This document shows, piece after piece, positions 1-64,000 of a stretch of DNA of 64,000 nt (within the stretch, counting starts at the first letter, position 1; each line of letters starts with the position of its first letter). The notes beneath the pieces were generated by a model. That model saw only the letters and a program-made list of their open reading frames with translations, made no database searches and had not been told where the DNA came from. The stretch lies in the sequence record PZ445432.1; one strand, 5' to 3'. A program made the position numbers and the translations under genes. Source of the stretch: a phage.

Positions 1-39
1 TTCTTGGCAACGTTTAATAAAGTCTTTTACATTAGTCAT

Positions 40-312
40 TTATTCTGCCTCATAGTACGTGGGTTGTCTGGTAGATCCGTGCCACGTATAATTTTTGCAA
101 AGATGCAAATATGTAGTTTTTACTAGCCTATCCGATAATGGAGAGTATATTTCAGCTATTAATACTTCTTTTTCGTAATAAAGTGAAATCAGTTTATACC
201 CAGCTCTAGTTTTAGTATACTTTTCCCCATTAATCTTTTCCTCCCACATGAGTATGAGAGGCTGTCCGATATATGGAAAAGGTTTAAGTGTACTTATATG
301 TATCTTTTTCAC
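40..312 (-). CDS. hypothetical protein
   Basis: ORF from track; conserved early promoter copy immediately upstream on minus strand (340-376). Confidence 0.5.
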   Translation of the reverse strand: MKKIHISTLKPFPYIGQPLILMWEEKINGEKYTKTRAGYKLISLYYEKEVLIAEIYSPLSDRLVKTTYLHLCKNYTWHGSTRQPTYYEAE

Positions 313-339
313 TTTGCAACCCTCTCATTAATTTATATA

Positions 340-376
340 AATATTATATAACAAAACTGAGTTGAAAGCAAATACA
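340..376 (-). promoter_or_regulatory. conserved early sigma70 promoter (TTGCTT -35 / TATAAT -10 family)
   Basis: minus-strand reading gives tatttgctttc ... tatataat upstream of ORF 40-312. Confidence 0.5.
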
Positions 377-398
377 TTTATAAAGAAAAAGCCAAGAA

Positions 399-707
399 CT
401 AGGCATTCTTGGCTTTGAGTTCTTCAGCTCGTTTCTGTACTTCATGTAAAACCTCAGATTCGCTAAGAATCTGTGTAAACGCATAGAAAAGCTGTGATGT
501 TGTTTCTAGGGTGTAAGGAAAAGAGAAGCCAGATTTCGTTGGAAACCATTCATCATTAATATCAAGAAGCCAGTAACGAATACCCATGTATAGATTCCCA
601 CGAAATTCAGATACTGTTAATCTTACTTGTTCCCCCTCCCTCTCCCAAAGTATGATGGACTGGTCATCAACGTGTCCTTCATAGTTTTGATTTACCTGTT
701 CGCTCAT
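399..707 (-). CDS. hypothetical protein
   Basis: ORF from track, same orientation as neighbours. Confidence 0.5.
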   Translation of the reverse strand: MSEQVNQNYEGHVDDQSIILWEREGEQVRLTVSEFRGNLYMGIRYWLLDINDEWFPTKSGFSFPYTLETTSQLFYAFTQILSESEVLHEVQKRAEELKAKNA

Positions 708-757
708 TTACATATCCCAAATACACAAAAAGCCCCATATAGGGGCTAATTGTTTTC

Positions 758-1054
758 TTATCGGCCTACTGGAGAAGCACGATCTAACTCTGATTGGAGG
801 CTAGTCACACGACGAACTTTCTCAACAGGAATAAAACGGAAGCTATCATTAGTACGAGAGAAGACAAGGATTTCGTCATCTTTTGGTTGACGGATACGTT
901 CGCGTTTAATACGCTCCGCCAGATATTTATCTTGGGCCGGATCAAATTCCATTGTACCCTGAAGATATGTGGTTCCTTTCTGACGAAGTTTCTCGTAATG
1001 AAGATAAAACTCACCAAATTTTTCACACTGTGCAATAATTTCAGCTTTAGTCAT
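758..1054 (-). CDS. hypothetical protein
   Basis: ORF from track; overlapping plus-strand ORFs judged spurious. Confidence 0.5.
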   Translation of the reverse strand: MTKAEIIAQCEKFGEFYLHYEKLRQKGTTYLQGTMEFDPAQDKYLAERIKRERIRQPKDDEILVFSRTNDSFRFIPVEKVRRVTSLQSELDRASPVGR

Positions 1055-1090
1055 AGCTATAGTTCCTTTTGTTGGTGGATTTATCTAAAA

Positions 1091-1501
1091 TTATTTAGTG
1101 ATGGCTCGAATTGCTTCTGCCAGATGAGCAGCCGCTTTACCGGTCAGTTTGTCGATAATTGCATCATCCAGAAAATCTGGTGCTAAGCCAGCGTCAGAGA
1201 ATGCTGAGCGAAGGTCAGCATGAGCTTGGGCTTTGGAGGTACGAGAACCACCAGAGGCTTTTTCTGCAGTAGATGCGCTAGATTTAGAAGCAGAGCCAGC
1301 AGCTTTCTTGATATACACACCTGCTTTAGTCAGCTTCATACGAAAACCGTTCGGAGTTACACCATTTTCCTGGGCAATTTCGCTAACAATTTCCATGCTA
1401 ACATTCGGACGTTCATCCTCTGGGAATTGCTCCATACGAGCAACGTATTCGGAAGACATTTTTTCGAACAGTTCATCAGTCCACTGAGTTGGAGTAGTCA
1501 T
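1091..1501 (-). CDS. hypothetical protein (Ser/Ala-rich linker)
   Basis: ORF from track. Confidence 0.5.
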   Translation of the reverse strand: MTTPTQWTDELFEKMSSEYVARMEQFPEDERPNVSMEIVSEIAQENGVTPNGFRMKLTKAGVYIKKAAGSASKSSASTAEKASGGSRTSKAQAHADLRSAFSDAGLAPDFLDDAIIDKLTGKAAAHLAEAIRAITK

Positions 1502-1604
1502 ATTTTATATTTCCTTAATTAAGAATTAAACAGAATAGTTCTTTCAAACTATGAGAATATTATATCAAGAATTATAGGATTAAGCAACTGAAATTTTTAA
1601 GTAG

Positions 1605-1880
1605 TTACTCCACCAGGCCAACAGCGAGCATATCATCAATGCTGGCAACCTCCCAATCGTCCGCAATAGCTTCGCATACTGTTAATGAAACAACCTCGCT
1701 ATATGGATAGTTACCGGCTACCCAGGTATGCTGAGTAGCTACATCTGAGTCAGCATCTAAAGTTAATAACACTAAGCCGTTATTATCGTTATCCCAGCTT
1801 CTACGATATAGCGTTTTTACTTCCCCATCTTTAAGTAAATCAGTTAGTCTACTCACTACGTTTTCCTTTTTCTTTATCAA
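1605..1880 (-). CDS. hypothetical protein
   Basis: ORF from track. Confidence 0.45.
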   Translation of the reverse strand: MIKKKENVVSRLTDLLKDGEVKTLYRRSWDNDNNGLVLLTLDADSDVATQHTWVAGNYPYSEVVSLTVCEAIADDWEVASIDDMLAVGLVE

Positions 1881-2553
1881 GTTTCAAGGCAGCCTTAACA
1901 GCTTCGTTAATCAGTGTGATAACTTCTTCCCGGGACCATTTATACCCCAGAGATTTTACGTCTACCCCCAGCTTTTCCAGATGCTTTACAGAAGCCAATT
2001 CATAATTCATATAATGAACGTTCTGTTGTTTGCCTTCTGATAGAAGCCATACACGGTAGCAACCAACAGGATTATCCATTGCTTTTTTGATTTCACCGAT
2101 ACACTGGTATCCAGGAACCCAAACAAGCTCACCTACCTCAAATTCTTCTGCTACAGCATCATCAGGAATAATTGGTGGATTCAATGGATCTACAATATCA
2201 TTCAAACGAAGCAGAGCACCATATCGTTCCAGAACAGATTTAACCATTGCTACAGAGCGGTAATTACGATCGGCAATCTCTTCAAAAGAATCGCCAGATA
2301 GATACTGTTCAATAACGTTGGCTAACTCAATACCTTCAATGAGTGTACCACGTTTCTTTTTCTTCATTTCGGCAACTTGAATCTGGCGGTCTTGCCACTC
2401 TTCAATCATCCTTTCCATAGTTGGATTGGATGATACACCGAGCATTTCACATGCTGCTTTCTTAGTACCACCGTTCTCCAGATGCTCTATAACTTTTTTA
2501 AAGACTTCATCCGGGATTTCATGGATGTGTTTCTTTCTGCGAGAACCAGCCAT
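1849..2553 (-). CDS. putative helix-turn-helix DNA-binding protein
   Basis: N-terminal HTH-like segment GGTKKAACEMLGVS; sits directly downstream of the PN25-like promoter. Confidence 0.55.
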   Translation of the reverse strand: MAGSRRKKHIHEIPDEVFKKVIEHLENGGTKKAACEMLGVSSNPTMERMIEEWQDRQIQVAEMKKKKRGTLIEGIELANVIEQYLSGDSFEEIADRNYRSVAMVKSVLERYGALLRLNDIVDPLNPPIIPDDAVAEEFEVGELVWVPGYQCIGEIKKAMDNPVGCYRVWLLSEGKQQNVHYMNYELASVKHLEKLGVDVKSLGYKWSREEVITLINEAVKAALKLDKEKGKRSE

Positions 2554-2577
2554 ATTTAAACTCCTCTCTCAAATTTA

Positions 2578-2625
2578 TGAATCTATTATACAGAAAAATT
2601 TTCCTGAAAGCAAATAAATTTTTTA
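2578..2625 (-). promoter_or_regulatory. strong early promoter, matches T5 PN25 as recalled
   Basis: minus strand reads aaaaatttatttgctttcaggaaaatttttctgtataatagattcataaatttgagagaggag. Confidence 0.7.
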
Positions 2626-2865
2626 TGATTCTTTGAGCAAAGAAGAAAGTTCAGCATATACTTTATCTAACTCAAACCCTATGCGAAGAGATACGTTAGT
2701 CCTCCGTTGTTTAAGTAACCACTCGGATATGTTAGGGATGCCAGCTAGTCTAGCAGGAACCACCCTACATAGCTTCTCCGAAGTATCATAAACAGGGACT
2801 TTACGTTCTTTTACTGGAAACTTCCTTGTTTCCCATTTTTTATTCTTCACTGTCATTTCTAGCAC
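2623..2865 (-). CDS. hypothetical protein
   Basis: ORF from track. Confidence 0.4.
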   Translation of the reverse strand: MLEMTVKNKKWETRKFPVKERKVPVYDTSEKLCRVVPARLAGIPNISEWLLKQRRTNVSLRIGFELDKVYAELSSLLKES

Positions 2866-5827
2866 CTAGCTCTGACATTGCTTCTTCTGCCATAGCCTTC
2901 TCTTCCTCTGTCATGAATTTGAAAGGAATTGGCATACACTCGATTTTACAATAGGTTCTGTACCAGTCTACGATATTCTCCGTGTTCATATCTTTACCAA
3001 TACCCATCATACCAAGATACATTCTAGCATATTTTGGGTTAGCACTCTGGCCTGTTTTAAGGAAGAAATCCTTTTTCTTACCTTTTAGAGCTTCTATGAA
3101 TGGTTTAATGGTTACATTTGAACACTTCTTAATGTCTTCCCAGAACATCTCGTGCATCTTATGAAAGAATGCAGCTCGATCATTTGGTTTATCTTTGATA
3201 TATTGTTCAACATGCTCAACTGTTACATCTTTAATAGACTCAAGATGATAATAGCGAACAATAAGTAGTTTAGCTTCATACGCATCAGCATGACGTGGAG
3301 CACAATAATCCGGAGTTGAATGTAGAATAGCTTTGATTCGCTCTTCTGTGTACTCTTTACCAGCACCTTCAATAGTTCCCCAGCTTTCACTGAAAATATC
3401 AATAGTTGCACCCTGATCAAGCAAGTAATAACGTAAAGTACTAGTATAGTTCCTAGATTCCAGCTCCCTGCGACGTGCGTATAATTGCTGTGCTAACTCC
3501 AGCCAACCCTCATCAATGTTATACTGTTCAGAACCTGCGGAGAATCCACTCGTAGATTTATCAATAAAATAATAAATGTTCTGAGCGCCACGGTCGCGCC
3601 TGATTGCTTGGAAACGCATGTTTGGCGCTTGATTACTGGTTCTAGTAATAACAAATACGTTATCAAAATAGTTGAAGTCAACTCCACTCGTTACGGATGG
3701 ACTACATAATAAGCAATCAATTTGTTGATCAATTAGCTCATTAGTTGTGTAATCCAGAATACGTCTAATATCCACATCTGATGTGGAGTTTGAGTGGATT
3801 TCCTTAACTAACGCACCAGTATTACGACGTAGTGCCATGCCCTTCTCATTCAGCTCATCAGGGCCACAATCAGATACTAGAATAGATTTCTCACCCATCT
3901 CTAGAGAAGTCTGAAGTGCAACCCAAATACTGGATTCATCGGGGAACTCATAAGCGTGAGCTTTTGACAGCATTTTACGGTGATGATTATAAAATGCTAC
4001 TGGTTTATCGAACTCAATCAAAGAACCATATGCTTCAATTGTTTCAGCACTAATATCACCATCGGATAGTATAATGATTTTTGCAGTTGCAAGAATATCA
4101 CGAAGAACCTGAATACACTCGCGACGTTGCTTAACAACTGGGGCGAATAATAGGTCATTCATTACTGCATCACATTCATCGATAAAGATTGCATCAATTT
4201 GACCAATAAAACTCTTAAACTTATGTAAAGAGTGGATAGTTGTGGACATACGGTCAATAGCACCACGCTTAAAATTAAGCATATCTACAGACTTATCATA
4301 TTGTCCTGCACTAAATTTCTTGGCATTTGAAGACACCAGTGCCCTAGTATTGGTAATTGCTAAGAAATTACCTTTAATAACTCCTGAATCTAACCAACGC
4401 ACAACTGCCGTGGTTTTACCTGTACCTAGACTTGCTTTTACAAAAGTCATATAACCTTCTGGTGGTACAGTGTTTAATTTCAAGAAGTTATCAGTTTCTA
4501 GAGAATTAGTTTCTAATTTTTTAAGTGGAACACCTTTTAATACTTCTGGGATCTCACGCTTAGAGTTATTAACAAAGGCTTTTAATGCCTGTTTTCGACC
4601 GTTATTAAAATAATCTTGAATATTACGACTATTATCTTTAGTTGCAATATACTCAGATAAAGCTGGGCGGATCTCCTTCTCTAGCCAACCAAAATCTACA
4701 CCATCCTCTAACGCTCGGTGATATAGCTTTGGAATAATACGTAGATATACACCATCCTCAGCCTCTTCTAACTCGCTAATGGTTTCTTCTACTTTATCAG
4801 AAGCAATCTTTTTGCCTTTAATTTGATCGAGTAAAGAGTAGAATTCCTCTTTAAACTCCCCTCTAGTTGTTTCATAGTCAACCAGATTATTAGGTAAATT
4901 TACTTTAGAACCCTTAACAAATACCAGACGTGAAGCACCCTCCGCTTTAAACGGATCAACTATACCATCAGTAAATAAAGGATCTGCAAAGTAATGGAGC
5001 TGTACGGAAGAGTAATAAGCTAAGTCGGCAATATCAAAGCCATACTTTTGTCTACTACTTTCATTGATAGATGTAAATAAGAACTTGATCTGACCCTGTG
5101 TAACTTTAACATTAGATTCTAGTATTAAGTGCATTCGGATACCTGGTTTTAGTCCAGCCGAAGACGATGCATGAGCAATAAACCCTGCATCAAGAGGAAA
5201 CATATCCTCACTAATACTATTCAACATTCTAATAATATGACGCGCCATGCCAACAAGATCAAACTTGTTACAACCTCCTGTATCTACAATACCATCCACG
5301 TCCATTGCAATTATATGACTTGGGTTAGATACATTAAAGTTGTCCTTCTTACGCCGCACATTATTTTTAGGTGCAAGACATCGACCTCGTACCGCAACGA
5401 TATGGGGGTCAGACGTTAAACGTCTCATAAGAGGGAGCATTTCTACTAGGGTTTGAGGATCAACTTCATCAATTACATCAAACTTGAAGGGCATTGAAGC
5501 TGGTTTACCTTCAGGATGCTTTGAGGAAAATCTTTTAGCAAAAAGATAATCTTCTGCTTTAACTTCTCGCCAATTGCCCGTGGCTAAATCGCGATGAAAT
5601 CCTGCATGACCTTGTAGGATTGAGAACACAACAATACTCCTGTGTTGGAAATGAAATAAGTTTTCTTTAGGACTATTCAGAAAGAATAGAACAACTGTTA
5701 CTGTCAATTTCTCAACAATTAATCGCAAATACTGAAGTGGGGTGGCAACTTCCACTTTCACGCTGCGCTGCTGCCTCATTATACCGCACAAATCCTTGAG
5801 GATGGCCGCTAAGCCGGATTTGCTCAC
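2840..5827 (-). CDS. putative SF2 helicase / replication origin-binding-like ATPase
   Basis: Walker A LGTGKTT, DExD-like IFIDECD, motif VI-like QAIRRDRG; N-terminal ~110 aa look non-protein-like, true start may be the internal ATG at 5494. Confidence 0.65.
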   Translation of the reverse strand: MSKSGLAAILKDLCGIMRQQRSVKVEVATPLQYLRLIVEKLTVTVVLFFLNSPKENLFHFQHRSIVVFSILQGHAGFHRDLATGNWREVKAEDYLFAKRFSSKHPEGKPASMPFKFDVIDEVDPQTLVEMLPLMRRLTSDPHIVAVRGRCLAPKNNVRRKKDNFNVSNPSHIIAMDVDGIVDTGGCNKFDLVGMARHIIRMLNSISEDMFPLDAGFIAHASSSAGLKPGIRMHLILESNVKVTQGQIKFLFTSINESSRQKYGFDIADLAYYSSVQLHYFADPLFTDGIVDPFKAEGASRLVFVKGSKVNLPNNLVDYETTRGEFKEEFYSLLDQIKGKKIASDKVEETISELEEAEDGVYLRIIPKLYHRALEDGVDFGWLEKEIRPALSEYIATKDNSRNIQDYFNNGRKQALKAFVNNSKREIPEVLKGVPLKKLETNSLETDNFLKLNTVPPEGYMTFVKASLGTGKTTAVVRWLDSGVIKGNFLAITNTRALVSSNAKKFSAGQYDKSVDMLNFKRGAIDRMSTTIHSLHKFKSFIGQIDAIFIDECDAVMNDLLFAPVVKQRRECIQVLRDILATAKIIILSDGDISAETIEAYGSLIEFDKPVAFYNHHRKMLSKAHAYEFPDESSIWVALQTSLEMGEKSILVSDCGPDELNEKGMALRRNTGALVKEIHSNSTSDVDIRRILDYTTNELIDQQIDCLLCSPSVTSGVDFNYFDNVFVITRTSNQAPNMRFQAIRRDRGAQNIYYFIDKSTSGFSAGSEQYNIDEGWLELAQQLYARRRELESRNYTSTLRYYLLDQGATIDIFSESWGTIEGAGKEYTEERIKAILHSTPDYCAPRHADAYEAKLLIVRYYHLESIKDVTVEHVEQYIKDKPNDRAAFFHKMHEMFWEDIKKCSNVTIKPFIEALKGKKKDFFLKTGQSANPKYARMYLGMMGIGKDMNTENIVDWYRTYCKIECMPIPFKFMTEEEKAMAEEAMSELGARNDSEE

Positions 5828-6330
5828 CTAATGCTTCATATACTAGCTCATACTAGATGCAATATAACTTACAGAATCACGTCTCGGTAGTTTTTCACTC
5901 CTCCCATCTCACTTCACAACCACCTCATACTAGGTTGCTTCGAGGCCTTACCAGGGTTCCTATGGGACGCAGATCGCTAAGTATTCTATTAACTATTTGT
6001 TTAAAAACTAACACGTAACAGTTAAAACAACCCTTAATGGGGCAGCCTAACTGTTCCGTATCGCGGATTGTAAACAAGAAAAAACTTTTTCGTAAAGCTC
6101 TAGCAACGTACCTTATGCAGCTATTTACGGGTCATCGATTCCTCTCGCCGTAAATCCATTGTCAGCTTCACTAAGAAAAATTAGCAAAATCAATTTTTAC
6201 TAATGTCTCTCAATTCAATATAAATATTATAGCAAGATTTTGAGCATCATGCAAGTAAATTTTTAAGGAGAATGCTATCAGTGTCTTTGAGCACAGTGAA
6301 AACCGAGCCAAAATGACTCGGTTATGTGGA

Positions 6331-6525
6331 TTAGACACTTAAAATACTTCTAATCTCTTCTATATACTTATCTACTTTTTTAGCATCTATTTTACTTAGT
6401 TTTCCTATATCAAAATCAGGATCAGTCAAATATCTTGCCATAAATTTTACTTGTTTAGCTGAAAGTTGACCCTTATTCCACTTTTTAATTTTACCATAAC
6501 ATACCCAATATTCTTTATTCATCAT
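6331..6525 (-). CDS. hypothetical protein
   Basis: ORF from track. Confidence 0.4.
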   Translation of the reverse strand: MMNKEYWVCYGKIKKWNKGQLSAKQVKFMARYLTDPDFDIGKLSKIDAKKVDKYIEEIRSILSV

Positions 6526-6907
6526 TTAGTCCCGAAACATAAATCCCAACACGGTTTAATTGTTCTTTGGCTTCTTTGAGAATATCTGGAGTGTACTCCC
6601 AAATATCATCTTCCACCTGTAAAAGATGGGGCGAACAACCGTCATCGGGCACACGACATATGGCCAAACCACGTGGATGGAACAAAGAGAAATTTAGTGC
6701 AACAATTAAACCCATAGCAGACAACTCATTCCAATCCAATTCCCATTCCCTAGCGTAGCCTGATAGGAAAACACCAATACAGGGATCGTCTATTTGCTGC
6801 TCCGGAAAAGTAAAGGAGGCTTGTCTTACCCCCAACCAACGTTGTAGCAGCTTCTCCGCACGCTTCACCAAACTAGGATCAATCTGACGCCAATATACTT
6901 GTTCCAT
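6515..6907 (-). CDS. hypothetical protein (paralog of 6917-7345)
   Basis: shares CIGVFL...W.EL.AMGL..ALN..LF.P block with the adjacent ORF. Confidence 0.5.
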   Translation of the reverse strand: MEQVYWRQIDPSLVKRAEKLLQRWLGVRQASFTFPEQQIDDPCIGVFLSGYAREWELDWNELSAMGLIVALNFSLFHPRGLAICRVPDDGCSPHLLQVEDDIWEYTPDILKEAKEQLNRVGIYVSGLNDE

Positions 6908-6916
6908 TGTGCCACC

Positions 6917-7345
6917 TTAGGCAGTTAAACCAGGAATTTGATAACCAAAACGACGAAGTTTCTGGATACCATCATTTACTTCTTCCGGTGAGTAAGACCA
7001 ACCGTAATGTTCATCAACTTGAAAGCCAGGAGATTCACTGGTTTTATAGTTAACAACAATACGGTGTTTATTGGGCATAAATAGCTTATAGTTTAATGCA
7101 AAAACCAACCCCATTTCATCCAGCTCTTTCCAGCCGACAATCTCTTCCAGACCATCCTCTACCTGCACAACTAGACCAATACACGGGGCCTCATCAATAT
7201 CATCTTTAAAAGCAAAGGAGATTTCATTATTTTCACACCATATTTTCAAGGAGTTAATAGTCTCATTATACAGGCTAGCTGGGAGAGTACGCCAGAAGTT
7301 AACCAAAATTGGATTAGCTTCTTTAGAGAATACATTATTGAACAT
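6917..7345 (-). CDS. hypothetical protein (paralog of 6515-6907)
   Basis: CIGLVVQ...WKELDEMGLVFALNYKLFMP similar to neighbour. Confidence 0.5.
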   Translation of the reverse strand: MFNNVFSKEANPILVNFWRTLPASLYNETINSLKIWCENNEISFAFKDDIDEAPCIGLVVQVEDGLEEIVGWKELDEMGLVFALNYKLFMPNKHRIVVNYKTSESPGFQVDEHYGWSYSPEEVNDGIQKLRRFGYQIPGLTA

Positions 7346-7347
7346 AT

Positions 7348-7854
7348 TTACACCTTAAGTTGTTGTAGGGCTTTACACATTTCAAGATCTGGACTAAATT
7401 CTAGCATATAGCTAACAGCCATTAAATCTTGAAGGTTTATTCCAGTTCTACCGTTGACTATAACCGTTGGATACTGGTACATCATAGCACCAGCGTCATC
7501 CAGCACACACCAATGTTTGAGCTTATGCTTTTCAACGAAGCGAAGAACAGAATTACCCCTAGATAGCCCACCACCAGTAAAATCCGTTGTACCAAGAAAA
7601 CGATCAATAAGATCTAATCTGGTCATAATCTGAACGTTCTCCATCTCATTCCTGACAGAGAACCATGAAGATACCCCAACAATCATTATTGGAGAAGGAC
7701 GAATAAAGTCCTGAAAAGCCTTGAGAAGCGGCTTAAAAACCCAGTCACTTCCAAAGAAAATCTTTTCATCATCAGGTGCATGATGGTGGGAGATGCTCGA
7801 ATTAAGCACCCCATCGATGTCTAGAAAAATAATTGGAGTATTACTTATTTCCAT
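7348..7854 (-). CDS. HAD-superfamily phosphatase-like protein
   Basis: N-terminal FLDIDGVL motif (DxDG nucleophile motif of HAD hydrolases). Confidence 0.55.
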   Translation of the reverse strand: MEISNTPIIFLDIDGVLNSSISHHHAPDDEKIFFGSDWVFKPLLKAFQDFIRPSPIMIVGVSSWFSVRNEMENVQIMTRLDLIDRFLGTTDFTGGGLSRGNSVLRFVEKHKLKHWCVLDDAGAMMYQYPTVIVNGRTGINLQDLMAVSYMLEFSPDLEMCKALQQLKV

Positions 7855-8023
7855 TTCTGTTCCTTTCTAAGAACGTATCATACTCAACCGTATCAACATA
7901 TATGACACCATAGTCATCGGATTTATAGTCCATTTCCCATAGCTCACATCGATAGCACCAACTACCATCCGCCCATACAAATATATCATCGGGATGTGTA
8001 TACACAGATTTAACTATGGACAT
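7841..8023 (-). CDS. hypothetical protein
   Basis: ORF from track. Confidence 0.35.
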   Translation of the reverse strand: MSIVKSVYTHPDDIFVWADGSWCYRCELWEMDYKSDDYGVIYVDTVEYDTFLERNRNGNK

Positions 8024-8838
8024 ATTTGTTTTCCCGGCATATAAGGTCTACCCTCTAGATGAGCTTCTACACGAGCAATAAAACCAGGATCACTGAAAGC
8101 ATCTACTGCACCTTTACTCCAGTAAGGAATACCACGATCTTCCAGTTGGTACATATCACTACGAGTCATACCTTGATAGCCTGGTTTCGACGCTAGGGCA
8201 CTATCATAGTAGTTAACTACCATAAGTTTCGCAGCAGTCCGATTAAGAACAGGGAATAGTTCCCAGTAGAAGTTAATTACTTGGTTAGAGCAACCAACTA
8301 CAACGATCATATCTTGACTGGTAATACCATCAAAAATATTGTACATTTCTGCGTACGCTGGAGCATGCTCACCAAAAAAGATTACATTAGGTTTAACCCA
8401 TTTATAATCATCTGGGTCAATAGAGTTATACCCAACATCAATAACCCGTTTATTACTACTATTGTAGCTATCAGCTACAACAACCTCTTTTAAATATCCG
8501 TGAATGTGCAGAATATCACTATGTGGAACGCCAGCACGCTCAATAAGGTCATCAACGTTGGTAGTCAAGTTTACTACTTGACCCGGATATTTCTTATACC
8601 ATTCACCAATACGCAAGTGTGCAAGATTAGGTTCAACAGTTTCTAACTCTTCACGCCGCTTGTTGTAAAACATATGGGTTTTATGATAAAAGTTACCACG
8701 AAAGGCGTGAATATTACATACTTCTTCTAGATCATAATCATCCCACAGTGCTTTACCACTAGCAGTATCGGTACGAAAAGCTCGTACACCACTTTCAACG
8801 CTCAAACCTGCACCGCTAATAATAATTAATCTACGCAC
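8014..8838 (-). CDS. Sir2-family NAD-dependent deacetylase-like protein
   Basis: GAGLSVESGVRAFR and TTNVDDL motifs characteristic of sirtuins. Confidence 0.7.
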   Translation of the reverse strand: MRRLIIISGAGLSVESGVRAFRTDTASGKALWDDYDLEEVCNIHAFRGNFYHKTHMFYNKRREELETVEPNLAHLRIGEWYKKYPGQVVNLTTNVDDLIERAGVPHSDILHIHGYLKEVVVADSYNSSNKRVIDVGYNSIDPDDYKWVKPNVIFFGEHAPAYAEMYNIFDGITSQDMIVVVGCSNQVINFYWELFPVLNRTAAKLMVVNYYDSALASKPGYQGMTRSDMYQLEDRGIPYWSKGAVDAFSDPGFIARVEAHLEGRPYMPGKQICP

Positions 8839-9032
8839 TATACGATTCCTCGCTTAAATCCTTCGATAATATTTCGGAGTAAAATTGCTTCCTCCGGGCG
8901 TACCTTCTCTTGCTTAATAAGCATATCCAATCCAGCAATACAACTAGTTACACCAGCATTATAACCAGAGTTCCATTGCTCAATGAGCATGTTTTCTAGA
9001 TTACTTTTTAGATTCTGATTCAAGAAGTCCAT
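8838..9032 (-). CDS. hypothetical protein
   Basis: ORF from track. Confidence 0.4.
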   Translation of the reverse strand: MDFLNQNLKSNLENMLIEQWNSGYNAGVTSCIAGLDMLIKQEKVRPEEAILLRNIIEGFKRGIV

Positions 9033-9225
9033 AAAGTTTCTCCTCTAGTCCCATAATACGATTTTCATAAGAAGCACGCAACTTTTCAATTGCCAGCGCA
9101 CGCACTGTAACCTCATTAGAATTAATAGCTAACTGGGCCAGATCTTCTGTTTCCATACGTCCGTTGTAAATTAAGCGATATTTAAGGTGTTTCACATTCT
9201 TGGTCATTATTAAACTCCACTGCAA
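9001..9225 (-). CDS. hypothetical protein
   Basis: ORF from track. Confidence 0.4.
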   Translation of the reverse strand: MQWSLIMTKNVKHLKYRLIYNGRMETEDLAQLAINSNEVTVRALAIEKLRASYENRIMGLEEKLYGLLESESKK

Positions 9226-9580
9226 CTGTTTCTAGGTCTTCGTCAAAAAAACTAGAGTATGTATCTTTAAGATACTGTTTAATACTCCAAGTAATATCTT
9301 CGTATCCATCTGGACTACGTTGGTATACTTTTAACACTCTATTATACACAAATTCAAGATTACATTTTACTTCATCTCTGTCTTCATCAAACAAGCAATA
9401 TGGGTTATATGGCGATACATCTAGATTTGTTTCCACCCAATCACCAATAACGGTGGGGTATCCAGCACCATCTATATGAGAGTAATCACCTGTGGCAGCA
9501 AAGACAGCCTCAGCAATATCATCCACGCCCAGATGGAAATCACCACATGTAGATTCAACTATATAGGGCTTTAATTCCAT
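9182..9580 (-). CDS. hypothetical acidic protein
   Basis: ORF from track; conserved promoter copy upstream at 9603-9648. Confidence 0.5.
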   Translation of the reverse strand: MELKPYIVESTCGDFHLGVDDIAEAVFAATGDYSHIDGAGYPTVIGDWVETNLDVSPYNPYCLFDEDRDEVKCNLEFVYNRVLKVYQRSPDGYEDITWSIKQYLKDTYSSFFDEDLETVAVEFNNDQECETP

Positions 9581-9602
9581 ATCTTTCTCCTCTCAAATTT
9601 AT

Positions 9603-9648
9603 AAATCTATTATACATAAATTTTTAGCTGAAAGCAAATAAAATAAAA
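9603..9648 (-). promoter_or_regulatory. conserved early sigma70 promoter
   Basis: minus strand: tatttgctttcagc ... tatgtataatagat. Confidence 0.5.
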
Positions 9649-9679
9649 GCCAGGTCGACTAGCAACCCGGCTGATTAGC

Positions 9680-11506
9680 TTACTTAAGATTTAAGTGTTT
9701 TACTCTACCAAGAACTTCTTTTTGTTTCCCAGAATTGAAAGGCCTACTGCTAGGGGATCCCAAGTACCCGCAAACCCTACGTGTAACCTCTATTTCTTCA
9801 GACCCACAACTCGGACATACAAACCCACGTTCAGAGGCAACAGATTCACCCATATACCCACAGTTGAAGCACTCATCAATTGGTATATTAACACCAATAT
9901 AATGGCTACATTCTAGCCCCTTATCCACCACATACTCAAGAGCTTTGTGGAACTTTTTCATTTGAGGTAGTTCCACAAATGATATATTACCACCATTAGC
10001 TATTTTGGTAAAATGAGCCTCGTACTCAAATTTAGTATCTGGGGCTACCTTCTCTCTTACGTCCAAATGGTGACTATTAGTGAGATAGCCTTTATCTGTT
10101 AGCCAAGAATACTCTGGGAATCTACGTTCTAGTAATTTATTAAAACGATTACATAGAGACTCACTAGGAGTAGCGTATAAGCTAAATCCAAGATTAGTCT
10201 CATTAGCTTTAACTTCGCAACGATTTTTTAGGTGAGTAAGAACTTCTTCTGTAAATTCAATACAATCCCTATGGGTTTGTGGTAGACCAAACATTATTTG
10301 GCACATCTCATAGACCCCAATGTATCCAAGAGATACAGAAGATCTACCCTCAAAAATAGGCCATACATACTCTTCCCCATCTAAACGCACACCAAAACCA
10401 CCGTGCATATAAAGAATAGGGGCTTGTTTAGCCTTAACTTTCTTCAGTCTGTTTAAGAAGAAGTCATGCGCTTCAAAAGCCTCATCCACATATTTGTCTA
10501 GAATATCCCAGAAATCTTCAAAAACCCCATCTGCCTCAGCAGCAACCATAGGTAGATTAATAGACACTACACCTAAATTATTGCGCCCTGCAATTTCTCC
10601 GGAGGGGATAGCAGATAAAAAGCTACGACAACCCATAGGTGCTTTAAAATCACCAGTAACAGCTACAACTTTCTCATAGCTTAAATAGTCCGGGTACATA
10701 CGGGTAGCAGAACACTCAAGTGCTAGCTGTTTTATATCGTAGTTAGGATCGCCTGGATTTTTATTTAACCCTTCTTTAACTGAGAATACTAGTTTAGGGA
10801 AGATAGGGGTTGACTCAGCAGCACCTAAACCTTTAATACGGTTTTGGAGGATGGCTTTCTGAATCATCCTTTCCTCCCACTCCTGTCCTAGCCCAAAGCC
10901 AAGCGTAACAAAAGGAGTCTGTCCATTAGAGTTAAATAATGAATTAGTTTCATACTCTAGGGCTTGGAATGCGTCATAACACTCTTTTTCAGTGAGTTCA
11001 GTAGCATATACAGCAGCTTTCCTTTCATCCTTGAGCCAACGTAGACCACGACCCAGGTGCTTATCATAAGACTTTCTGACATAAGGGGCTAAAACCTCAT
11101 CGATACGATCAATAGAAGTGCCACCATACTGAGCACCAGATACTTGGGCAATAATCTGAGCAGTGATTGCACATGCAGTAGTTATGGATTTAGGAGTTTC
11201 AATATTTGCATTACCAATTTTAGTACCATTCTTCAGCATGCCACCAAGGTCTACTAAACAACAGTTAGTGTATCCCTGTGCCCTGTAATCCATATCATGG
11301 ATGTGTATTTTACCTAGATTATGGGAGTCTAATAGATGTTTAGGTAATTCTTGTGCTACTAAATACTTGTTGATTTCTCCAGCTAATAAGTCTCTTTGGG
11401 TATGGAACATCTCACTAGGCTTATTAGCATTATTATGTTGTAAGTCCTTATCAGCAGTTAGAGTGAGCAGGCCTTTGCAATTCTCAATTAATTCATTCTC
11501 TGTCAT
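9680..11506 (-). CDS. nrdD: anaerobic ribonucleoside-triphosphate reductase
   Basis: C-terminal glycyl-radical motif RRVCGYLG and CxxC...CPSC zinc site; 608 aa. Confidence 0.9.
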   Translation of the reverse strand: MTENELIENCKGLLTLTADKDLQHNNANKPSEMFHTQRDLLAGEINKYLVAQELPKHLLDSHNLGKIHIHDMDYRAQGYTNCCLVDLGGMLKNGTKIGNANIETPKSITTACAITAQIIAQVSGAQYGGTSIDRIDEVLAPYVRKSYDKHLGRGLRWLKDERKAAVYATELTEKECYDAFQALEYETNSLFNSNGQTPFVTLGFGLGQEWEERMIQKAILQNRIKGLGAAESTPIFPKLVFSVKEGLNKNPGDPNYDIKQLALECSATRMYPDYLSYEKVVAVTGDFKAPMGCRSFLSAIPSGEIAGRNNLGVVSINLPMVAAEADGVFEDFWDILDKYVDEAFEAHDFFLNRLKKVKAKQAPILYMHGGFGVRLDGEEYVWPIFEGRSSVSLGYIGVYEMCQIMFGLPQTHRDCIEFTEEVLTHLKNRCEVKANETNLGFSLYATPSESLCNRFNKLLERRFPEYSWLTDKGYLTNSHHLDVREKVAPDTKFEYEAHFTKIANGGNISFVELPQMKKFHKALEYVVDKGLECSHYIGVNIPIDECFNCGYMGESVASERGFVCPSCGSEEIEVTRRVCGYLGSPSSRPFNSGKQKEVLGRVKHLNLK

Positions 11507-11696
11507 TGATTATTTCCTCAATAAACTTTATAGCTACTTTTGGTTCAATATTGAAGAATTCCGTAGCGCCGTCAAAATCTTTGTACTGGCAATTCTGCTC
11601 TTTAAAGTAGTTATGGGCTAATTTTTCTATTCGAACTGCACTACTATATTCTCCAATTTCAAATACTTTAATTTTTTCGGCATTACTCTTCTCCAC
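11493..11696 (-). CDS. hypothetical protein
   Basis: ORF from track, translationally coupled to nrdD; no radical-SAM Cys motif, so not NrdG. Confidence 0.45.
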   Translation of the reverse strand: MEKSNAEKIKVFEIGEYSSAVRIEKLAHNYFKEQNCQYKDFDGATEFFNIEPKVAIKFIEEIINDRE

Positions 11697-11869
11697 AGAA
11701 TTTTCACACCTATTATACTAAACATTATCCACTATGTCAATTAAAATTTTCTTTCGCCACCTAATACTGTAATATTCCGCGTATAAATAAATGATTATCT
11801 AATACCATACATTTCCCGTTAAAAGCAAGCAAATTTTTTATTTAAATGCAATATCATAGGCTTATTTAA

Positions 11870-11910
11870 AATTGTAGTTGCTTTTTACTGCATATACTGG
11901 TATAATATAT
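11870..11910 (+). promoter_or_regulatory. sigma70 promoter (TTGCTT, 17-bp spacer, extended TGgTATAAT)
   Basis: agttgctttttactgcatatactggtataat upstream of phoH. Confidence 0.5.
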
Positions 11911-11973
11911 TTGTAAGTTGATAAACAAGATCTCTTTGTTGATCCTCTGTTAGAAGCGAAGTACACTATAGGA

Positions 11974-12735
11974 GTGTTATGTATGGGAAAAGCACGTCAA
12001 AAAAGAGAGAACCGCAATGGTTCAAGAAAGCGTGGCAACAAATATGAGAATAACGTAATTCAGGCTGATTTTTCTAATGATTACGCTAACCCAGTTGCTA
12101 AATCCCTAGTAGGTAAAAACCGAGAGCAAAAATCATATATCAATATGATCAAGAACAACACAGTGACTGTGGGTATCGGTGAGCCAGGTACAGGTAAAAC
12201 CTTTATCCCGTCTGTTCTTGCAGCTCAGGAACTCGTAGACATTCACTCAGATATTGAGCAAGTGATCCTCGTACGTCCTAATGAACCTCTAGGTAAGTCT
12301 CTTGGTATGCTTCCTGGTGATCTAGCAGAAAAGCTAGAGCCTTGGTTGGAGCCAATAGCTGATGGTATGAAATGGGCCATCGGTGATCATGCCTATAGGG
12401 GATACGTCGAACGTCAGAAAATTAAATTTTTGGCTATCGAACATGCTCGTGGCAGAACTTTCAACAACTCCTATGTAATTGTCGATGAAGCTCAGAATAT
12501 TTCCGTTGAGGCAATGATTTGTCTCCTAACTCGTGTAGGACAAGACTGCCGTTTAATTATCTGCGGAGATATAGCTCAGAAAGACATTAAAGGTGACTCA
12601 GGTCTAGCACTCCTTATGGAAGTCTATGAGAAATACGAAAATGCCCCCTTCTCAATGATCGAATTGATTGATAACGTTCGTTCTGCTGAGTCTAAAGCAT
12701 TCTACGATATTTTTAAAGACATGGGGAAGGTGTAA
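11974..12735 (+). CDS. phoH: PhoH-like ATPase
   Basis: Walker A GEPGTGKT and PhoH-like length and pattern. Confidence 0.85.
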   Translation: MLCMGKARQKRENRNGSRKRGNKYENNVIQADFSNDYANPVAKSLVGKNREQKSYINMIKNNTVTVGIGEPGTGKTFIPSVLAAQELVDIHSDIEQVILVRPNEPLGKSLGMLPGDLAEKLEPWLEPIADGMKWAIGDHAYRGYVERQKIKFLAIEHARGRTFNNSYVIVDEAQNISVEAMICLLTRVGQDCRLIICGDIAQKDIKGDSGLALLMEVYEKYENAPFSMIELIDNVRSAESKAFYDIFKDMGKV

Positions 12736-12736
12736 T

Positions 12737-12934
12737 ATGGGAGACGTTGTACATCTACACCGAAAAACTAAAATACATCGTACTTCACTGAGTGCTGCTA
12801 ATATGATTACACGTAAGGAAGGGGAAGAAAGTCCTAAGACTACCCTAGCGTGGAAAATTGTAACCTCAAATCCAAATCGGCCCTTCAATTATAACGAACT
12901 AAGTACCTCAATAGATATTCTGCTGAGAACTTAA
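12737..12934 (+). CDS. hypothetical protein
   Basis: ATG one nt after phoH stop; the track ORF starting at 12668 overlaps phoH and is trimmed. Confidence 0.35.
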   Translation: MGDVVHLHRKTKIHRTSLSAANMITRKEGEESPKTTLAWKIVTSNPNRPFNYNELSTSIDILLRT

Positions 12935-13078
12935 GTGGCCAAAAACTAGACTGACAACACAGAAGGCCTGGGTATGAAAGTACTCGGGCCTTTTCTATCA
13001 GAAAATTTTATTTGCCAAATGACTGAGAATAAAGTAAACTATTTCCTAAATCCTGATAACTATAAAAAGGAAAGCCAA

Positions 13079-15412
13079 ATGAGCCATCGCATTGAAAAGG
13101 TAATTAAACGTGACGGTACTGTAGAAGACTTTGCTCCTGAAAAACTCAATGGTTGGGCAGAGTATGGTTGCAAAACAGTTGATGTAAGTTGGTCTGCCAT
13201 TACTATGGCTGCTCAAAAAACTCTGCCTAAAGGGGTTGTAGATTCCGACACTCTGATGGATGCGTTAATTAAAGCTGCTGAAAGTCTTATCAAAGATAAT
13301 CCAGCATACGACGTGCCAGCAAAGGAATTACGTCTTGCGCAGATGCGTAAACGCCTTTATGATTCCTTTGAACCACCTTCTCTACGCTTCTTCCACGATC
13401 ATATGGTTAGTGTAGGTGCATGGGAAGACATGAGTGCATGGATTACCGATGAGCAATTTGAAGCTCTGAATCAGGTTATCGACCATGATCGTGACCGTCT
13501 TTTCACTAGTGGAGGACTGAAACAATTCTTTGATAAGTATTCCCGTCGTAACATAGCCACCGGTGAAATTTATGAAACCCCGCAGTTTGCCTACATGGGT
13601 ATGGCAATGGCGATGCTATCTCAACCTAACTGGACAATTCTCGATGCAATCGACCTATACAACGCAATGTCACTCCACAAAATCAACGTTCCTACGCCGC
13701 CACTGGTTGGTCTGCGCTCTAGTGATCGTGGATTTGCTAGTTGTTGCCTCGTTGATTCCACTGACACATTGGATTCAATCGACACAGCCGAGCACATCGT
13801 TTTTAAAATGGTCGCAGCCAGAGCGGGAATCGGGTATCATCTTGAAAGCAGATCAATTGCTGATCCGGTGCGAAATGGGGCATTCCCGCATTCCGGAAAA
13901 CTGCCATATTATCGACACATTGACCGCTCAGTAAAGGCCAACACTCAGCAAACTCGTGGTGGTTCTGCTACAGTGTCTTATCCATACTTTGATCCTGAAA
14001 TCATTCAGTTGATGCAGGTTAAGCAACAACGTGCTACAGACGAGAATAAAATCGATAAGATGGATTATTCTCTGAGCTTCAACAATCTTTTGTTAAAACG
14101 TTATCTTAAAAATGAAGATATTACGCTAATGTCATACTTCTATGCTCCGGAAGTTCATGAAGCGTTTTATAGTGATGACGAGGCTAAATTTGAAGAAATC
14201 TATGTGGCAGCGGAGAAACGTGTGGCATCTCTTACAAAGATCGACCACGAAGGAAAAACAGTTCCAGCAGCTCCTAAAGTCTCTGCAAAAGAAATCCTAG
14301 ATACTTGGCTGCGTATCCGAATGGAAACAGGACGTATGTATGCCCACCACATTGGGGAATCTAATCGTCACGGTAACTTCCTTGATCCGATCCGTATGAC
14401 AAACCTTTGTGTTGAAATTACTCAGCCTACACGCCCGTTCCATCATATCACGGAACTGTATAAAACGAAAGAGCAGCTTGACCAAATGAAGCCGGAGGAT
14501 ATTGGGGAAGTATCTCTATGTAACTTAGGTGGTGTTGTACTAGGACGCATGGAATCTCTAGCTGAGTGGGAAAAAACTTGCTACATCCTCCTGAAATTCG
14601 TTGATACAATTATTGAAATTCAGGATTATCCGTTCCCAACTATGGAATATACGGCTAAGAAACGTCGTAATGTTGGTATTGGCCTGATGAACGCAGCAGG
14701 TGCAATGGCAGCAGAAGGTCTGGCTTATGAAGGTATTGAAGCCCGTAACTGGATTCACCGTGAGGCTGAAAAACTGTCTTACTTCCTGCATAAAGCCTCT
14801 GTACGCCTAGCTAAAGAACAGGGTGCATGTGAGTGGTTTGATCGTACTAAACCATCTAAAGGAATTCTGGTAATCGACACATACAAGAAAACTGTTGATG
14901 AGCTGGTATCCGTAGGTCTAGAAATGGATTGGGAATCTCTGCGTGCAGATATTCTGAAATACGGTATGCGTAACTCTGTTCTGACTGCGCAGATGCCTGG
15001 AGAAAGTTCCTCTGTACTATTGGGTGTTACCAACTCAATTGAGCCACCTCGTAGGATTGTATCTATCAAGGGTAGTGCAGTGAATAAAGTAATTGCAATT
15101 GCTCCGGGTGCAACTGATTGGGATACTCTCATGAGCTATAAACTGGCCTATGATATTGATCGCACTGAGTGGATCAAATGGAACGCCGTTTACCAAAAAT
15201 TCTTGAGCCAGTCATCAAGTTTCCAGATGTATTATGATTACTCTAAATTCGAGAATGAAATCATTCCTGGCCCAGTAGTAGTTCGTGACTTTATGACTGC
15301 GGTTAAGTATGGTATAAAGACCTGGTATTATGCTAACTTTAACACTGCGAATGGTGGAGGAGCTGGTGAAGAGGCGGCAACAGGTTGTGCATCAGGCGGT
15401 TGTCAGTTATAA
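13079..15412 (+). CDS. nrdA: ribonucleoside-diphosphate reductase large subunit (class Ia)
   Basis: ATP-cone start MSHRIEKVIKRDG preceded by AAGGAAAG RBS; catalytic-core motifs; track start 12974 judged too early. Confidence 0.9.
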   Translation: MSHRIEKVIKRDGTVEDFAPEKLNGWAEYGCKTVDVSWSAITMAAQKTLPKGVVDSDTLMDALIKAAESLIKDNPAYDVPAKELRLAQMRKRLYDSFEPPSLRFFHDHMVSVGAWEDMSAWITDEQFEALNQVIDHDRDRLFTSGGLKQFFDKYSRRNIATGEIYETPQFAYMGMAMAMLSQPNWTILDAIDLYNAMSLHKINVPTPPLVGLRSSDRGFASCCLVDSTDTLDSIDTAEHIVFKMVAARAGIGYHLESRSIADPVRNGAFPHSGKLPYYRHIDRSVKANTQQTRGGSATVSYPYFDPEIIQLMQVKQQRATDENKIDKMDYSLSFNNLLLKRYLKNEDITLMSYFYAPEVHEAFYSDDEAKFEEIYVAAEKRVASLTKIDHEGKTVPAAPKVSAKEILDTWLRIRMETGRMYAHHIGESNRHGNFLDPIRMTNLCVEITQPTRPFHHITELYKTKEQLDQMKPEDIGEVSLCNLGGVVLGRMESLAEWEKTCYILLKFVDTIIEIQDYPFPTMEYTAKKRRNVGIGLMNAAGAMAAEGLAYEGIEARNWIHREAEKLSYFLHKASVRLAKEQGACEWFDRTKPSKGILVIDTYKKTVDELVSVGLEMDWESLRADILKYGMRNSVLTAQMPGESSSVLLGVTNSIEPPRRIVSIKGSAVNKVIAIAPGATDWDTLMSYKLAYDIDRTEWIKWNAVYQKFLSQSSSFQMYYDYSKFENEIIPGPVVVRDFMTAVKYGIKTWYYANFNTANGGGAGEEAATGCASGGCQL

Positions 15413-15419
15413 TAAAAAC

Positions 15420-15448
15420 AAGGAGATCTTCGGGTCTCCTTTTTCTTT
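15420..15448 (+). terminator. rho-independent terminator
   Basis: ggagatcttcgggtctcc hairpin followed by tttttcttt. Confidence 0.6.
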
Positions 15449-15513
15449 GAAATTTTACTTGCTAATCGCTACCAGATTTGCTATAATATCTCCATTAGTT
15501 AAGGAGATTAGTT

Positions 15514-16029
15514 TTGATAACACAAGATGAATTAAAAAGGATTCTGGAGTATAATCCAGATGAAGGAACATTTACTTGGTTAAATAACCAGGAAGTACAC
15601 AATAAAGTAAGGGGACTACCTGCTGGCTGTTTAAAACCCCACTCAGTAGATCCTAACCGAAAAGACTTAGTAATACAAATCAAGGGTAAGAAGTATCCCG
15701 CACAAAATATTGCTTTCCTGTACATGACAGGAAACTTACCTAAAGTTATGGTTGACCATATAGATGGAGATTCACTAAACTATAAGTGGGCTAATCTAAG
15801 AGAAGCAGACTGGCAGTTAAATAGTCAAAATAGAAAAACTAGTAAAAACAATATATTGGGTACTAAGAATATTCGGAAGAAAGGGTCTGGATTTCAAGTT
15901 AGAAAATCCATTAACGGAAAAGAATATGTGAAAACTCTCCCAACTCTAGAAGAGGCGATAGAGTATCGAGATTCTTTAATCCTCTCTATAACCAAAGATC
16001 CAACACTACTTAGAAACACAGATAAATAG
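15514..16029 (+). CDS. HNH homing endonuclease
   Basis: HIDGDSLNYKWANLREA HNH signature; inserted between nrdA and nrdB. Confidence 0.75.
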   Translation: MITQDELKRILEYNPDEGTFTWLNNQEVHNKVRGLPAGCLKPHSVDPNRKDLVIQIKGKKYPAQNIAFLYMTGNLPKVMVDHIDGDSLNYKWANLREADWQLNSQNRKTSKNNILGTKNIRKKGSGFQVRKSINGKEYVKTLPTLEEAIEYRDSLILSITKDPTLLRNTDK

Positions 16030-16037
16030 GAGAACTA

Positions 16038-17183
16038 ATGACAACTTTACTTAACTTAAACTGGGATCATACCAATAAAGATCTATTTCTCGGTGATTCT
16101 CTTGGTATTGCAGATTATGTACGAGTAGCCCATCCAGAGCTGGAAAGGCTGGCGTTATTAGCTCGCTCTCAATTCTGGACTGAAACTGAAATCAGTCTGG
16201 AAGCAGATAAGAAACAATGGCCTAATCTCCCACGAGAAATTCAGGAAATTACCCTCCTGAATTTAGCATGGCAGACTCAAACTGATTCCTTTATCAGTCG
16301 AGCGCCTGAAGCAGCTATTATGCCACTTGTAAGTCGTCCAGAATTGGAAGGTATGCTAAAGCAGTGGAGCTACTTCGAAGACCTGCATAGTCGCGCCTAT
16401 AGCAATATTATTCGTAATGTGCTGACTGATCCAGCAGAATTTATTGATTCTGTAACCAAAAACCAGGAAGCATTCGCACGCATCGCTGATTCTGTTGAAC
16501 TGTTCGATGAACTGTATCAGTTAGGTCAGTATTTCCTCGCAGTACGCGATCATCGTGGTGACAATACATATCCAGAAACTGAGTTCCCTGAAGTTAAACG
16601 TGAAACTCAGGCTAAACTATTAGACGCTTACTTTGCGATCTATGGTCTGGAAGCAATGCAGTTTTACGCATCCTTTGCATGTACTTTTGCTCTAGCAGAG
16701 AACGATATTCTGCAAGGTATTGCTAAGAACCTGCAATTAATCGCTAAAGATGAGGCTCTGCACACCCAGATGTCTAAAGCAATCATCCAGATTATGTTCC
16801 AGCAGTTTGACAAAGATCTGGTAGATGAAGCAGTGGCTAAAGCACCAGCACAGCTCCTGAAAACTCTGAAAACTGAAATTGAATGGGGTCATTTCATTTT
16901 CAAAGGTCGTAGTCTGATTGGCTTGAATGCAGAACTTCTAGAAGAATATCTGTACTTTGTGGGGCGTAATGCATTTATGCACATCGGTGTAGAATGGCCT
17001 AGTCATTTACCAGTAATCACTAAGAACCCCATTCCGTGGATCATGAACTGGCTGGATACCACTTCTTTACAGCCTGCTCCACAAGAAATCCAGATTGGTG
17101 CAGCCTACCGTGTAGGTCAGGTAACTGAGACCTCTACTGATACTCTGAAAGATCTGGGTAATGAATTTGGAGATTTCTTATGA
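16038..17183 (+). CDS. nrdB: ribonucleoside-diphosphate reductase small subunit
   Basis: di-iron/tyrosyl-radical R2 fold motifs; 381 aa. Confidence 0.9.
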   Translation: MTTLLNLNWDHTNKDLFLGDSLGIADYVRVAHPELERLALLARSQFWTETEISLEADKKQWPNLPREIQEITLLNLAWQTQTDSFISRAPEAAIMPLVSRPELEGMLKQWSYFEDLHSRAYSNIIRNVLTDPAEFIDSVTKNQEAFARIADSVELFDELYQLGQYFLAVRDHRGDNTYPETEFPEVKRETQAKLLDAYFAIYGLEAMQFYASFACTFALAENDILQGIAKNLQLIAKDEALHTQMSKAIIQIMFQQFDKDLVDEAVAKAPAQLLKTLKTEIEWGHFIFKGRSLIGLNAELLEEYLYFVGRNAFMHIGVEWPSHLPVITKNPIPWIMNWLDTTSLQPAPQEIQIGAAYRVGQVTETSTDTLKDLGNEFGDFL

Positions 17184-17710
17184 TTACAGCAATGTATGCA
17201 GTTGGGCCGAATGGAGAGTTCGGCCTCCGAGGTAAACTTCCCTGGGGTTCCTTCAAAGAAGAGTTAGATGCTTTCTATTCTCAACTGGACGTGTTGAATC
17301 CAGATAACATCATCATTGGTGCGGGTACTTATTTAGCACTTCCAGAAGTTGTTAGGCAACGTATGATTGGAGAATCCGACCTCTTTATTCGTGCTGACCG
17401 ACCTCTGGCTGATAGCATCAAAGAAACTTACACTGCCATATCAAGGATAGGTGATACACTACCTACTTTCCTAAAAGATCAGCAAACAGTAGTTCTAGGC
17501 GGAGCTAATCTTCTCCTAGAAATGTATCAGCATGGGCATATAGAAAGTGCTTTTGTATCTACAATCTTTAGTGAGCAGAAGCTAGAGGCAGATACATACC
17601 TAGATAGTATGATACTGGATTATAACTATGAATCCACTCGATTAGTCTATGCAGTTGGCGCAAACAGTGATAACAGCCTGCGATTTGTACAGGAATTGGT
17701 TACTTATTAA
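17180..17710 (+). CDS. frd: dihydrofolate reductase
   Basis: MITAMYAVGPNGEFG...LPW DHFR N-terminus; overlaps nrdB stop. Confidence 0.85.
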   Translation: MITAMYAVGPNGEFGLRGKLPWGSFKEELDAFYSQLDVLNPDNIIIGAGTYLALPEVVRQRMIGESDLFIRADRPLADSIKETYTAISRIGDTLPTFLKDQQTVVLGGANLLLEMYQHGHIESAFVSTIFSEQKLEADTYLDSMILDYNYESTRLVYAVGANSDNSLRFVQELVTY

Positions 17711-18549
17711 TGCAACAATACTTAAAAATTTTGACAGATGTAATTTTACTAGGTGAACCCCGTAATGACCGTACAGGAACAGGCACAGTTTCAATTTTTG
17801 ATTCCTATGCTAAGTTCGATCTACGTGAGGGATTCCCTGCCGTAACCACTAAACGTCTAGCCTGGAAATCAGTAGTAGGAGAACTTTTATGGTTCTTGTC
17901 TGGTTCCACAAATCTTCATGATCTACGTGTATTCACATTTGGGCGTGACGAAGGACAGTGGACCATCTGGACTCCAAATTATGAAGACCAAGCTATAAGT
18001 ATGGGGTATGATAAGGGTAATCTAGGACCGGTATATGGTAAACAGTGGCGTAACTTTGGTGGGCGAGATCAGATTCTAGAACTTATTGAAGGACTCAAGA
18101 ATAATCCTCATGGCCGCAGACATCTAGTTTCTGCATGGAACGTAGCTGAACTTGATAAAATGGCATTACCGCCCTGCCACTACGGCTTCCAGTGCTATGT
18201 AAGTAACGATGGATACCTAGATCTTAAATGGACACAACGTTCTGTAGATTGTTTCCTCGGTTTACCCTTCAATATTGCTAGTTATGCTTTATTAACGCAT
18301 ATATTAGCAAAACTGACAGGATTAAAACCTCGTTATCTCATCTTTAGTGGTGGAGATACTCATATCTATAATGACCACATGGAACAGGTAGAAGAACAGG
18401 TAAAACGCAAGCCACGCCCTCTACCAACTCTAGTAATGCCAGAGTTTGTAGATCTTTACGATTTATTAGAAAATAATACGGCAGCTTGGTCCTTCCAGCT
18501 TGAAGGATATGATCCGCATCCGGCTCTTAAAGCTAAAATGTCTTCCTAA
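17710..18549 (+). CDS. thyA: thymidylate synthase
   Basis: RNDRTGTGT, ELLWFL and PPCH active-site region. Confidence 0.9.
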   Translation: MQQYLKILTDVILLGEPRNDRTGTGTVSIFDSYAKFDLREGFPAVTTKRLAWKSVVGELLWFLSGSTNLHDLRVFTFGRDEGQWTIWTPNYEDQAISMGYDKGNLGPVYGKQWRNFGGRDQILELIEGLKNNPHGRRHLVSAWNVAELDKMALPPCHYGFQCYVSNDGYLDLKWTQRSVDCFLGLPFNIASYALLTHILAKLTGLKPRYLIFSGGDTHIYNDHMEQVEEQVKRKPRPLPTLVMPEFVDLYDLLENNTAAWSFQLEGYDPHPALKAKMSS

Positions 18550-18553
18550 CTCA

Positions 18554-18585
18554 AATAGCCCTTCGGGGCTATTATATTTAAATTT
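18554..18585 (+). terminator. rho-independent terminator
   Basis: aatagcccttcggggctatt hairpin with T-rich tail. Confidence 0.55.
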
Positions 18586-18620
18586 CATTTGCTTATTTAG
18601 TGAAATTTAAATATAATATA
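18580..18620 (+). promoter_or_regulatory. conserved early sigma70 promoter
   Basis: catttgctta ...17 bp... tataat. Confidence 0.55.
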
Positions 18621-18642
18621 TTTTATAAATTGGAGGTATATA

Positions 18643-18924
18643 ATGATTTCAGCCAAAGAAGCTCAAGAACTTGCAGGATTAACAGAAGTACCCGCATTCC
18701 TAAAGTTTATAGAAGAAAAGATTGTAGAAGCTGCTAAGTCTGGAAATACAGAAGTAATTATTCGAGATAATCCTTACGCTAGGTGGCTATATAATCCTAG
18801 AGAAATGCCAGGAGCAGCTAAATCGGTACTAAAAACCTTATCGGATAAGGGGTATCACCTCTCACAATACTACCGAGAAGCCGCCTTTGTAGACATGGGT
18901 CTTAAAATTAGTTGGGAGGTATAA
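18643..18924 (+). CDS. hypothetical protein
   Basis: ORF with GGAGG RBS. Confidence 0.5.
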   Translation: MISAKEAQELAGLTEVPAFLKFIEEKIVEAAKSGNTEVIIRDNPYARWLYNPREMPGAAKSVLKTLSDKGYHLSQYYREAAFVDMGLKISWEV

Positions 18925-19400
18925 TGTCGGTTTTCCACATTTACACAGATGGTGCTTGTAAGTCTAACCCAGGTCCAGGTGCTTGGGGTTTTATTGTCTA
19001 TAATGATAACGACGATCGTTTAGGTTCTAAATCTGGTTATAATCCTAAAACTACAAATAATGAGATGGAACTCACAGCTATTGTAGAAGCTCTACGTTGG
19101 TCTGTTAAAAAAGATAATAGACCAATTGCTATCTATACTGATTCTGCTTATTGCAAAAATGGCATGGAAAGTTGGATGTTTTCTTGGCAAAGGAAAGGCT
19201 GGAAGAAAGCAGATGGTGAAGTTCCCCTTAATCTAGAACTTTGGCAGGAAGCATTTAAATTAACACAGCAGTATATCAACTTTCATAATATTAACCCTAC
19301 TTTTATTAAGGTTAAAGGACATTCTGGTATTAGTGGTAATGAAGCTGTAGACGCCTTATGTAACACAGTTATTACTGAGCAAGAACTTGCCGAGATGTGA
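18912..19400 (+). CDS. rnhA: ribonuclease HI
   Basis: YTDGAC, TDS and HSG...NE.D catalytic motifs. Confidence 0.85.
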   Translation: MGGIMSVFHIYTDGACKSNPGPGAWGFIVYNDNDDRLGSKSGYNPKTTNNEMELTAIVEALRWSVKKDNRPIAIYTDSAYCKNGMESWMFSWQRKGWKKADGEVPLNLELWQEAFKLTQQYINFHNINPTFIKVKGHSGISGNEAVDALCNTVITEQELAEM

Positions 19401-19409
19401 TAAGTAAAT

Positions 19410-19452
19410 TAAAAATTCAATTGCTTAAAGCCCTCTAATTTAGTATAATATT
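19410..19452 (+). promoter_or_regulatory. conserved early sigma70 promoter
   Basis: aaaaattcaattgcttaaag...tagtataat. Confidence 0.55.
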
Positions 19453-19476
19453 CGTATTGAAAGTGAGGAGGGCTTT

Positions 19477-19761
19477 ATGAGAATTTATAACTCAAATTCA
19501 TTAGGATTTAAACCATTGAGAAAACGTGCACAATCACCTCGTCAAATAAGAAAGGCTAATATTGGTGAACCAGAAACACGTCTTCCACCTCCTCCAGAAC
19601 AACGTTTAGTTTATCTGGACGAAGAATTAGCGGAACGCGAAAGAAAAGCTCAAGAAGAGATTAAGCATAAGAAAATGTGTACTGCTCCAGCCTACTCCAA
19701 AGGGGCTTATCAATATATCTATACAGCCGAGGAGGCTAAAGATGCGGGGCGTAAAAAATGA
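19477..19761 (+). CDS. hypothetical protein
   Basis: ORF from track. Confidence 0.5.
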   Translation: MRIYNSNSLGFKPLRKRAQSPRQIRKANIGEPETRLPPPPEQRLVYLDEELAERERKAQEEIKHKKMCTAPAYSKGAYQYIYTAEEAKDAGRKK

Positions 19762-20207
19762 AGATTACTGAATTTAAAGGTACTTATAGTTTTTTATCTA
19801 ACTTTTATTTATCACCAATTACTTTCGAATATCTAAATGAGATATGGCATGCTGATACTGTAGAACATGCTTTTCAGGCTATGAAATCCGACCAAAAAGA
19901 TGATGTAGCTCATGTGCTGCGCTCCCTAAATGCAGGAGTTGCCAAACGTAGAGGACGTAAATTAACTCTGCGCTCTGACTGGGATAAGGTAAAAGATGAT
20001 GTAATGTTAGAGCTTTTACGGTTAAAGTTTGCAATCCCTGATTTGAGGGACAAACTGTTAGCAACAAAAAATGCAACTTTGATCGAAGGAAATACCTGGG
20101 GAGATACATACTGGGGTGTTTGCCGAGGCATCGGGGATAATACTTTAGGAGTTCTTTTGATGCAGGTAAGGTCTGAAATTAAAAGAAGTTTACAGTTAAT
20201 AAATTAA
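19758..20207 (+). CDS. NADAR/YbiA-like (DUF1768) domain protein
   Basis: GTYSFLSNFY ... HAFQAMK ... GDTYWG pattern typical of the YbiA/NADAR family. Confidence 0.6.
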   Translation: MKITEFKGTYSFLSNFYLSPITFEYLNEIWHADTVEHAFQAMKSDQKDDVAHVLRSLNAGVAKRRGRKLTLRSDWDKVKDDVMLELLRLKFAIPDLRDKLLATKNATLIEGNTWGDTYWGVCRGIGDNTLGVLLMQVRSEIKRSLQLIN

Positions 20208-20246
20208 AAATTCATTTGCTAAACGCTTCAAATTCTAGTATAATAT
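20205..20246 (+). promoter_or_regulatory. conserved early sigma70 promoter
   Basis: aaaaattcatttgctaaacg...tagtataat. Confidence 0.55.
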
Positions 20247-20282
20247 ACTTCATAAATTGATAAACAAAAAGGAAAATAAATA

Positions 20283-20798
20283 ATGGCTAAGCAGAAAAAC
20301 GCAAAAACTCAAGCAGCAACTACAGTTAAAACTTTCCCTCAGACTGAGGCTAACCGCAAAGCTCGTCTGGAACGCCACCTGCGCAAGCATCCTACTGATG
20401 CTCAAGCTGCACAGGCACTGAATCGTCCGGCTCCGATTCGTCAAAAGCCGAAGGCTAAGAATGCTACTCGTTCTGTAACCCGCCTTGTGACCTATGTACA
20501 GGGTTATGGCCACAAATCTGTTCCAGTAACACTGAGTTTCAATGCTGGAGCTGAATTGTTCCCTCGTAATGGCATGGCCATGAAAGATTACGAGAAAGCA
20601 GTTAACCAGAAACGCAAGCCAACGGCAGATGTGCTTCGTGACACTCATGGACAGTTTGGCTCTGTTAAGCCAAATATCTTTGGCGTAGAGTATAGTAAAG
20701 ATAGTGTTCGTGCTCTGTGTTACGGTGTAGGCATTAAGTTCACTGGTGATTCTGCTCGTAAATCTGCTAAACCAGCTCGTAAACGTAAAGCGAAGTAA
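20283..20798 (+). CDS. hypothetical basic protein
   Basis: good RBS; plus strand consistent with operon; antisense ORF 20250-20825 rejected. Confidence 0.55.
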   Translation: MAKQKNAKTQAATTVKTFPQTEANRKARLERHLRKHPTDAQAAQALNRPAPIRQKPKAKNATRSVTRLVTYVQGYGHKSVPVTLSFNAGAELFPRNGMAMKDYEKAVNQKRKPTADVLRDTHGQFGSVKPNIFGVEYSKDSVRALCYGVGIKFTGDSARKSAKPARKRKAK

Positions 20799-20806
20799 TA
20801 GATAGG

Positions 20807-20830
20807 AGGGGCGAAAGCCCCTCATATTTT
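20807..20830 (+). terminator. hairpin terminator/attenuator
   Basis: aggggcgaaagcccct followed by catatttt. Confidence 0.45.
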
Positions 20831-20839
20831 GGAGAAACT

Positions 20840-21076
20840 ATGCGTAATTTTGTAGTAAAGAATGATTTTAACCGTGCTAGCACCCATAAGTCCGCTAGAG
20901 ATTATACACGACTTTCTAGTCATGAGGTAATGGATACCTGTTATGAAGAGCTGGAAGATAACTGGAATGAATGGCCAGACTTTTCTATGGAAGAAAACTG
21001 GGATGTTAGTGAAGATATGCTTCCTGGTTTTAAAGACCCCAAGAAGTGGGAGTCTATTAAAGAGACAGCTCTTTAA
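20840..21076 (+). CDS. hypothetical acidic protein
   Basis: ORF from track with GGAG RBS. Confidence 0.5.
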   Translation: MRNFVVKNDFNRASTHKSARDYTRLSSHEVMDTCYEELEDNWNEWPDFSMEENWDVSEDMLPGFKDPKKWESIKETAL

Positions 21077-21104
21077 TAGTTTTCTACACAATAAAGGATA
21101 AGTT

Positions 21105-21806
21105 ATGAAAGTAAAACCATTTGGTATGCTAGATATTGAATCTCTAGGAACTCCGGGGGATTGTGGTACTACTCATATCGCAATGCCTTCTTTCGCTTTT
21201 GTGGCTATGCATGGGATTGATAAAGACCCTGACTTAGTATTTGCTACTTTGGATGTGCAGGATCAGCTTAATTCTGGTGCCAAAGTTACAGCATCTACTC
21301 TAGCATTCTGGATGGATCAAGCTAAAAATAGCCCGTCTGCTATTCACATTATGGAAGCTATGAAGGAACGTAATCCAAAACTGATTGCCTTCCAAAATGG
21401 TAAACATCATTGCACTACTAAATTAGGCTCAAACTATGCTGCCTTCTCTATGGCTCAAAATATTATGGAGTTGGCTCTAGGCGAAAATGCTTTGTATTAT
21501 GGCAATGGCCCAGAGTTTGATATGACTATCTACTCTGCAAACACGTTCCATGCTGGAACCAATGAAGAGGTAGTTCCGTGGAAATTCTGGAATTTAGGCA
21601 ATGTTCGATCTCTTCGTAATCTCTGGATGCAAGCGGGTTATAGTTACAAAGATCTAGAGGCTGAAGGTATTAGCTGGGCAAAAGCTAAAATGGAGAAGAT
21701 GGACACCATTCGTTATGGGATCTATCCGGTTAAGCACGACCCAGCATTCGATGCCCTAGTTGAGGGCTATTGTGTTGCAGCTATGATCGAAAAAATGAAA
21801 ATTTGA
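21105..21806 (+). CDS. hypothetical protein (possible DEDD-type exonuclease, weak)
   Basis: N-terminal LDIESLG resembles exonuclease motif I; weak. Confidence 0.45.
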   Translation: MKVKPFGMLDIESLGTPGDCGTTHIAMPSFAFVAMHGIDKDPDLVFATLDVQDQLNSGAKVTASTLAFWMDQAKNSPSAIHIMEAMKERNPKLIAFQNGKHHCTTKLGSNYAAFSMAQNIMELALGENALYYGNGPEFDMTIYSANTFHAGTNEEVVPWKFWNLGNVRSLRNLWMQAGYSYKDLEAEGISWAKAKMEKMDTIRYGIYPVKHDPAFDALVEGYCVAAMIEKMKI

Positions 21807-21840
21807 TTTGCTTCCGGCTCCAAAATTCTGTATAATATAT
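21798..21840 (+). promoter_or_regulatory. conserved early sigma70 promoter
   Basis: atttgatttgcttccgg...ctgtataat. Confidence 0.55.
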
Positions 21841-21877
21841 TTATAAATTTGAGAAAACAATAAAAGGAAAAACAAAT

Positions 21878-22060
21878 ATGCCAGTATCTAAAAATGTTCG
21901 TAAAAATGGTAAGAAAGCTACTCGTAATCTGGGTATCCGTCGTATGGCCGAACGTCAATCAGGTGTCCAGAAAATCTTTGATCTGTTAAATCGTGCTAAT
22001 CCTAAAATTGATAACAGTAATGATACTGTTCTGCGCACTCTGCTGGCAATTGGTCTGTAA
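21878..22060 (+). CDS. hypothetical basic protein
   Basis: ORF from track. Confidence 0.45.
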   Translation: MPVSKNVRKNGKKATRNLGIRRMAERQSGVQKIFDLLNRANPKIDNSNDTVLRTLLAIGL

Positions 22061-22113
22061 TAGATCAAATTTAAACAAATTCAAATCTCAAACTTCATAT
22101 AAGGAAGCAAATA

Positions 22114-22752
22114 ATGACTACTCGTATTTCTAAAACTCGCGCTCTGGCAACTATCAAATCTCTGGAAGCTAAAATCCGTAAAGCTGCTGAACAGCAGGTT
22201 CTGATCGCTGTTGGTGAAGGTAAGGATAAAAATAAGGTTGTAGTTGGCGCTGCAATCGAAGTAGACGATCTGTCCGCCCGTATTAAGGCAGATTTCCAAT
22301 CTCTCCTGGATATGATGTCCCAGCGTGATCGTATCAAAGCTGCTCTGATTAAGAGCAATGCGGAAACAATCGTTGAGATTGGCTCTCGTAAGATGACTGT
22401 TGCGGAAGCAATTGAAGCTAAGCGTTCTATGGAACTTAAAGCCCAACTGCTGGCTAACATGCGTAAGCAGTTCCAAGCCGCTACGGCTAAGTTTAATACG
22501 CAGAAAGCACAGTTTGATGCTAAATATGAGCGTTTGCAGGATAGCATGGCTACCCGCGATAAGAAAACTTCCGAAGATGAAGTTAAAATGCAGCTCAACC
22601 TGCTGGAACTCAAGAATACTCCATTCTTGATTGATCCGCTGGAACTGGAGAAGCTGATTAAGCAGCATGACGAGGAATACCAGGACTTTGCAACAAATGT
22701 TGACTTTGTTCTGTCCGAGTCTAACGCCTCTACCTTCATTGAAGTAGAGTAA
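22114..22752 (+). CDS. hypothetical coiled-coil protein
   Basis: AAGGAAG RBS before the ATG; antisense ORFs rejected. Confidence 0.55.
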   Translation: MTTRISKTRALATIKSLEAKIRKAAEQQVLIAVGEGKDKNKVVVGAAIEVDDLSARIKADFQSLLDMMSQRDRIKAALIKSNAETIVEIGSRKMTVAEAIEAKRSMELKAQLLANMRKQFQAATAKFNTQKAQFDAKYERLQDSMATRDKKTSEDEVKMQLNLLELKNTPFLIDPLELEKLIKQHDEEYQDFATNVDFVLSESNASTFIEVE

Positions 22753-23124
22753 TAATTTAAAAGCTAGTAAATCGGTAGACGAAAGCCCAAGCATCTTACC
22801 TCGCAGCAGCGGTTGAAATACGAGGTTAAATAAGACCGCTGACCATACTATAAAGTATAATCTATTGGAGATTATGTTTATTACATCAGACATTTAATCT
22901 GACACGTAAAAACAAAGCGTCGTTGATATTACCGACACAACTTCAAAGATCAACATTTAAGTATGAAAGCTGAAAAGTTTAAAGAACTCAAACTTCTAAA
23001 CTTCTAAAGCTAAAAGATGCAAAGTATTCGTTGATGATTCAAACCCTAGATCAAAGGTACATGGCTCATAAGATATGGCCTGTGGCGCCTCTAGGCTGTT
23101 TATCGGTTTACTAGTTTCACAATT

Positions 23125-23166
23125 TAAAAATGTATTTGCTAATTTATTAAGTTATCTGTATAATAT
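23125..23166 (+). promoter_or_regulatory. conserved early sigma70 promoter
   Basis: aaaaatgtatttgctaattt...ctgtataat. Confidence 0.55.
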
Positions 23167-23194
23167 ATTTTTAAATTGATGAAACGAGGCTATT

Positions 23195-24016
23195 ATGGGT
23201 AAATTACAAAAACAAATACTACCATATATAGATTATATCCGAGAAATTATAGAGTATAATCCCTATACTGGTAAATTATTCTATAAGCCTAATAAATATA
23301 AGAATAAAACTTGGCATACTTTATATGCTGGGAGAGAAATATGTAGTAAGAACTCTGATGGGTACATCAGAGTTAGTTTGCTCTTAGATAATAAACCCAC
23401 AATTATTTATGGACACCGAATAGCGTGGCTCCTTCACTATGGGGAGGAACCACCTGCTATGATTGATCATATAAATACTATACCGTGGGATAATAGAATT
23501 ATTAACCTAAGAGAGACAAATTTTAAGTTAAACAGACTTAATACTAACAAAACGGTAGGTGTAGAGCTGCTGCCAGAAGGATTTGTGTACAGCATTACAT
23601 TAGGTGAAAAGTTTTTTGTATCCCCCGGCTTCCCCACTTTCGAACAAGCTAAAGTGGAAAGAGAAAAACTAGTAAATGGTTTATGTAATGCAGAAATTGG
23701 GAAGCAGACCAATATTCTAATAGACGATGTTAGAGATTTACCTGAAATGTCCATTATTTGTCGTACAGTTATAGGTGCGCTGGAACTATCAGATGTGTTT
23801 AGTTTCACAGGATCCTATTTATTTATGGACTCAGATTTAGGAGATTCAGAGGTACAAGGAAAAGATTTATTAGATCATATACTATTATTAGGTCAAAGAC
23901 CCCTAAAAGTGATTCTAGTAACATCTAATCCTGTTGACGCAGAGTACATGAGAGGTACTCTTACGTCTTATGGATACCGAGAAAATCCCAATAGATTAGA
24001 ATATGATCTATTTTAA
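23195..24016 (+). CDS. HNH homing endonuclease-like protein
   Basis: IDHINTIPWDNRIINLRE HNH signature; N-terminus paralogous to the other HNH ORFs. Confidence 0.65.
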   Translation: MGKLQKQILPYIDYIREIIEYNPYTGKLFYKPNKYKNKTWHTLYAGREICSKNSDGYIRVSLLLDNKPTIIYGHRIAWLLHYGEEPPAMIDHINTIPWDNRIINLRETNFKLNRLNTNKTVGVELLPEGFVYSITLGEKFFVSPGFPTFEQAKVEREKLVNGLCNAEIGKQTNILIDDVRDLPEMSIICRTVIGALELSDVFSFTGSYLFMDSDLGDSEVQGKDLLDHILLLGQRPLKVILVTSNPVDAEYMRGTLTSYGYRENPNRLEYDLF

Positions 24017-24028
24017 GGAGTAAAAAGA

Positions 24029-24478
24029 ATGAAGGCAGCTTTGCTTTTAGTAGCTGCCCTTACCTTCAGCTTCAATAGTCATGCGACCTACGACTCAAAG
24101 CAGATTGATTGCATTGCAAAAAATATCTACTTCGAAGCACGAGGTGAGGGCATAAAGGGAATGACGGCGATTGCACACGTTACTAAAAACCGTGTTAACT
24201 CTGGTACTTTTCCTGATTCTTACTGTAAAGTAGTATATCAGTCTAACCAGTTCTCTTGGGTATCTAAGAGACCAAAAGTTGATAAAACTGATGAGGCTTG
24301 GAAAACCGCCAAGAATTTAGCTAGAGTGATATACTACGTTGATTCACCACAAGATCCTACACATGGAGCGTTATACTTCCATAGTGGTAAAGATAAACCG
24401 CGCTGGACAAAGAAGTTTAAGAAAACAACTAAGATTGAGGGACATACATTTTATAAGCCTGTTGTCACTAAAACTTAA
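24029..24478 (+). CDS. secreted SleB/CwlJ-type cell-wall hydrolase
   Basis: signal peptide plus NIYFEARGE motif typical of the Hydrolase_2 family. Confidence 0.65.
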   Translation: MKAALLLVAALTFSFNSHATYDSKQIDCIAKNIYFEARGEGIKGMTAIAHVTKNRVNSGTFPDSYCKVVYQSNQFSWVSKRPKVDKTDEAWKTAKNLARVIYYVDSPQDPTHGALYFHSGKDKPRWTKKFKKTTKIEGHTFYKPVVTKT

Positions 24479-24517
24479 AAATTTATTTGCTTAAATACTT
24501 AAACTTCTGTATAATAC
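24478..24517 (+). promoter_or_regulatory. conserved early sigma70 promoter
   Basis: aaaatttatttgcttaaat...ctgtataat. Confidence 0.55.
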
Positions 24518-24546
24518 TTTCATAAATTAATGAGAGGAAGCGAAAT

Positions 24547-24717
24547 ATGAAAAACTTGATCGTCATTGGTGTTAACACTCGCGGTATTCGTACTACGAAA
24601 ACTGTTAAAACTTCTAACGTTGCTGAGATCACTACGAACCCTAAAAAGTTTGATTTCGCCAAAGTCTCAGCAGTTATGACAGAACAATCTTTTAACCAAG
24701 CGTTAGGAATGAAATAA
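24547..24717 (+). CDS. small hypothetical protein (56 aa)
   Basis: hand-translated MKNLIVIGVNTRGIRTTKTV...; stop overlaps next start (TAATG); absent from the >=60 aa track. Confidence 0.35.
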   Translation: MKNLIVIGVNTRGIRTTKTVKTSNVAEITTNPKKFDFAKVSAVMTEQSFNQALGMK

Positions 24718-25160
24718 TGGGAGAGAATATTTTAGATGTTTTGCGTAGAGCTTTGCAGGATTCTAAGTTTAATGGTTCTGATAAAGAAGTCGCTAAAAGC
24801 TATCAGACCATAATCGGGGATCTTCAGCGTATTGATAAAGATTTCATCACTTCTGAACAATTTGTGTCTTATCTCAAAGCTCAACTAAAAAGCATTAACC
24901 AGATGAAAGCTAAACTTCATGGTCAAGATCTTGATAGTTATAGCTTGCAGTCCGCTCAGTATGAATACATTCTAAATAAGTGGTTGCAGGAGTATCTGCC
25001 TCCTCAGTTATCTGATACTGAGATTCGTAAATACTTTGCAGAATTAGTTAAGCTAAACCCTGGAATTACAAAAGGTATGCTGATGAAAGCGATTAAGGAA
25101 GAATTTCCTGGGCGTTATGATGGTGGTACTGCTGCTCAGATTGCTGGCGAATTTAATTAA
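24717..25160 (+). CDS. hypothetical protein
   Basis: ORF from track. Confidence 0.5.
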   Translation: MGENILDVLRRALQDSKFNGSDKEVAKSYQTIIGDLQRIDKDFITSEQFVSYLKAQLKSINQMKAKLHGQDLDSYSLQSAQYEYILNKWLQEYLPPQLSDTEIRKYFAELVKLNPGITKGMLMKAIKEEFPGRYDGGTAAQIAGEFN

Positions 25161-25200
25161 AAATTTATTTGCTAAATGCCTATAAATTCTGTATAATATA
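25160..25200 (+). promoter_or_regulatory. conserved early sigma70 promoter driving an ORF-free region
   Basis: aaaatttatttgctaaatgcctataaattctgtataat. Confidence 0.55.
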
Positions 25201-25201
25201 T

Positions 25202-25993
25202 TAATAAATTAGAGAACAGCGGGCCGATTACGCTGAGTGCAGAATCCAAACCGGAGTGCATTGAATAGAGTCGGTGGGTTAGTTGTAAAACTAGTACACA
25301 GTGGGCGGCAATCCCGGTTAGTGGCTAGAACGTGTAAAATGGGGCGTCTGAAACCTCTCCCCTAAACTCTTCTCTAGTTTATAAATAGTGGGGTGTGGAA
25401 ATCACTTATGTAGTAACACTGCCGATCTAGTATAAACGGTATTATCAAGCCGTAACTGGTGGAAGATGTAGGTTCGAATCCTACGATCGGTAAGAACTGG
25501 ATAACTGGTGCTTTTAACGTAAAAGCTTCCGAGGTTAGTTGCGCACTGCCTAAACCACGCGGTAGTTGGTTCCAGACTAACCAACCAGTCTGCTGAATAG
25601 TTTTATTACGATTTAACTATGTCCAGGCTAAAGAAGAACTTTAGAAGGTATTCTAGGTGGTGAAGTTTTTCCTCCATATCGGAGTAGTTTTTCAAGCTAC
25701 CAACAAAGTGGGAAATGCTGACATGAGAGATGTCACTAATGGTGCACAATAGCACAGGTAATTCGCGATAACTCCTGTTGAGTAGCAGCAAAAGGCGGGA
25801 AGTCATGACCCCAAGCCTAACCGAGTCCTCAATATACCGCAGGACATAACCACTAAGTCACCCTGACTTAAACTGGAAAATAATAGACGTTACTGTATTT
25901 TGTCTTGAAATACTTAATGAGTGAGACTTATGACTCTCCCGGTATCGTCTGTATTTTTAAGAGTTTTTACGAGAGTTCTTAAAAATACTTAAA
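25202..25993 (+). ncRNA. candidate non-coding RNA region (ORF-free, promoter-driven)
   Basis: ~800 nt downstream of a consensus promoter with no plausible plus-strand ORF; contains hairpins and one tRNA-like element. Confidence 0.3.
25421..25492 (+). other. tRNA-like element (canonical T-arm and acceptor pairing, other arms unresolved)
   Basis: gtaggttcgaatcctac T-arm; gccgatc/gatcggt acceptor; D and anticodon arms did not fold canonically by hand. Confidence 0.35.
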
Positions 25994-26068
25994 CGGGGTG
26001 TAGTCTAAGGGAGAGGCAGGAGTCTTCTAAATTCCTTTATGCAGGTTCGAATCCTGTCACCTCGGCCA
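25994..26068 (+). tRNA. tRNA-Arg (anticodon UCU)
   Basis: hand-folded cloverleaf: acceptor cggggtg/cacctcg, D stem gtct/aggc, anticodon loop cTTCTaa, T-arm gcaggttcgaatcctgt, encoded CCA. Confidence 0.8.
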
Positions 26069-26102
26069 ATTTTATTAACTGTAACTAAAACAAAGGAAAT
26101 AT

Positions 26103-27050
26103 ATGTTTAATACTAAAAATATGAAAGAACTGACTTCTGAGCAAAAAGTAATTCGCACTATTAAACGTTGGGGTATTGGTTCTGTAGTTGGTTTAGCAGG
26201 TTTAATCCTAGCTTTTAATTCATATACTATTGTTTCTGATGGTACAGTTAAAACCCAAACATTTCTGGGTAAAGTAGATCCTAACCCAGTATTACCTGGT
26301 TTCCATCTTGTAAACCCATTTGCATCTTTCGATACTTTTAGTACAAAAGATATTGCTGTAAAATTAGATAAACTTCAGGTTCCTAGCCAGGATAAGTTTA
26401 AATCCACTGTTGACCTGACTGTTATGTTGCAGTTTGATGGTTCTAAGGCACCGATCAACCGTATTAATGCAGGTACTCAGGATCAGGCGTTAGACAAATA
26501 TGTTACTGAAAAATTACTGTCTACCATCCGTGAGTTTGGTAAGTCTGTACCTAAAGCACAAGATTTGTTTGATGCTAAAATTCAAGCACAATTACAAACT
26601 GCAATTCAACAGGAAGTTGAAGAGTATGCACGCCCTTATGGTTACACAGTTAAGCAAGTGTTCCTTCAGGATATTACATTGCCACCGGTAATTATGGAAC
26701 AGGTACAGAATACCAAAGTTCGTGAAGAACAAGTTAATGCTGCGAAAGCTGAATTGGCTCGTGTTGAACAAGAAGCACAGCAGAAGGTTAAACAAGCAGA
26801 AGCAGATCGTGAAGCTCGTAACAACCAAGCTATTGCAAACGAACGTGATGCAGATGCTAAACTGTATGCAGCTAAGAAAGAAGCCGAAGCTAACGCCGCT
26901 CTGCAACGTACTATTACTCCTGAGATGATTCGCTGGAAACAACTAGAAGTTGAAATGACTCGTGCTCAGAAGTATCAAGGTGGTGTGCCTCAGACTGTAG
27001 TAGGTACTGGTTACGATGGTCAAATGATCATGGATATGCGTAACAAGTAA
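26103..27050 (+). CDS. SPFH (band-7 / HflK/C-like) domain membrane protein
   Basis: N-terminal TM segment, SPFH-like core, C-terminal coiled-coil QEAQQKVKQAEADREARN. Confidence 0.65.
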   Translation: MFNTKNMKELTSEQKVIRTIKRWGIGSVVGLAGLILAFNSYTIVSDGTVKTQTFLGKVDPNPVLPGFHLVNPFASFDTFSTKDIAVKLDKLQVPSQDKFKSTVDLTVMLQFDGSKAPINRINAGTQDQALDKYVTEKLLSTIREFGKSVPKAQDLFDAKIQAQLQTAIQQEVEEYARPYGYTVKQVFLQDITLPPVIMEQVQNTKVREEQVNAAKAELARVEQEAQQKVKQAEADREARNNQAIANERDADAKLYAAKKEAEANAALQRTITPEMIRWKQLEVEMTRAQKYQGGVPQTVVGTGYDGQMIMDMRNK

Positions 27051-27073
27051 TAGTTACACGTAATCTTCGAAGT

Positions 27074-27114
27074 AAGCCCTGTGTTCCCTGGAGAGCGCAG
27101 GGCTTTTCTGTTTT
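27074..27114 (+). terminator. rho-independent terminator
   Basis: aagccctg...cagggctt hairpin followed by ttctgtttt. Confidence 0.65.
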
Positions 27115-27264
27115 AAGGTAGAGGATAAGTGTGTCTCTTTGGTCACTCAGCTATGACAAATACTTTACACTATATCACATTGAAAATCAAGTGGGGATAA
27201 CAATTTTGGGGTCTATCCACTTACCTGCTACCCTTAAGCATCCTGTTATTTTCCTCTAAAAAGT

Positions 27265-27308
27265 TAAAAAATTCAATTGCTTGAATGCTAAATTCTCTGT
27301 ATAATATA
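27265..27308 (+). promoter_or_regulatory. conserved early sigma70 promoter
   Basis: aaaaaattcaattgcttgaatg...ctgtataat. Confidence 0.55.
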
Positions 27309-27337
27309 CTTATAAATTTGAGAGAGAGGAATCTAGT

Positions 27338-27856
27338 ATGACTGTTGATGAACTAACAGAACATCTCTTATCTAGAGGGTTTGATACAGATAAGTATCAT
27401 TGCTGGTTAAGTCCGGAAGGATGGCTAACAGTCCCGTTGTATGACTTCTCTGGGATGTTGAGAGGCTATCAGACTTATAATCCTTCTGCTCCAAAAGGTC
27501 ATGGTAAGTGCCCCTTTGAAGCTAAATATTTTACTTATTCAACTACACAGTGTGTATGGGGATTAGAAACTCTCAATGGAGATGAAAAAGTAGTATTGAT
27601 TGCTGAATCTGTATTTAAGGCAGTTGCGTTACATAACGCTGGTTATCCAGCCCTGGCAATGTTGGGTTCTTCCCCCGGAAAAGCATTGTTAAAGCAATTG
27701 AAATTATTACCTTTTAAATTGGTAGCTGTCGGAGATAATGATCCTGCGGGTGAAAAATTTGCTAGAAAATTAAACGGCTTTGTTTCTCCTGTAGATGTAG
27801 ATGAGATGTCTACCGAAAACTTGAAAAATTTTCTTGCTATGAAGCTAAATTTCTAA
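27338..27856 (+). CDS. hypothetical protein
   Basis: ORF from track. Confidence 0.5.
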   Translation: MTVDELTEHLLSRGFDTDKYHCWLSPEGWLTVPLYDFSGMLRGYQTYNPSAPKGHGKCPFEAKYFTYSTTQCVWGLETLNGDEKVVLIAESVFKAVALHNAGYPALAMLGSSPGKALLKQLKLLPFKLVAVGDNDPAGEKFARKLNGFVSPVDVDEMSTENLKNFLAMKLNF

Positions 27857-27864
27857 TATAATAT
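27830..27864 (+). promoter_or_regulatory. sigma70 promoter for the tRNA cluster
   Basis: ttgcta, 17-bp spacer, tataat, embedded in the 3' end of the preceding ORF. Confidence 0.45.
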
Positions 27865-27876
27865 ATTTATAAATTC

Positions 27877-27965
27877 GGAAGAATAGCATAACGGTATTGC
27901 AGCAGATTGCTAATCTGTCGGTTTGAAATATAGCCTTGTGGGTTCGATTCCCACTTCTTCCGCCA
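27877..27965 (+). tRNA. tRNA-Ser (anticodon GCU), type II
   Basis: acceptor ggaagaa/ttcttcc, anticodon arm gcaga-ttGCTaa-tctgt, long variable arm, T-arm gtgggttcgattcccac, CCA. Confidence 0.8.
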
Positions 27966-27971
27966 AATTCT

Positions 27972-28049
27972 GGTTCTCAAGCTCATATGGTATGAGCACC
28001 CAGCTCATAACTGGAAGGTACGTAGGTTCGAATCCTCGGGGAGCCACCA
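27972..28049 (+). tRNA. tRNA with CAU anticodon (Met or Ile2)
   Basis: anticodon loop ctCATaa; D stem gctc/gagc; acceptor ggttctc/gggagcc with G-U pairs; T stem imperfect; CCA. Confidence 0.6.
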
Positions 28050-28068
28050 AATTAAATAAGGACAACTA

Positions 28069-28257
28069 ATGGAATTATTCATAGTTTCTGTTAAATTTGC
28101 ACAAGATAGAGAACGTTCGGATGAGTTTAAACAAGGGTACAGACTAGTAAAGGCTACATCTGAACTCCATGCTATGGACAAAGTAGTAGACTATATGTAT
28201 AATGTAGAAGATGTTTACTACGTCAATGCTTTAGAAGCCTCAAAAGTAATTGACTAA
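28069..28257 (+). CDS. hypothetical protein
   Basis: ORF from track. Confidence 0.45.
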   Translation: MELFIVSVKFAQDRERSDEFKQGYRLVKATSELHAMDKVVDYMYNVEDVYYVNALEASKVID

Positions 28258-28266
28258 GGAGACTAT

Positions 28267-28452
28267 ATGTCTAAGTTTCAAGAACTCAAGCAAGAGCTAG
28301 AAGAATGTGCCTGCCCTGAGTGTAGAGGAATTGGTGAAAGTTCTGATGCAGAAGCAGTGGATACTTTTTGCAATATCTGGGTTTGCCCAAATTGCAAGGG
28401 TACAGGTATTAATCCTAACTGTGGTATTTCTCTAGATATTGAAAGAGGATAA
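28267..28452 (+). CDS. small Cys-rich zinc-ribbon-like protein
   Basis: CACPEC...CNIWVCPNC paired Cys motifs. Confidence 0.45.
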   Translation: MSKFQELKQELEECACPECRGIGESSDAEAVDTFCNIWVCPNCKGTGINPNCGISLDIERG

Positions 28453-28552
28453 TACCTGTGAAACTAAAAGATTATTATATTGGTTGGTTTGTGGGACTAG
28501 TAGTAGGATTTTCACTAGGCTATAATATGTATCAACTAATAAACTGATTACA

Positions 28553-28627
28553 TGGGGGTGTAATCGAATTGGCATAGGTACTGTACTTAAAATTCAGGTT
28601 TTGTGGGTTCGAATCCCAGCGAGGCGT
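28553..28627 (+). other. tRNA-like element (unresolved fold)
   Basis: gtgggttcgaatcccag T-arm; no canonical acceptor partner found by hand. Confidence 0.3.
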
Positions 28628-28675
28628 AACTGCCTGGTGTGATAGAGGCATCATTCCACTAATATTGGAAAACTA

Positions 28676-28906
28676 ATGAAACGAAAATTAAAAAAATCTT
28701 ATATAATTAAGATAAATAAGCTAAGAAGTAGGGCAAAAGGATGGCCACTTCGGATATTAATTGCGGATAACCATATTAGATACCATGCGGAACAACGTCA
28801 TTATAAACAGTGGGAGTCATACTGCCGCTCAAAAGCAGGTCGTTTAGATGGATCTTATGAGTTTCTATTTGGTAAGAAGCCTACTAGAGTAGCTTTAGGT
28901 AATTAA
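28676..28906 (+). CDS. hypothetical basic protein
   Basis: ORF from track. Confidence 0.4.
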   Translation: MKRKLKKSYIIKINKLRSRAKGWPLRILIADNHIRYHAEQRHYKQWESYCRSKAGRLDGSYEFLFGKKPTRVALGN

Positions 28907-28992
28907 TACTTGGAAGAGCAAATCGAATTGGCGACGAAAACCGCTTGGAAAGTGGCTGACCGGTAAAACGGCTTGAGAGTTCAAATCTCTCC
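28902..28992 (+). tRNA. tRNA-Ser (anticodon GGA), type II
   Basis: acceptor ggaagag/ctcttcc, anticodon loop ttGGAaa, long variable arm, T-arm gagagttcaaatctctc, CCA. Confidence 0.8.
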
Positions 28993-29004
28993 TCTTCCGC
29001 CAAA

Positions 29005-29099
29005 CAATTTATATGGTAGGTCAATCCAACGGCTGGCGCTGGACTCCGACTTGAAATCGGTTGATCGTAGTGATACGGTGTAAGGGTTCGATCCCCTTA
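29005..29099 (+). tRNA. tRNA-Ser (anticodon UGA), type II
   Basis: acceptor ggtaggt/acctacc, anticodon loop cTTGAaa, long variable arm, T-arm aagggttcgatcccctt, CCA. Confidence 0.75.
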
Positions 29100-29465
29100 C
29101 CTACCTCCAAATCTTGAAGTATGCCGGAATCGGTAGACGGGGCTGCCTAAAAGGTTTATAGGGAACATCCACTCCCTGCAACATACCTCATAAAGCGGCT
29201 GAGATAAATGGTCTATCTCGTGAAGGTTCAAGTCCTTCTGCTTCTTGATACATCTATGGCTCAAAGTGTAACGGTGCTATTTGATGCTCTTGGTAAGACT
29301 TCCCCGACATGCGTTCGGGAGTAAGCTGCTAAGACTAGAGTAGAAGAGTTTCTGAGAGCCGCCACAATTGAAAATTCGTACTCGTCTTGAGCTGCGTGCA
29401 ATAGGAGATAACTTGATTAGTATTCTAGAACATGCTAATTGAGGATGGTTTCGCTAACCCTGCGA
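29100..29465 (+). ncRNA. candidate structured RNA region including a tRNA-like T-arm (29212-29228)
   Basis: ORF-free 365 nt between tRNAs; gaaggttcaagtccttc T-arm-like hairpin; 13-bp inverted repeat ccacaattgaaaa/ttttcaattgtgg (29353-29365 and 29457-29469). Confidence 0.3.
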
Positions 29466-29542
29466 GTTTTCAATTGTGGCTATATCATAATTGGTTAATG
29501 ATCCTGATTGTGAATCAGGCCTATGTGGATTCGAATTCCACT
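29466..29542 (+). tRNA. tRNA-His (anticodon GUG)
   Basis: acceptor gtggcta/tagccac, D stem tcat/atga, anticodon arm cctga-ttGTGaa-tcagg, T-arm gtggattcgaattccac, CCA. Confidence 0.8.
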
Positions 29543-29577
29543 AGCCACCCCAAATTAACTTAAATAGGAAATAAAAT

Positions 29578-29775
29578 ATGGCTGATTTCTGCAAACAATG
29601 CTCCATTGATATGTGGGGCAGAGATACTGGTGATCTTTCTGGTTTGATTACAGAAGCCGAAGTCAAAGAAGGTTATGGTGCAGTTGTGGTTTGCGAAGGA
29701 TGCGGAGTTATTCGAGTAGATCATGAAGGCAAACGTTTAGAAGAACCGGAAAATTTAGGAGAAACAAATGAGTAA
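29578..29775 (+). CDS. small zinc-ribbon-like protein
   Basis: CKQC ... CEGC paired Cys motifs. Confidence 0.45.
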   Translation: MADFCKQCSIDMWGRDTGDLSGLITEAEVKEGYGAVVVCEGCGVIRVDHEGKRLEEPENLGETNE

Positions 29776-30004
29776 TGCTTTAATTAGTGAAATTATGTTA
29801 ACACGTCTTGCAGAACTGCAAACTCTTCGAGATGAATCTCAGAATAACTTATCCTACCATAAACAGATGGTAGATACTCTTACTACTCGTATTGAAACTT
29901 ACGAGCGTGATATTGCAGCATTACAAGCTCTTTTCTCCGTATCAGCACCAGATACGTTAGAACAGCCTGCTGTATCTCAGCCAGTAGAGACAGCATCTAG
30001 TTAA
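29768..30004 (+). CDS. hypothetical coiled-coil protein
   Basis: ORF from track. Confidence 0.45.
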   Translation: MSNALISEIMLTRLAELQTLRDESQNNLSYHKQMVDTLTTRIETYERDIAALQALFSVSAPDTLEQPAVSQPVETASS

Positions 30005-30013
30005 TAGCATTTT

Positions 30014-30089
30014 TGGAGTGTAGATCAATTGGCAGATCGTCGGCCTCTGACTCCGAAGGTTCCTGGTTCGATCCCAGGCACTCCAGCCA
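30014..30089 (+). tRNA. tRNA-Gln (anticodon CUG)
   Basis: U1-A72 acceptor tggagtg/cactcca, D stem gatc/gatc, anticodon loop cTCTGac, T-arm cctggttcgatcccagg, CCA. Confidence 0.75.
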
Positions 30090-30095
30090 AATAAT

Positions 30096-30171
30096 TGGAG
30101 AGTAGTGTAACGGTTAGCACAACGGCCTTTGACTCCGTTAATGGTAGGTTCGATTCCTCCTTCTCCAGCCA
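30096..30171 (+). tRNA. tRNA-Gln (anticodon UUG)
   Basis: U1-A72 acceptor tggagag/ttctcca, anticodon loop cTTTGac, T-arm gtaggttcgattcctcc, CCA. Confidence 0.75.
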
Positions 30172-30178
30172 AAATAAT

Positions 30179-30253
30179 GCGTGATTAGTTCAGTGGCTAG
30201 AACAACTGGCTTCCAACCAGTAGACACGAGTTCGACTCTCGTATCCCGCACCA
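30179..30253 (+). tRNA. tRNA-Gly (anticodon UCC)
   Basis: anticodon arm actgg-cTTCCaa-ccagt, D stem gttc/gaac, T-arm acgagttcgactctcgt, CCA; one U-C mismatch in acceptor. Confidence 0.75.
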
Positions 30254-30267
30254 AATAAGGAATCTCT

Positions 30268-30519
30268 ATGCACGTTTTTGAGTTTCGTAATAAAAGTACC
30301 AATAAACGAGTTATTGTTATTGGGGAAACATATCGAGCATATGAACAAACTGACGGCTCTGTTATCTTGAATGATGAGAAAGGGGGTTTTAGCTTTTATC
30401 CAGAAGAACCTTATGAAGAGTTTCGAAAACAATTTAACCTAGACTGGAGAAAGCATTTAAACACTGTTGCTTCATCTGTAGTACTGCCAACTACCAGTAC
30501 TGTACTATCTAATGGCTGA
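30268..30519 (+). CDS. hypothetical protein
   Basis: ORF from track. Confidence 0.45.
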   Translation: MHVFEFRNKSTNKRVIVIGETYRAYEQTDGSVILNDEKGGFSFYPEEPYEEFRKQFNLDWRKHLNTVASSVVLPTTSTVLSNG

Positions 30520-30676
30520 TAACCTAAAAGTCAAGATCGACAAACAAAAGAAACGTGTAGAAGTAGAGATTGGTGAAGAACGTGTAGCCTTCACCTTTGA
30601 ATTTCTACAACAAATGGCAATGACAGTTATGACTGATAAGTCTCCTGTTATTGAAAAAGAAATCCCGTTGAAATAA
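30512..30676 (+). CDS. small hypothetical protein (54 aa)
   Basis: hand-translated MADNLKVKIDKQKKRVEVEIGEER...; followed by cccgttgaaataacggg hairpin. Confidence 0.3.
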   Translation: MADNLKVKIDKQKKRVEVEIGEERVAFTFEFLQQMAMTVMTDKSPVIEKEIPLK

Positions 30677-30684
30677 CGGGTTCT

Positions 30685-30771
30685 GCTGGGTTGGCAGAAT
30701 GGTTGAATGCACCTGATTTGTAATCAGGAGGAGTAATCCCGTTGCAGGTTCGAATCCTGTGCCCAGCACCA
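30685..30771 (+). tRNA. type II tRNA, anticodon read as UGU (identity uncertain)
   Basis: acceptor gctgggt/gcccagc, anticodon arm cctga-ttTGTaa-tcagg, 15-nt variable arm, T-arm gcaggttcgaatcctgt, CCA. Confidence 0.55.
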
Positions 30772-30785
30772 ATTTAAGGACTATT

Positions 30786-30953
30786 ATGTTTAAACTGTTA
30801 GTAGTTATCTGGTATAGTCAATCAAATAGAGCGAATACCTCCCACGTTATAGACTTTACTACTAAAAATGAAGCTGAAAAAGCATATGCTAATTTAATAG
30901 AACGCAATAAAGAATCTCGTAGTATAGTTTATGAAGTGACTAAACTTTATTAA
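30786..30953 (+). CDS. hypothetical protein
   Basis: internal ATG with AAGGA RBS; track ORF start 30759 overlaps the tRNA and is trimmed. Confidence 0.4.
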   Translation: MFKLLVVIWYSQSNRANTSHVIDFTTKNEAEKAYANLIERNKESRSIVYEVTKLY

Positions 30954-30992
30954 AAATTCATTTGCTTTCCCTCTTATTTATTGTTATAATAT
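30952..30992 (+). promoter_or_regulatory. conserved early sigma70 promoter
   Basis: aaaaattcatttgctttccc...ttgttataat. Confidence 0.55.
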
Positions 30993-31020
30993 TTATATAA
31001 ATTAATGAGAGGGAAACCAA

Positions 31021-31311
31021 ATGAAACGTTATCTTTCTGTTATGTTCCAAACCGGCGGCCAAAGATACACCTATGAATTTCCACCTTCCTGGAAAATCAG
31101 GGAAGGTGATCAAATAGTTGTGTTGACACCGCGTGAAGAATATAAAGTAGTGACGGTTAAACAAGTATTTCCAAAAGATCATGAACCAGCTATAGGCATC
31201 CGATATAAGATGATTCATGGCGTGGTTCGTCAAGTACCACGAACTGAGGTAGAAGTAGATAATACTGGAGAAACTAAATTCCATTATACTTCTTACTTAG
31301 ACAGTGTGTGA
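31021..31311 (+). CDS. hypothetical protein
   Basis: ORF from track. Confidence 0.5.
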   Translation: MKRYLSVMFQTGGQRYTYEFPPSWKIREGDQIVVLTPREEYKVVTVKQVFPKDHEPAIGIRYKMIHGVVRQVPRTEVEVDNTGETKFHYTSYLDSV

Positions 31312-31326
31312 TGTAAATATTTTAAT

Positions 31327-31403
31327 GCTTCGGTAGCTTAGCGATCTAAAGCACTCGGCTGATAACCGAGAGATCAGGGGTTTAAATCCCTCCCGGAGTA
31401 CCA
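31327..31403 (+). tRNA. tRNA-Ile (anticodon GAU)
   Basis: acceptor gcttcgg/ccggagt with G-U pairs, D stem gctt/aagc, anticodon arm ctcgg-ctGATaa-ccgag, T-loop tttaaat, CCA. Confidence 0.75.
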
Positions 31404-31499
31404 AATCTAGGAATTAAGACTATGCGTCCAGGAAAGTTTAAAAAAGCTAGTTGGTCTAAAGAGTACAAAGAATACTTACTTAGCCTAGTAAAACGTAAT

Positions 31500-31575
31500 A
31501 GTTAGTTGGCAGAGTGGTTATGCGCCTCCTTCATACGGAGCGACTACAGTGGTTCAAATCCACTACTAACTACCA
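31500..31575 (+). tRNA. tRNA with CAU anticodon (Met or Ile2)
   Basis: acceptor agttagt/actaact, anticodon loop ttCATac, T-arm agtggttcaaatccact, CCA. Confidence 0.7.
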
Positions 31576-31588
31576 AACAGGAGATCTA

Positions 31589-31957
31589 ATGAAAGCGTAT
31601 CAAAATCTTAAATCTGGCGTAATTAATATTGTTCATAATAATCAGATTATTCAACTGTACTCTAAAGATGGTGAACTTAAACAAAAGGTTCTAGTTGAAG
31701 ATCTAGATGGTATCACACCTCATTTTGACCCAGAATCCTTTCGTGAAGTCAAAGTGGAAGTCGCCCCTCAAATTGAAGGTGGTCAACACCTAAATGTCAA
31801 TGTGTTAAGTCGTGATCAGCTTTTGGATGCGCAGAAACATCCTGAAAAATACCCTCAATTAACTATCCGTGTTTCAGGGTACGCTGTGCGTTTTAACGCA
31901 CTGACGCGTGAACAGCAGAACGACGTTATTAGTCGTACATTTACTCAGGCGATGTAA
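31589..31957 (+). CDS. grcA: autonomous glycyl radical cofactor GrcA(YfiD)-like protein
   Basis: C-terminus [10 protein letters not shown]...[34 protein letters not shown] closely matches E. coli GrcA as recalled; AGGAG RBS; track start 31514 overlaps the tRNA. Confidence 0.8.
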
Positions 31958-32038
31958 TGGGGCTTGGATACGGTTTCTACGAACTACGTAAGGTAGTCGA
32001 GCAAACTCCATTTATCTCCCAAGTTTTAGGAGAAATGT

Positions 32039-32353
32039 GTGGATCGAGCATTAAGACGTCATCACCGGCAACGTGTAAAGAACAACCGCAAGAAGTATTG
32101 GACAGTCTTCCCACATGAAGAAAGCCCTAAACGGTTAGGTATTATCACTACTACTCCTTGTATCTGTTCTTGTTGGATGTGCGGGAACCCTCGCAAACAC
32201 TTTAAGAATAGTAAAGCAGGGATGAAAACCTCGGAGATTAGGAAAATGGAAGCAATGATTACGGATATTTCAAATGATGAATTTGATGGCTTCGTAGGAT
32301 TCGGGGAAGATATTAGCTCGGACTGTTTCGAAGATGAGCTCCCAGGTCTATGA
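32039..32353 (+). CDS. hypothetical basic Cys-rich protein
   Basis: GTG start with AGGAG RBS; CICSCWMCGNP cluster. Confidence 0.5.
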   Translation: MDRALRRHHRQRVKNNRKKYWTVFPHEESPKRLGIITTTPCICSCWMCGNPRKHFKNSKAGMKTSEIRKMEAMITDISNDEFDGFVGFGEDISSDCFEDELPGL

Positions 32354-32362
32354 TTAATAACA

Positions 32363-32398
32363 AACCCCAGCTATTGAATAAGTAGTCTGGGGTTTTTC
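32363..32398 (+). terminator. rho-independent terminator
   Basis: aaccccag...ctggggtt hairpin followed by tttt. Confidence 0.65.
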
Positions 32399-32474
32399 TG
32401 TATACAGGTAGATAATTTATGTATAATAAAATTCATCCACATTAGGTTAATTCAAAAGACTTAATGGAGGTAAT

Positions 32475-32822
32475 ATGAGCCGTACTTATCGTAGACAAAC
32501 TGGTGATCAGTGGTGGAAGTCTAAAGCTAATTACACCCAGGGATATACTTTCCTCAAAGCAAGTGACTACTACATTCGTGTTACTTATGCTAAATCCTGG
32601 GATGAGGTAGAACAGGAAATGGAAGAAGCAACCATTCGTAATGAGAAAAAGGATGGTTATAGCTGGAATTCTGTTAGTAAGAATGTTAAGTGGCATTCTA
32701 ATAAAATGGTTCGTCAAGGAAATCGTCAAGAACTCCACCGCGTGATGAAAGACCCAGAAAATTACGACTATAATCGCGATCATGACATGCGTAAGCGTGG
32801 GTTACGGTGGTGCTATGACTAA
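32475..32822 (+). CDS. hypothetical protein
   Basis: GGAGG RBS. Confidence 0.5.
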   Translation: MSRTYRRQTGDQWWKSKANYTQGYTFLKASDYYIRVTYAKSWDEVEQEMEEATIRNEKKDGYSWNSVSKNVKWHSNKMVRQGNRQELHRVMKDPENYDYNRDHDMRKRGLRWCYD

Positions 32823-32829
32823 ATTCTGA

Positions 32830-32870
32830 AATAATTCATTTGCTAAACCTCTCTTTTCTTGCTATAATAT
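32830..32870 (+). promoter_or_regulatory. conserved early sigma70 promoter
   Basis: aattcatttgctaaacc...gctataat. Confidence 0.55.
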
Positions 32871-32898
32871 ATTTATAAATTGATGAGAGAGGTTTGAA

Positions 32899-33180
32899 AT
32901 GAAAACTCGTCTAGACTGTGCTGTTCATGTTCTTGAACATGATGTTGTGGGAACCTGTATGTCTTATCACGAAGCAGGTCGTTTAATTAAAGAACGTGTG
33001 GCAGATGTATGTGGGTTGAAGATTACTGCTGAGGAAGCTGATGATCTTCTAGACCAGGCACTGGGGAAAACAGAAATATTCCTCTGCGATTCCTGCTCCT
33101 GGTGGTGTGAAGCTCACGAACATTCCTTCAACGATTATGATGTATGCCGTGACTGTAATGAGGGGGACCATGATGAATAA
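32899..33180 (+). CDS. hypothetical Cys-rich protein
   Basis: ORF from track; C...CDSCSWWC...CRDC. Confidence 0.5.
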   Translation: MKTRLDCAVHVLEHDVVGTCMSYHEAGRLIKERVADVCGLKITAEEADDLLDQALGKTEIFLCDSCSWWCEAHEHSFNDYDVCRDCNEGDHDE

Positions 33181-33472
33181 GTTTATTGTTGCACTGATGG
33201 TTTCAGCAGTTAGTTTCGGTTCTCTAGCATCTACCAAAGTTTTTATGAAAAACGGTAATGTTAGGGTACAACAGAATGGTATTATTACCGAGTATGGTAA
33301 AGTGCGTGATATTAAAGAACGTAATGGCAAAGTAGAAATATATACTAATAAAAACTTCTCTACTCCAGCCGTTACTGTTAGCAAACGCGGTGAAATAACC
33401 ACTCAACGTACTAATAGCTCTAGTTCTTTTACTTGTCGTTATGATTGCGACTTTGAAGGTGAAGATGAATAA
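33170..33472 (+). CDS. secreted hypothetical protein
   Basis: signal-peptide-like MMNKFIVALMVSAVSFGSLAS; track start 33107 trimmed to the internal ATG. Confidence 0.5.
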   Translation: MMNKFIVALMVSAVSFGSLASTKVFMKNGNVRVQQNGIITEYGKVRDIKERNGKVEIYTNKNFSTPAVTVSKRGEITTQRTNSSSSFTCRYDCDFEGEDE

Positions 33473-33815
33473 TTTAGATCCTAGAATTAAATTTGCAATT
33501 ACAGAAATCCAAGATCAAATTGATGAAGACTTCACTGTTTGGTCAAGGTCCGGTAACGGGGAATACTGCCAGCTTTATAGCATGAAAATGGGTATCTCAA
33601 TTGAGCTTAATATCAACTCTGAAGGTAGAGTAGAAGCCCAACCCATGTTCAGTGTTCCAGGCTTCTCTGGATTTGTTGCAGGTATGAAATTGTGTCTACC
33701 AAATAACCATCTTCATCGAGTTATTTGTCAACTAGAGACTATTAAACACTTCTTGCCAGAAGGTAATATTAATGACTACTACCATGAAGTTGTAGCAGCT
33801 CATATGATGAAATAA
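33465..33815 (+). CDS. hypothetical protein
   Basis: internal ATG with GAAGG RBS. Confidence 0.5.
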   Translation: MNNLDPRIKFAITEIQDQIDEDFTVWSRSGNGEYCQLYSMKMGISIELNINSEGRVEAQPMFSVPGFSGFVAGMKLCLPNNHLHRVICQLETIKHFLPEGNINDYYHEVVAAHMMK

Positions 33816-33837
33816 TGCAAACGTCGGAGAGAAGAAC

Positions 33838-34134
33838 GTGAAAAGACTAAACATCAACAGCACAGTGCAGATTCCAGCAACTAAGGATATTTTAACCTTC
33901 CTACGGAGTGAAAACGCTCAGTTTTGGCATGATCATGTTGTAAAGAACGGTAGTACTCCAGATGTAGTTGCCTTTGCTAAAAAACGTATCGAGGAGTACA
34001 AAGATCCAGAGATTAAAGATGGTATGATTACTATGCAGTTGTGGGTAGCTATGCAAACCTTTGGCCCCACCATGTGTTTAGGAAATACTCCATTATTTAC
34101 AAATATTTTAATTAATGAAAAGGATTTGAAATGA
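33838..34134 (+). CDS. hypothetical protein
   Basis: ORF from track. Confidence 0.5.
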   Translation: MKRLNINSTVQIPATKDILTFLRSENAQFWHDHVVKNGSTPDVVAFAKKRIEEYKDPEIKDGMITMQLWVAMQTFGPTMCLGNTPLFTNILINEKDLK

Positions 34135-34415
34135 TTGTTTCTCCATTTGCTCTTTGGTTCGTCATTGGGTCTATAGTTGCTATTTATAGTCTAATAGATG
34201 ATTTATTCATCTCCAAGAATAAAGATGTGTTCTTATATGTTGCACACAAAACACGCCCATCAGACCTAGCACCTCTTGATGATAAAACGCTACTAAGATG
34301 TGCTAGAGCTGCAATATTTATTATGGATATTCTGCTAGGACCAGCATCTGTATTTTTCTATTACCGAAAAACTCGTAATATGAAAAAATTTAAAGCAGAA
34401 ATGCAGAATAACTAA
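34131..34415 (+). CDS. small membrane protein
   Basis: hydrophobic N-terminal helix. Confidence 0.5.
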   Translation: MIVSPFALWFVIGSIVAIYSLIDDLFISKNKDVFLYVAHKTRPSDLAPLDDKTLLRCARAAIFIMDILLGPASVFFYYRKTRNMKKFKAEMQNN

Positions 34416-34489
34416 AGAACTCGCGTAGGACCGAGTTGCGTCACCTGCAACTGTTACGGATAAGGGAGTCGTGCCCCTTAGTGCGGTAA

Positions 34490-34870
34490 GTGGTGAGTTG
34501 GTCGCTGACCCTAACTGGAGATGATATGACTATATTACTAATTCTTGTTACTACCTGGTTTTTAATCGGTGCTGGATATGCAATAGCTATTATTAGACAT
34601 TTGGATGAACATTCTGCTGAATGGTTTGTTAAATATCTACGTATAGACAACAAGGATCACGAGTTTAAAGATGAAAAGCAGAAAAAAGCAGTTGAAGAAA
34701 TGACAGGCGAAGAATGTTTATTCTATATGCGTGCAATAGGATTCTTAGGATTATTTAGTGCTGGCCCACTAGGTTTTACCATAGCTCCTTATAAAGAAAC
34801 AGTAGACGATATTAAGTTATGGAGAAATGCAGGGGTACTACGCAAAGCTAGAGAAACTAATATTACATAA
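34490..34870 (+). CDS. membrane protein
   Basis: two hydrophobic segments. Confidence 0.5.
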   Translation: MVSWSLTLTGDDMTILLILVTTWFLIGAGYAIAIIRHLDEHSAEWFVKYLRIDNKDHEFKDEKQKKAVEEMTGEECLFYMRAIGFLGLFSAGPLGFTIAPYKETVDDIKLWRNAGVLRKARETNIT

Positions 34871-34913
34871 GATTGACACTAAGTCAGCTTACTAGCAAAA
34901 GCAAATAATGACA

Positions 34914-34950
34914 AAGCCCAGCCTGCACTTTTGCAACTGGGCTATTTTTA
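34914..34950 (+). terminator. rho-independent terminator
   Basis: aagcccag...ctgggct hairpin followed by attttta. Confidence 0.6.
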
Positions 34951-34954
34951 TAAT

Positions 34955-34995
34955 AAAATTTTAGTTGCTTAGATGCCCAAACTTTTGTATAATAT
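34955..34995 (+). promoter_or_regulatory. conserved early sigma70 promoter
   Basis: aaaattttagttgcttagatg...tgtataat. Confidence 0.55.
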
Positions 34996-35024
34996 GTTTA
35001 TAGATTGAGGCAAGAGGATTAAAT

Positions 35025-35705
35025 ATGAGGATTATTTCTAAGTTCGCCGATGTGTATGATCTGCAGAACAGTTTGTTTGACCCAGATCGTGTGTGGGAAC
35101 GTAAAACTGAAGAGCTAACAATAAAAGCCCCAGATGATGACAACTATACGATCATGCAAGAACGTAGGATTGCTCGTATTGAGGGAAAGATTGGTTACTT
35201 TAAAATTTTGCCTTTCTTCCTAGCTGGGGAGATTTACTGGTTATACCACATTGATGTACTGGATACCCAAGTAAAAACCTTCAGTTTGGACGAGGCGTTA
35301 GAAATTTTGGAGGAGAAGGGATGGTCAACAGGGTTTTCTTTGCTAGACATAAATAGGGGGAAGCCAAAAGAGTCTATCTTAGCATGGCAAGAAGAAGTTA
35401 CCCCCAAAGCTAAAGAAGCCTTAACTGAGTTAAGAGTACCCTTAGCAATTCTAGACTCAGTAGTTCCAAATGATAAAGATAACAATAAATACTTCAAGGT
35501 TATAACTAATCCACGCCTACACCTATCAGGAATACCGTGGCAGAGTGTGGAACCTAACTTATATCGACTGCACCAAAGAATCGAGCAGTATATTTGGGGT
35601 GTACTAGGAACTGGTGAGCCTGATATGATTACTGTGTCAGATAAAGACCGCCTAGCAGCACATGGATTTGATACGGTTACGTCATTCAGGAATATGAAAA
35701 GATGA
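35025..35705 (+). CDS. hypothetical protein
   Basis: ORF from track. Confidence 0.55.
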   Translation: MRIISKFADVYDLQNSLFDPDRVWERKTEELTIKAPDDDNYTIMQERRIARIEGKIGYFKILPFFLAGEIYWLYHIDVLDTQVKTFSLDEALEILEEKGWSTGFSLLDINRGKPKESILAWQEEVTPKAKEALTELRVPLAILDSVVPNDKDNNKYFKVITNPRLHLSGIPWQSVEPNLYRLHQRIEQYIWGVLGTGEPDMITVSDKDRLAAHGFDTVTSFRNMKR

Positions 35706-36145
35706 TAAAAAACTTTATTAGTTCTCTATGGCAAGGTAAATGGTATATCCTGGGAGCAGGTCTAGCGATAGGCATCGGATTCGGTGCTTATCACTTAGTA
35801 GATAAAGTGGAGACTTTAGCAGGAGATCTTGCGGTAGCTACTAAAAAGATTTCTTCCCTAGAAACTTCCCTCAATAAGGTGAAAGCTGAAAGCGAACTTC
35901 GTGAGACTAGAATGAATCAGTATTTCACAATGAATAATATTTCGCAAGCAGATCTAGACAAAAAGATTAAGCAGTTAGATAAAGCTCTTAGTCGCCAAGA
36001 TATTATAGCTGCAAAGCCTGGATTGGTAACATTAATTGCTAAAAAGCAGAGTAAAGAATTTGAGGAGAGATTAGCATGTCTTTCTGGAAGTGTGGAATAC
36101 TGCTCGCAGCCGCAATCACAATCACAGGCTGTGCACAAGAAATAA
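35702..36145 (+). CDS. membrane-anchored coiled-coil protein
   Basis: N-terminal TM helix then heptad-like region. Confidence 0.5.
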   Translation: MIKNFISSLWQGKWYILGAGLAIGIGFGAYHLVDKVETLAGDLAVATKKISSLETSLNKVKAESELRETRMNQYFTMNNISQADLDKKIKQLDKALSRQDIIAAKPGLVTLIAKKQSKEFEERLACLSGSVEYCSQPQSQSQAVHKK

Positions 36146-36429
36146 AGCCAGAGCCCTCTCATGAGCTACCAACAGCTCACGTAGATTGGCCTAAAGGACT
36201 TCAACCTTGTAGCTTTGACTTTAAGTTTGAAAAGAAAGTAGCTACAAATGGAGAAGAGGGCGTAGTAGTTGTTGTACCATATAAAGATTGGAATATGTTG
36301 GCAAAATGCCGTGAGGCAGAATATTCCTTTATTTCACGACTGACTAGTATGGTTTGCTTCTATCGCCAAGATTTACAAGAAAAACGTTGCTTAATTTACT
36401 ATCCACCCATTAACAGTAGGAAAGATTAA
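36076..36429 (+). CDS. putative lipoprotein
   Basis: signal peptide with lipobox-like ITGC; overlaps the preceding ORF in another frame. Confidence 0.45.
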   Translation: MSFWKCGILLAAAITITGCAQEIKPEPSHELPTAHVDWPKGLQPCSFDFKFEKKVATNGEEGVVVVVPYKDWNMLAKCREAEYSFISRLTSMVCFYRQDLQEKRCLIYYPPINSRKD

Positions 36430-37181
36430 TGTCAGTATTAGTAGGTTTACATGGCGAGGCAGGTGCAGGAAAAGATACCGTTGCAAAATTAATTATCGAT
36501 TGGTGTAATGACACGTATCCAACGTGTTTACCACGTCGTTACAGTTTTGCTAAACCAGTTTATGAGCTTGCATCCGTAATCCTCGGGGTAACTCCAGAGT
36601 TTCTAGGAGAGCGCAGGGGAAAAGAAATTGACCAATGGTTTACGGTCACACAATCTCAATTGGAGCGAGCTAGAGACGTATGGTTTAAATATGGTATCGA
36701 TAAGTTTGAAGACTTCTCGTACGTTTGGCCGATTTTTGAGGAAAAATATCTTAATCCTCAACAACTTATCTCAGAGAATAAAGAAGACGGACTTTATAGT
36801 TTATTTATTTCTCCGAGAAAAATGTTACAGCTCGTAGGAACAGAGCTAGGAAGGCAGCTGGTACATGAACGCATTTGGCTCATAATTCTGGAGCAATCCA
36901 TCGCTAAAGACGACCCAGATGTCGCCGTAATAACAGATGTGAGATTCCCCAATGAAGGAGAGTTACTCAGAGAAACGAACCATTTAGATATGGATTCTTT
37001 ACTAATAAATGTAGTGCCCGCTGAGCAGAAGTTCACTATTAAATCAGATCATCCATCTGAAAGTGGTATTCCTACAAAATATATCACTCACGAATTAGTT
37101 AATAAATTCGATGGTATCAATAACCTTAAACTAGAAGTGTATAACTTCTGTGACTTAGAGCTAGAACCACTAGTTGGATAA
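36429..37181 (+). CDS. dnk: deoxynucleoside monophosphate kinase
   Basis: P-loop GEAGAGKDT; size and position consistent with T5 dNMP kinase. Confidence 0.7.
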   Translation: MSVLVGLHGEAGAGKDTVAKLIIDWCNDTYPTCLPRRYSFAKPVYELASVILGVTPEFLGERRGKEIDQWFTVTQSQLERARDVWFKYGIDKFEDFSYVWPIFEEKYLNPQQLISENKEDGLYSLFISPRKMLQLVGTELGRQLVHERIWLIILEQSIAKDDPDVAVITDVRFPNEGELLRETNHLDMDSLLINVVPAEQKFTIKSDHPSESGIPTKYITHELVNKFDGINNLKLEVYNFCDLELEPLVG

Positions 37182-37193
37182 TCAAGGATTGCT

Positions 37194-37787
37194 ATGGCTA
37201 ATAAAAAAGAAGAAAAGACTAACCTGTTTCACTCCATTCGCCAATCTAACGAGTATACCTTTTTCTTTGATGAAGAACTTGGTCCGCCTGATGAATACCG
37301 TGATTTATCAATGGTACTTATGCAGGCAAATGAGGACGACGAAATTAATCTGATGATTAATGGCCCTGGTGGCTATGTTGATACCGCTGCACAGTTATCT
37401 AACTTAATTGCCAATTGCCGTGGAACAGTTATAGGACATCTGATTGGTCCTAGTGCTTCTGCTTATTGCACAATTTTCCTATCCTGTCATAGATGGGTAG
37501 TACATCCACATGCTACGCTAATGGGACACACGTTCTCTGGCGGATTCTGTGAGAAAGGTCAAGAAATCAAGAAAGCCTATGAATCTTACAACAAGTTTGT
37601 AGAAGATATGATGCTAGATGTCTACTATCCGTTCTTCTCAATAGATGAAATCGACGAGATGGTAAAAGACAACAAAAATATCTATCTAGATAGCAAGGAA
37701 ATTCATAAGCGTATTGAAATCTTGGCAAAATATCGATCTGAGCAATATAATAAAGCCCAGTTACCTCAATCCTGGGGGCACAACTAA
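37194..37787 (+). CDS. ClpP-like serine protease
   Basis: INGPGGYVDTAAQ and GPSASAY...H.H...MGH resemble ClpP catalytic-core motifs. Confidence 0.55.
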   Translation: MANKKEEKTNLFHSIRQSNEYTFFFDEELGPPDEYRDLSMVLMQANEDDEINLMINGPGGYVDTAAQLSNLIANCRGTVIGHLIGPSASAYCTIFLSCHRWVVHPHATLMGHTFSGGFCEKGQEIKKAYESYNKFVEDMMLDVYYPFFSIDEIDEMVKDNKNIYLDSKEIHKRIEILAKYRSEQYNKAQLPQSWGHN

Positions 37788-37803
37788 GAGTAAGTAGTTT
37801 TAA

Positions 37804-37835
37804 GCCAGGGTTTAACGACCCTGGCCTTTCTTTTA
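37804..37835 (+). terminator. rho-independent terminator
   Basis: gccagggtttaacgaccctggc followed by ctttctttt. Confidence 0.65.
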
Positions 37836-37905
37836 TCTAAAATTCTTCTTGACAACGACATAATTTTGTGCTCCAAGTGTAACGTTTAAAAACCAATTGA
37901 AATTT

Positions 37906-37936
37906 TCCTCCAAAATTAGTATAATGGTACTGGTTA
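37906..37936 (+). promoter_or_regulatory. sigma70 promoter (TTGAAA, 17-bp spacer, TATAAT)
   Basis: ttgaaattttcctccaaaattagtataat. Confidence 0.5.
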
Positions 37937-37950
37937 GAGGAGGTTACAAA

Positions 37951-38607
37951 TTGGAAAAGTTCTTACAATTATTAACAGTACTGCTCCAAGAAGCGAAAGA
38001 CCCAGCATCGCTTCTTAAACGTCTGCTAACTATCTTAGTTGCTGTCATTATTTTCTTATTTGTTAGTAATACTAGTGAGGTGATGTCATTCTTAAAGACT
38101 TTCTCCACGTCTGCGGTTCTACAGGATGTTCAAACTCAAAGGATAAGTAATTTTCCTAACGTAGCTAGAGAAAAGAGCATGGTGCTTTTTTCCCAAACGG
38201 GTGCGGATGCTGTTTTTGTAGTCAAGTATAAACCCGATGCCATTAATGATTATTCTAACATTATTGCATGGGAAAGCAATGCGCAATTAGATAGGGCTGA
38301 CTTGGCTGATAAAGCGGTAAATAAGACGTCTGAGCTATATAGACGTCACTTAGACGGCTTTAACTACGCATCGGATTTAAGTGTAAAAGTAAATAAATAC
38401 ATGGGGTTAAATATACCTGCGTTTAAGAACGTTACTTTTAATTACATATACACTTGTCCGTATTTCAATCTAAACAATATCTATGCTGGATATATTGGTA
38501 TTGCTTGGAAAGATAATCCTGTAGATACAGCTGATTCTGAACAGTTCAAGGAATATTTAGCAAAGCTCTGTTCCCCACAACAGAGATCTTTAGGTAGGTC
38601 AATATGA
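37951..38607 (+). CDS. holin-like membrane protein
   Basis: TTG start 7 nt after GAGGAGG; TM helix LLTILVAVIIFLFV; immediately upstream of and overlapping the endolysin gene. Confidence 0.5.
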   Translation: MEKFLQLLTVLLQEAKDPASLLKRLLTILVAVIIFLFVSNTSEVMSFLKTFSTSAVLQDVQTQRISNFPNVAREKSMVLFSQTGADAVFVVKYKPDAINDYSNIIAWESNAQLDRADLADKAVNKTSELYRRHLDGFNYASDLSVKVNKYMGLNIPAFKNVTFNYIYTCPYFNLNNIYAGYIGIAWKDNPVDTADSEQFKEYLAKLCSPQQRSLGRSI

Positions 38608-39017
38608 GTTTTAAATTTAGTAAAAGAAGTTTAGATAGATTAAAGGGTGTTCATCCAGATTTAGTAAAAGTAACTCATAGAGCTTTAGAATTAAGCCCAT
38701 ATGATTTTACTATTACAGAAGGATTACGTTCCTTAGAACAAAGCGCCCAAAATATTAAGAATGGAACCTCGTTTTTAAAAGACCCGAGCAAGTCAAAACA
38801 CGTACAAGGGCTGGCTGTTGACTTTGCTCCTCTTAAAAATGGGGAGATTGATTGGAATGATTTAGAATCATTCAAATTAGTGGCAGATGCCTTCTTTAAG
38901 GCAGCAGAAGAGCTAGGAGTAAAGATTAGATGGGGTGGTGATTGGAACCAGAACGGAAGTTATAAGGATGAAATCCAACGTGGTACTTTTGATGGCCCAC
39001 ATATAGAATTGATTTAA
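38604..39017 (+). CDS. lys: endolysin, L-alanyl-D-glutamate peptidase (M15-like)
   Basis: 137 aa; H..GLAVDF and DGPHIEL zinc-peptidase motifs; matches T5 endolysin size and family. Confidence 0.8.
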   Translation: MSFKFSKRSLDRLKGVHPDLVKVTHRALELSPYDFTITEGLRSLEQSAQNIKNGTSFLKDPSKSKHVQGLAVDFAPLKNGEIDWNDLESFKLVADAFFKAAEELGVKIRWGGDWNQNGSYKDEIQRGTFDGPHIELI

Positions 39018-39026
39018 GTAAAATAC

Positions 39027-39051
39027 GGCGGGAATACTCCCGCCTTTTTAG
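39027..39051 (+). terminator. rho-independent terminator
   Basis: ggcgggaatactcccgcc followed by ttttt. Confidence 0.7.
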
Positions 39052-39092
39052 GCAAAGGGGGCTTTAATAACTTTTGAAGATAGGAGAAAGCC

Positions 39093-39509
39093 ATGTTTGC
39101 AGAACTATTCACTACGATGCTGCTAGGTATCTGGAAAATAAGTCTAGTAGTATTCGTTTTAATAATAGTCTTTACTATCCTTGCACTAACTACCAGAAAT
39201 ATCTTATTAATAAAGATTACTCATGGACTAGAGTATATAATTATGGGTTCATTCGGCGTTTGTAAATGCAATTGCCATAGAGATACGAAATATTGTTGGT
39301 TATGGATGGAACTAGAGAATCCTATATCCATAGCTTTGGCTGTTTCATTCGGTATGATTCTTATGGCCCTTACTCTAGCATTAATACCTTTGATGTTAGC
39401 TGGGGGAGTTACAGCGTATTTCACCCTTTTATCCCCGATACTTATGTACTCAATTTACCCAATAACTATGTATCTAGTTAGGAAAAGATTTATACATGCA
39501 GTAGATTAA
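39093..39509 (+). CDS. multi-pass membrane protein
   Basis: several hydrophobic helices; AGGAG RBS. Confidence 0.5.
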   Translation: MFAELFTTMLLGIWKISLVVFVLIIVFTILALTTRNILLIKITHGLEYIIMGSFGVCKCNCHRDTKYCWLWMELENPISIALAVSFGMILMALTLALIPLMLAGGVTAYFTLLSPILMYSIYPITMYLVRKRFIHAVD

Positions 39510-39514
39510 GATAA

Positions 39515-39553
39515 AAAAGTAGTTGACTTTTAGCCCTAGTTATTATATAATAT
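39515..39553 (+). promoter_or_regulatory. sigma70 promoter (TTGACT, TATAAT)
   Basis: agttgacttttagccctagttattatataat. Confidence 0.5.
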
Positions 39554-39584
39554 ATACATAAATTAGTTAAGAGAGGTATATATT

Positions 39585-39992
39585 ATGTCTGATCGTTTCT
39601 ATACTCAAATGGCGGAACATTATAACATGGCTCCATATGAGTTGAACATCGCATTACGTGACCTCGATTCACCAGAGCGTAAAAAACTTGAGAAGAAGGC
39701 AGGAACTACTATGTCTAAAGGCAAAAAGTTAACTCGTCTTGATCTTAATAAAATTTTAACTGAACTTTTGGGTACTGATATTGAAGGTGCTAAATTACCG
39801 CTTCTTGTACTAGAGACTATGATTAAAAAGGTCAAAAATAAAGAATATAAGAAGGTAGAAGTCCCAGAAGGCAGATTAAAGGCTCCTTATCAGGAAGCAT
39901 TAACCGAGTGTTTGGGTGTAAATCTTGATCTGAGCACCGCAACCGTAAAAACTATGAAAAACTTCTTAGAGGCCATTAATAACTATGAGTAA
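39585..39992 (+). CDS. hypothetical protein
   Basis: ORF from track. Confidence 0.5.
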   Translation: MSDRFYTQMAEHYNMAPYELNIALRDLDSPERKKLEKKAGTTMSKGKKLTRLDLNKILTELLGTDIEGAKLPLLVLETMIKKVKNKEYKKVEVPEGRLKAPYQEALTECLGVNLDLSTATVKTMKNFLEAINNYE

Positions 39993-40275
39993 ATTAGTAT
40001 ATCTATTAAAAGGTTCCACGTGTCGTCCTTGTGCTCTTTTCGAGCCAGTATTTGATAAAGTAGTCAATGAGTATAATTTGGAAGTCCATAAAGAGACTGA
40101 TAATACAGAATTAATGCAGAAATTTGGCGTACGCCAAGTTCCTGTAGTAGTTCTGGCGGATCGCTTACCTAATGGTCGAGTAGAAGCTAATCATATTTTG
40201 ATTGGACGTCAGCTTCGTAAAGAAACTATGCACGAAGCTATTAAAAATTTCCTGGATGATAATCCAGAAGGTTAA
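39985..40275 (+). CDS. thioredoxin/glutaredoxin-like (NrdH-like) protein
   Basis: CRPC redox motif near the N-terminus, ~96 aa. Confidence 0.55.
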   Translation: MSKLVYLLKGSTCRPCALFEPVFDKVVNEYNLEVHKETDNTELMQKFGVRQVPVVVLADRLPNGRVEANHILIGRQLRKETMHEAIKNFLDDNPEG

Positions 40276-40281
40276 TAAACC

Positions 40282-40315
40282 AAGCCTGATCTTAGCGGAT
40301 CAGGCTTTTATTTTA
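40282..40315 (+). terminator. rho-independent terminator
   Basis: aagcctgatc...gatcaggctt hairpin followed by ttatttt. Confidence 0.65.
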
Positions 40316-40347
40316 CTTGCTTTTTGCTAAAAATTTTGGTATAATAC
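40310..40347 (+). promoter_or_regulatory. conserved early sigma70 promoter
   Basis: acttgctttttgctaaaaattttggtataat. Confidence 0.5.
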
Positions 40348-40402
40348 TTATATAAATTGATAAGAAGGCTATCTACGCACTACAAAAAATAGGAGTATTC
40401 CA

Positions 40403-40780
40403 ATGAACTATGCATATCTAATTATTAATAATAACGTAGTTTGTGGTACTCGCGCTGTTGAGATGGGTATTACAGAAGAAGAGTATAAGTCACTTCCAGA
40501 AAAGGAACAACAATATTATGTTGAAGAAGCTGCTTGGGAGTATGCTGAGGTTTATCCCGAACAACGTGAAGATCGCGTTACTATTGTTGTTTCTTTGGGG
40601 CTGGTTGGCTGTGATACCGAAGTTGATACAGACCTAGAGACTTTAGAGGAGTGGGAAGAGTTAGATATTTCAGCTAAAAACTCCTTAATCCGTGAAGCCT
40701 TTTGGGAAGCTGTAGATTGCCACGTAGTATTTGAGCCTAATGATGAAGAGGCTGAAAAACATACTAACCATTGGAGATAA
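40403..40780 (+). CDS. hypothetical acidic protein
   Basis: ORF from track. Confidence 0.5.
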   Translation: MNYAYLIINNNVVCGTRAVEMGITEEEYKSLPEKEQQYYVEEAAWEYAEVYPEQREDRVTIVVSLGLVGCDTEVDTDLETLEEWEELDISAKNSLIREAFWEAVDCHVVFEPNDEEAEKHTNHWR

Positions 40781-40784
40781 TTAA

Positions 40785-41030
40785 ATGTTAGCAGAGCGAG
40801 CAAAACGTTTAGCTAGGGTTAATAGAGCTGCTCTTCTCAAGAGCAGGAAGAAATCATATAAGTATGTTAAAAGACGGATTATAGCTTCTGTAGAGGCTGG
40901 AGGTTCTTATGTGCAGTTTAACCGTGACGAAATTAGTTATGAAGCTATAAAAGCCCTCAATAAAGATGGTTATACTCTCAAACTATCTAATGAGTATGGC
41001 ACAACTATTTTAACTGTTATTTGGGAATAA
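40785..41030 (+). CDS. hypothetical protein
   Basis: ORF from track. Confidence 0.45.
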   Translation: MLAERAKRLARVNRAALLKSRKKSYKYVKRRIIASVEAGGSYVQFNRDEISYEAIKALNKDGYTLKLSNEYGTTILTVIWE

Positions 41031-41032
41031 TT

Positions 41033-41884
41033 ATGAAAAAAGAATTTAATGTACATAAAACTCTAGTAGTGCCAGATGATGCCAACTTGTTTTTCGTTGG
41101 TGATATTCATGGGTGCAACGATTTGCTAGAAGATGCACTACAATTAGCTGGCTATAACGGCAAGAAAGATTGCGTTGTATGCGTAGGGGATTTAATTGAC
41201 CGAGGCACGCAGAACCTACAAGTTTTAGCCAAATTCCTGTATAATCCACGCTTTATCAGTGTCCGTGGTAATCATGACCAATTTATGATTGTGGGAGATT
41301 GGGCTAACTGGATGTATAACGGTGGTATGTGGGCTATGAATGAACTAGATGCAGATACCATTAAAAATATTGCCGAAGACATGGCTGAAAAAATGCCAGT
41401 ATTCCTAACTGTTAAACATCGTGGCAAGAAGTATGGTGTTGTTCACGGTGCGGTTCCCTACAGGCATAAAGGGGATAATAACATATCTAAAATCCCAAAT
41501 TGGGACACTCTTATTCTGGAGGCAGAGCAGGCCAAAGGGCTTGATTTAGCAGATATTATAGACGATGCTCTATGGGATAGGGATGTGATCCAAGATGTAT
41601 TTTCCCATATGTCTGAGGATGCTGACCACCCGTATTTTCAAAGATATGCTGGACTTCCAGAAAACTTAATTAATCACATTCCTAAGGTAGAAGGAGTAGA
41701 ATTCGTATTTCACGGGCATACTGGAGTTCCTTACCCAATATTATATAAGAACCGTGTCTATCTTGATACTGGCGGTGTTTTCAACGGGCAGTTGACGGTT
41801 GCGCAGGTTAATGATGAAACTGGCAAAATCACCACATTTACCACAGACAAAAATGATAGCTGCGGTGTACAGAGGGTTCTTTAA
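41033..41884 (+). CDS. Ser/Thr protein phosphatase (calcineurin-like metallophosphoesterase)
   Basis: GDIHG, GDLIDRG and GNHD motifs. Confidence 0.75.
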   Translation: MKKEFNVHKTLVVPDDANLFFVGDIHGCNDLLEDALQLAGYNGKKDCVVCVGDLIDRGTQNLQVLAKFLYNPRFISVRGNHDQFMIVGDWANWMYNGGMWAMNELDADTIKNIAEDMAEKMPVFLTVKHRGKKYGVVHGAVPYRHKGDNNISKIPNWDTLILEAEQAKGLDLADIIDDALWDRDVIQDVFSHMSEDADHPYFQRYAGLPENLINHIPKVEGVEFVFHGHTGVPYPILYKNRVYLDTGGVFNGQLTVAQVNDETGKITTFTTDKNDSCGVQRVL

Positions 41885-42171
41885 TGAATGATAGAATGAA
41901 AGAAGTACAAGAAGAGTTACGAGCAATGCGTATTGATGCCCTTCGTTGGAGGGCATTAGTTAATGCTTTCGTAAAAGGAGATACCGGAGTAATATATTCT
42001 GGAATAGCAGTCAATTTTTGTTTTAATTCTCCTGCTGAAATAGAGATAGAAACAAGGCTTACTACCTTCCTTAATGAGGTAGACCTTAAGGAAGGAGAGA
42101 CTCCCGAGGAGTTTAAAACTAGAGTATTAACTACCTGGGTTGATAATTTAATACAAAAAAGGAGTAAGTGA
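41884..42171 (+). CDS. hypothetical protein
   Basis: ORF from track. Confidence 0.45.
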   Translation: MNDRMKEVQEELRAMRIDALRWRALVNAFVKGDTGVIYSGIAVNFCFNSPAEIEIETRLTTFLNEVDLKEGETPEEFKTRVLTTWVDNLIQKRSK

Positions 42172-42761
42172 TGAGGGTTAAATTCTGGTCAGACTTGCAC
42201 TTAGACCACCCTGGAGCACTACGTTTCCGTCCGTGGTTTAAGAACATGAAAGAGCACGATGAGTATATTCTAGATACTTTGTCCAAGCATATTGGTAAAC
42301 GAACAAAACTTATTTTGCTAGGAGATATTGCAGTAGGTCGTGAAGGTCTGGCCAAATTAAAGTCGGTTATCCACAATGTCCCTAATCAACTCATTATGGG
42401 TAATCATGATGCGGAGCGTCAAGGACTGAGTATTAGGGACTTAGCGGAAGTTTATGACGATATTCAAGCTCTAGGCAAACAGACTGGAGGTGGCAAAAAG
42501 TTTTGGCTATCTCATTGCCCTTTGCACCCCAATGAGCTTCGGGGCAAATTAAATATTCACGGACACGTACATGCTACTTCTATACGTGACCCTCGTTACA
42601 TCAATGTCTCATTTGAAATGAGCAAAACTCCTATTCCTCTAGAAGATATTGTATCAGGTAAGTTTACTAGCTATGATAGAGTAGTTAATTGTACTACTGG
42701 CGAAGTATTACAAATAGGGGAAGATGTAGCTGCTGTATTACGTGGCGATATAAATGTCTAA
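42168..42761 (+). CDS. calcineurin-like metallophosphoesterase
   Basis: SDLHLD, GDIA and GNHD motifs. Confidence 0.65.
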   Translation: MMRVKFWSDLHLDHPGALRFRPWFKNMKEHDEYILDTLSKHIGKRTKLILLGDIAVGREGLAKLKSVIHNVPNQLIMGNHDAERQGLSIRDLAEVYDDIQALGKQTGGGKKFWLSHCPLHPNELRGKLNIHGHVHATSIRDPRYINVSFEMSKTPIPLEDIVSGKFTSYDRVVNCTTGEVLQIGEDVAAVLRGDINV

Positions 42762-42849
42762 GTATATAGCTGGGGCTATAATTAAACGAGTCATACAAGC
42801 AGTAGCAATACTTATAATCATTTGTATTGCTATTGGTACAGGACTAGGC

Positions 42850-42890
42850 ATTTTAATTAAAAGTTTTATTTGCTAAAATGCCTAAGTTTC
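42850..42890 (+). promoter_or_regulatory. conserved early sigma70 promoter
   Basis: aaaagttttatttgctaaaatg...ctgtataat. Confidence 0.55.
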
Positions 42891-42928
42891 TGTATAATTA
42901 CTTTATAAATTGATGAGAGGGAAACAAA

Positions 42929-43360
42929 ATGAACAAAGTAGATAAAGCTCTAGTTTTTGCAGCAGCAGATAAGTTTGAACAAGTTAAAGCTACTTTCCGA
43001 ACCCTGTTCCAGTCTTACGTTCAGGATAAGTCTAATCCTATTTCTGAACGCTTGATGGTTTGGGAGTGTCATGCTTGCAATGCCTTGCTAATTGCTGATT
43101 ACCGTAGTGATATAGATAAAGATCTTTGTGAAATCCTTATCCCCGAGGAAGCAGAACGTTATCAGTTAATCTCTTTTCAAGATTTAGCAGAACAGATCAT
43201 CCCTGATGATCTTTGGGACAAGTATTATGGTGATCCTGAAGACGAAGGAATGACTCCAGAAGCATGTATTGAACTGATCTGCAAAGATCATCCTGAAATT
43301 GCAGAAAAATTTGAGAAAGTTTTTGTTTCTGAGTTCTCCGGTGTTGTTAACGATTGGTAA
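42929..43360 (+). CDS. hypothetical protein
   Basis: ORF from track. Confidence 0.5.
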   Translation: MNKVDKALVFAAADKFEQVKATFRTLFQSYVQDKSNPISERLMVWECHACNALLIADYRSDIDKDLCEILIPEEAERYQLISFQDLAEQIIPDDLWDKYYGDPEDEGMTPEACIELICKDHPEIAEKFEKVFVSEFSGVVNDW

Positions 43361-43367
43361 GTAATTA

Positions 43368-43408
43368 AAAAATTCAGTTGCTTCAAGCCTTAAAATTCTG
43401 TATAATAA
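43368..43408 (+). promoter_or_regulatory. conserved early sigma70 promoter
   Basis: aaaaaattcagttgcttcaag...ctgtataat. Confidence 0.55.
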
Positions 43409-43438
43409 GTTCATAAATTAATGAGAGAGGAAATTCTA

Positions 43439-43717
43439 ATGGAAAACATGACTAAAGACTTCGACGCCTCTAACCTTACCAAGACTGAAATGGCCAATGT
43501 ATTAGCAATTCTCCTCGACATGCAAGGATTTGAGGGGCAACTGATGAAAATGTCTATTCCGGCGATGAAGAAGATGTATGATTCTCTTAACAAGAACGCC
43601 ATGGCCTTTAACTTAGCAAAACAAGAGGCACGCTTTGCTAAGGAGCACCAAGCAGTGGCAGAACGCCGAGCAGCTAGCTTTGAGCGTGAAGTTAAGCAAT
43701 TAAAGAAAAAATGCTAA
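43439..43717 (+). CDS. hypothetical protein
   Basis: second ATG directly after GAGAGAGG RBS. Confidence 0.5.
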   Translation: MENMTKDFDASNLTKTEMANVLAILLDMQGFEGQLMKMSIPAMKKMYDSLNKNAMAFNLAKQEARFAKEHQAVAERRAASFEREVKQLKKKC

Positions 43718-44247
43718 CACAAGAAAGATTAAAAGAGCTATTTGAATACCGCCCGGAAACGGGCGAGTTTATTAGATTAGTAAGTATAGGTAATCAAAAA
43801 GCTGGTAGTACTGCTGGCTGTCTAAGAAAGACTGGGTATATAGAAATAAGAGTAGATAAAGTAGGCTACAAAGCACATCGACTAGCCTTCCTCTATATGG
43901 AAGGTTATATTCCCGAAGTAATAGACCACGTAAATCGTATACGGAGTGATAATAGGTGGGCTAACCTTAGAGAATCTAATAACCAAGAAAATTCTAGAAA
44001 TAGAACAGCAAGGAGCAAATCATGGTATTTGGGAATCTTTTGGCATAAACAAAAGCAAAAATGGGAAGTAAGGGTTGTAGATTCGTACAAAAAGTTAGTG
44101 CATGGTGGGTATTTTGATTTTCTAGATCTAGAATTAGCGGTTCAAAGAGCTAATGAACTACGTTTAGAACTACATGGGCCTAACGCTGTTATAGAAACTT
44201 TTGATCATACAAAACCCTTACCTACTTTAGAGGAATTAAATAAATGA
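43711..44247 (+). CDS. HNH homing endonuclease
   Basis: IDHVNRIRSDNRWANLRE HNH signature; N-terminus paralogous to ORFs at 15514, 23195 and 59791. Confidence 0.7.
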   Translation: MLTQERLKELFEYRPETGEFIRLVSIGNQKAGSTAGCLRKTGYIEIRVDKVGYKAHRLAFLYMEGYIPEVIDHVNRIRSDNRWANLRESNNQENSRNRTARSKSWYLGIFWHKQKQKWEVRVVDSYKKLVHGGYFDFLDLELAVQRANELRLELHGPNAVIETFDHTKPLPTLEELNK

Positions 44248-44525
44248 TTACAGAAATTCTTATTGGGTTACTAGTTCTTACTACACTAGTAGCGATTGGC
44301 GGAGTTATTGGGATTGTGAATGCACGAAAAAACATGGAAAATATGCTCATTACTAATGATGGGCTACACCACCGCTTGCTAGAGCAAGAGCAGGATATTG
44401 AACTAGCACAGAGACGCTCAGATATTCTTAAAGAAAAATTAAATAATATAGAAGCAATAGTTGGGAATAATAAATTACCTGCTAAAGTAATGCGTACACA
44501 GATAATTACGGAGATTAAAAAATGA
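44244..44525 (+). CDS. membrane-anchored hypothetical protein
   Basis: N-terminal TM helix. Confidence 0.45.
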   Translation: MITEILIGLLVLTTLVAIGGVIGIVNARKNMENMLITNDGLHHRLLEQEQDIELAQRRSDILKEKLNNIEAIVGNNKLPAKVMRTQIITEIKK

Positions 44526-44764
44526 TGTTTATTCTAGCGTTTTATTTGATTGTGGTAGGAGTTCTGGTTACTAAGTACCATACATGGGCACCAAAGAATG
44601 TAGCTAAGGTAGCACTATTTGTTATCCCAGTTCCACTTATTATACTTTCTATGTTACTGGTGATGTTAATCGGTAAAGTGACGAAGACCGATATTAAGCG
44701 CATTGCTGACGAATTGCAACAGTCCTGTGATATGATTGAGGATATTATTAAAGATGAAACTTAA
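44522..44764 (+). CDS. small membrane protein
   Basis: two hydrophobic segments. Confidence 0.45.
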   Translation: MMFILAFYLIVVGVLVTKYHTWAPKNVAKVALFVIPVPLIILSMLLVMLIGKVTKTDIKRIADELQQSCDMIEDIIKDET

Positions 44765-45080
44765 TTTCAATGAGTTAAATACCTTGCATGAGCTGTTACA
44801 GTTTGTAAATAATAATATTAGTATTCCAGCTGACACACTAGAAGTTCTCACGGTAATCGAGAAAAAGGTAGGAATTGAAATTGAGGACTCTTGGAAACCA
44901 CTTTCTGTATTAACGCCACTCAATATGAAAGTGATTGTTAAAAATATCAATACCGGAGAAGAACGTGAGATGGTTCGTACAGAACTGGCTGATAGTTACT
45001 CTCCAACGTCTGTAGTGATGCAACATGATGGTGTTTCTGAAGTTCTACAGACAGCTAATTACGTATGGCGTCTCCCATGA
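44754..45080 (+). CDS. hypothetical protein
   Basis: internal ATG chosen. Confidence 0.45.
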   Translation: MKLNFNELNTLHELLQFVNNNISIPADTLEVLTVIEKKVGIEIEDSWKPLSVLTPLNMKVIVKNINTGEEREMVRTELADSYSPTSVVMQHDGVSEVLQTANYVWRLP

Positions 45081-45179
45081 TTGATCTAGTACCAATTACT
45101 GCGGGACTAATAGCACTATTAGTGCTCGCAGTTTTCATTATTGTGGAGCAGGCCAAAGTAATAAGGAGACTTAAAAACA

Positions 45180-45380
45180 ATGATAAAACGTCTTGTTTAT
45201 CAGACACCAAAGATTGTAACTGAGTATTTTGTATTACTGCCTCAAATTGTATTTCTAACAGCATTATTTAATATACTTTTTCGACATCTAGGAATAACAG
45301 AAAATATATTCTATACTTCTGGGTTACTTCCTTTTATGTACGAAGGCATCATTATGGCGATTAACGGGGTTCGTAAATGA
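45180..45380 (+). CDS. small membrane protein
   Basis: ORF from track. Confidence 0.35.
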   Translation: MIKRLVYQTPKIVTEYFVLLPQIVFLTALFNILFRHLGITENIFYTSGLLPFMYEGIIMAINGVRK

Positions 45381-45844
45381 CAGCGCTACAACAACTACAG
45401 AATTACTGGTTTGATAACCAATTTAACGATCTTTTCATCCAGTTGTTTGTCGAAACGAACGGACGCTTCAACTACCGATTCTTTAATAAGTTTCATGAAA
45501 CAAAATTCTCACATACAGAAATTAATGCAGCGATCCAAGACCTAACTGGTTCTAAAGTAATTCAATATCGCGAAGTAGACTTTACACCAGATTGTTTTGG
45601 GTTTGAATTGTTTAAGAAAGCATATAAGTTTGGTAAGTTTGAAGATGCTCGTCAATGGGTTCACGATTTTTGGTATAACACCGATATTGTTCCTAGTCGC
45701 GTGCTGATTCTTAACTGGATTGCTAAGCAACATCCACCTAAAATGCAATCATCCTTCTTACCGACTGCCACAGGAAACCTCTACCATGACAGAAAAGAAG
45801 AATCCATTATTGGAGCAGATGAAGGAGTGGGAGAGCAATATTGA
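45377..45844 (+). CDS. hypothetical protein
   Basis: ORF from track. Confidence 0.5.
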   Translation: MTALQQLQNYWFDNQFNDLFIQLFVETNGRFNYRFFNKFHETKFSHTEINAAIQDLTGSKVIQYREVDFTPDCFGFELFKKAYKFGKFEDARQWVHDFWYNTDIVPSRVLILNWIAKQHPPKMQSSFLPTATGNLYHDRKEESIIGADEGVGEQY

Positions 45845-46157
45845 ATCTGGTCTAATAGACGGTGAAGATATTGTTAATTCCATGTTAGAAGTAACAGTAG
45901 ATAATATTAATCCTATTTTGGAGGGAGAAACCTCAGATCTTATAGGACTCTCTAGCACATTTGATTCTTTGGCTAAATTAGCTTTAGACGATGAAGAGAT
46001 AACCAAAGAAGATCTCGCTACAGCTATGAATATGGCTATTAATGCTTACATCGGTAAACGTACTGATGAACTTGGTAAACAGATCAAAAAGCGTGATGCT
46101 ACGCTAGGTCTTATGGAAACGGCCACTATGTTACGAAGTGGTAAACAACTTCATTAA
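45786..46157 (+). CDS. hypothetical acidic protein
   Basis: internal ATG chosen; overlaps upstream ORF end. Confidence 0.5.
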   Translation: MTEKKNPLLEQMKEWESNIESGLIDGEDIVNSMLEVTVDNINPILEGETSDLIGLSSTFDSLAKLALDDEEITKEDLATAMNMAINAYIGKRTDELGKQIKKRDATLGLMETATMLRSGKQLH

Positions 46158-46164
46158 TTTTAGG

Positions 46165-46200
46165 GGGCCAGGGCTTAACTGTTCTGGCCTTTTATGTTTT
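46165..46200 (+). terminator. rho-independent terminator
   Basis: ggccagggcttaactgttctggcc followed by ttttatgtttt. Confidence 0.65.
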
Positions 46201-46213
46201 CAAGGAAATTCAA

Positions 46214-46417
46214 ATGCAAGTATATGTCCTTACTAGAGATATAAATGAGTATAATCAGGATGGTGAGTATTTTGTAAAAGTATTCGCTGAAAAGCCAAGT
46301 AAACAACAATTATTAGATGTTGGAGTACCGGAAGACCAGGCTAAGTGTTTATTACAGGATAAAGAGTTTACTGGAGATGCTTACGAATGTTTCCACCTTA
46401 GCTGTGAGACTATTTAG
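46214..46417 (+). CDS. hypothetical protein
   Basis: ORF from track. Confidence 0.45.
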   Translation: MQVYVLTRDINEYNQDGEYFVKVFAEKPSKQQLLDVGVPEDQAKCLLQDKEFTGDAYECFHLSCETI

Positions 46418-46418
46418 T

Positions 46419-46865
46419 ATGAGAGAAAAAGTAAATGAATTATTAATCGAGGAAGCTAACAACTTTCCAATAAATAGGTTCGTCAAATCAGATGGGTCTA
46501 TTAATAGAACTAAGATTAAGCAGCTACACCCCGACTTCCAGCAAGAAGCGCTAAACCTTATCTTTATCAAGAAAGCCATTGCAGCTCACGGGGCTTTCTT
46601 TGGGTATGAGCGTGTAAATTATAAAACAATGCAGCAGCAAGTCGAGATCTATTGTCCAGACCATGATGGTTATTACTGGCAAACTGCTAGATCTCATTTA
46701 GAAGGGCATGGATGTCGACTGTGCGCACACAAGGTTGTGCAGCGTGTCACGGATTATGGAACTTATACCGTACCAGCATGTTACCATAAATTTGTAATTG
46801 ACGATAATCACATAGTTTGGTATAATAAGTTTTCAAAGTTAAGAATGGAGATAAGTAGTGAGTAG
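46419..46865 (+). CDS. hypothetical Cys/His-rich protein (possible nuclease-associated domain)
   Basis: CPDHDGYYW...HLEGHGCRLC cluster; start at ATG overlapping upstream stop. Confidence 0.45.
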   Translation: MREKVNELLIEEANNFPINRFVKSDGSINRTKIKQLHPDFQQEALNLIFIKKAIAAHGAFFGYERVNYKTMQQQVEIYCPDHDGYYWQTARSHLEGHGCRLCAHKVVQRVTDYGTYTVPACYHKFVIDDNHIVWYNKFSKLRMEISSE

Positions 46866-47148
46866 CTATATTGTATGGTCAAACCCACTAGCAGCACTTA
46901 GTAACAAACTATTTAAAACAACGTGGGGGTATAATGAAATAGACTTAGGTAGTCACCCAATACCAAACAAACATCCCTTAGTTCCAGAGCTGTATAGGGT
47001 AGTGATAAATGGCGCGGAGTATTTGGTTGATAAATTTGACAGAAAACGTTTACTAGAGGGTATCTACGATAATTCTACATCAATAAATGAATTAGTAGAA
47101 CATGCCCAAATATATGATAAAAGCTGGATGTTAATATGGAGATCATAG
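46858..47148 (+). CDS. hypothetical protein
   Basis: ORF from track. Confidence 0.45.
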   Translation: MSSYIVWSNPLAALSNKLFKTTWGYNEIDLGSHPIPNKHPLVPELYRVVINGAEYLVDKFDRKRLLEGIYDNSTSINELVEHAQIYDKSWMLIWRS

Positions 47149-47360
47149 TAATTATTTTAGCAGTTATGTTGTTTATTGTAACATTTGTATCATTTGCTAT
47201 TATGCGCAGAGCTAGAGAACTAGCGGAAGATATAACAAAATTACGTGGTGAGTTGGCTGCCCTTAAACTACAGCGCGAGGCTTTAAAGTTATTTGTGGTT
47301 CAAGTAGCGTGGAGCATACAACAGAAGACTTCATCACGTATCTCAAACATTACATGGTAA
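47136..47360 (+). CDS. small membrane protein
   Basis: N-terminal TM helix. Confidence 0.4.
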   Translation: MEIIVIILAVMLFIVTFVSFAIMRRARELAEDITKLRGELAALKLQREALKLFVVQVAWSIQQKTSSRISNITW

Positions 47361-47367
47361 TTAAATA

Positions 47368-47553
47368 ATGGAAACTCTTTTTCTTTTAATGCTTGTAGGT
47401 TCCCTGCTAGTCATATTAGCACTTCTACTAATCTGCAATATTCTTAATAATAAGAATTTAGAGTTAAAGTGTGAGAACCAAATCCTTAATCGTGAACTTA
47501 AACAATATAATCTAGCAGCTCATAAACTGCTAGACAAACTGGAGAATAAATAA
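47368..47553 (+). CDS. small membrane protein
   Basis: N-terminal TM helix. Confidence 0.4.
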   Translation: METLFLLMLVGSLLVILALLLICNILNNKNLELKCENQILNRELKQYNLAAHKLLDKLENK

Positions 47554-48161
47554 TGTTTACACAACAACCTATTCAAGTAGTACCAGATCATGAACTGAAT
47601 ACATGGGATTATAGCTTTAAAGATTTAACTGCTACTGTACAATTCAAATCTATGAAGCTAACCTTTGCACACACTAATATTAAAGCATGTAAAGATTTTG
47701 AAGGTAGGCTCAACAACGCTCGTAAGATTTTTGGTACGGCTCGGATTCCAGCTGATAACCTTATTAACGCATTAATAGATGCGGGCTATAAACTCGTGAA
47801 GGCTGAGGTGAACCGCCCTAGTACTCCAGTAACTGTTAGTGATCCGTGGCAGTCAGGGCCAATTATAAGGTGGAACAGTCCTAAAATAACGTCGGATTTG
47901 CACAATGTTCCATGCGGTGGTGCGCTGTCGTCTAATCAGTCCTATCGAGTTGGGGAAGATTATGGGCCTTCTGCACAGTTGAAACATACTCAAGAAGCTT
48001 TTGAATCTGACATGAAAAGCGTAGCACCTGCAGATGCTGGAGTTTCTAGGAGTTCTGTTTGTACTATTCATTTTAATAATCCTAGTAAACATGGAAGTCT
48101 AGAAGATGCTATTATGGGGGCGTTGGGAGCTGCTCTTAATGAAGATAAGAGAGGTAATTAA
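47553..48161 (+). CDS. hypothetical protein
   Basis: ORF from track. Confidence 0.5.
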   Translation: MFTQQPIQVVPDHELNTWDYSFKDLTATVQFKSMKLTFAHTNIKACKDFEGRLNNARKIFGTARIPADNLINALIDAGYKLVKAEVNRPSTPVTVSDPWQSGPIIRWNSPKITSDLHNVPCGGALSSNQSYRVGEDYGPSAQLKHTQEAFESDMKSVAPADAGVSRSSVCTIHFNNPSKHGSLEDAIMGALGAALNEDKRGN

Positions 48162-48886
48162 TGAGTATTAAAAAGAATTTAGCAGAGATTATTAAATTAG
48201 CTAGAGCTTGTAATGGAAAATGTGTTTCTCAACTTAATGAACTAGAGGCACATGCAGTAGCGTTTTGTGCAGAGTTTTATCCTGCATATATTAACGCTAG
48301 TGGACAGCCGAAATATAATAAAGATGCAGAAGAAGTTACGTTAGCTCCTTCGTATATTAGTATACGTCGTCTGATTCAAACTGTTGACCCTAATATTAAA
48401 GGATTTTCAGCAGATTCATTCCATGTTTTTGCGGATAAAGAACTCCCACATTTTAAAGAAGGAAGTGCAAAGACAGCCCTAGAATGTTATCCTAATATTT
48501 TGATGATTCCACCTAAGCAATGTAAGTATGATCATCTTCCTAGACTTACAAAGAAAGTAGAACCACCTTATTCTTCTCTATCTGAATTAAAGCTAGGAAT
48601 TGTATCTACACTTGCGCAGGTTCATCTAAGTATAGTTGACGACTCAACAACATCTAATCCAGTCTTAGATGCTGCACATTATGAAATTTTACGTGACCCT
48701 GAACAGGCTAGAAAAGTTGCGAAGTCTGTTAAGTTTGACATCTCAACAATTCTTGATACGATGCAAGATACGAGACCTAGAGGAAGTGTAGATTATTCTG
48801 CGCTAAATTCCGAGTCATCTTACCTAGCAACATTCCTTTTCATGGCATCGAAGGGAATCATACTCAAAGTCAATCACGATGTATAA
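48161..48886 (+). CDS. hypothetical protein
   Basis: ORF from track. Confidence 0.5.
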   Translation: MSIKKNLAEIIKLARACNGKCVSQLNELEAHAVAFCAEFYPAYINASGQPKYNKDAEEVTLAPSYISIRRLIQTVDPNIKGFSADSFHVFADKELPHFKEGSAKTALECYPNILMIPPKQCKYDHLPRLTKKVEPPYSSLSELKLGIVSTLAQVHLSIVDDSTTSNPVLDAAHYEILRDPEQARKVAKSVKFDISTILDTMQDTRPRGSVDYSALNSESSYLATFLFMASKGIILKVNHDV

Positions 48887-48902
48887 ACGTTAACAAAATC
48901 TT

Positions 48903-48931
48903 CTTGACATTATTTGAGCTGTATGTTATAA
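48903..48931 (+). promoter_or_regulatory. perfect-consensus sigma70 promoter (TTGACA, 17 bp, TATAAT)
   Basis: ttgacattatttgagctgtatgttataat; no ORF for ~1.7 kb downstream. Confidence 0.6.
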
Positions 48932-49225
48932 TAATCTCATAGATTAAAAACATCAACTTGTTTTTACCTCTAGGCCGTAGATTTACATCATTCCTCGTAG
49001 GAAAACACTTGATGACGGTTCTGTTCGCAGGTTCTCGTCAATTGTTCTTCCTCCCCGAGACTCAGGAGGATGTATCAAATCGCACGCGCCTAGAGGGGCT
49101 AACTCTCATGAAATGGGGGTATATTAACTTTTAAATAACTGATAAATATTTAAAGGCAATATCTGTGTTCAAGATGATACACCTGTTGCCGCTCATCTGC
49201 TAGGATGGCACAACACTTTCTTCTA

Positions 49226-50065
49226 GACTCCTAAGTTTCTAGGAAATTGATAAGCACAAATTCTAGAGATCGCACAAAAATATTCATCGGATTTGCACAT
49301 ATTCTAGGAAATTGATAAGTACAAAAATATTCATCGGATTTGCACATATTCTAGGGCAGTTTCTCTCAAACGTTACACATACTAGGCGGTTAATATAGGG
49401 CGGTTATAGGGAGGGCGGTTATTTCTAGGAGACATTTTTTGAAAACACATTTCTGGATTTTACTGTCGGATTTGCACACTGCATTTCTAGAAATTTATGG
49501 TCGGATTTGCACAAACGCCTAAGTTTTTAGGAACATATAATCTCTTGAAAATGGCAGCATTATTTCGGGCCGAAGGCCCATGATTGCCTGAGTTTTTAGA
49601 GCCACAGGAATTTTCACTTGTCAAGCTATTTTGCCCCATTTTGCTAATAAAATTTTACTTTTTCTGCACCTATCTCAAATTTCCCCAAATTATCTCAACT
49701 CTTCCCCAAAACCCCGCAAATCAGGTGCTCCGCACCAATCCTGCGCCCACACCATTCTAGCCTCCCAAATTTCTCTCGCTCTCTCATCTTCTCCTCAAAC
49801 CTATACAATCACACACCCTCTCATCGAAGTCACAAAAATTTCATCGGATTCGCACAAATAAACCCATGTCGGATTTGCACATATTCTAGCTAATTCCACA
49901 GGATTGATGCGCAGCATCGGATTGCTGGAGTTTTTGGGAAAATTCGTCGTCGGATTCGCACATCACAAAAGTTTTTAGGGTCGGATTTGCACACTACCAA
50001 AAATTGTCGGATTCGCACATACACGCCCGCACGTAACACCCGTGGAGCAATGTCGGATTTGCACA
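49226..50065 (+). repeat. array of ~12 direct copies of core tcggat(t/c)(t/c)gcaca, some inside longer ~50-bp repeat units
   Basis: repeated atcggatttgcacatattctag, gtcggatttgcacactgc, gtcggattcgcacat and similar, all on one strand. Confidence 0.7.
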
Positions 50066-50071
50066 AAAGCG

Positions 50072-50089
50072 CAGGGCAATTGCCCTGCG
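50072..50089. repeat. 18-bp perfect palindrome gcagggcaattgccctgc
   Basis: read directly. Confidence 0.7.
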
Positions 50090-50094
50090 ACTTT

Positions 50095-50335
50095 GAATGA
50101 GAATCATTATCATTTAAGAAGTGGAATGCAAATGATAATTATTCTCATTTAAGAAGTGGAATGATTCTCATTTAATAAGTGGAATGCAAATGATAATTAT
50201 TCTCATTTAAGAAGTGGAATGAGAACTATTCAAGAAGTGAAACGATTCTCATTAAAGAAGCGAAACGATTCTCATCCTAGAAAGGGAATGCAAATGATAA
50301 TGATTCTCATTTAAAAACGGAAGTGAGAAACACTG
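50095..50335 (+). repeat. tandem degenerate repeats of (g)attctcatttaagaagtggaatg
   Basis: about 8 copies with variants aagaagtgaaacg / aagaagcgaaacg / aaaaacggaagtg. Confidence 0.7.
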
Positions 50336-50344
50336 TTATTTAAG

Positions 50345-50452
50345 TTATCCACAGACTTATTAACAGCACGATTTGACTTGACAGAATCCTAGCCATTTTG
50401 AGGCGTTATCCACAGACTTATCCACAGCTTATTCTACTGTATAAATATACAG
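50345..50452. repeat. left inverted module with three DnaA-box 9-mers (TTATCCACA) and 16-bp palindrome ctgtataaatatacag
   Basis: ttatccaca at ~50345, ~50406 and ~50418; palindrome at 50437-50452. Confidence 0.7.
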
Positions 50453-50648
50453 TATTCCTACGCAGTGAATAATTCTAATATAGGCCTAAAACGTCCTGAA
50501 TCGCATTCTAGCGCGTTTTATTTTGGCGGGGATACTAAAACAAGGGCAAAACTGGAGGAGGCTTAGAAATTAGTTAGCTCGCTAACGATCACACAAGGCG
50601 ACACGTAACACCCTAATCATTAGCAGGCTAACCATCGCGGGCGCGGTC

Positions 50649-50669
50649 AAATGAGAATCATTCTCATTT
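50649..50669. repeat. 21-bp palindrome aaatgagaatcattctcattt
   Basis: read directly; related to the gattctcattt repeat unit. Confidence 0.6.
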
Positions 50670-50709
50670 GAGGATTGGGGGCACTTCCTGATAATTGCCC
50701 CCGTGATTA

Positions 50710-50904
50710 TTAGTCCGGTAATTGATGCGTGATCTTCTCCTCTTCCCCGTAGGAATCGACTAAATGCTGATAATAACCATCATGATCATAAATGACTTTA
50801 TCATATTCGCCCAGCTCGACCGCTTGCCGGTTTTCCGGAGTATCGGGCACATAAAAAACGTCAACCATTGTGGTAGTTTTGGTCACAATAATTTTATCGC
50901 TCAT
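50710..50904 (-). CDS. hypothetical protein
   Basis: ORF from track. Confidence 0.45.
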   Translation of the reverse strand: MSDKIIVTKTTTMVDVFYVPDTPENRQAVELGEYDKVIYDHDGYYQHLVDSYGEEEKITHQLPD

Positions 50905-50919
50905 AATAACGCCCCGTTA

Positions 50920-51114
50920 TTAGTTGACTATCTCAAAGATAGCGTTCTCAAGTGTCGCCCTTAGGATCCCATCGCGCCCTACTACGGAATACTTGAGATC
51001 AGGTATTTTGTAACGCTCAATTGCTTTGAGTAATTGATCTTTTTGGGCTTTATATTTTTGCCCTTCTCGCGCTATCGTGTCGCCTTCGGCTTTAATGCAA
51101 ATCAGTGTAACCAT
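50920..51114 (-). CDS. hypothetical protein
   Basis: internal ATG preceded by AGGGGG RBS; track ORF extends to 51201. Confidence 0.45.
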   Translation of the reverse strand: MVTLICIKAEGDTIAREGQKYKAQKDQLLKAIERYKIPDLKYSVVGRDGILRATLENAIFEIVN

Positions 51115-51396
51115 AATAATCCCCCTAGTAAATATATTTTTGCCAATAGCGGCGAACGTTATCGCCACCAGCGGAATCATTAGCTGCCTTACTATTACCA
51201 ACGAAAATATATAATCTCATTAGTATTATTTTCCCCGCATTAATTTATACATAACTAACATCCCGCAAAACTGACCTAAGATAGTGCAGACAACAAGGGA
51301 TAACACAATATTGCCTATGGTGTTATAAGTAACCACACCAACAATAAGGGATAATGCATACCCTAGCAGGGCAATATAAACAGCCATATTATTTAC

Positions 51397-51732
51397 CTAT
51401 TTTCGAAACGCTGTTTCAATACTATCAGCCGTGGATTGAATATACGCGCCTTTCATTATCAGGCGCTCGGTGCATACTTTGCGAAAAATATTAATAAAAT
51501 CATCTTCATTTTCTGCGATTAACGCCTCCCCCATGACCTGAATATCACACGATGCAAAGGTCAAAAATTGAAACGCTAGTTCACGGGCGACGACCGCATT
51601 AATTTTATAATGCGCCTTTCCATCGTAAATATTAACAACGCCCTTATATTCAGGCGAAAGCTGATTTAAGTAGTTTGCTAATAATCCCGGGCGGCAATTA
51701 GTAACAAAGCGATTCCCTTCATAAATTACCAT
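51397..51732 (-). CDS. hypothetical protein
   Basis: ATG preceded by GGGAGG RBS. Confidence 0.5.
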   Translation of the reverse strand: MVIYEGNRFVTNCRPGLLANYLNQLSPEYKGVVNIYDGKAHYKINAVVARELAFQFLTFASCDIQVMGEALIAENEDDFINIFRKVCTERLIMKGAYIQSTADSIETAFRK

Positions 51733-51855
51733 TTTATAACCTCCCAATCAGATAGCCAGATAAAAGCATAAAAATCCCCAGCGAACTAGGGTCATTCTTA
51801 AACAAGGTGGCGGTAAAACCGCCAACCATTGCAAGGATAACAACAATAACGCTTT

Positions 51856-52068
51856 TCATAGTACCCCACGAAACGCAGCGTAAAAGGTGGCAAAGTGTCT
51901 AACCGTTTCAGCTATCACGTTGCCGCGCTTATCGAATTTTTTCTCGGTAACACGAAAGGCGTTTTTATTCCGTGCTACATATTCGATTTTACAATCTTCC
52001 CGCTCGAACGTGTTAACGTCCACCAGCTTAAAGCCTTTGGAACGAGCAAGGGAAACATTACGAATCAT
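51856..52068 (-). CDS. hypothetical protein
   Basis: ORF from track. Confidence 0.45.
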   Translation of the reverse strand: MIRNVSLARSKGFKLVDVNTFEREDCKIEYVARNKNAFRVTEKKFDKRGNVIAETVRHFATFYAAFRGVL

Positions 52069-52070
52069 TT

Positions 52071-52259
52071 TTATTCTCCTTTACTATTCATGCAGCCCAG
52101 CAGATAAGAAAATACAGCGACACCCGCGCCAATAATAACCATAGGTTTAGTATTTGCTAAACTGCAATAAGAATCCTGAATACCATAAGCGGTGGCGAAA
52201 AGAGTCAAAATAGCGCCCAAGATACCTGCTAAAAAAGCCCGAAAAATAACCATTTTCAT
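52071..52259 (-). CDS. small membrane protein
   Basis: two hydrophobic helices. Confidence 0.4.
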   Translation of the reverse strand: MKMVIFRAFLAGILGAILTLFATAYGIQDSYCSLANTKPMVIIGAGVAVFSYLLGCMNSKGE

Positions 52260-52299
52260 TCTCCTAGTTAGTGGGGCGAAAGTAGCGCCCCGTTATTAC

Positions 52300-52530
52300 T
52301 TACATTAAAACGATTTTGGCGGCTTGTTTTTTGGTGCAATGTTCTGCTTTCAGGGTATCCAGCAAAAAGCCCGCCGTTTGCTGATCGATTTGATCATTAT
52401 CATAAAGCGCCTGAATGGTAGTGTAAGTTTTAGCAATGCCGTATTCTTGCACCATTTCTTGAATGATCCAGCGATTTGATACCCAGCCTTTTCCAGTGAA
52501 AAGATGACTAGCAGAAGAATAAGCAACCAT
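52300..52530 (-). CDS. hypothetical protein
   Basis: ORF from track. Confidence 0.45.
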   Translation of the reverse strand: MVAYSSASHLFTGKGWVSNRWIIQEMVQEYGIAKTYTTIQALYDNDQIDQQTAGFLLDTLKAEHCTKKQAAKIVLM

Positions 52531-52648
52531 TATAAGCCTCCAAAATTTTTTGGGAAATTTTCAACCGTCCTCAAACGGTGTAAGGGCATTATAACAAAAA
52601 GGCCGCCATAATCGGCGACCTTTACAAAACTTTACATTAGATTATTTA

Positions 52649-53641
52649 TTACTCGTTTTCGGTGTTAGTGGTAAAAGTAGAAATATCGATACCTTTTACC
52701 ATTTCATCAATCATCTCAGCGATGTTAAAACTTTGCACCATTTCCAACATTGCCGCTTCCATAGCCGCTCCTGCTACCGCTTTCGCTTTCTGGTTATTCG
52801 GGGCGTACTGGTCAACCGCTACACTCAGCAGGTTAGCGATCACTACTCGACCGATCGGCGTATCAATATAGCCTTTAATCATAAATGGCGCTTTTTTAGC
52901 CGCTACTTTCGTGATTTGAGTTAGTGCAATTTTACCCGCTTCCAGTTTTGCAGCATTTACAACAGCGGATTTATTAGCGGCAACGATGTTAGCGATCTTA
53001 GTCATGGTATTTTTTCCTTTGTTTTCAGTGGTTTGAGTGTTAACGCTTTGAGTGTTAGAATTTACAGCATGTTTTTCTATATTGTCAATAGGCTGATCTT
53101 CATCTTTCCAGAAAGAAAAGCCCGCGCTTTCTATATCCCCATCGTATACGTATGGGTATACTTCCGACGGTAGCAAAAAATTGCCATCATCATCAAAGGC
53201 CATTACAGCCGCCAGACGATACCCGTCACCGATTGACCGATTCCAGCCAACTGATAAATAACGCCAAAATGAATCAAGAAAGTTTTCAACGTCATAAAGA
53301 TCCTTATCATAAGGCTCATAATTTTCTATTGAAAAAACTTCTAAGCCCGCCCCAGCATCATAGGCTTTTACTGTGCTACCTTTTACGATTATGAAATCAG
53401 TGTCCGGCCCCCTACTAGTAAGCAGGTGATTATCCCTATTATATAAGATAATAGTTGCCCCTTGCTTATATAATGGTAGAAAACTACTCATATCATAGGC
53501 GTCGAAATCATCAAAAAAATTCTGGTGAATATCTTCGGCCTTGTTAACAAAGTGCTTAATGCTGGTTGTTCTGCTACCGTCCAGCAGGTTGCGCAGCGCA
53601 CCTTTTAAGACGGTTGCGTTATCTGGTTTATATAGCCTCAT
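52649..53641 (-). CDS. hypothetical protein (330 aa)
   Basis: ORF from track; largest gene in the inverted-repeat-bracketed block. Confidence 0.55.
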   Translation of the reverse strand: MRLYKPDNATVLKGALRNLLDGSRTTSIKHFVNKAEDIHQNFFDDFDAYDMSSFLPLYKQGATIILYNRDNHLLTSRGPDTDFIIVKGSTVKAYDAGAGLEVFSIENYEPYDKDLYDVENFLDSFWRYLSVGWNRSIGDGYRLAAVMAFDDDGNFLLPSEVYPYVYDGDIESAGFSFWKDEDQPIDNIEKHAVNSNTQSVNTQTTENKGKNTMTKIANIVAANKSAVVNAAKLEAGKIALTQITKVAAKKAPFMIKGYIDTPIGRVVIANLLSVAVDQYAPNNQKAKAVAGAAMEAAMLEMVQSFNIAEMIDEMVKGIDISTFTTNTENE

Positions 53642-53907
53642 TTGTTGGCCTCCCTCGTTAATCGGTGAGTGAATGATAAAGGCAATTTTCTAGCATAGGC
53701 AAATATTATTTTACCTTTTTATTTTCCTTGCCTAGCGCCTAGTTTTATGCTAACCGCGCAGCGGTACAGTAAAGAGCAAAACACGGTGAAGCCACCAGGC
53801 CGACGCGTTGAGGCTTTACTTTAATATTACCCCACTGCGTTTAGCTCGTTAGAAAGCGATTTAGGCCGCTTAAAATTGATTGCAGTTGTTAACACTACCT
53901 TTTTACC

Positions 53908-54015
53908 CTGTATATTTATACAGTAGGATAACCTGTGGATAAGTCTGTGGATAAGCCCTTATATCGCCGCCTATTGTGTCAAATCATTTTGTGCTGTGAT
54001 TAAGTCTGTGGATAA
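53908..54015. repeat. right inverted module with three DnaA-box 9-mers on the opposite strand and palindrome ctgtatatttatacag
   Basis: tgtggataa at 53934, 53946 and 54007; palindrome at 53908-53923; reverse complement matches the left module. Confidence 0.7.
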
Positions 54016-54039
54016 CTTAAATGATAGTTTTTCTCACTT

Positions 54040-54420
54040 AGGCCGATAGTTTCTTATAGTGATTATTTTTATAGTGATTATTTTTATAGTTATTATTTCT
54101 CATTAATTTATATGTATATTATATAATATGAAATAGTTAGTTGGCTAATGAGATTTTACGGGATTAGTAGTCTGCTAATGGTTCAGGCTGTTACAATCCA
54201 CCAGCACGATTATCATTCTAGTAATTATTAGTCTGCTATCTTTCTAATACACAACAACAAATAAAAGTCAATTAATTAATTTTATAAAATAACTCATTTA
54301 GTCTTGATTTTTAAAAGTCAATACCTTTTACAACTATTTTTCAATTTTGCTTTTATTAAATATTTGTTAAGTCGAAAATAAGCCGCCTAAAACGCCCTAG
54401 AAAGCGGTAAAATTTTCAGG
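54040..54420. repeat. AT-rich region with short direct repeats (ttatagtgattattttta copies; agtctgctaa copies)
   Basis: read directly; adjacent to the DnaA-box module. Confidence 0.55.
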
Positions 54421-54765
54421 TATCCCATCATAAGGGGATAGCCCGTTTATCGTCACCTGATGGATTCTAGAAAAATCAAGTAGGGCAAGGCAAATATAAG
54501 TGAAAAAATTACTTGCCTATCTGCTATGTTTTGTGGTATCCGCGCGCCCGTTTCCTTTAAACTTGGGCAATCGCCGGACACCTTGCTTTCTTTACATTTC
54601 TTTACAAAAATAAGGTTGCGCCATTTTTGGTATTTGCTATTATTTACCTCGTAGGGCGGCAATGACGAACTACACGGCGGGAAGTTTACCGCCGCGCTCT
54701 TTAAAAATTGGGTATATCTTAAAGTCTATCGGCGGCAAACTTATACATTATAAGGAATCGCAGAT

Positions 54766-54969
54766 ATGAAACAAACTTTATTGATCACTGGCAAGCCAGC
54801 TAAAAAACTGGATGGCAATACTAGAAAGCTGTTGACAGTAGCGCAAAGATCAGTAAAATATCGATTTAAGCAGTACAAGAAAGGCCGCCAGCAAGGTCTA
54901 GAAATGATCTGGCGAAATATTATGATCGACCTAAAGGAAAATCATAAAAAACTGCAAAAAATTGTTTGA
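54766..54969 (+). CDS. hypothetical basic protein
   Basis: AAGGA RBS. Confidence 0.45.
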   Translation: MKQTLLITGKPAKKLDGNTRKLLTVAQRSVKYRFKQYKKGRQQGLEMIWRNIMIDLKENHKKLQKIV

Positions 54970-55134
54970 CAACCTAGCCGATAGGCTTTAAGATGTACCC
55001 AGTTCGATAAGAGCGATAACTTGATACAATTTGACGGCCGGTACTTGCCATAATGTGCCCCGCCCCCTAACTGGGATATAGCGGCCCGCGTGGAGTTCTT
55101 TAAATTGATTATATTGGCAAGCGGATTTTTTCTT

Positions 55135-55160
55135 ATTACCTGCTAGAAAGTAGCAGGTAA
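55135..55160. promoter_or_regulatory. palindromic operator-like site ttacctgctagaaagtagcaggtaa
   Basis: perfect 11-bp arms around a 4-bp centre, ~40 bp upstream of ORF 55198. Confidence 0.4.
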
Positions 55161-55197
55161 TGCGGAACAATCCACTAAATAAACTGGAGTTTATACT

Positions 55198-55449
55198 ATG
55201 CAAAACATTACTAATGCGCCGAAAGTTGGTCAATCCGTTTTTATCCCTTTCGTTACTAAAACGGACGAGGCAACCGGAAAGGCCGAACGCATCAAAGGCG
55301 CGGCGCTTATGCCGTTTGATGTGATTGATGCGGTATACGCTGAAACGGAACAGAGTAACAACGGGAAAACCGTTTTTAGCGTTCGCGTTAAATCCGGCGA
55401 CGTTGTAAAGGTTGCCCAGCGTAACGAAAAATGGGAAGCTGTAGCGTAA
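55198..55449 (+). CDS. hypothetical protein
   Basis: GGAG RBS. Confidence 0.5.
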   Translation: MQNITNAPKVGQSVFIPFVTKTDEATGKAERIKGAALMPFDVIDAVYAETEQSNNGKTVFSVRVKSGDVVKVAQRNEKWEAVA

Positions 55450-55552
55450 TATAGTGTTAACTTTATATTCCCCCAGTAGTTCGGGGGGAATATAACGATT
55501 AACATTATGTTAATCATTTAATCCCTTAAATTAAATCGATAGGAGCTATATC

Positions 55553-55969
55553 ATGACTAACGTTAAAGCCGAAAAATCCGCAAAATTTGCTTGGAATGAA
55601 GAAAACACCCAGCAGGCGGTTACTATGTATCAGCAGTTAATTAATGAAAACGGATTAGATTTTGCAAATAGCGACGGTTTAAAAGAGATTGCGAAAGCAG
55701 TTGGCGCGGCTTCTCCCGTGTCCGTTCGGTCAAAATTGACCAGCGCGAAAGCCTATCAAAAAAGCGATAAGCCGCGCAAAGTTGGCGGCGGCAGTTCAAT
55801 CCGCAAAGCGCATTACGTGCGCGTTATTGCAAAACATGCCATCGATTCCGGCATTATCAAGGACGCCGATGATCTGGCATCACTGGAAAGCGCAAAATTA
55901 GAAACGTTGGACGTCGTGGCGCAGATGTTAGGCGTTGCCGATGAAGTAAAACAAGCCGCAGGCGAATAA
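55553..55969 (+). CDS. hypothetical protein
   Basis: ORF from track. Confidence 0.5.
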   Translation: MTNVKAEKSAKFAWNEENTQQAVTMYQQLINENGLDFANSDGLKEIAKAVGAASPVSVRSKLTSAKAYQKSDKPRKVGGGSSIRKAHYVRVIAKHAIDSGIIKDADDLASLESAKLETLDVVAQMLGVADEVKQAAGE

Positions 55970-56058
55970 TAGTTATATCTTGCCCCTTCTAGCGAGGGGG
56001 CAATAATATAACTGTTTAGCGATAGTTATTTTCTTCCCCTAAATCAGGAGTTTTAAAA

Positions 56059-56256
56059 ATGATCTTTTACCCTACTGAATCGCTCATTCTAGGATTATTT
56101 ATTATGGCGGCCTCATTATTGTTTGCTTATTTCCAAAATGATCTGGATTCGTATTATTTTAAGCGCAAAGCTAAATTAGCAAAGCGGTTGGGCTTACTTT
56201 GCTTAATTGCCGCCGTTGCTTGTGGTGTTAGTTCTAGCCTGATGCCGATTAGTTAA
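56059..56256 (+). CDS. small membrane protein
   Basis: two hydrophobic helices. Confidence 0.4.
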   Translation: MIFYPTESLILGLFIMAASLLFAYFQNDLDSYYFKRKAKLAKRLGLLCLIAAVACGVSSSLMPIS

Positions 56257-56353
56257 ATATCGCAAGTTATAACGCCTATTATTTAAGGCGTTATATCTGG
56301 CAATATTGCCAATAACAAACGTTTTTTAATCCCTTTAATGGAGTTTTATTATT

Positions 56354-58024
56354 ATGGTTATTTCCGCAGAAAAACAAACCCAGATCCTCAACCTTGCCGC
56401 TGATTTCAATTTCTATGGTAAACGTCTGCGCGCTACTAAGCTGGAAGTTTGTGACGATATTTCAAAAGCTGTTTATGATACGCCGAAACATTCCACCGCT
56501 ATTTGTGACTGGTTGGAAGCAAATAAACCAGCGAAACCGAAAGCGGCGAAAGTAGCAAAAGCCATAAAAAACGATGACCGCCCTGAAGCCGCTGGAGTTA
56601 TTTCTAGCACGGTGGAGCAATGGGAAGTAAAACAAGGCAAACGCTTTATCATTACATCGATTCAGAATAATACTTTCCCGCATAAAAACTTTTTGGCCGC
56701 GCTTGAACAATATGCCCAATTTATTGGAGCTGATTTGCTGGTTAGCAAGTATATTTATAATAAAAACGGTTTTCAAAATGGGGAAGGGGCAGACGGAATC
56801 AAATATGATTCTGCATTTGACAAATATATTTGCAGCAAAAACGTGTTTTTAAATAACCGCCGCTTTGCTTTCATGGCTGAAATTAATGTTTTGCCAACCG
56901 CAGATTATCCGCTATCTGGATTTGCTGAAACTGCAACCGCGCTTAATCTGGAAGGTCTGGCAATTGGTCACGCTAAAATCACCGCCGAAAGCGTGCCAGC
57001 TTTAAAAGGTGAAGTAGTGCGCCGCATGTATTCAACCGGAACGGCAACGCTAAAAAATTACATTCAGCAGAAGGCAGGGCAAAAAGCGGAAGCGTTACAT
57101 AATTTTGGTGCGCTGATTGTCGAGTTCGACGAGGACGGAGAATTTTTTGTTCGCCAGCTTGAAACGATGGACGAAAGCGGCGTTTTTTACGATTTGAATA
57201 TTTGCGCCACTCCCACCGGATGCTATGAAACAACGGGGCACGTTTTAGGTTTACAGTATGGTGACATCCACGCTGAAAAATTAGATGAAGAGTGCGCCGC
57301 TGCATCATGGGGGCATGGTGATACCTATGGGCTTGTGGATATTCTCAAACCAAAATATCAATTCGTCCATGACGTGCATGATTTTACATCACGCAACCAT
57401 CACAACCGCGCCTCCGGTGTATTCCTAGCAAAACAGTACGCCGCCGGACGTGATAAGGTTCTGGATGATCTTATCGATACGGGGCGCGTACTGGAAGCAA
57501 TGGAGCGTGATTTCTCTCAAACAATCATTGTTGAATCGAATCACGATCTGGCGTTATCCCGCTGGCTTGATGATCGTAATGCTAACATTAAAGACGACCC
57601 AGCAAACGCGGAACTATATCACCGCCTGAATGCCGCGATTTACGGAGCTATCGCAGAAAAAGACGAAACCTTCAACGTGCTTGATTATGCGTTGCGCAAG
57701 GTTGCAGGTTGCGAGTTTAACGCCATTTTCCTAACGACTGACCAATCTTTCAAGATTGCAGGCATTGAATGCGGCGTACACGGTCACAATGGCATTAACG
57801 GGAGTCGTGGCAATCCTAAACAGTTTAAGAAATTGGGCAAATTAAACACGGGGCATACTCATACGGCAAGCATTTACGGCGGTGTATATACCGCTGGCGT
57901 TGCTGGTAGTCTGGACATGGGTTACAACGTTGGCGCGTCAAGCTGGACGCAAACGCATATTATTACCTATGTAAACGGTCAGCGCACTTTGATTGACTTT
58001 AAGAATGGTAAATTTTTCGCATAA
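56354..58024 (+). CDS. A1: pre-early protein A1-like (metallophosphatase-like motifs)
   Basis: 556 aa as recalled for T5 A1; GDIHAE and GHNG...GHTHTA motifs; synteny with A2-like and dmp-like genes. Confidence 0.7.
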   Translation: MVISAEKQTQILNLAADFNFYGKRLRATKLEVCDDISKAVYDTPKHSTAICDWLEANKPAKPKAAKVAKAIKNDDRPEAAGVISSTVEQWEVKQGKRFIITSIQNNTFPHKNFLAALEQYAQFIGADLLVSKYIYNKNGFQNGEGADGIKYDSAFDKYICSKNVFLNNRRFAFMAEINVLPTADYPLSGFAETATALNLEGLAIGHAKITAESVPALKGEVVRRMYSTGTATLKNYIQQKAGQKAEALHNFGALIVEFDEDGEFFVRQLETMDESGVFYDLNICATPTGCYETTGHVLGLQYGDIHAEKLDEECAAASWGHGDTYGLVDILKPKYQFVHDVHDFTSRNHHNRASGVFLAKQYAAGRDKVLDDLIDTGRVLEAMERDFSQTIIVESNHDLALSRWLDDRNANIKDDPANAELYHRLNAAIYGAIAEKDETFNVLDYALRKVAGCEFNAIFLTTDQSFKIAGIECGVHGHNGINGSRGNPKQFKKLGKLNTGHTHTASIYGGVYTAGVAGSLDMGYNVGASSWTQTHIITYVNGQRTLIDFKNGKFFA

Positions 58025-58079
58025 TTAAATTATTCCCTAGCGGCTTGAAATATAGCCGCTATTACAGGAGCCACAAAAA

Positions 58080-58370
58080 ATGAAAATTAATTTACCTAGC
58101 AATGAATTTTCCCCTAAAACTTCTTTACTAGATGATATTTCTTATCAAGATGCTTATATAAATGAGGAAGTATATCGCGCTTGTTCTGACCTCCTAGAAT
58201 ATCCCGATTATCCAATCTATAAAGGTGATTTCATTATACCCGTTTATAATGGTGTGCTAGTAGTAGGCAAAGCTGGGGTTATTGTTATAGATAGTTGTAC
58301 ATTGTCACAAGAAACGTTTAAAGTGCCACTAGAGTTAACTAATTATTCTCCTAGTATTACAGTACAATAA
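58080..58370 (+). CDS. hypothetical protein
   Basis: ORF from track. Confidence 0.45.
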   Translation: MKINLPSNEFSPKTSLLDDISYQDAYINEEVYRACSDLLEYPDYPIYKGDFIIPVYNGVLVVGKAGVIVIDSCTLSQETFKVPLELTNYSPSITVQ

Positions 58371-58407
58371 ATTAAGTCCCTTATTAAACTAATTGGAGTT
58401 TATAAAT

Positions 58408-58800
58408 ATGAAAAAGCAAAATATCCCATTCGATCGCGCTCAGTCTTCTATCGTTCTGGTTTATTCTAATGGTGCGCGGTATCACGTCGAGGCCGGTCAC
58501 GTTGTCGATGACTTAATCGAGTTTAATGACGTTTTGCAGGTTACTACTTTCGCCTATACCACGGGCAAGCTATCCAGCCGCATCAAGGCGAAAGGCGTTC
58601 ACATTGACACGATGAAACAAGAAACCATCATTATTGACGCGGTAAAATCCGGCCTAGCCTTTGCAGTTGTCGCGCCTTGCCCCGCTTGCCTTGATGATCA
58701 GCTAATGAGCGCAAAAGTATTTACTTGTGCGGGGATTCGTTCCGATGTATCAGGTGAAGATATTAGTTTTATCGCTGATGCGCTGGCTTATGGTCTTTGA
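58408..58800 (+). CDS. A2: pre-early protein A2-like
   Basis: ~130 aa between A1 and dmp; start at ATG after GGAG RBS. Confidence 0.5.
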   Translation: MKKQNIPFDRAQSSIVLVYSNGARYHVEAGHVVDDLIEFNDVLQVTTFAYTTGKLSSRIKAKGVHIDTMKQETIIIDAVKSGLAFAVVAPCPACLDDQLMSAKVFTCAGIRSDVSGEDISFIADALAYGL

Positions 58801-58880
58801 TAGTTGATTTATTATTGCCCGCTGATAAATAGCGGGCAATGCTGGATAAACTAAATCCCTTTAATGGAGAACGTAACAAA

Positions 58881-59615
58881 ATGAATCAAGTTAAAACGAA
58901 TATTACCCGTAATTTCCCGCATGTTTCCCGCGTCATGATCTGGGATCTGGATGGCACTATCGTTAACTCATTCCATCGCGTAGCGCCTTGCTTTGATAGT
59001 GATGGTAATCTAGATCTGAATAAGTATAAAAATGAAGCGTGCAAACATGATTTAATAATGCAAGATACTTTATTGCCGCTTGTTACATATATGCGCCAAT
59101 GCATGAATGACGCAAATACTTTAAACATTATTTGTACCGCTCGACTGATGAGCAAGTCGGACTATTATTATTTGCGCAAACAAGGCTTGCGAGGGCGTGG
59201 GAATAGCAATATCCGTGTATTTTCCCGCGATACACTGCATAAGTATTTTGAAGCTGATAAAGTTAGCGAAATATACCACAGTAAGGACGCAGTTTATAAA
59301 AGCCACTACTTTGAGTTATTTAAGCAGTTATATCCGAACGCTGATTTCACGATGATAGACGATCATAAAGGTGTGCTAGCAGCGGCGGCATCATACGGAT
59401 TTAAAACGTTGGACGCGCAAGCCGTTAACGATATTCTATCAATCGGTGTTACATTGATAGGCGAAACCTTTATCGACGAATCTCTTGAGGATGATAATGA
59501 TTATCAGTTCCTAGTCGATCGCTTGCAATTATGTTGGGAAAGTATGACCGAGGAAGAACGCGCAGAATATAGTTGCAGCCCGCAACAATATATCGAGAAA
59601 CTAAAAGTTGCATAG
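58881..59615 (+). CDS. dmp: 5'-deoxyribonucleotidase (HAD family)
   Basis: MIWDLDGTIVNS HAD motif I; 244 aa from the internal ATG with GGAG RBS. Confidence 0.7.
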   Translation: MNQVKTNITRNFPHVSRVMIWDLDGTIVNSFHRVAPCFDSDGNLDLNKYKNEACKHDLIMQDTLLPLVTYMRQCMNDANTLNIICTARLMSKSDYYYLRKQGLRGRGNSNIRVFSRDTLHKYFEADKVSEIYHSKDAVYKSHYFELFKQLYPNADFTMIDDHKGVLAAAASYGFKTLDAQAVNDILSIGVTLIGETFIDESLEDDNDYQFLVDRLQLCWESMTEEERAEYSCSPQQYIEKLKVA

Positions 59616-59630
59616 TAATTAAAGTTGATA

Positions 59631-59670
59631 TTGTTTCACCTTGCAATTAAAATGGTTGCAAGGTGAAACA
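59631..59670. terminator. 15-bp perfect inverted repeat hairpin between convergent genes
   Basis: tgtttcaccttgcaa ...10 nt... ttgcaaggtgaaaca; no T-tract. Confidence 0.45.
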
Positions 59671-59790
59671 GTTAGCATGATAATAGTAACGGGGGTGGCG
59701 GTTAGCAGACTAAGTATTTTCGCCCAGCCCACTGCACCCACCCACGCGTACGTAATCCAAAGAATTTGGCAAAAGTCATTTTAGCGCTAA

Positions 59791-60330
59791 TTACCTGTTT
59801 AATTGGGCAACGTCTGGTATACTTCCTTTGAACATCTCCTGTATTGCAAAGTCACCATGAAATGTCCTTCTTAGTAAATTTGCATAATTTACGGCATCTT
59901 CTAATTCGCTATAGGGAAAGTACTTAGTAGTGCCCCTTATCAGCCCCTGTTTATCGTGTAATCTTACCATCCACTTCTGAAGTTCTTTATGCCATGTAAC
60001 ATTTAGATAGCCTGATGATGCTCTTGAGATTCTGCCATTATGATTATTCTCTGTAATTGAAGCCTCTCTTAAATTTGACCATCTATTATTTAGTTTATTC
60101 CTATCTATGTGGTCTACACATTCCTCTGGCCATCTATTCTCCATAATAACAAAAGCTACTTGATGTGCATAAGCTTTAAACCCTCGATACTTGAGCTGCC
60201 TATATCCCCTATTTAAAGTACCTGCTTCTTTACCCTTACGATTGCCGCTTTTCCAGGTAAAAACTCCAGTTTCGGGGTCATAAGCAAATACTTCTTGTAT
60301 TTCCTGTATATTTAGATTATTCTTCACCAT
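59791..60330 (-). CDS. HNH homing endonuclease
   Basis: VDHIDRNKLNNRWSNLRE HNH signature; N-terminus paralogous to the other HNH ORFs. Confidence 0.7.
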   Translation of the reverse strand: MVKNNLNIQEIQEVFAYDPETGVFTWKSGNRKGKEAGTLNRGYRQLKYRGFKAYAHQVAFVIMENRWPEECVDHIDRNKLNNRWSNLREASITENNHNGRISRASSGYLNVTWHKELQKWMVRLHDKQGLIRGTTKYFPYSELEDAVNYANLLRRTFHGDFAIQEMFKGSIPDVAQLNR

Positions 60331-60372
60331 GAACCTCCATGTGTAATCTTATGAAATTTGGCAAAAGTCAAA

Positions 60373-60618
60373 TTAGTGCATAGAAGGGTCATCAAACCTG
60401 TGTTCTGGTCTAAACTCACGGAATCTCTTCCGCGACGCCCGAGAACCATCATTCCACTCCCGTTCAAACTCCGCACGTTTCTCATCGAACTTCCGCTCCC
60501 TTTCCGCAATCTCCCGCGATACTTCCGCAATATATTTACGATGCCTGTCGATAGCCGCAGTCATCCCGAAAACTCCCGCAAGTACCCCGATAATAAAAGC
60601 AATTATAATACTAAACAT
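60373..60618 (-). CDS. membrane-anchored hypothetical protein
   Basis: N-terminal TM helix then charged region. Confidence 0.4.
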   Translation of the reverse strand: MFSIIIAFIIGVLAGVFGMTAAIDRHRKYIAEVSREIAERERKFDEKRAEFEREWNDGSRASRKRFREFRPEHRFDDPSMH

Positions 60619-60805
60619 CTAATTCCCTCTCAATTTGCAGAATACGGGTGCTACCACAACGTTGCAGTAGTACTAGCTTTTCTAGAGCAACTTGTTGTTG
60701 TTTTACTTGAGCTTCTAGAGTTTTTAGGCGAACATACGCGTTATAAGAAACAATGAAAGTTGCCCAGACTAGTATTACTATTAGTGTAGCTACTATTTCC
60801 ATCAT
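60611..60805 (-). CDS. small TM/coiled-coil peptide (tandem paralog family)
   Basis: MEIVATLIVILVW... TM helix followed by LEAQVKQQQ coiled-coil. Confidence 0.4.
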   Translation of the reverse strand: MMEIVATLIVILVWATFIVSYNAYVRLKTLEAQVKQQQVALEKLVLLQRCGSTRILQIERELDV

Positions 60806-60908
60806 TTACGCTTCTCCGTTAATAAGGTTTCAATTCTAGCTAAGTGATTATCTAAAATACATTGCCCGATAATCACAATCCCTAGTAGTGCAATAATTAC
60901 CCATTCCA

Positions 60909-61094
60909 TTATTTACGCTCCTCTAATAAAGTTTCAATTCTAGATAATCTATTGCTCAACTGCATTAATTTAACCTCTACTTGGGTTACAGAGGTATCTA
61001 TTACACGTAAGCCTACAAAGAGAAGTATTAGTAAGACGAATATGCCAATAATTACCCATTCCATTAAATCCACCCCGCCATAGCTGCTAACCAA
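60909..61094 (-). CDS. small TM/coiled-coil peptide (tandem paralog family)
   Basis: MEWVIIGIFVLLILLFVG... then RLSRIETLLEERK; a third 35-aa copy lies at ~60808-60910. Confidence 0.4.
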   Translation of the reverse strand: MVSSYGGVDLMEWVIIGIFVLLILLFVGLRVIDTSVTQVEVKLMQLSNRLSRIETLLEERK

Positions 61095-61368
61095 AAACCT
61101 ACGAAAATAAAGAATAGAATAGTTCCGAATCCAAAGCTATTAATCCAGCTATCGTACACTTCCCCACGTCTACTTTTTCTTCTGTTTGACATATCTTTCA
61201 TGCTCCTATAAGTGCGGTATTTGAAATATTCTATAACTTGTGCACAACCAACCGTGCCTATGAACTCCTAGAAGGACTTCTACTTTTCCTACCTAGTGGT
61301 TTCTGCCAGTACACCATCCGAGAAATAAAAAATTTAGTTTACTTGGATGTCTTTTTGCTTTATACTAA

Positions 61369-61635
61369 TTACAGGTAGTTAGATTGCTCTAGTTTAAATT
61401 TACAATCACCGTATTTAAGATCAAACTGACTGAGATCCCACCACCCAAACTTAGTACGGAGCTGTACTACTGGAAAGCGATCTCCCTTAATACGAACTTT
61501 TTGAACCTTGAGGCCGTAATGCTCCTCCCCAGCACCGCCAAAAGATTTTACAAATCCCGTACAAAATGGTTTGGGAGCAGGTGCACAACCAGATAACATA
61601 GCTGCGGCAACTAGTGCAATTACAAACTTTTTCAT
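61369..61635 (-). CDS. llp: Llp-like lipoprotein (receptor-blocking superinfection exclusion candidate)
   Basis: lipoprotein signal with lipobox LSGC; divergent from and adjacent to the putative receptor-binding protein gene. Confidence 0.6.
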   Translation of the reverse strand: MKKFVIALVAAAMLSGCAPAPKPFCTGFVKSFGGAGEEHYGLKVQKVRIKGDRFPVVQLRTKFGWWDLSQFDLKYGDCKFKLEQSNYL

Positions 61636-61659
61636 ATTTATCTCTCCATTTCTAATTTA

Positions 61660-61702
61660 TGAATCTATTATAGCAAAATAGAGGGATGAAAGCAAATACA
61701 TT
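61660..61702 (-). promoter_or_regulatory. conserved early sigma70 promoter driving the llp-like gene
   Basis: minus strand: aaaaatgtatttgctttcatcc ... gctataat. Confidence 0.55.
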
Positions 61703-61720
61703 TTTATAATAGGAGATTAT

Positions 61721-63508
61721 ATGGGTTTTTTCGCTGGAAAATATAGTGATGGTAAAACTGTATTATCACTAAACAAGGTGAATGGGGGGGATATTAATGC
61801 TCACAAAACTCCTAACGCCAATACTATATTTCATTCTGACATGCCATTTGTTCTAGTTGAGAGTACGTATGAGAGTGCGTTAAGTAGTGCTGGTAATGGG
61901 TTCTTTGTATGTCAAATGCCTTCTGATATAGCTAATTTAAAGAGCAACGACCCTGGTAGAGTTATACTAACCGCTGTTGAGATAAACGGTACACATAGAG
62001 CTTTTCTTAATGGTACTCAATCCCAGGTTGGGCAGTTCTCAGCATTTTTCGAGGATTTTGCTAGTGGTAGGGCTGGTGCTGAATTATCTGTAACATCTGC
62101 TTTTGCGATCGGTGATAGTTTAGCACACGGTACTTATACTTATAACTCTGGTTTAGGCCATGAGGAATCTATTGCTCGACAAGGTTCTGGGGGCAGTTTA
62201 CTACAGGCCTCTGGGTTCCTGATCTATAGACCTGGTGGTGTTTCTGCTGGTGAAGCCATTTCCAGAGCCTGGAATCTTATGGGTTTTCCAGCGGGTGTCT
62301 CTACTGTTCCTTTAGATAGTAATCACGCAGATTATTGGGAGCCTAACTGGCAGGCACCTATTGGGTCTGCTGGTAGAGGTCACAATTGGTTTTATGTTTG
62401 TAACTCCAATATTCGTGGCTTTGCAGGTAAGAAAGGTGTATTACCAAATAACGTAAACGTTATTTATAAATCCCCCGCATACCCAGAAAAAATCTATGTT
62501 TGTAGAGGTTCTACCTCTAACTTAGCGAATCAAAGTGCTAAAAAAATGATTGTACAAGATAATTTTAATGTAACTCCAACTAAGGTTATTTGGTACGTAT
62601 TGAATCTTAAGTACTCTAATGGGGGTATGAGTGTTGCTAGTAATCCCTTTACTGGATCCGATATTCATATAAGTCCATCTAACTTTACTATAAAAGGTGT
62701 TAGTCTTCCAAACACTAGCTACAAATTCATTAATCAGAATGCTTTTGGTAATTTAGCGTCTAGACCTGATATGGAGTATGTTGGTAATAACGCTGCGTAT
62801 ACCGGAGTTTTTGGTGATAATACTGCAAGATGTGAAATTGTAGGTTCTAATAAAGGCTCTTTATGGTCTCCAGTAGATTATGGTGGTTCTAAGTCTCAGA
62901 TAAGTATTTACAAATTCTCTGCTGGTAAGCAATGGTATGTTAATTCCAACAATAATACTATAGGTAATGAGCATGGAGTTGTTTGGGGACCCTCTTCAGT
63001 ACCTTTACGATTACTACCAAATAACGTAGCCAGTACTTATATAGGTGATGACATAAACCCTTCTTACCCGGGTACAGGTAACAAGTATGTAGCCTTATCC
63101 ACAGTAAGTCTTGGACTACCAAATGCAAACTCTACAGTAATCCTAACTACTGAAGTAGTTGCTGGAAATCTTAATACTGCTGGAATGCCTGTGCGTACTT
63201 ACAGTGGTAGCGCTTGGCAGGTACAAGGTAGACGTAAACAAAGTTACACAGCTGGTGATGGCATATTCCATCAAATATTAACTTTACCACCCAACCATCT
63301 AGTACCATTCCATACTACAGCTTCCTATAGCTATGCACAAACTCAGGCTAGTAGGCCTGATGATTTAACATTTACTAGAAATGGGTTTATTTATACTATT
63401 AAAAATTTGGGTAACGGTAACGTTGAGTTGGGTGTAGTTATACATGCTGCGGAAGCGGCAGCTGTTTTCTTACCAAGACTACGTGTAACAGTTCAACGCC
63501 TTACCTAA
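61721..63508 (+). CDS. putative receptor-binding tail protein (pb5/Oad-like)
   Basis: 595 aa; placed divergently next to the llp-like gene as in T5; Gly/Ser/Asn-rich beta-type composition. Confidence 0.55.
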
Positions 63509-63518
63509 AGGAGGAAAT

Positions 63519-64000
63519 ATGGCAAATGATGTATTAGTACCAGATCTTATGTCCCCTGAAGGGATGGATGTAATTGAAGCATATTTACAGTGTGGCAGCG
63601 ATGTGCCTTCTGCCGCACGTAGTCTTGGAATGTCTGAAATTGCTTTCCGAGATATTATGAATCGTAGCGAAGTTAAAAACTACTTAAATGATATTTTTAT
63701 GGAGAGTGGTTTCCGTAATAGAGATCGTTTATTTGGTGTTCTAGATGAAGTTATTAAGCGTAAACTAGAGGAACTGGAAGAAACTGGCATGGGTTCTGAC
63801 CAAGATATTATGGATATTCTCTGGAAAGCACATAAAATGAAAATGGAAGAAATGAAAATGATGGTAGAACTGGAGAAAGTGAAGGCAGCAGCCCGCACTC
63901 CAGCTAACCAGACCAACATCCAGAATAATATTATTGCTGGAGCTGGGGATCAAAACTACATGGACTTAATTACTTCCCTAGCTACTGGAGGTAAGAAGTA
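63519..64000 (+). CDS. hypothetical protein, partial (runs off window end; HTH-like N-terminus)
   Basis: GGAGG RBS; [20 protein letters not shown]-like segment; 3' end truncated. Confidence 0.45.

Follow-up and report, generated by a model that had tools for sequence, protein, structure and literature searches.

The pRNA of phage phi29 is a non-coding, highly structured RNA of ~120-174 nt that the host polymerase makes from a strong promoter beside a genome end, and the fold is preserved among its relatives even though their sequences have little in common. In phage T7, the promoter phiOR lies ~550 bp before the right repeat, and concatemer processing is tied to transcription that runs into the junction. 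The lambda promoter pR′ is also strong and gives rise to 6S RNA, a terminated, untranslated transcript of ~190 nt that serves antitermination into the late genes. ColE1 RNA II, the T4 R-loop origins ori(uvsY) and ori(34), and mitochondrial LSP-CSBII follow a further layout, in which a strong promoter is combined with a structured untranslated RNA, a G-run, and an AT-rich stretch.

Phage T5 is a classical model phage; work on its terminal-repeat and injection-stop region goes back 40 years, and T5 promoters serve as textbook tools. The border between its first- and second-step-transfer DNA is non-coding (Heusterspreute 1987; Davison 2020) and includes an annotated injection-stop signal (9140-10149) and Repeat Region 3 (9194-10409) (Davison 2020).

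The DNA analysed here, a 64-kb stretch referred to as the window, is 100% identical to Escherichia phage HildyBeyeler (Bas33, MZ501074.1), a T5-like Tequintavirus. Positions in that record minus 48089 give positions in the window. The standard T5 map runs the other way, its minus strand being the + strand of the window. The gene bas33_0167 (48161-48886) is the last of the + strand early operon and is followed by a 1.8-kb non-coding region, which lies between this operon and the convergent pre-early genes (- strand, from 50710) that close it. At the left edge of the region stands a consensus promoter, which starts ~17-18 nt past the bas33_0167 stop (48886) with no terminator between. This promoter probably belongs to a stand-alone small RNA gene, from which host sigma-70 polymerase would start at ~48939 and make a folded RNA of ~190 nt ending at a hairpin with a G5 run. 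The unit downstream of the promoter is predicted to measure ~190 nt (185-195) and to span roughly 48939-49130. The earlier note on this DNA had the promoter firing into the repeat region, which holds as geometry, since the arrays start at ~49222 and run to ~50670. The landmarks downstream are:

49166-49235: 70-bp block, ~98% identical among the compared Tequintavirus and Epseptimavirus loci
~49222 to ~50670: repeat arrays
49222-49491, + strand: TTCTAG(G/A) in seven direct copies, which are the first repeat arrays reached after the putative RNA gene
~49600: terminal-repeat boundary, placed by homology to the T5 LTR end at 10139
~49600-49850, + strand: C-rich, G-poor tract of 250 nt, GC skew -0.5 to -0.72

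Homology to T5 indicates that the promoter is located on unique second-step-transfer DNA; on the T5 map it faces left, into the terminal repeat at that end. Boundaries annotated in relatives correspond to ~49400 to ~49980, all downstream of the putative RNA gene, which would lie ~470 nt outside the terminal repeat. The first-step-transfer stop (the 7.9% nick and palindrome J, ~50070-50089) is ~1.1 kb from it. Given this location ~1.1 kb past the stop on second-step-transfer DNA, the promoter would be the first there to enter the cell once injection resumes.

By homology, the T5 equivalents (AY587007) fall at ~10.77-10.80 kb for the promoter and ~10.56-10.77 kb for the RNA gene, between the LTR end (10139) and ORF018 (10856-11740), in a region annotated as untranslated. 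The unit thus shares the non-coding transfer border with the injection-stop signal and Repeat Region 3, but both of these end ~150-400 nt short of the putative gene. Membership of the injection-stop signal was considered and rejected, as ~10.56-10.80 kb lies to the right of both the LTR end and the signal; the candidate fills an unanalysed gap before ORF018. Neither AY587007 nor AY543070, both of which carry promoter features, annotates a promoter at the equivalent position, and the interval is free of any annotated feature in a third T5 record, AY692264. A promoter or RNA at this place goes unmentioned in Davison 2020, Klimuk 2020, and the BF23, 2026 T5 pre-early, and DRT4 papers, an older description being possible, and an exact-sequence literature search returned nothing. 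As no prior description was found, the unit would be a new family within a known kind, the phage-encoded small non-coding RNAs.

The promoter occupies 48904-48932 of the + strand and matches the consensus at 12 of 12 positions. The earlier note had reported the motif, the 17-nt spacer, and the strand correctly, but had set the promoter one base too far left, at 48903-48931. Its elements are:

48888-48903, + strand: UP-like A-rich stretch GTTAACAAAATCTTC, upstream of the -35 hexamer
48904-48909, + strand: -35 hexamer TTGACA
48910-48926, + strand: 17-nt spacer ending in TGT, with an extended -10 TG at 48924-48925
48927-48932, + strand: -10 hexamer TATAAT

With an UP-like A-tract, a consensus -35, and a TGn-extended consensus -10, this has the sequence of a near-maximal host sigma-70 promoter. 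The A-rich stretch may serve as an UP element, and its consensus, (G/A)TTAAC(A/G)AAA(T/A)(C/A)TTC, is found in most versions of the promoter even where the upstream gene is different. The exact arrangement TTGACA-N17-TATAAT occurs at only one other site in the 64 kb, 11712-11740 of the - strand. When up to one mismatch is allowed there are six sites; shuffled sequences give an expectation of 0.82 +/- 0.91, and a count of six is attained in 0 of 100 of them. A similar RNA at 11712-11740 was considered and rejected; a Shine-Dalgarno sequence and an ATG follow that site, which makes it an ordinary mRNA promoter.

Transcription is predicted to start at A48939 because this base, the seventh past the -10 hexamer, lies at the usual distance; the spacing matches the layout of the T5 promoter PN25. 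The predicted start is straddled by a further element:

48933-48945: perfect 13-bp palindrome AATCT-CAT-AGATT, from ~-6 to +7

All non-T5 types carry this palindrome unchanged, as does Klebsiella phage Roth37, and its T5 counterpart, AACTC-TAT-GAGTT, has another sequence and is still a perfect 5-3-5 palindrome. With a start at 48939, the 5′ arm would lie outside the primary transcript, so no RNA hairpin would form from it. As for a role as an operator, other copies of the palindrome in the window are not above chance.

Homologous regions were collected by anchoring on the 70-bp block (49166-49235), a block that is absent from Klebsiella phage Roth37; a locus search using the upstream protein found only four close relatives. 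The set comprises 49 loci from GenBank phages, IMG/VR, and metagenomes, spans T5, Tequintavirus, Epseptimavirus, and Klebsiella and Enterobacter phages, and contains 22 distinct versions of the promoter. The ~200 nt that follow the -10 hexamer cannot be aligned between lineages and fall into at least nine unrelated versions, among them:

Type A: Hildy, Spc35, SP01
Type B: S126, falkor
Type C: L008, S124, DT571/2, and others
Type D: L009
Type E: MM-2
Type F: T5
Type G: L026, a mosaic with an A-E-like 5′ part and a T5-like 3′ part
Outside the lettered types: UTK0009 and Klebsiella phage Roth37

The promoter and start-site box are present in 48 of the 49 loci, and the remaining one, Enterobacter phage KKP_3711, has its own version with a TGT-TATAAT extended -10. 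Among the 22 distinct versions, the -35 hexamer is TTGACA in 17, TTGACG in three, and TTGCAT and TTGGAG in one each, while the -10 hexamer is TATAAT in every version but the T5 type (TATCAT). TGT precedes the -10 in all 22. The spacers, 17 or 18 nt in length, belong to nine unrelated sequence families, and the retention of the hexamers and the TGT across them indicates that the promoter is under selection.

When 20 distinct sequences are profiled against the window, the body of the predicted RNA (48948-49097) is the least conserved part, with an identity to the window of 0.39-0.62 vs 0.85-0.99 elsewhere in the region. A covariance model of the C and E types finds a single match in the 64-kb window (48933-49135, 63.9 bits, E ~1e-12) and also matches the A, B, D, and G types. 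The model gives no match to T5, Roth37, or KKP_3711; the case for their homology rests on their position, on the promoter, on motifs shared at the 5′ and 3′ ends, and on the mosaic L026.

The predicted RNA of the window is divided into the following parts:

48945-48966, + strand: hairpin P2, UAAAAACA / UGUUUUUA, found in both the minimum-free-energy and the centroid fold
48967-49096, + strand: imperfect rod (long hairpin) of 130 nt, closed by CCUCUAGGC / GCCUAGAGG
49102-49120, + strand: 3′ hairpin ACUCUCAU-GAA-AUGGGGGU, with the G5 run at 49115-49119
49121-49165, + strand: U/A-rich tail and AT-rich stretch, >80% A+T

Ten sequences were folded (the window, T5, types B, C, D, E, and G, L030, Roth37, and KKP_3711), and UTK0009 was compared by sequence only. 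The plan common to them is a short hairpin, a rod of 100-135 nt with a strong closing helix, a 3′ hairpin with the G-run, and an A/U-rich stretch; KKP_3711 departs from it with two strong hairpins and no G5 run. The arms of P2 read CAACUA/UAGUUG, CAAUAA/UUAUUG, UUAAU/AUUAA, or UACAUA/UAUGUA in other types. The closing helix of the rod, CCUCUAGGC/GCCUAGAGG in the window, reads GCUCUAGGC/GCCUAGAGC in L026 and, in Roth37, GCUAGGCA/UGCCUAGC; at least nine unrelated rod sequences occur. Folding z-scores against dinucleotide shuffles are as follows:

Window (A type): -5.4
T5: -6.1 / -6.6
B type: -3.5
C type: -5.6 / -6.3
D type: -5.5
E type: -5.0
G type: -5.9
L030: -4.8
Klebsiella phage Roth37: -2.7
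Enterobacter phage KKP_3711: -8.3

When all types are aligned globally with MAFFT, the alignment of the rod carries no structural meaning and P2 falls out of register, so covariation was counted within alignable groups only. Between the C and E types, RNAalifold yields 52 pairs, of which 10 have changed on both sides, with 99.6% of cells paired. The covariation score of 0.204 is reached by 0 of 500 shuffles, and slid controls, in which the 3′ partners were moved by 1-3 columns, give at most two two-sided pairs and a covariation of at most 0.036. Two compensatory pairs lie in P2 (C vs E types) and three are found in the T5 type; since the compensatory changes stem mostly from a few lineage-level replacements, these counts represent few independent events. 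In the A type, variation affects 11 unpaired columns vs one still-pairing position in 66 pairs, and 1-nt indels sit in the apical loop of the rod. Taken as a whole, a sequence that drifts while its fold is retained is the signature of a structural RNA.

Because the pairing of the rod is kept and its sequence and apical loop are not, the RNA most likely works through its shape rather than through antisense pairing. The fast change of the rod under a constant fold suggests a protein partner that reads shape only, or an arms race with host defences. A BLAST search of 5,426 complete E. coli genomes with the RNA as query gave no match, so it is no sequence mimic of a host RNA. An Rfam 15 scan of 46000-53000 on both strands (E <= 1), which included 6S RNA, phi29 pRNA, riboswitches, and ribozymes, returned 0 matches, and ARAGORN found 0 tRNA or tmRNA genes in 48800-50800.

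The fold also has a strand preference. The window sequence folds at -66.5 kcal/mol (z -5.4) on the + strand vs -56.7 kcal/mol (z -3.2) on the - strand, and its helices contain G-U pairs at which the opposite strand would have A-C mismatches. This bears on the idea that the rod acts as DNA, in the form of a cruciform or single-strand hairpin in replication or terminal-repeat processing, the promoter being incidental or aiding extrusion. T7 has a hairpin-forming inverted repeat near its concatemer junction and DNA hairpins tolerate G-T wobble, and the rod does lie near the repeat boundary. A cruciform would not require a strand bias, however, and a conserved promoter flanks the structure on one side and a terminator-like hairpin on the other, which makes the proposal highly unlikely.

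The 3′ hairpin and the sequence after it bear on where the RNA would end. The stem in the window has eight pairs (three G-C, three G-U, and two A-U), is strand-specific by virtue of its G-U pairs, and is followed by the tail UAUAUUAACUUUU. In 28 aligned sequences the last four G's of the G-run are invariant, and all but L030 have at least five G's. The tail is AT-rich in every type despite differences in sequence. The earlier note had called for a search for a downstream terminator, and the outcome is mixed: in the window hairpin, a simple intrinsic-terminator scan fails on its T-run criterion because the T-run is too interrupted, while the D-type counterpart, a 10-pair stem GAGACUCUCAU..UGGGGGUCUC followed by UUUUUCUUU, is a textbook intrinsic terminator. 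The RNA probably ends within the first 10-15 nt of 49121-49165. The structured, conserved part ends at ~49120-49135, ~90 nt before the first repeat motif.

C-rich, G-poor tracts are typical Rho loading sites, and read-through beyond the hairpin would probably be removed by Rho in the tract beyond 49600. RNA-seq of Bas33 at 20 min, published in PNAS in 2026, gives ~1735 TPM for bas33_0166, ~1160 for bas33_0167, and ~75 for bas33_0168 (PMC13250531). The last of these, the sole CDS annotated in the non-coding region in the GenBank record (49487-49639, - strand), is an interval 350-500 nt beyond the predicted RNA end with ~16-fold less RNA (PMC13250531). Its low signal indicates that little transcription from the operon or the promoter reaches the repeat arrays, and as the counts are unstranded, the + strand share at 49487-49639 must be lower still. 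The table is per gene, unstranded, and from a single time point, with 48939-49135 outside its coverage, and the drop could equally reflect termination of the upstream operon.

These data weigh against a long non-coding transcript over the repeat arrays and the injection-stop region; the earlier note had offered a non-coding RNA across the repeats or a polymerase-binding or titration site. A sequence with the character of an RNA gene does follow the promoter, but its structure ends at ~49120-49135 and bas33_0168 stands at ~75 TPM. Polymerase is held very tightly by consensus promoters that have an extended -10, which would suit a polymerase sink, and the lack of a canonical terminator in the 3′ hairpin of the window and of a + strand gene for 1.7 kb would suit either version. 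A long transcript is at odds with downstream RNA ~16-fold below the upstream genes and with a C-rich, G-poor tract that would favour Rho termination, and neither version explains the conserved folding of the first 190 nt; we therefore regard both as very unlikely.

Another reading of the same drop takes the structured region for the 3′ end of the upstream early operon, where it would act as a terminator, a stabiliser, or an RNase III-type hairpin and insulate the convergent operons, the promoter merely adding an RNA derived from the 3′-UTR. In the early RNA of T7, RNase III typically acts at long imperfect hairpins. Furthermore, with ~17 nt and no terminator after bas33_0167, operon transcripts must enter the structure, and the ~16-fold fall in RNA across the region, with convergent operons on either side, would be accounted for. 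Terminators need no perfect conserved promoter in front of them, however, and the unit stays in position where the upstream gene has been replaced by different ORFs or where an HNH homing endonuclease has been inserted just before it. In Roth37, a canonical terminator at 968-992 ends the upstream gene ahead of a 12/12 promoter with TG at 1021-1050, downstream of which the start-site box recurs, together with a new rod and a T5-like G5 motif. Since the terminator precedes the promoter, the unit there stands alone, and the operon-end explanation is weakened to the point of being rather improbable.

With regard to coding capacity, the earlier note had stated that no plausible ORF exists for ~1.7 kb downstream, and this agrees with the record: + strand ORFs of at least 30 aa between 48932 and 50700 encode 31-76 aa, start mostly with TTG or GTG, and are all unannotated in GenBank. 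Expression of a small protein or leader peptide from the promoter would call for either a 58-aa ORF (48958-49134) or the 8-aa ORF MKWGYINF. The former is present in the window and has a 47-aa homologue that is annotated, with a ribosome-binding site, in Salmonella phage Seafire; for the latter, ATGAAATGGGGG is kept in many types, with GAGG or AGGAG 8-11 nt upstream in several. Both were rejected as genes. The 58-aa ORF is frameshifted in Spc35 and L036 by 1-nt loop indels and stopped in L027, and other types have unrelated ORFs or none at its position, and the 8-aa ORF is without a start codon in L026 and UTK0009, where the ATG is lost, while an additional G shifts its frame in L020 and L027. 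A conserved, translated small ORF would have overturned the proposal of a non-coding RNA, and with frameshifts, stops, and lost ATGs in relatives the unit has no conserved reading frame; we give a small protein hardly any credence. Several GenBank records carry spurious ORFs here, which an ncRNA feature should replace.

The stand-alone RNA gene that we favour would operate as follows. Host sigma-70 polymerase would initiate at A48939 on the second-step-transfer DNA, and the transcript would fold into the hairpin at 48945-48966, the rod at 48967-49096, and the G5 hairpin at 49102-49120 with its U/A-rich tail. Most transcription would stop at the G5 hairpin and tail, and the remainder would be ended by Rho past 49600. 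Acting by shape, the RNA would be a structural molecule of the protein-binding or dsRNA type and would serve as a decoy, a scaffold, or a processing substrate. Selection on the promoter, the conserved architecture with its compensatory changes, the strand specificity, the single copy, the lack of a conserved ORF, the independence from the upstream operon in a distant relative, and the low RNA signal downstream are shown here; the start site, 3′ end, accumulation, and mode of action of the RNA are inferred. If correct, this would define a new RNA family conserved from E. coli to Klebsiella phages, and one that would provide an easily mutated handle on the events after second-step transfer, on duplication of the 10-kb repeat, and on the start of packaging.

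Comparison with lambda and phi29 shows where the resemblance to described RNAs ends. Like lambda pR′ and its 6S RNA, the unit has a strong promoter and a short untranslated RNA; unlike them, it is followed by no + strand genes, and it is the structure of the RNA that is conserved rather than a protein binding site. With phi29 pRNA it shares a strong promoter, phage encoding, and a structured non-coding RNA whose fold is kept over its sequence. The predicted T5-like RNA is a single long rod, however, whereas pRNA is a three-way junction with interlocking loops, and no Rfam match was obtained. We know of no need for a packaging RNA in T5-like phages, and a packaging role for this RNA is pure speculation.

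The linkage of the unit to the terminal-repeat boundary, together with the invariant G5 run and AT-rich stretch, would fit a role in cis as well as in trans. In the cis version, the 3′ end of the RNA would remain hybridised or be processed and would prime synthesis in the + direction into the terminal repeat, for repeat duplication in concatemers or as a replication origin; in a variant, transcription towards the boundary would activate cutting by terminase. This is compatible with a real RNA gene and differs on what the RNA is for. If true, it would explain how T5-like phages duplicate the 10-kb terminal repeat in concatemers and mark the start of packaging, a mechanism that has long been missing. 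In its favour, the unit always lies just outside the terminal repeat and is aimed into it, whatever the upstream gene; the G-run is its most invariant feature, with 45-50 nt of >80% A+T always next; the surroundings are origin- or packaging-like (TCGGATTTGCACA repeats, DnaA boxes, and GGGCGGTTAT repeats); and the boundary segment is conserved as far as Klebsiella phages.

The geometry is also reminiscent of T7 phiOR, ColE1 RNA II, the T4 R-loop origins, and mitochondrial LSP-CSBII. As at phiOR, the promoter lies outside a direct terminal repeat and is aimed inward, here from ~700 bp away; T7, in contrast, uses its own polymerase and has no conserved structured RNA there, and in T5-like phages most transcription appears to stop before the repeat. 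The strong promoter, structured untranslated RNA, G-run, and AT-rich stretch are those of ColE1 RNA II, ori(uvsY), ori(34), and LSP-CSBII, and DnaA boxes and repeats near the unit recall primer and R-loop origins, but no antisense regulator was found here. Early electron microscopy, moreover, is reported to have placed T5 origins elsewhere, near the genome centre. The 3′ element of the D type, a clean intrinsic terminator, would release the RNA, and KKP_3711 is without the G5 run. We consider such a cis role unlikely, though it is the main rival on function, and would put a shade lower the chance that the RNA serves either as a primer or R-loop in cis or as a packaging cofactor in the manner of phi29 pRNA. 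Two more copies of TTCTAG(G/A), in inverted orientation, lie at the base of the rod (48969 and 49089).

The RNA gene, a predicted structured non-coding RNA of ~190 nt on the plus strand (~48939-49130), is hypervariable, in contrast to the 70-bp non-coding block that it immediately precedes (TGTGTTCAAGATGATACACCTGTTGCCGCTCATCTGCTAGGATGGCACAACACTTTCTTCTAGACTCCT, window 49166-49235), which shows ~98% identity in all Tequintavirus and Epseptimavirus loci and is missing in Klebsiella phage Roth37. Neither a conserved ORF nor a hairpin accounts for the conservation of the block, and it is probably a DNA site for protein binding. Short repeats also follow the RNA gene:

49222-49491, seven direct TTCTAG(G/A) motifs
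49383-49426, three (A)GGCGGTTA(T/A) repeats, 99% conserved

The RNA rod, the long imperfect hairpin within the RNA gene, has as its base two inverted copies of the TTCTAG(G/A) motif, at 48969 and 49089, and CTAG is enriched ~2.5-fold in the 48-50 kb bins when set against the remainder of the window. The (A)GGCGGTTA(T/A) repeats are also found in Enterobacter phage KKP_3711. The GenBank records of several relatives (falkor, ESCO40) start or stop near 49383-49426, a hint that a physical end or a breakpoint of the assembly may lie here. Relative to most relatives, the window carries an additional, duplicated 47-nt unit (ACAAAAATATTCATCGGATTTGCACATATTCTAGG) at 49274-49355, and phages differ in how many copies of the TCGGATTTGCACA repeats they have.

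The only segment of the region that BLAST still recognizes in 79 Klebsiella T5-like phages (~80% identity) is 49593-49670, which lies across the inferred terminal-repeat boundary and is a candidate for the place where terminase cuts or recognizes the DNA. Just outside this segment stands a further element:

49567-49579, strong GC hairpin GGGCCGAAGGCCC

Beginning exactly at the inferred boundary, a 250-nt tract (49600-49850) displays extreme strand asymmetry, with a GC skew of -0.53 to -0.72 and a C-rich plus strand. This tract is possibly a Rho loading site for plus-strand read-through; alternatively, it may act as a G-rich element of the opposite strand. By coordinate arithmetic, the window would extend 482 nt beyond the end of the 111,607-bp GenBank record, and therefore its source must be a permuted or otherwise different genome representation with a single collapsed terminal repeat.

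At the other end of the RNA gene, a perfect 5-3-5 palindrome (48933-48945) spans the predicted start site. Its T5 counterpart has a different sequence but retains a perfect palindrome, and the RNA gene also has boxes resembling it at its 3′ end (TCTCA(C)ATGAAAT in the window, CTCTATATGAG in T5). An operator, a processing signal, and 5′-3′ pairing were each weighed as its role, and none was established.

Small hypothetical-protein CDSs annotated in the non-coding region vary between records and overlap the repeats or the RNA gene; the following are probably spurious calls:

bas33_0168, window 49487-49639, minus strand
Seafire HOU65_gp018-020
MM-2 CDS0030-0036

In many relatives, an HNH homing-endonuclease gene lies between the promoter and the homologue of bas33_0167, the gene upstream of it:

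Locus positions 153-509 in the homologous loci L018-L020, L022, and L023 (window equivalent ~48886), HNH insertion

Homing-driven recombination may have contributed to the mosaic pattern in which RNA types are exchanged. The genome holds more strong consensus promoters than expected by chance (six sites with at most one mismatch, versus 0.8 expected), including, in addition to the RNA gene promoter:

11712-11740, minus strand, a second promoter of perfect consensus, with a Shine-Dalgarno sequence and ATG downstream
46798-46826, plus strand, 11/12 promoter with TG

Follow-up and report, generated by a model that had tools for sequence, protein, structure and literature searches.

The repeat region described here lies in a 64,000-nt stretch of phage DNA (hereafter the window), between a rightward pre-early operon and the early genes of a T5-like (Demerecviridae) genome. 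The window was 100% identical to the record of Escherichia phage HildyBeyeler (MZ501074.1), and megablast returned matches in 448 phage records, mostly at 80-95% identity and nearly all T5-like by name. We consider it almost certain that the window comes from HildyBeyeler (Bas33, Tequintavirus) and carries the T5-family injection stop signal (iss), or 'Repeat Region 3'. The window is oriented as the T5 minus strand, and the gene order (dmp-A1-A2, with the pre-early operon, the non-coding region and the early genes) is as in T5. An untranslated stretch of ~1.8 kb showed colinear alignment with T5 9140-10936 (NC_005859), T5 9140-10149 corresponding to window positions 50718-49669 and T5 10219 to 49599. 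In this aligned part, the T5 RefSeq record annotates the 'injection stop signal (iss)', the end of the left terminal repeat and the major nick. The initial annotation, made from the letters of the window, had guessed at a likeness to the T5 injection-stop or first-step-transfer boundary; the guess was borne out by the colinearity with iss and by the repeat set, which is the same as that described by Davison in a comparison of 25 T5-like phages. In the published inventory, as here, palindromes are followed by IRD'-spacer-IRC' and its DnaA boxes, the DRE/DRC units, some nine DRD copies and, last, DRA. On this alignment the region is the already known T5-type iss non-coding region, including the end of the 10-kb terminal repeat, and finding it again is in itself nothing new.

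Only short ORFs were found in 48887-50709, which the initial annotation had called ORF-free, and the region is not coding in relatives either. Across 27 genomes the indel lengths modulo 3 were distributed as 42/168/85, and the longest stop-free stretch varied from 89 to 200 aa. Moreover, no CDS is annotated in the homologous stretch of the T5 RefSeq record. Per-column conservation in 27 genomes was 90% or more over the non-coding stretch 49165-50560 and far lower in the ORFs on either side.

At 48904..48932 on the plus strand, a sigma-70 promoter reads towards the repeat region. It had been noted as a perfect-consensus promoter, and all 12/12 positions agreed (TTGACA-17-TATAAT, with an extended -10 TG). 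Of 27 aligned genomes, at least 80-90% have retained TTGAC and TGnTATaAT, and the T5 promoter in the same place reads TTGACA-17-TATCAT. Downstream of the promoter, the plus strand at 48939..49240 is strongly structured, with a 5′ part that varies between phages and a conserved 3′ part. The predicted RNA fold of this stretch had an energy of -93.1 kcal/mol (z = -6.9), and its non-homologous T5 counterpart gave z = -4.5; this stretch of Bas33 is possibly a small non-coding RNA. An Rfam scan of 48.0-55.5 kb at E≤1 gave two weak matches outside the repeat region, neither of them credible.

The first repeat array is built from the 13-mer TCGGATTYGCACA, which we identify as the DRD repeat of T5. About 12 copies had been counted initially. 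Ten exact copies were present between 49287 and 50065, all on the plus strand, and the count rises to 12 only if two decayed relics (~49265 and ~49916) are included; an eleventh exact copy was found inside an ORF at 47892. The enrichment itself was strong, with 11 matches in 64 kb versus 0.07 expected and 11 reached in 0/100 shuffles. The two longer units reported around the first copies were also real, covering 49237-49301 (65 bp) and 49302-49348 (47 bp) with a 13-mer at the end of each. The array falls into an outer group of four TCGGATTTGCACA copies starting at 49287, 49334, 49466 and 49501 (49287..49513, plus strand) and an inner group of six TCGGATTYGCACA copies starting at 49844, 49869, 49950, 49981, 50007 and 50053 (49844..50065, plus strand). 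The inner group is inside the terminal repeat. The outer group, whose first two copies belong to the long units at 49237-49348, lies beyond it and is therefore single-copy in the virion genome. The DRDs thus bracket the terminal-repeat boundary, with four outside and six inside here and three outside and four inside in a My1-like genome. Spacing between copies is irregular (25-132 bp). In related loci, 271/271 exact copies were on the strand pointing into the terminal repeat, and a whole-genome scan found hardly any DRDs, palindromes or perfect DnaA boxes outside the repeat region. It is a reasonable reading that the arrays are iterated putative binding sites for a phage or host protein, and this agrees with the motifs being kept while their flanks and the neighbouring genes diverge. 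A DnaA box was considered for the DRD and rejected: ATTTGCACA fits only 8/9 positions of TTWTNCACA, and the invariant TCGG extension would be unexplained.

Three copies of GGCGGTTA, probably the T5 'DRA', are located at 49385..49421 (plus strand). The motif occurs six times in the window versus 0.91 expected, is conserved in My1-like and Klebsiella phages, and has another copy at 59697, ~40 bp from the left terminus. An invariant GC hairpin, GGGCCGAAGGCCC, is found at 49567..49579, 20 bp outside the right-hand boundary of the terminal repeat, which was assigned by homology to 49599. Six loci have a physical contig end as their start (L003, L006, L008 = T5, L012, L022 and L024), and in these the homology began at window position 49598-49599; in a seventh (L017), the start was offset by 2-3 nt, further in. 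Together with a left terminus placed by homology at ~59737/8, this predicts a terminal repeat of ~10,140 bp, from 49599 to ~59738, and ends of Bas33 at record positions 97688 (the exact right end) and ~107827 (the left terminus). A 2026 study of Bas33 (PMC13250531) reported two-fold nanopore coverage over the repeat, with coordinates not given. The last 245 bp of the terminal repeat form the G-poor, CT-rich tract (49600..49843, plus strand), which the initial annotation had placed at 49600-49860. Its composition was as claimed, with G at 19/244 bases and a GC skew of -0.53 to -0.72 over 49600-49850; it is at least 90% conserved per column, and its start at 49600 coincides with the boundary at 49599. 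A My1-like locus (L041), also starting at a physical end, opens with this TTTTCAYTTGTCAA...TTTTGCCCC context as well. The left terminus, which would be the other cut site, has GGCGGTTA within 40 bp, joined in many relatives by a AATGAGACTCATTCTCAT palindrome. The centre of the 13-mer array is the end of the terminal repeat, not the calculated 7.9% stop point.

The homologue of the major single-strand interruption of T5 (the 7.9% nick) was mapped from the T5 annotation at 9748/9749 to 50068..50072 (plus strand), the nick falling at 50068/50069, 5′ of GCGC and beside a GC palindrome. This palindrome had been described as 18 bp long; it is present, but as the perfect GC-rich 20-mer CGCAGGGCAATTGCCCTGCG at 50070-50089, which on the minus strand looks like an intrinsic terminator of the pre-early operon. 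The tandem array that had been seen next to it was recovered by TRF at 50093-50335 (periods 23/35/58/104, scores up to 276). It consists of eight tandem units of 23 or 34-35 bp on the plus strand, each containing ATTCTCATTT plus AAGAAGTGGAATG, and four units hold the full palindrome AATGA(T/G)AATnATT(C/A)TCATT. The 7.9% point of T5 corresponds to ~50245, inside the 23-bp tandem array. A further palindrome, first given as 21 bp, extends to 25 bp (TCAAATGAGAAT C ATTCTCATTTGA, 50647..50671) and belongs to the palindrome family of the tandem array, which was also found at the left genome terminus of many relatives. A 132-nt inverted-repeat arm (T5 IRD'-spacer-IRC', 50321..50452, plus strand), described by Davison, carries two DnaA-box pairs, TTATCCACA gac TTATTAACA and TTATCCACA gac TTATCCACA, at 50345/50357 and 50406/50418. 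The partner arm (T5 IRC-spacer-IRD, Repeat Region 2) lies at 53908..54039 on the minus strand with three TTATCCACA boxes; the arms show 83% complementarity and have 3455 nt between them. The pairing of the boxes was conserved as far as Proteus phage 2. The box pairs, the inverted repeat and the three GGCGGTTA copies had escaped the initial annotation.

The palindromes were also compared with Fur operators, for which the consensus GATAATGATAATCATTATC, the 7-1-7 form TGATAATnATTATCA and the aerobactin box GATAATGAGAATCATTATT (quoted in PMC10665472) were used. Four sites were 1 mismatch and one site was 2 mismatches away from the 7-1-7 form, and 8 sites in the window (five of them in the repeat region) were within 2 mismatches of the consensus versus 0.71 expected. 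The aerobactin box has 15 consecutive bases in common with 50096-50110 (AATGAGAATCATTAT). With a PWM made from 11 published boxes, the repeat-region palindromes and one dmp site gave the top scores of the 64-kb window, the palindromes reaching 13-19 compared with 13.7-27 for the training boxes. No promoter obviously under the control of the palindromes was seen, and promoter-like matches in the tandem array were weak (9/12) and no more frequent than in shuffles. The half-site has changed to ATTCGCA in phages of the My1/DU_PP_V type. In Klebsiella phage KPN4 the DRDs are retained, but Fur-like palindromes (PWM ≥12) are missing from the homologous non-coding region, indicating that the palindrome array is not universal. 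In the library of papers searched, none linked Fur to the T5 iss. That the tandem palindromes are working Fur boxes, with host Fur-Fe2+ holding the incoming DNA in place of DnaA or alongside it, seems to us a long shot. Fur-Fe2+, abundant before infection, would then occupy at least five sites close to the 8% point and a further Fur-like site, which lies ~20-250 bp from the left terminus and is conserved between T5 and Proteus phages. If this were true, two-step entry would be tied to the iron status of the host, and the phage uses Fur-regulated iron transporters (FhuA, FepA).

The Bas33 region is homologous to and colinear with T5 'Repeat Region 3' (Heusterspreute 1987; Wang 2005; Davison 2015/2020). 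Common to both are the upstream promoter, the DRD 13-mers, the GGCGGTTA repeats, the G-poor end of the terminal repeat, the GCGC nick beside a GC palindrome, the 23-bp units with palindromes, and the DnaA-box inverted repeat with its partner arm 3.4 kb off. Bas33 has 10 DRD copies compared with 9 in T5, because a ~47-bp unit is duplicated. In addition, ~230 bp downstream of the promoter are non-homologous to T5, and T5 has additional sequence close to the terminator annotated at 9275-9296; with these parts counted in, global identity was 76%. The BF23 genome paper describes a long non-coding region at 8.6-10.3 kb, rich in direct/inverted repeats and DnaA boxes. The first-step/second-step border regions of BF23 and other Tequintavirus/Epseptimavirus phages differ in nothing of substance, with 8 to 10 DRD copies.

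We favor the reading that the region is a composite of cis-acting DNA sites, not a gene, in which an injection-pause module is combined with a terminus/packaging module. We put the probability of this reading at roughly 60%, and the two modules are divided by position alone. The pause module, to which we give a little under even odds, would occupy 50.07-50.67 kb and comprise the nick, the GC palindrome, the eight 23/35-bp units with AATGAnAATnATTCTCATT palindromes, and the two DnaA-box pairs in the 132-nt inverted repeat. It would be the DNA that is at the cell envelope when transfer halts at ~8%. This assignment is suggested because the 7.9% point and the nick map into or beside the tandem array, the DnaA-box pairs are conserved and the palindromes score as Fur boxes. 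Given that the halt takes place without new protein synthesis, the iterated sites are most likely loaded by proteins already present, with host DnaA, a Fur-like binder or a virion protein as candidates. The loaded proteins would hold the DNA until its release by the pre-early proteins A1 and A2.

The terminus module is put forward tentatively, at odds clearly below even. It would span 49.29-50.07 kb with the ten same-strand tGTCGGATTYGCACA sites, the GGCGGTTA repeats (x3) and the G-poor tract, centred on the boundary at 49599. Terminase would recognise and cut the concatemer here, generating the right genome end. Since injection starts with the left end, the right end would be the first to be packaged. 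The assignment draws on the homology starts at the boundary, the bracketing of the boundary by DRDs, the restriction of the DRDs to one strand and the recurrence of motifs at the left terminus. With respect to what is expected of a terminase site, the position is that of the predicted genome end, the boundary falls between the DRD groups, and the iterated motifs lie beside the predicted cut and are conserved in the lineage. The terS gene, annotated at record positions 1-483, is ~14 kb from the region and not adjacent, which counts against it. Pac sites with repeats on either side of the cut are found in P1 (pac hexamers) and SPP1 (pacL/pacR around pacC), and short-repeat arrays and a promoter adjoin the T7 terminal repeat. 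The terminus module would resemble these layouts in its iterated short motifs on both sides of the end-to-be, a promoter reading towards the end, and an end that is packaged first. It differs from the P1 and SPP1 pac sites in that the Bas33 array is much larger (~0.8 kb), terS is not adjacent, and the terminase role in Bas33 is a putative one.

In the literature the region is treated as iss, and the whole of it, DRDs included, could be one injection stop/restart device. DNA structure or bound proteins would block entry, A1/A2 would bind the DRDs or the palindromes to restart it, and the terminal-repeat end would be incidental. A2 fits this role in being an annotated DNA-binding protein that is needed for second-step transfer and that co-occurs with the DRDs down to ~57-74% identity. 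Its AlphaFold model (pLDDT 84, pTM 0.47) contains a small helical domain with weak Myb/HTH-like matches. The model gave no Foldseek match with E below 1, and the protein no sequence match to solved structures; the HTH fold hinted at by the weak TnpE/Myb/homeodomain-like matches is only a hint, which neither supports nor excludes A2 as the binder. However, the GGCGGTTA repeats and four of the DRDs are located outside the terminal repeat, at 0.6-0.9 kb beyond the 7.9% point. A single device also leaves unexplained why the boundary and the G-poor tract fall exactly between the DRD groups, in T5-type and My1-type genomes alike, and why related motifs recur at the left terminus. We regard it as somewhat unlikely. 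The model of Davison, in which the incoming DNA is anchored by membrane-associated DnaA bound to eight DnaA boxes in the two inverted-repeat arms, and A1/A2 form a restriction-like nuclease that cuts a palindrome right of the block, is in our view unlikely. Three perfect boxes and one variant box here and three perfect boxes in the partner arm include 6/8 of the perfect boxes of the scanned sequence, and their conserved pairing agrees with the model. As its own author stated, the other conserved repeats are given no role. The model offers no explanation for the tandem palindromes, the G-poor tract or the DRD array.

DnaA boxes, iterated sites and AT-rich DNA could also make up an iteron-type origin for a phage initiator, such as the T5.108-type 'replication origin binding' helicase. 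As in oriC-like DnaA-box clusters and iteron origins, paired consensus DnaA boxes lie beside AT-rich iterated DNA, here with 10 direct 13-mers, 23-bp tandem units and an array at 25-34% GC. The herpes UL9 box CGTTCGCACTT and the DRD variant ATTCGCACA have TTCGCAC in common, and T5.108 passes the Pfam Herpes_ori_bp model with 30.5 bits versus a cut-off of 20. However, the matched segment (profile 46-197 of 820) comprises helicase motifs alone and leaves out the UL9 DNA-binding domain, and for this reason the UL9 idea was dropped. The irregular spacing of the DRDs is unlike that of phased iterons, and there is no adjacent initiator gene, the flanking proteins matching only families of unknown function in PHROGs and Pfam. 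According to Davison, electron microscopy placed the T5 origins elsewhere, around the middle of the genome, and first-step DNA lacks the replication genes. An origin at this place is very unlikely. At the RNA level, the promoter would drive a long non-coding RNA in which ten UCGGAUUYGCACA copies act as a protein sponge and the CU-rich, G-poor tract loads Rho. The consensus promoter upstream is conserved, all motif copies are indeed on the strand transcribed from it, and the C-rich, G-poor tract resembles a rut site. Published RNA-seq of Bas33 (both strands counted), on the other hand, gave ~75 TPM for 49487-49639 versus ~1200 TPM for the early gene just upstream, indicating that little RNA reaches even the fourth DRD. 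Nor do the motifs occur in conserved hairpin loops, and their position on both sides of a DNA end belongs to the DNA level. The sponge idea is contradicted by this low coverage, and we hold the RNA reading to be highly improbable. Chance repeats or an unrecognised coding sequence deserve practically no credence. Small hypothetical ORFs do appear in some GenBank records, and stop-free stretches of ~100 aa occur in the G-poor tract; chance is ruled out by motif counts far above those of shuffles, and coding by indels with no preference for multiples of three, ORF lengths that are not conserved and the lack of a T5 RefSeq CDS.

The composite of a pause module and a terminus module bears on the stop and restart of T5 DNA entry, a question standing since the 1960s. 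Papers from 2020 to 2026 describe the function of iss as still to be tested; in those from 2023-2026 the signal is still termed uncharacterised, and functional studies are said to be lacking. The anatomy of iss is now divided into separable parts with named candidate binders (TerS, A2, DnaA and Fur), and the outer half (49287-49513), being single-copy, is open to editing with no need to alter the two terminal repeats. Bas33 is a laboratory model already in use for first-step transfer. Under daunorubicin, its expression was confined to the pre-early region, which fits two-step entry and does not map the position of the signal.

The DRD core was kept in phages with 65-74% A1 identity, despite different spacing and flanks. 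In metagenomic loci with distant A1 homologues (33-49% identity), the DRD was not found, nor was a DnaA-box or Fur-like cluster or a comparable array within 10 kb. One of these loci (L059) has an unrelated 63-nt tandem repeat within 10 kb. In Vibrio phage D332, the homologous gap is only ~560 bp long and holds one 19-nt duplicate.

The 1841 bp that carry the arrays match Escherichia phage HildyBeyeler (Bas33, Tequintavirus) at 100% identity. By megablast, 448 phage records contain related sequence, mostly at 80-95% identity, and almost all of them have the names of T5-like phages. The window strand corresponds to the T5 minus strand. The early genes end at 48886 and the pre-early operon runs from 50710 on the opposite strand, and A2, A1 and dmp come next, at 55.5-59.6 kb. 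In the T5 RefSeq record, an 'injection stop signal (iss)' is annotated at 9140-10149, colinear with the repeat region; the left terminal repeat ends at 10219 and the major nick lies at 9748/9749, both in the colinear region. Davison's comparison of 25 T5-like phages named the region 'Repeat Region 3' and listed the same elements as found here: palindromes, IRD'-spacer-IRC' with paired DnaA boxes, DRE/DRC units, nine DRD and DRA. A 2023 paper on the BF23 genome and two reports from 2026, a T5 preprint and a PNAS paper working with Bas33 itself, likewise describe the signal as a repeat-rich non-coding region. The iss annotation and Davison's matching inventory show that this is the T5-family injection stop region, as the initial annotation had suggested, and that it has already been described in T5 and related phages. 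What makes it interesting is how the stop signal works, for which the present mapping gives specific experiments.

The repeat region is a real, highly non-random feature. Reading of 48.6-51.0 kb and a motif count gave 10 copies of the 13-mer TCGGATTYGCACA at 49287-50065, all on the plus strand, plus one at 47892 in an ORF, against 0.07 expected; the same-strand enrichment proposed by the initial annotation held, with 10 copies in place of about 12. Copies 1 and 2 were embedded in longer units (65 and 47 bp), as had been described, and the G-poor plus strand noted for 49600-49860 was recovered as 19 G in 244 nt at 49600-49843. The palindrome given as 18 bp at 50072-50089 proved to be a perfect GC palindrome of 20 bp (50070-50089), and the related one, given as 21 bp at 50649-50669, extends over 25 bp (50647-50671) and belongs to the family of the tandem-array palindromes. 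Tandem Repeats Finder returned periods of 23/35/58/104 across 50096-50329, interpreted as eight units that are each 23 or 34-35 bp long, in line with the estimate of about eight copies. Every unit contained ATTCTCATTT and AAGAAGTGGAATG, and four of the eight a full palindrome. Three elements had been missed: GGCGGTTA, present three times at 49385-49421; two DnaA-box pairs (50345-50426); and a 132-nt inverted repeat whose partner arm lies 3.4 kb distant at 53908-54039. Directly past that arm, three tandem copies of TATAGTGATTATTTT were read from the sequence (54046-54095; Repeat Region 1/2 homologue).

Fifty-seven loci, anchored on A1, were fetched for comparison. All close relatives with the region covered had 8-10 copies of the 13-mer, including nine in T5 in the same order as here. 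DU_PP_V/My1-type phages had 6-7 copies with different spacing, Klebsiella phage KPN4 carried it as TCGGAT(T/A)TGCACA, and it was not found in loci with 33-49% A1 identity. All exact 13-mers (271/271) lay on one strand, and the logo of 220 copies read tGTCGGATT(T/C)GCACA. The ORF-internal copy (47892-47904) is exact, lies 1.4 kb from the array in a 202-aa early ORF (T5.019 homologue) and is conserved at the corresponding position in T5 (12153) and most relatives. A scan of the remaining HildyBeyeler genome found no further palindrome cluster and one extra 13-mer with one mismatch. Proteus phage 2 (Novosibvirus; locus L063, 4951-5138 and 6117-6270) has a homologous non-coding region lacking the 13-mer, in which about ten G-poor 15/18-nt units (CCCACCATTCTATTATTC) and a 46-nt triplet are followed by a DnaA-box pair; the architecture is retained with other motifs in place.

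In a 27-genome MAFFT alignment, columns 49165-50560 were mostly at least 90% conserved, whereas the flanking ORFs were far less so. Indel lengths modulo 3 (42/168/85) did not favour multiples of three, and the longest stop-free stretch varied from 89 to 200 aa. The region is non-coding, as the ORF-free description had it, and strongly constrained; coding in homologous phages was not borne out. The perfect-consensus promoter was confirmed at 48904-48932 (12/12, with an extended -10). The roughly 300 nt downstream of it (48939-49240, plus strand) are much more stably folded than shuffled versions (z = -6.9), as is the T5 counterpart (L002 10545-10848, minus strand; z = -4.5); the central 150 nt are non-homologous between the two phages. 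This stretch may encode a small structured RNA; Rfam gave no match for it.

The terminal-repeat boundary falls inside the 13-mer array. In six loci, one of them T5, that start at a physical contig end, homology to the window began at 49598-49599, and in a seventh (L017) 2-3 nt further in; T5 10219 maps to the same base (49599). Because the left terminus maps to ~59737/8, the terminal repeat is ~10,140 bp. Its first base is the start of the G-poor tract. Four 13-mers lie outside the boundary (nearest 86 bp) and six inside (nearest 245 bp). A My1-like genome (~65% A1 identity) is bracketed likewise, 3 outside and 4 inside, and shares the local context, an outside T-run and then TTTTCAYTTGTCAA...TTTTGCCCC inside. 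A GCCAC(A/T)G-like word occurs at both terminal-repeat ends (GAGCCACAGG at 49599 and CCCACTGCAC at ~59728). By mapping, the T5 nick falls at 50068|50069, with the last 13-mer on one side and the GC palindrome on the other; this palindrome resembles a terminator for the pre-early operon. The calculated 7.9% point falls at ~50245, within the tandem array.

From this layout we infer that the region has two modules. On the side of the pre-early genes, the nick and GC palindrome, the tandem palindromes and the DnaA-box inverted repeat coincide with the stop point and would plausibly form a pause module, loaded by proteins already present before any phage gene is expressed and released by A1/A2. The second half (13-mers, GGCGGTTA, G-poor tract) is centred on the terminal-repeat boundary, where packaging should start, given that injection begins with the left end and packaging therefore with the right. 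The pac sites of P1 and SPP1 have iterated sites either side of the cut, which the sites flanking this boundary on both sides would resemble, and T7 has a right-end promoter, to which the conserved promoter reading towards the end here may be likened. For the 13-mers, the classical view, in which every array works through A2 in stop and restart, is about equally likely. A replication origin is a weaker reading: the herpes UL9 box CGTTCGCACTT has TTCGCAC in common with a 13-mer variant, but the match of T5.108 to Herpes_ori_bp is limited to helicase motifs. This T5 'replication origin binding' protein (L061 1546-4332) reaches the Pfam threshold and has a partial homologue at the window start. 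Action at the RNA level is also weaker, as Bas33 RNA-seq gave ~75 TPM at 49487-49639 versus ~1200 TPM in the upstream gene.

The palindromes could also be candidate boxes for host Fur. Five AATGA(T/G)AATnATT(C/A)TCATT sites were 1-2 mismatches off the Fur 7-1-7 consensus, 8 sites this close to it were observed in the window against 0.71 expected, and one site matches the aerobactin Fur box, as cited in PMC10665472, over 15 consecutive bases. When a crude PWM was built from the 11 boxes cited in that paper, these palindromes and a perfect site in dmp (59487-59511) ranked above everything else in the window. However, in My1/DU_PP_V the half-site has drifted to ATTCGCA, and KPN4 lacks such sites in the repeat region. 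A literature search found no paper linking Fur to this region. The dmp site TGATAATGATTATCA, a perfect 7-1-7 match with the best score, lies ~230-250 bp from the left terminus and is kept in place in T5, Klebsiella KPN4 and Proteus phage 2 although the encoded residues differ, which hints at constraint at the DNA level.

In many relatives, AATGAGACTCATTCTCAT, a further palindrome of this family, stands beside GGGCGGTAA no more than 40 bp from the left terminus. A left terminus of GGGCGGTAATGAGACTCATTCTCAT...CCACTGGAC, the counterpart of window 59690-59740, ends many of them (3' ends of comparison loci L004, L005, L013, L016, L038, L039 and L040) and has the palindrome and GGCGGTWA families in common with the repeat region; T5 and Bas33 carry a degenerate version, GGCGGTTAGCAGACTAAGTATT.

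The window does not match MZ501074.1 as one continuous segment: it lacks 5,041 bp from within the tRNA region (record ~71667-76706), with the junction at 28604-28618 in a common 14-nt tRNA T-arm sequence, GGGTTCGAATCCCA, which would yield a hybrid tRNA, and its last 482 nt (63519-64000) wrap round to the record start (terS).

Follow-up and report, generated by a model that had tools for sequence, protein, structure and literature searches.

The two inverted modules that flank a block of pre-early genes in Escherichia phage HildyBeyeler, a T5-like phage, look like mirror-image arrays of protein-binding sites, as distinct from DNA that pairs. We favour, with slightly more confidence than doubt, a reading in which host DnaA, and probably LexA, would assemble on them in a complex at the edge of the first-step-transfer DNA. 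The window (the whole 64-kb stretch of DNA analysed) is 100% identical to HildyBeyeler, and both modules lie in its left terminal repeat, which was placed as first-step-transfer DNA via the annotation of relatives. By sequence and order of elements they are the HildyBeyeler orthologues of T5 IRC-spacer-IRD (right arm) and of T5 IRD′-spacer-IRC′ with palindrome D (left arm); the T5 record annotates IRC, IRD, IRD′, IRC′ and palindrome D. The T5 repeats were placed in Repeat Regions 2 and 3 of the first-step-transfer DNA (Heusterspreute 1987; Wang 2005; Davison 2015/2020) and described as 131-bp repeats flanking a variable block, with eight DnaA boxes in pairs spaced by 3 bp (Davison 2015/2020). 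Because the arms' DnaA boxes and the variable block that they enclose have been published (Wang 2005; Davison 2020), the inverted modules are a previously described element, already known, and not a new kind of feature. About 550 phage records carry the arms. The published hypothesis for the T5 repeats is an injection stop acting through DnaA; how T5 stops after 8% of its DNA is injected and later restarts has been a standing question for more than 50 years.

A repeat finder returned a 132-nt inverted repeat with arms at 50321-50452 (module L) and 53908-54039 (module R), 83% complementary and 3455 nt apart. The sequence-only reading had described two inverted modules of common architecture, and pairwise alignment bore this out; the modules are inverted copies, although the ends it gave were too short, as the repeat reaches ~24 nt farther outward, to 50321 and 54039. 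Alignment with T5 matched module L to IRD′-spacer-IRC′ (T5 9332-9462) and module R to IRC-spacer-IRD (T5 6022-6152), with T5 6022-8221 corresponding to positions 54038-51854 of the window. Module L aligned without gaps to T5 9315-9485 (92.4% identity over 171 nt) and was 89–95% identical to other Tequintavirus L arms, while module R was 82.6% identical to its T5 counterpart over 138 nt; a four-way alignment was gapless, with no gaps relative to T5 across the spacer. Going outward from the block, each arm has a LexA-type operator (CTGT-N8-ACAG), followed after 9–10 nt by two paired DnaA boxes; a spacer of ~50–52 nt separates these from another such pair, and a conserved tail completes the arm. 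Both arms are oriented alike toward the block, palindrome first.

The consensus box TTATCCACA occurs eight times in the window against 0.74 expected, a count reached in 0 of 100 shuffles, which places these 9-mers above chance for the base composition. Six of the eight perfect copies fall within the modules, three per arm, and the fourth box of each arm is a variant (TTATTAACA at 50357 in L, TTAATCACA at 53995 in R). The boxes start at 50345, 50357, 50406 and 50418 in the left arm and at 53934, 53946, 53995 and 54007 in the right, so that every arm has two pairs, the members of each being separated by 3 nt. On the plus strand, the outer pair of module L (50345-50365) reads TTATCCACA, gac, TTATTAACA, corresponding to a perfect box 4 and a variant box 3, and the inner pair (50406-50426) reads TTATCCACA, gac, TTATCCACA. 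On the minus strand, the inner pair of module R (53934-53954) consists of two perfect TTATCCACA copies separated by 3 nt, and the outer pair (53995-54015) of TTATCCACA at 54007-54015 and the variant TTAATCACA at 53995-54003. Box 4 is nearly invariant among 42 unique arms, and boxes are also retained in divergent relatives. The arms are thus a cluster of predicted DnaA-binding sites, in which TTWTNCACA 9-mers are both enriched and conserved.

A 16-bp palindrome had been noted in each module, and CTGT-N8-ACAG was found in both arms (four copies in the window, 0.61 expected). This is T5 palindrome D; its sequence TACTGTATAAATATACAGTA differs at a single position from the consensus LexA operator TACTGTATATATATACAGTA, a match for which 0 are expected by chance. 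The module L copy (50435-50454) is TACTGTATAAATATACAGTA, a 19/20 match to the consensus located 9–10 nt past the inner DnaA box and identical to T5 9330-9349; the module R copy (53906-53925), CCCTGTATATTTATACAGTA, has three mismatches to the 20-mer (17/20) with CTGT-N8-ACAG intact. Across eight divergent modules compared, the CTGT and ACAG half-sites were invariant while the interior varied, and their distance from the DnaA-box pair was fixed at 9–10 nt; the centre switches between TT and AA from phage to phage without intermediates. Among the 19 unique right arms, three have a broken palindrome (TTGT), as does the left arm of Kpn02 (CTGG), and none was present in the A2-proximal cluster of the Vibrio phage and L069. 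No conserved sigma-70 promoter was found over the LexA-type box, where the only overlapping matches are weak hexamers that differ between the arms, and the annotated pre-early promoters of T5 are located away from the palindromes. The T5 literature searched yielded no mention of LexA, and the LexA operator motif in the arms is apparently so far unreported. We suggest tentatively, and with more doubt than conviction, that palindrome D is a high-affinity operator for host LexA, and that a LexA and DnaA docking module is ancestral and, among the non-coding elements of the first-injected DNA, the one best conserved across the T5 family (Demerecviridae). If so, host LexA would have gone unrecognised as a partner of DnaA in stopping injection, or in the pre-early control, of T5-like phages. 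Because T5 forms plaques on recA laboratory strains, LexA cleavage cannot be required.

Module L is the arm closest to the injection-stop region. Its outer end is adjoined by the injection-stop repeat palindromes AATGAGAATCATTCTCATT (50090-50330; DRC/DRE and palE-I of T5), beyond which lie palindrome J and the counterpart of the major nick site at 7.9% in T5 (CCCTGCGC; 50062-50089), mapped from the T5 annotation (palindrome J 9650-9666, nick 9661-9668), and at least 12 DRD repeats GTCGGATTTGCACA, all in a single orientation on the plus strand (49230-50070) and spanning the end of the terminal repeat. The left arm lies ~250–380 bp short of the position homologous to the 7.9% nick and shear point, just inside it. 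Module R lies on the A2 side, in the untranslated divergent pre-early promoter region (53642-54760; T5 Repeat Regions 1+2), and three AT-rich 15-bp tandem repeats (54051-54095, GC 0.29) abut the outer box of this arm only. Further along, the plus strand encodes two proteins needed for second-step transfer: A2 (55553-55969; 93% identical to T5 A2), which binds DNA, and A1 (56354-58024; 97% identical to T5 A1), which is also needed for host DNA degradation. The A2 assignment draws on a hit to phrog_1725 ('DNA binding protein') and on homologues that bear the name A2.

Between the arms, as had been proposed from the open reading frames (seven to nine small minus-strand genes at 50710-53641), nine pre-early ORFs fill the span on the minus strand, the strand opposite to A2 and A1. 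PHROG and Pfam searches assigned a DUF7566 protein (330 aa), followed by ORFs of 76, 62, 70, 41, 116, 53, 93 and 64 aa; the 70-aa ORF belongs to the T5.015-like Ung-dependent nickase family, and three (62, 41 and 53 aa) have plainly hydrophobic sequences. Block homologues occur in T5, Spc35 and others. Comparison with T5 and its relatives, rightly suggested by the sequence-only reading with T5 and BF23 as examples, showed the block to be variable and not conserved, its content changing and the arm spacing ranging from 1.7 to 4.2 kb. The impression of a GC-richer, compositionally distinct block did not hold, the difference from the window being negligible (0.41 vs 0.39); with 0.42 on the A2-A1-dmp side, the slight excess belongs to the whole first-step-transfer DNA and not to the block specifically. 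GC skew simply follows gene orientation.

Comparison across relatives separated the two arms as evolutionary units. In 17 genomes, arm-to-arm identity was 0.7616 within a genome and 0.7609 between genomes, with 1883 of 5000 permutations reaching the observed value, whereas L arms were 0.93 identical to one another and R arms 0.86. The columns common to both arms are the motifs, and the ~50-nt spacers differ by fixed, class-specific differences. The arms neither co-evolve nor homogenise; since they share discrete motifs only, protein-site arrays are favoured over DNA pairing. Arms of Klebsiella phages are ~75% identical, and in metagenomic relatives A1 is only 31% identical; in both of these groups and in Vibrio phages ACTGT/ACAGT is kept beside the DnaA boxes, while the flanks and the N8 interior drift. 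Across the family, no positions other than the DnaA-box cores and a LexA-type operator are invariant. Distant relatives carry arrays of three to five consensus boxes with 2-nt gaps, and their only full-form arm is the one nearest the injection-stop region, with no true second copy. The orientation of the block is the same in 17/17 Tequintavirus genomes. In Sugarlandvirus, every box of the left arms is the off-consensus TTATCAACA, and both arms are retained around a rearranged block whose main gene is in reverse orientation, which is not a clean arm-to-arm inversion and leaves transcription running outward toward both arms. Because both arms persist there despite the reversed main gene, they appear to be independent of the block's transcription.

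The comparative work narrows the targets by presenting the arms as independent arrays of protein sites. On entry of the DNA, host DnaA, and probably LexA, would load onto the arm sites, with strong boxes nucleating binding at the weaker boxes beside them, and the nucleoprotein complex so formed would occupy the edge of the first-step-transfer DNA. In the divergent pre-early promoter region, the right arm would carry a second, subsidiary complex of the same kind; because this arm lies ~3.5 kb ahead of the stop point, it cannot be the stop. As to which proteins bind and whether they stop injection, a docking complex of host proteins is our best guess. The injection-stop or host-takeover control region offered by the sequence-only reading is supported by the first-step-transfer location and by the left arm's position near the 7.9% nick homologue, and it matches the published hypothesis. 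Proteins on DNA already inside the cell are not obviously able to arrest transfer. Other counterpoints to a docking complex are the off-consensus boxes of the Sugarlandvirus left arms, the broken or missing palindromes of some relatives and the lack of promoter overlap.

The ligand could instead be phage-encoded: a dimer of A2, possibly with A1, might recognise the arms, the likeness to DnaA and LexA sites being coincidence or mimicry, in order to restart transfer or shut off pre-early transcription. We regard this as improbable but worth taking seriously. A2 has been published as a dimeric dsDNA-binding protein and was modelled as two small helix-turn-helix/Myb-like bundles, which makes it a plausible sequence-specific DNA binder; A2 and A1 accompany the module in all relatives examined, even at 31–40% protein identity, and DnaA alone does not readily explain the stable 'DnaA*' boxes (TTATCAACA, TTATTAACA), which depart from the consensus. 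A somewhat smaller probability attaches to the arms being transcriptional insulators or roadblocks, with bound DnaA and LexA stopping host RNA polymerase that starts at the very strong pre-early promoters and leaves the block toward the injection-stop region or the A2/A1 promoter region. DnaA bound to its boxes can halt an elongating RNA polymerase; the asnC terminator is one example. The geometry is suitable: each arm turns its palindrome toward the block, the left arm comes after the block's last gene, the right arm is positioned between the divergent pre-early units, and the rearranged Sugarlandvirus block transcribes outward to both. This explanation, however, gives no account of distant relatives that keep just the injection-stop-side arm in full form.

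Two further readings fared worst. Pairing of the arms as DNA (cruciform, 'knot' or synapsis) or within a long RNA would draw on their 132 nt of 83% complementarity and on Davison's speculation about a knot involving both repeats, and the TT/AA flip without intermediates suggests occasional hairpin extrusion, though of the palindrome itself. The absence of any arm co-evolution, the class-specific spacers, the lack of a true second copy in distant relatives, the position of the arms outside the likely transcript of the block and an Rfam search that found no matching family make pairing the least credible of the explanations considered. It is scarcely more probable that the region acts like an origin or titrates DnaA, or that it is what a mobile or invertible segment left behind. 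The DnaA-box clusters and the AT-rich 15-bp repeats at the right arm recall an origin, yet published T5 origins lie near the genome centre, the replication genes have not yet entered the cell at first-step transfer, and GC skew tracks gene orientation; eight sites are too few to titrate DnaA. Mobility might explain a block that varies in content and length (1.7–4.2 kb) and whose main gene is reversed in Sugarlandvirus. There is, however, no recombinase or transposase among the nine ORFs by PHROG and Pfam, the flanks differ with no target duplication, the orientation is uniform across the 17 Tequintavirus genomes, and the GC difference is negligible. Arms older than the genus, unhomogenised and present in so many phage records also speak against an insertion footprint, and the mobile-element reading was rejected as contradicted by the conservation data. 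For an inversion, the reversed Sugarlandvirus gene would be only a remote echo.

The HildyBeyeler arms share with the T5 repeats their length, terminal-repeat position, four boxes per arm in 3-bp-spaced pairs, spacer length, palindrome and variable block. They differ in having six perfect boxes, whereas T5 IRD′-IRC′ has one consensus and three variant boxes and T5 IRC carries a 2-bp deletion, and HildyBeyeler is without the HNH endonuclease insertion that splits T5 Repeat Regions 1 and 2. Like the chromosomal DnaA-box clusters oriC, datA and DARS, the arms cluster co-oriented TTWTNCACA 9-mers with strong boxes beside weaker ones, and the arrays of distant phage relatives, with 2-nt gaps, extend the likeness; unlike them, the phage element is two mirror-image copies joined to a LexA-type palindrome, and origin function is without support while the replication genes are still outside the cell. 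The left arm matches the gammaproteobacterial LexA operator, TACTG(TA)5CAGTA, at 19/20 positions, and both arms have CTGT-N8-ACAG with an AT-rich interior, the half-sites being constant and the interior variable across the phage family. In contrast to SOS boxes, the predicted site overlaps no recognisable conserved promoter and lies in non-coding DNA of a strictly lytic phage, beside DnaA boxes. Finally, the palindromes beside the left arm, with cores TGAGAAT-N-ATTCTCA or TGATAAT-N-ATTCTCA, resemble Fur boxes (TGATAAT-N-ATTATCA, 7-1-7). Five of these neighbouring sites match the 19-mer Fur consensus at 15/19 positions and none has three or fewer mismatches; unlike in Fur boxes, the Fur-distinguishing positions vary between copies and phages. 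Should the LexA proposal be correct, these Fur-like palindromes might extend the idea to an injection-stop region composed of sites that abundant DNA-binding proteins of the host recognise.

A repeat finder placed two 132-nt inverted arms at 50321-50452 (left) and 53908-54039 (right), with 83% complementarity and a separation of 3455 nt. Together with pairwise alignment, this confirmed the sequence-only reading that the two modules are inverted copies with a common order of elements. The proposed DnaA-box enrichment was also borne out: with 0.74 copies expected, the window contains eight of TTATCCACA, a count reached in none of 100 shuffles, and six of the eight fall within the two modules. 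Each arm holds four boxes arranged as two pairs, with a 3-nt gap within each pair; the fourth is a variant, TTATTAACA at 50357 in the left arm and TTAATCACA at 53995 in the right. The small minus-strand genes noted between the modules correspond to nine ORFs occupying 50710-53641, whose products include a 330-aa DUF7566 protein together with a separate T5.015-like Ung-dependent nickase family protein, three small hydrophobic peptides and several others with no assigned function. No recombinase or transposase is present in the block. Its supposed GC richness is weak (0.41, against 0.39 for the window and 0.42 for the A2-A1-dmp side), and GC skew across the region tracks gene orientation only. 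The spacer of each arm contains TGTCAA (50378-50383 on the left; 53976-53981 on the right, minus strand), the sole spacer element kept in both arm classes. Read on the opposite strand, it gives a perfect -35 hexamer, TTGACA, facing the inner box pair and palindrome on the block side; no suitably spaced -10 lies downstream of it in either arm.

In T5 orientation, the region runs from the left terminus (~59.7 kb) through dmp, A1 (58024-56354) and A2 (55969-55553) to an untranslated divergent promoter region (54760-53642) containing the right module, then the nine-gene block and the left module. These are followed by AATGAGAATCATTCTCATT palindromes (50330-50090), palindrome J with a homologue of the nick site (about 50089-50062) and the DRD repeats, which extend beyond the end of the terminal repeat. 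Given this order, no other long conserved element enters between the left module, which lies 250-380 bp inside the nick, and the stop. Three AT-rich 15-bp tandem repeats (TTCTTATAGTGATTA, TTTTTATAGTGATTA and TTTTTATAGTTATTA) at 54051-54095, 36 nt beyond the outermost box of the right arm, have the lowest GC content of the region (0.29). Their likeness to an origin unwinding element is superficial, and they are more likely to be promoter upstream sequence.

In the left arm, the 20-mer TACTGTATAAATATACAGTA reproduces T5 palindrome D exactly and has a single mismatch to the LexA operator consensus TACTGTATATATATACAGTA, a quality of match for which no chance occurrence is expected; the right-arm palindrome is CCCTGTATATTTATACAGTA. 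The distance between palindrome and inner DnaA box is a constant 9-10 nt in Tequintavirus, Sugarlandvirus, Vibrio Pogseptimavirus and metagenomic relatives. Klebsiella Sugarlandvirus phages keep palindrome and box spacing in both arms despite ~75% arm identity to those of the window, and metagenomic relatives with an A1 only 31% identical still have the palindrome beside the inner box. Across lineages the N8 interior varies (ATAAATAT, ATGTTTAT, TTATTTAT, TTAGGTGT) and ACTGT and ACAGT are invariant. Constant half-sites with a drifting interior are the pattern expected for LexA operators. Broken copies do occur (CTGG in the Kpn02 left arm, TTGT in three of 19 unique right arms), and the palindrome is missing from the A2-proximal DnaA clusters in the Vibrio phage and the distant contig L069. 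A promoter scan (28 promoter-like sites against 18.9 expected) revealed no conserved promoter over the palindromes. A composite-pattern scan of viral contigs gave 54 distinct matches, about half of them chance occurrences in unrelated contigs. A DnaA box with CTGT-N8-ACAG at 63.1 kb was rejected as a second co-occurrence and attributed to chance, since a 595-aa ORF spans it and the interior of the motif is GC-rich. Among 42 aligned arms, the palindrome centre (50444-50445; 53915-53916) switches between TT and AA among close relatives in both arm classes; neither a single-step intermediate nor a fully symmetric (TA)n form was seen. The switching resembles the outcome of repeated small inversions at the quasi-palindrome centre, possibly by hairpin-loop flipping.

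The DnaA boxes vary between lineages. Distant relatives (contigs L059, L076 and L069) show arrays in which 3-5 consensus boxes are spaced by 2 nt, which supports genuine recognition by DnaA. Sugarlandvirus left arms, by contrast, have off-consensus TTATCAACA boxes only. Tequintavirus left arms stably pair a consensus with a variant box, a pattern that suggests pairs of strong and weak sites, or perhaps a second ligand. Gene content and arm spacing (1.7-4.2 kb) also differ among genomes. Block transcription is directed from the A2 side towards the injection-stop arm in Tequintavirus, the Vibrio phage and L069. In Sugarlandvirus (L052 6100-10300, L054 and L066), a DUF7566 homologue (34% identity) lies between retained arms on the A2/A1 strand, the opposite of its Tequintavirus orientation, and the L052 block has an internal divergent start near 6700-6800. 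The Sugarlandvirus arrangement indicates a likely old rearrangement or inversion inside the bracket. The arms are kept whatever the orientation of the block, and are therefore not simply the promoter and terminator of its operon.

Palindromes reading AATGAGAATCATTCTCATT or AATGATAATTATTCTCATT (T5 DRC, palE-I) occur at least six times at 50090-50330 and 50648-50678, and the same type is present in L052 (5918-6010) and in another relative's contig, L053 (5790-6240). The 7-1-7 cores of these palindromes (TGAGAAT-N-ATTCTCA or TGATAAT-N-ATTCTCA) are similar to that of the Fur operator, TGATAAT-N-ATTATCA. Of the repeats next to the left arm, none fits the strict Fur 19-mer consensus with three or fewer mismatches; at four mismatches (15/19), five sites fit. 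The Fur-like motif is kept in Klebsiella and Vibrio T5-like phages, with variable specificity positions, and a degenerate copy flanks the right arm (54016-54036). The best Fur-consensus match of the window, 16/19 and overlapping on both strands (59487-59511), falls in dmp coding sequence close to the physical left terminus and is probably due to chance. The DRD repeats (GTCGGATTTGCACA) number at least 12 at 49230-50070, all on a single strand. Their 9-mer ATTTGCACA matches the DnaA consensus at 8/9, and 49200-50460 contains 13 DnaA boxes with at most one mismatch on the plus strand and none on the minus strand (~2 expected). The DRD core TCGG-WTTTGCAC extends to L069, which has seven tandem 15-bp units. 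Because TCGG belongs to this conserved core, we rejected DRD as weak DnaA boxes and took it as a separate element, probably a protein site of its own.

Could the arms act by pairing with each other? The comparison drew on viral contigs, which yielded 23 unique arms of the left type and 19 of the right type. Orthologous arms resemble each other much more closely (left-left 0.93, right-right 0.86) than do the left and right arms within a genome, and left-right identity is no higher within genomes (0.7616) than between them (0.7609), the observed value being reached in 1883 of 5000 permutations. The arms thus undergo neither gene conversion nor compensatory evolution, and pairing is disfavoured. 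Columns common to the two classes of arm comprise the palindrome, all four box positions (with box 4 nearly invariant), the spacer TGTCAA and a TTCTCACT tail. This pattern argues against a putative DNA or RNA stem, 'knot' or recombination substrate and for two independent mirror-image arrays of candidate binding sites; an Rfam search for known RNA families gave no match. The origin, titration and mobile-element readings are likewise disfavoured: skew follows the genes, the GC contrast is weak, recombinases and transposases are absent and the arms do not co-evolve. Published T5 origins, moreover, map to mid-genome, and the replication genes have yet to enter the cell at this stage (bioRxiv 10.1101/866236). 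The sequence-only interpretation is partly supported, through its alternative of an injection-stop control region.

The best-supported statement from these comparisons is that each arm is a putative docking array for host DnaA combined with a LexA-type operator, the injection-stop-proximal arm being the apparent ancestral one. Position and conservation suggest, after Davison's model, that the arrays would assemble a nucleoprotein complex where the first-injected DNA ends, arresting or marking the DNA until A1 and A2 act. A rival is that the arms serve as a transcriptional roadblock or insulator. Neither A1 nor A2 has relatives of solved structure. The A2 structure model gave generic helix-turn-helix matches only, none LexA-like. 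A1 (56354-58024) had no match in Pfam or PDB sequences; its His/Asp-rich motifs GDIH, NHD, GHNG and GHTH, picked out by eye, are reminiscent of Mre11/SbcD-type metallophosphoesterase nucleases.

The window is 100% identical to the T5-like Escherichia phage HildyBeyeler (MZ501074), and the region corresponds, reversed, to ~4.3-9.7 kb of the left terminal repeat (first-step-transfer DNA) of conventionally oriented relatives. Features annotated in GenBank for T5 include inverted repeats C (6022-6060), D (6112-6152), D' (9332-9372) and C' (9424-9462), along with palindrome D (9330-9349), the 7.9% nick (9661-9668) and many other repeats. The two modules correspond to T5 IRD'-spacer-IRC' (left) and IRC-spacer-IRD (right), in both cases in gap-free alignment. 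Davison described two 131-bp inverted repeats in T5 with a constant spacer and eight DnaA or variant boxes paired 3 bp apart, conserved in 25 T5-like phages around a highly variable 3-kb block, and proposed that membrane-bound DnaA halts the incoming DNA (bioRxiv 10.1101/866236). According to the same preprint, the DnaA box was first noticed in 1987. Papers of 2023 and 2026 still present the injection-stop role only as a hypothesis. Davison's preprint and the other T5 or Tequintavirus papers searched mention neither LexA nor SOS; a 2015 review by Davison and the 1987 paper may do so. Since the T5 annotation and Davison's description already match both modules, our finding is a correct rediscovery of a known element; what appears to be new is that palindrome D reads as a LexA operator and that the arms do not co-evolve.
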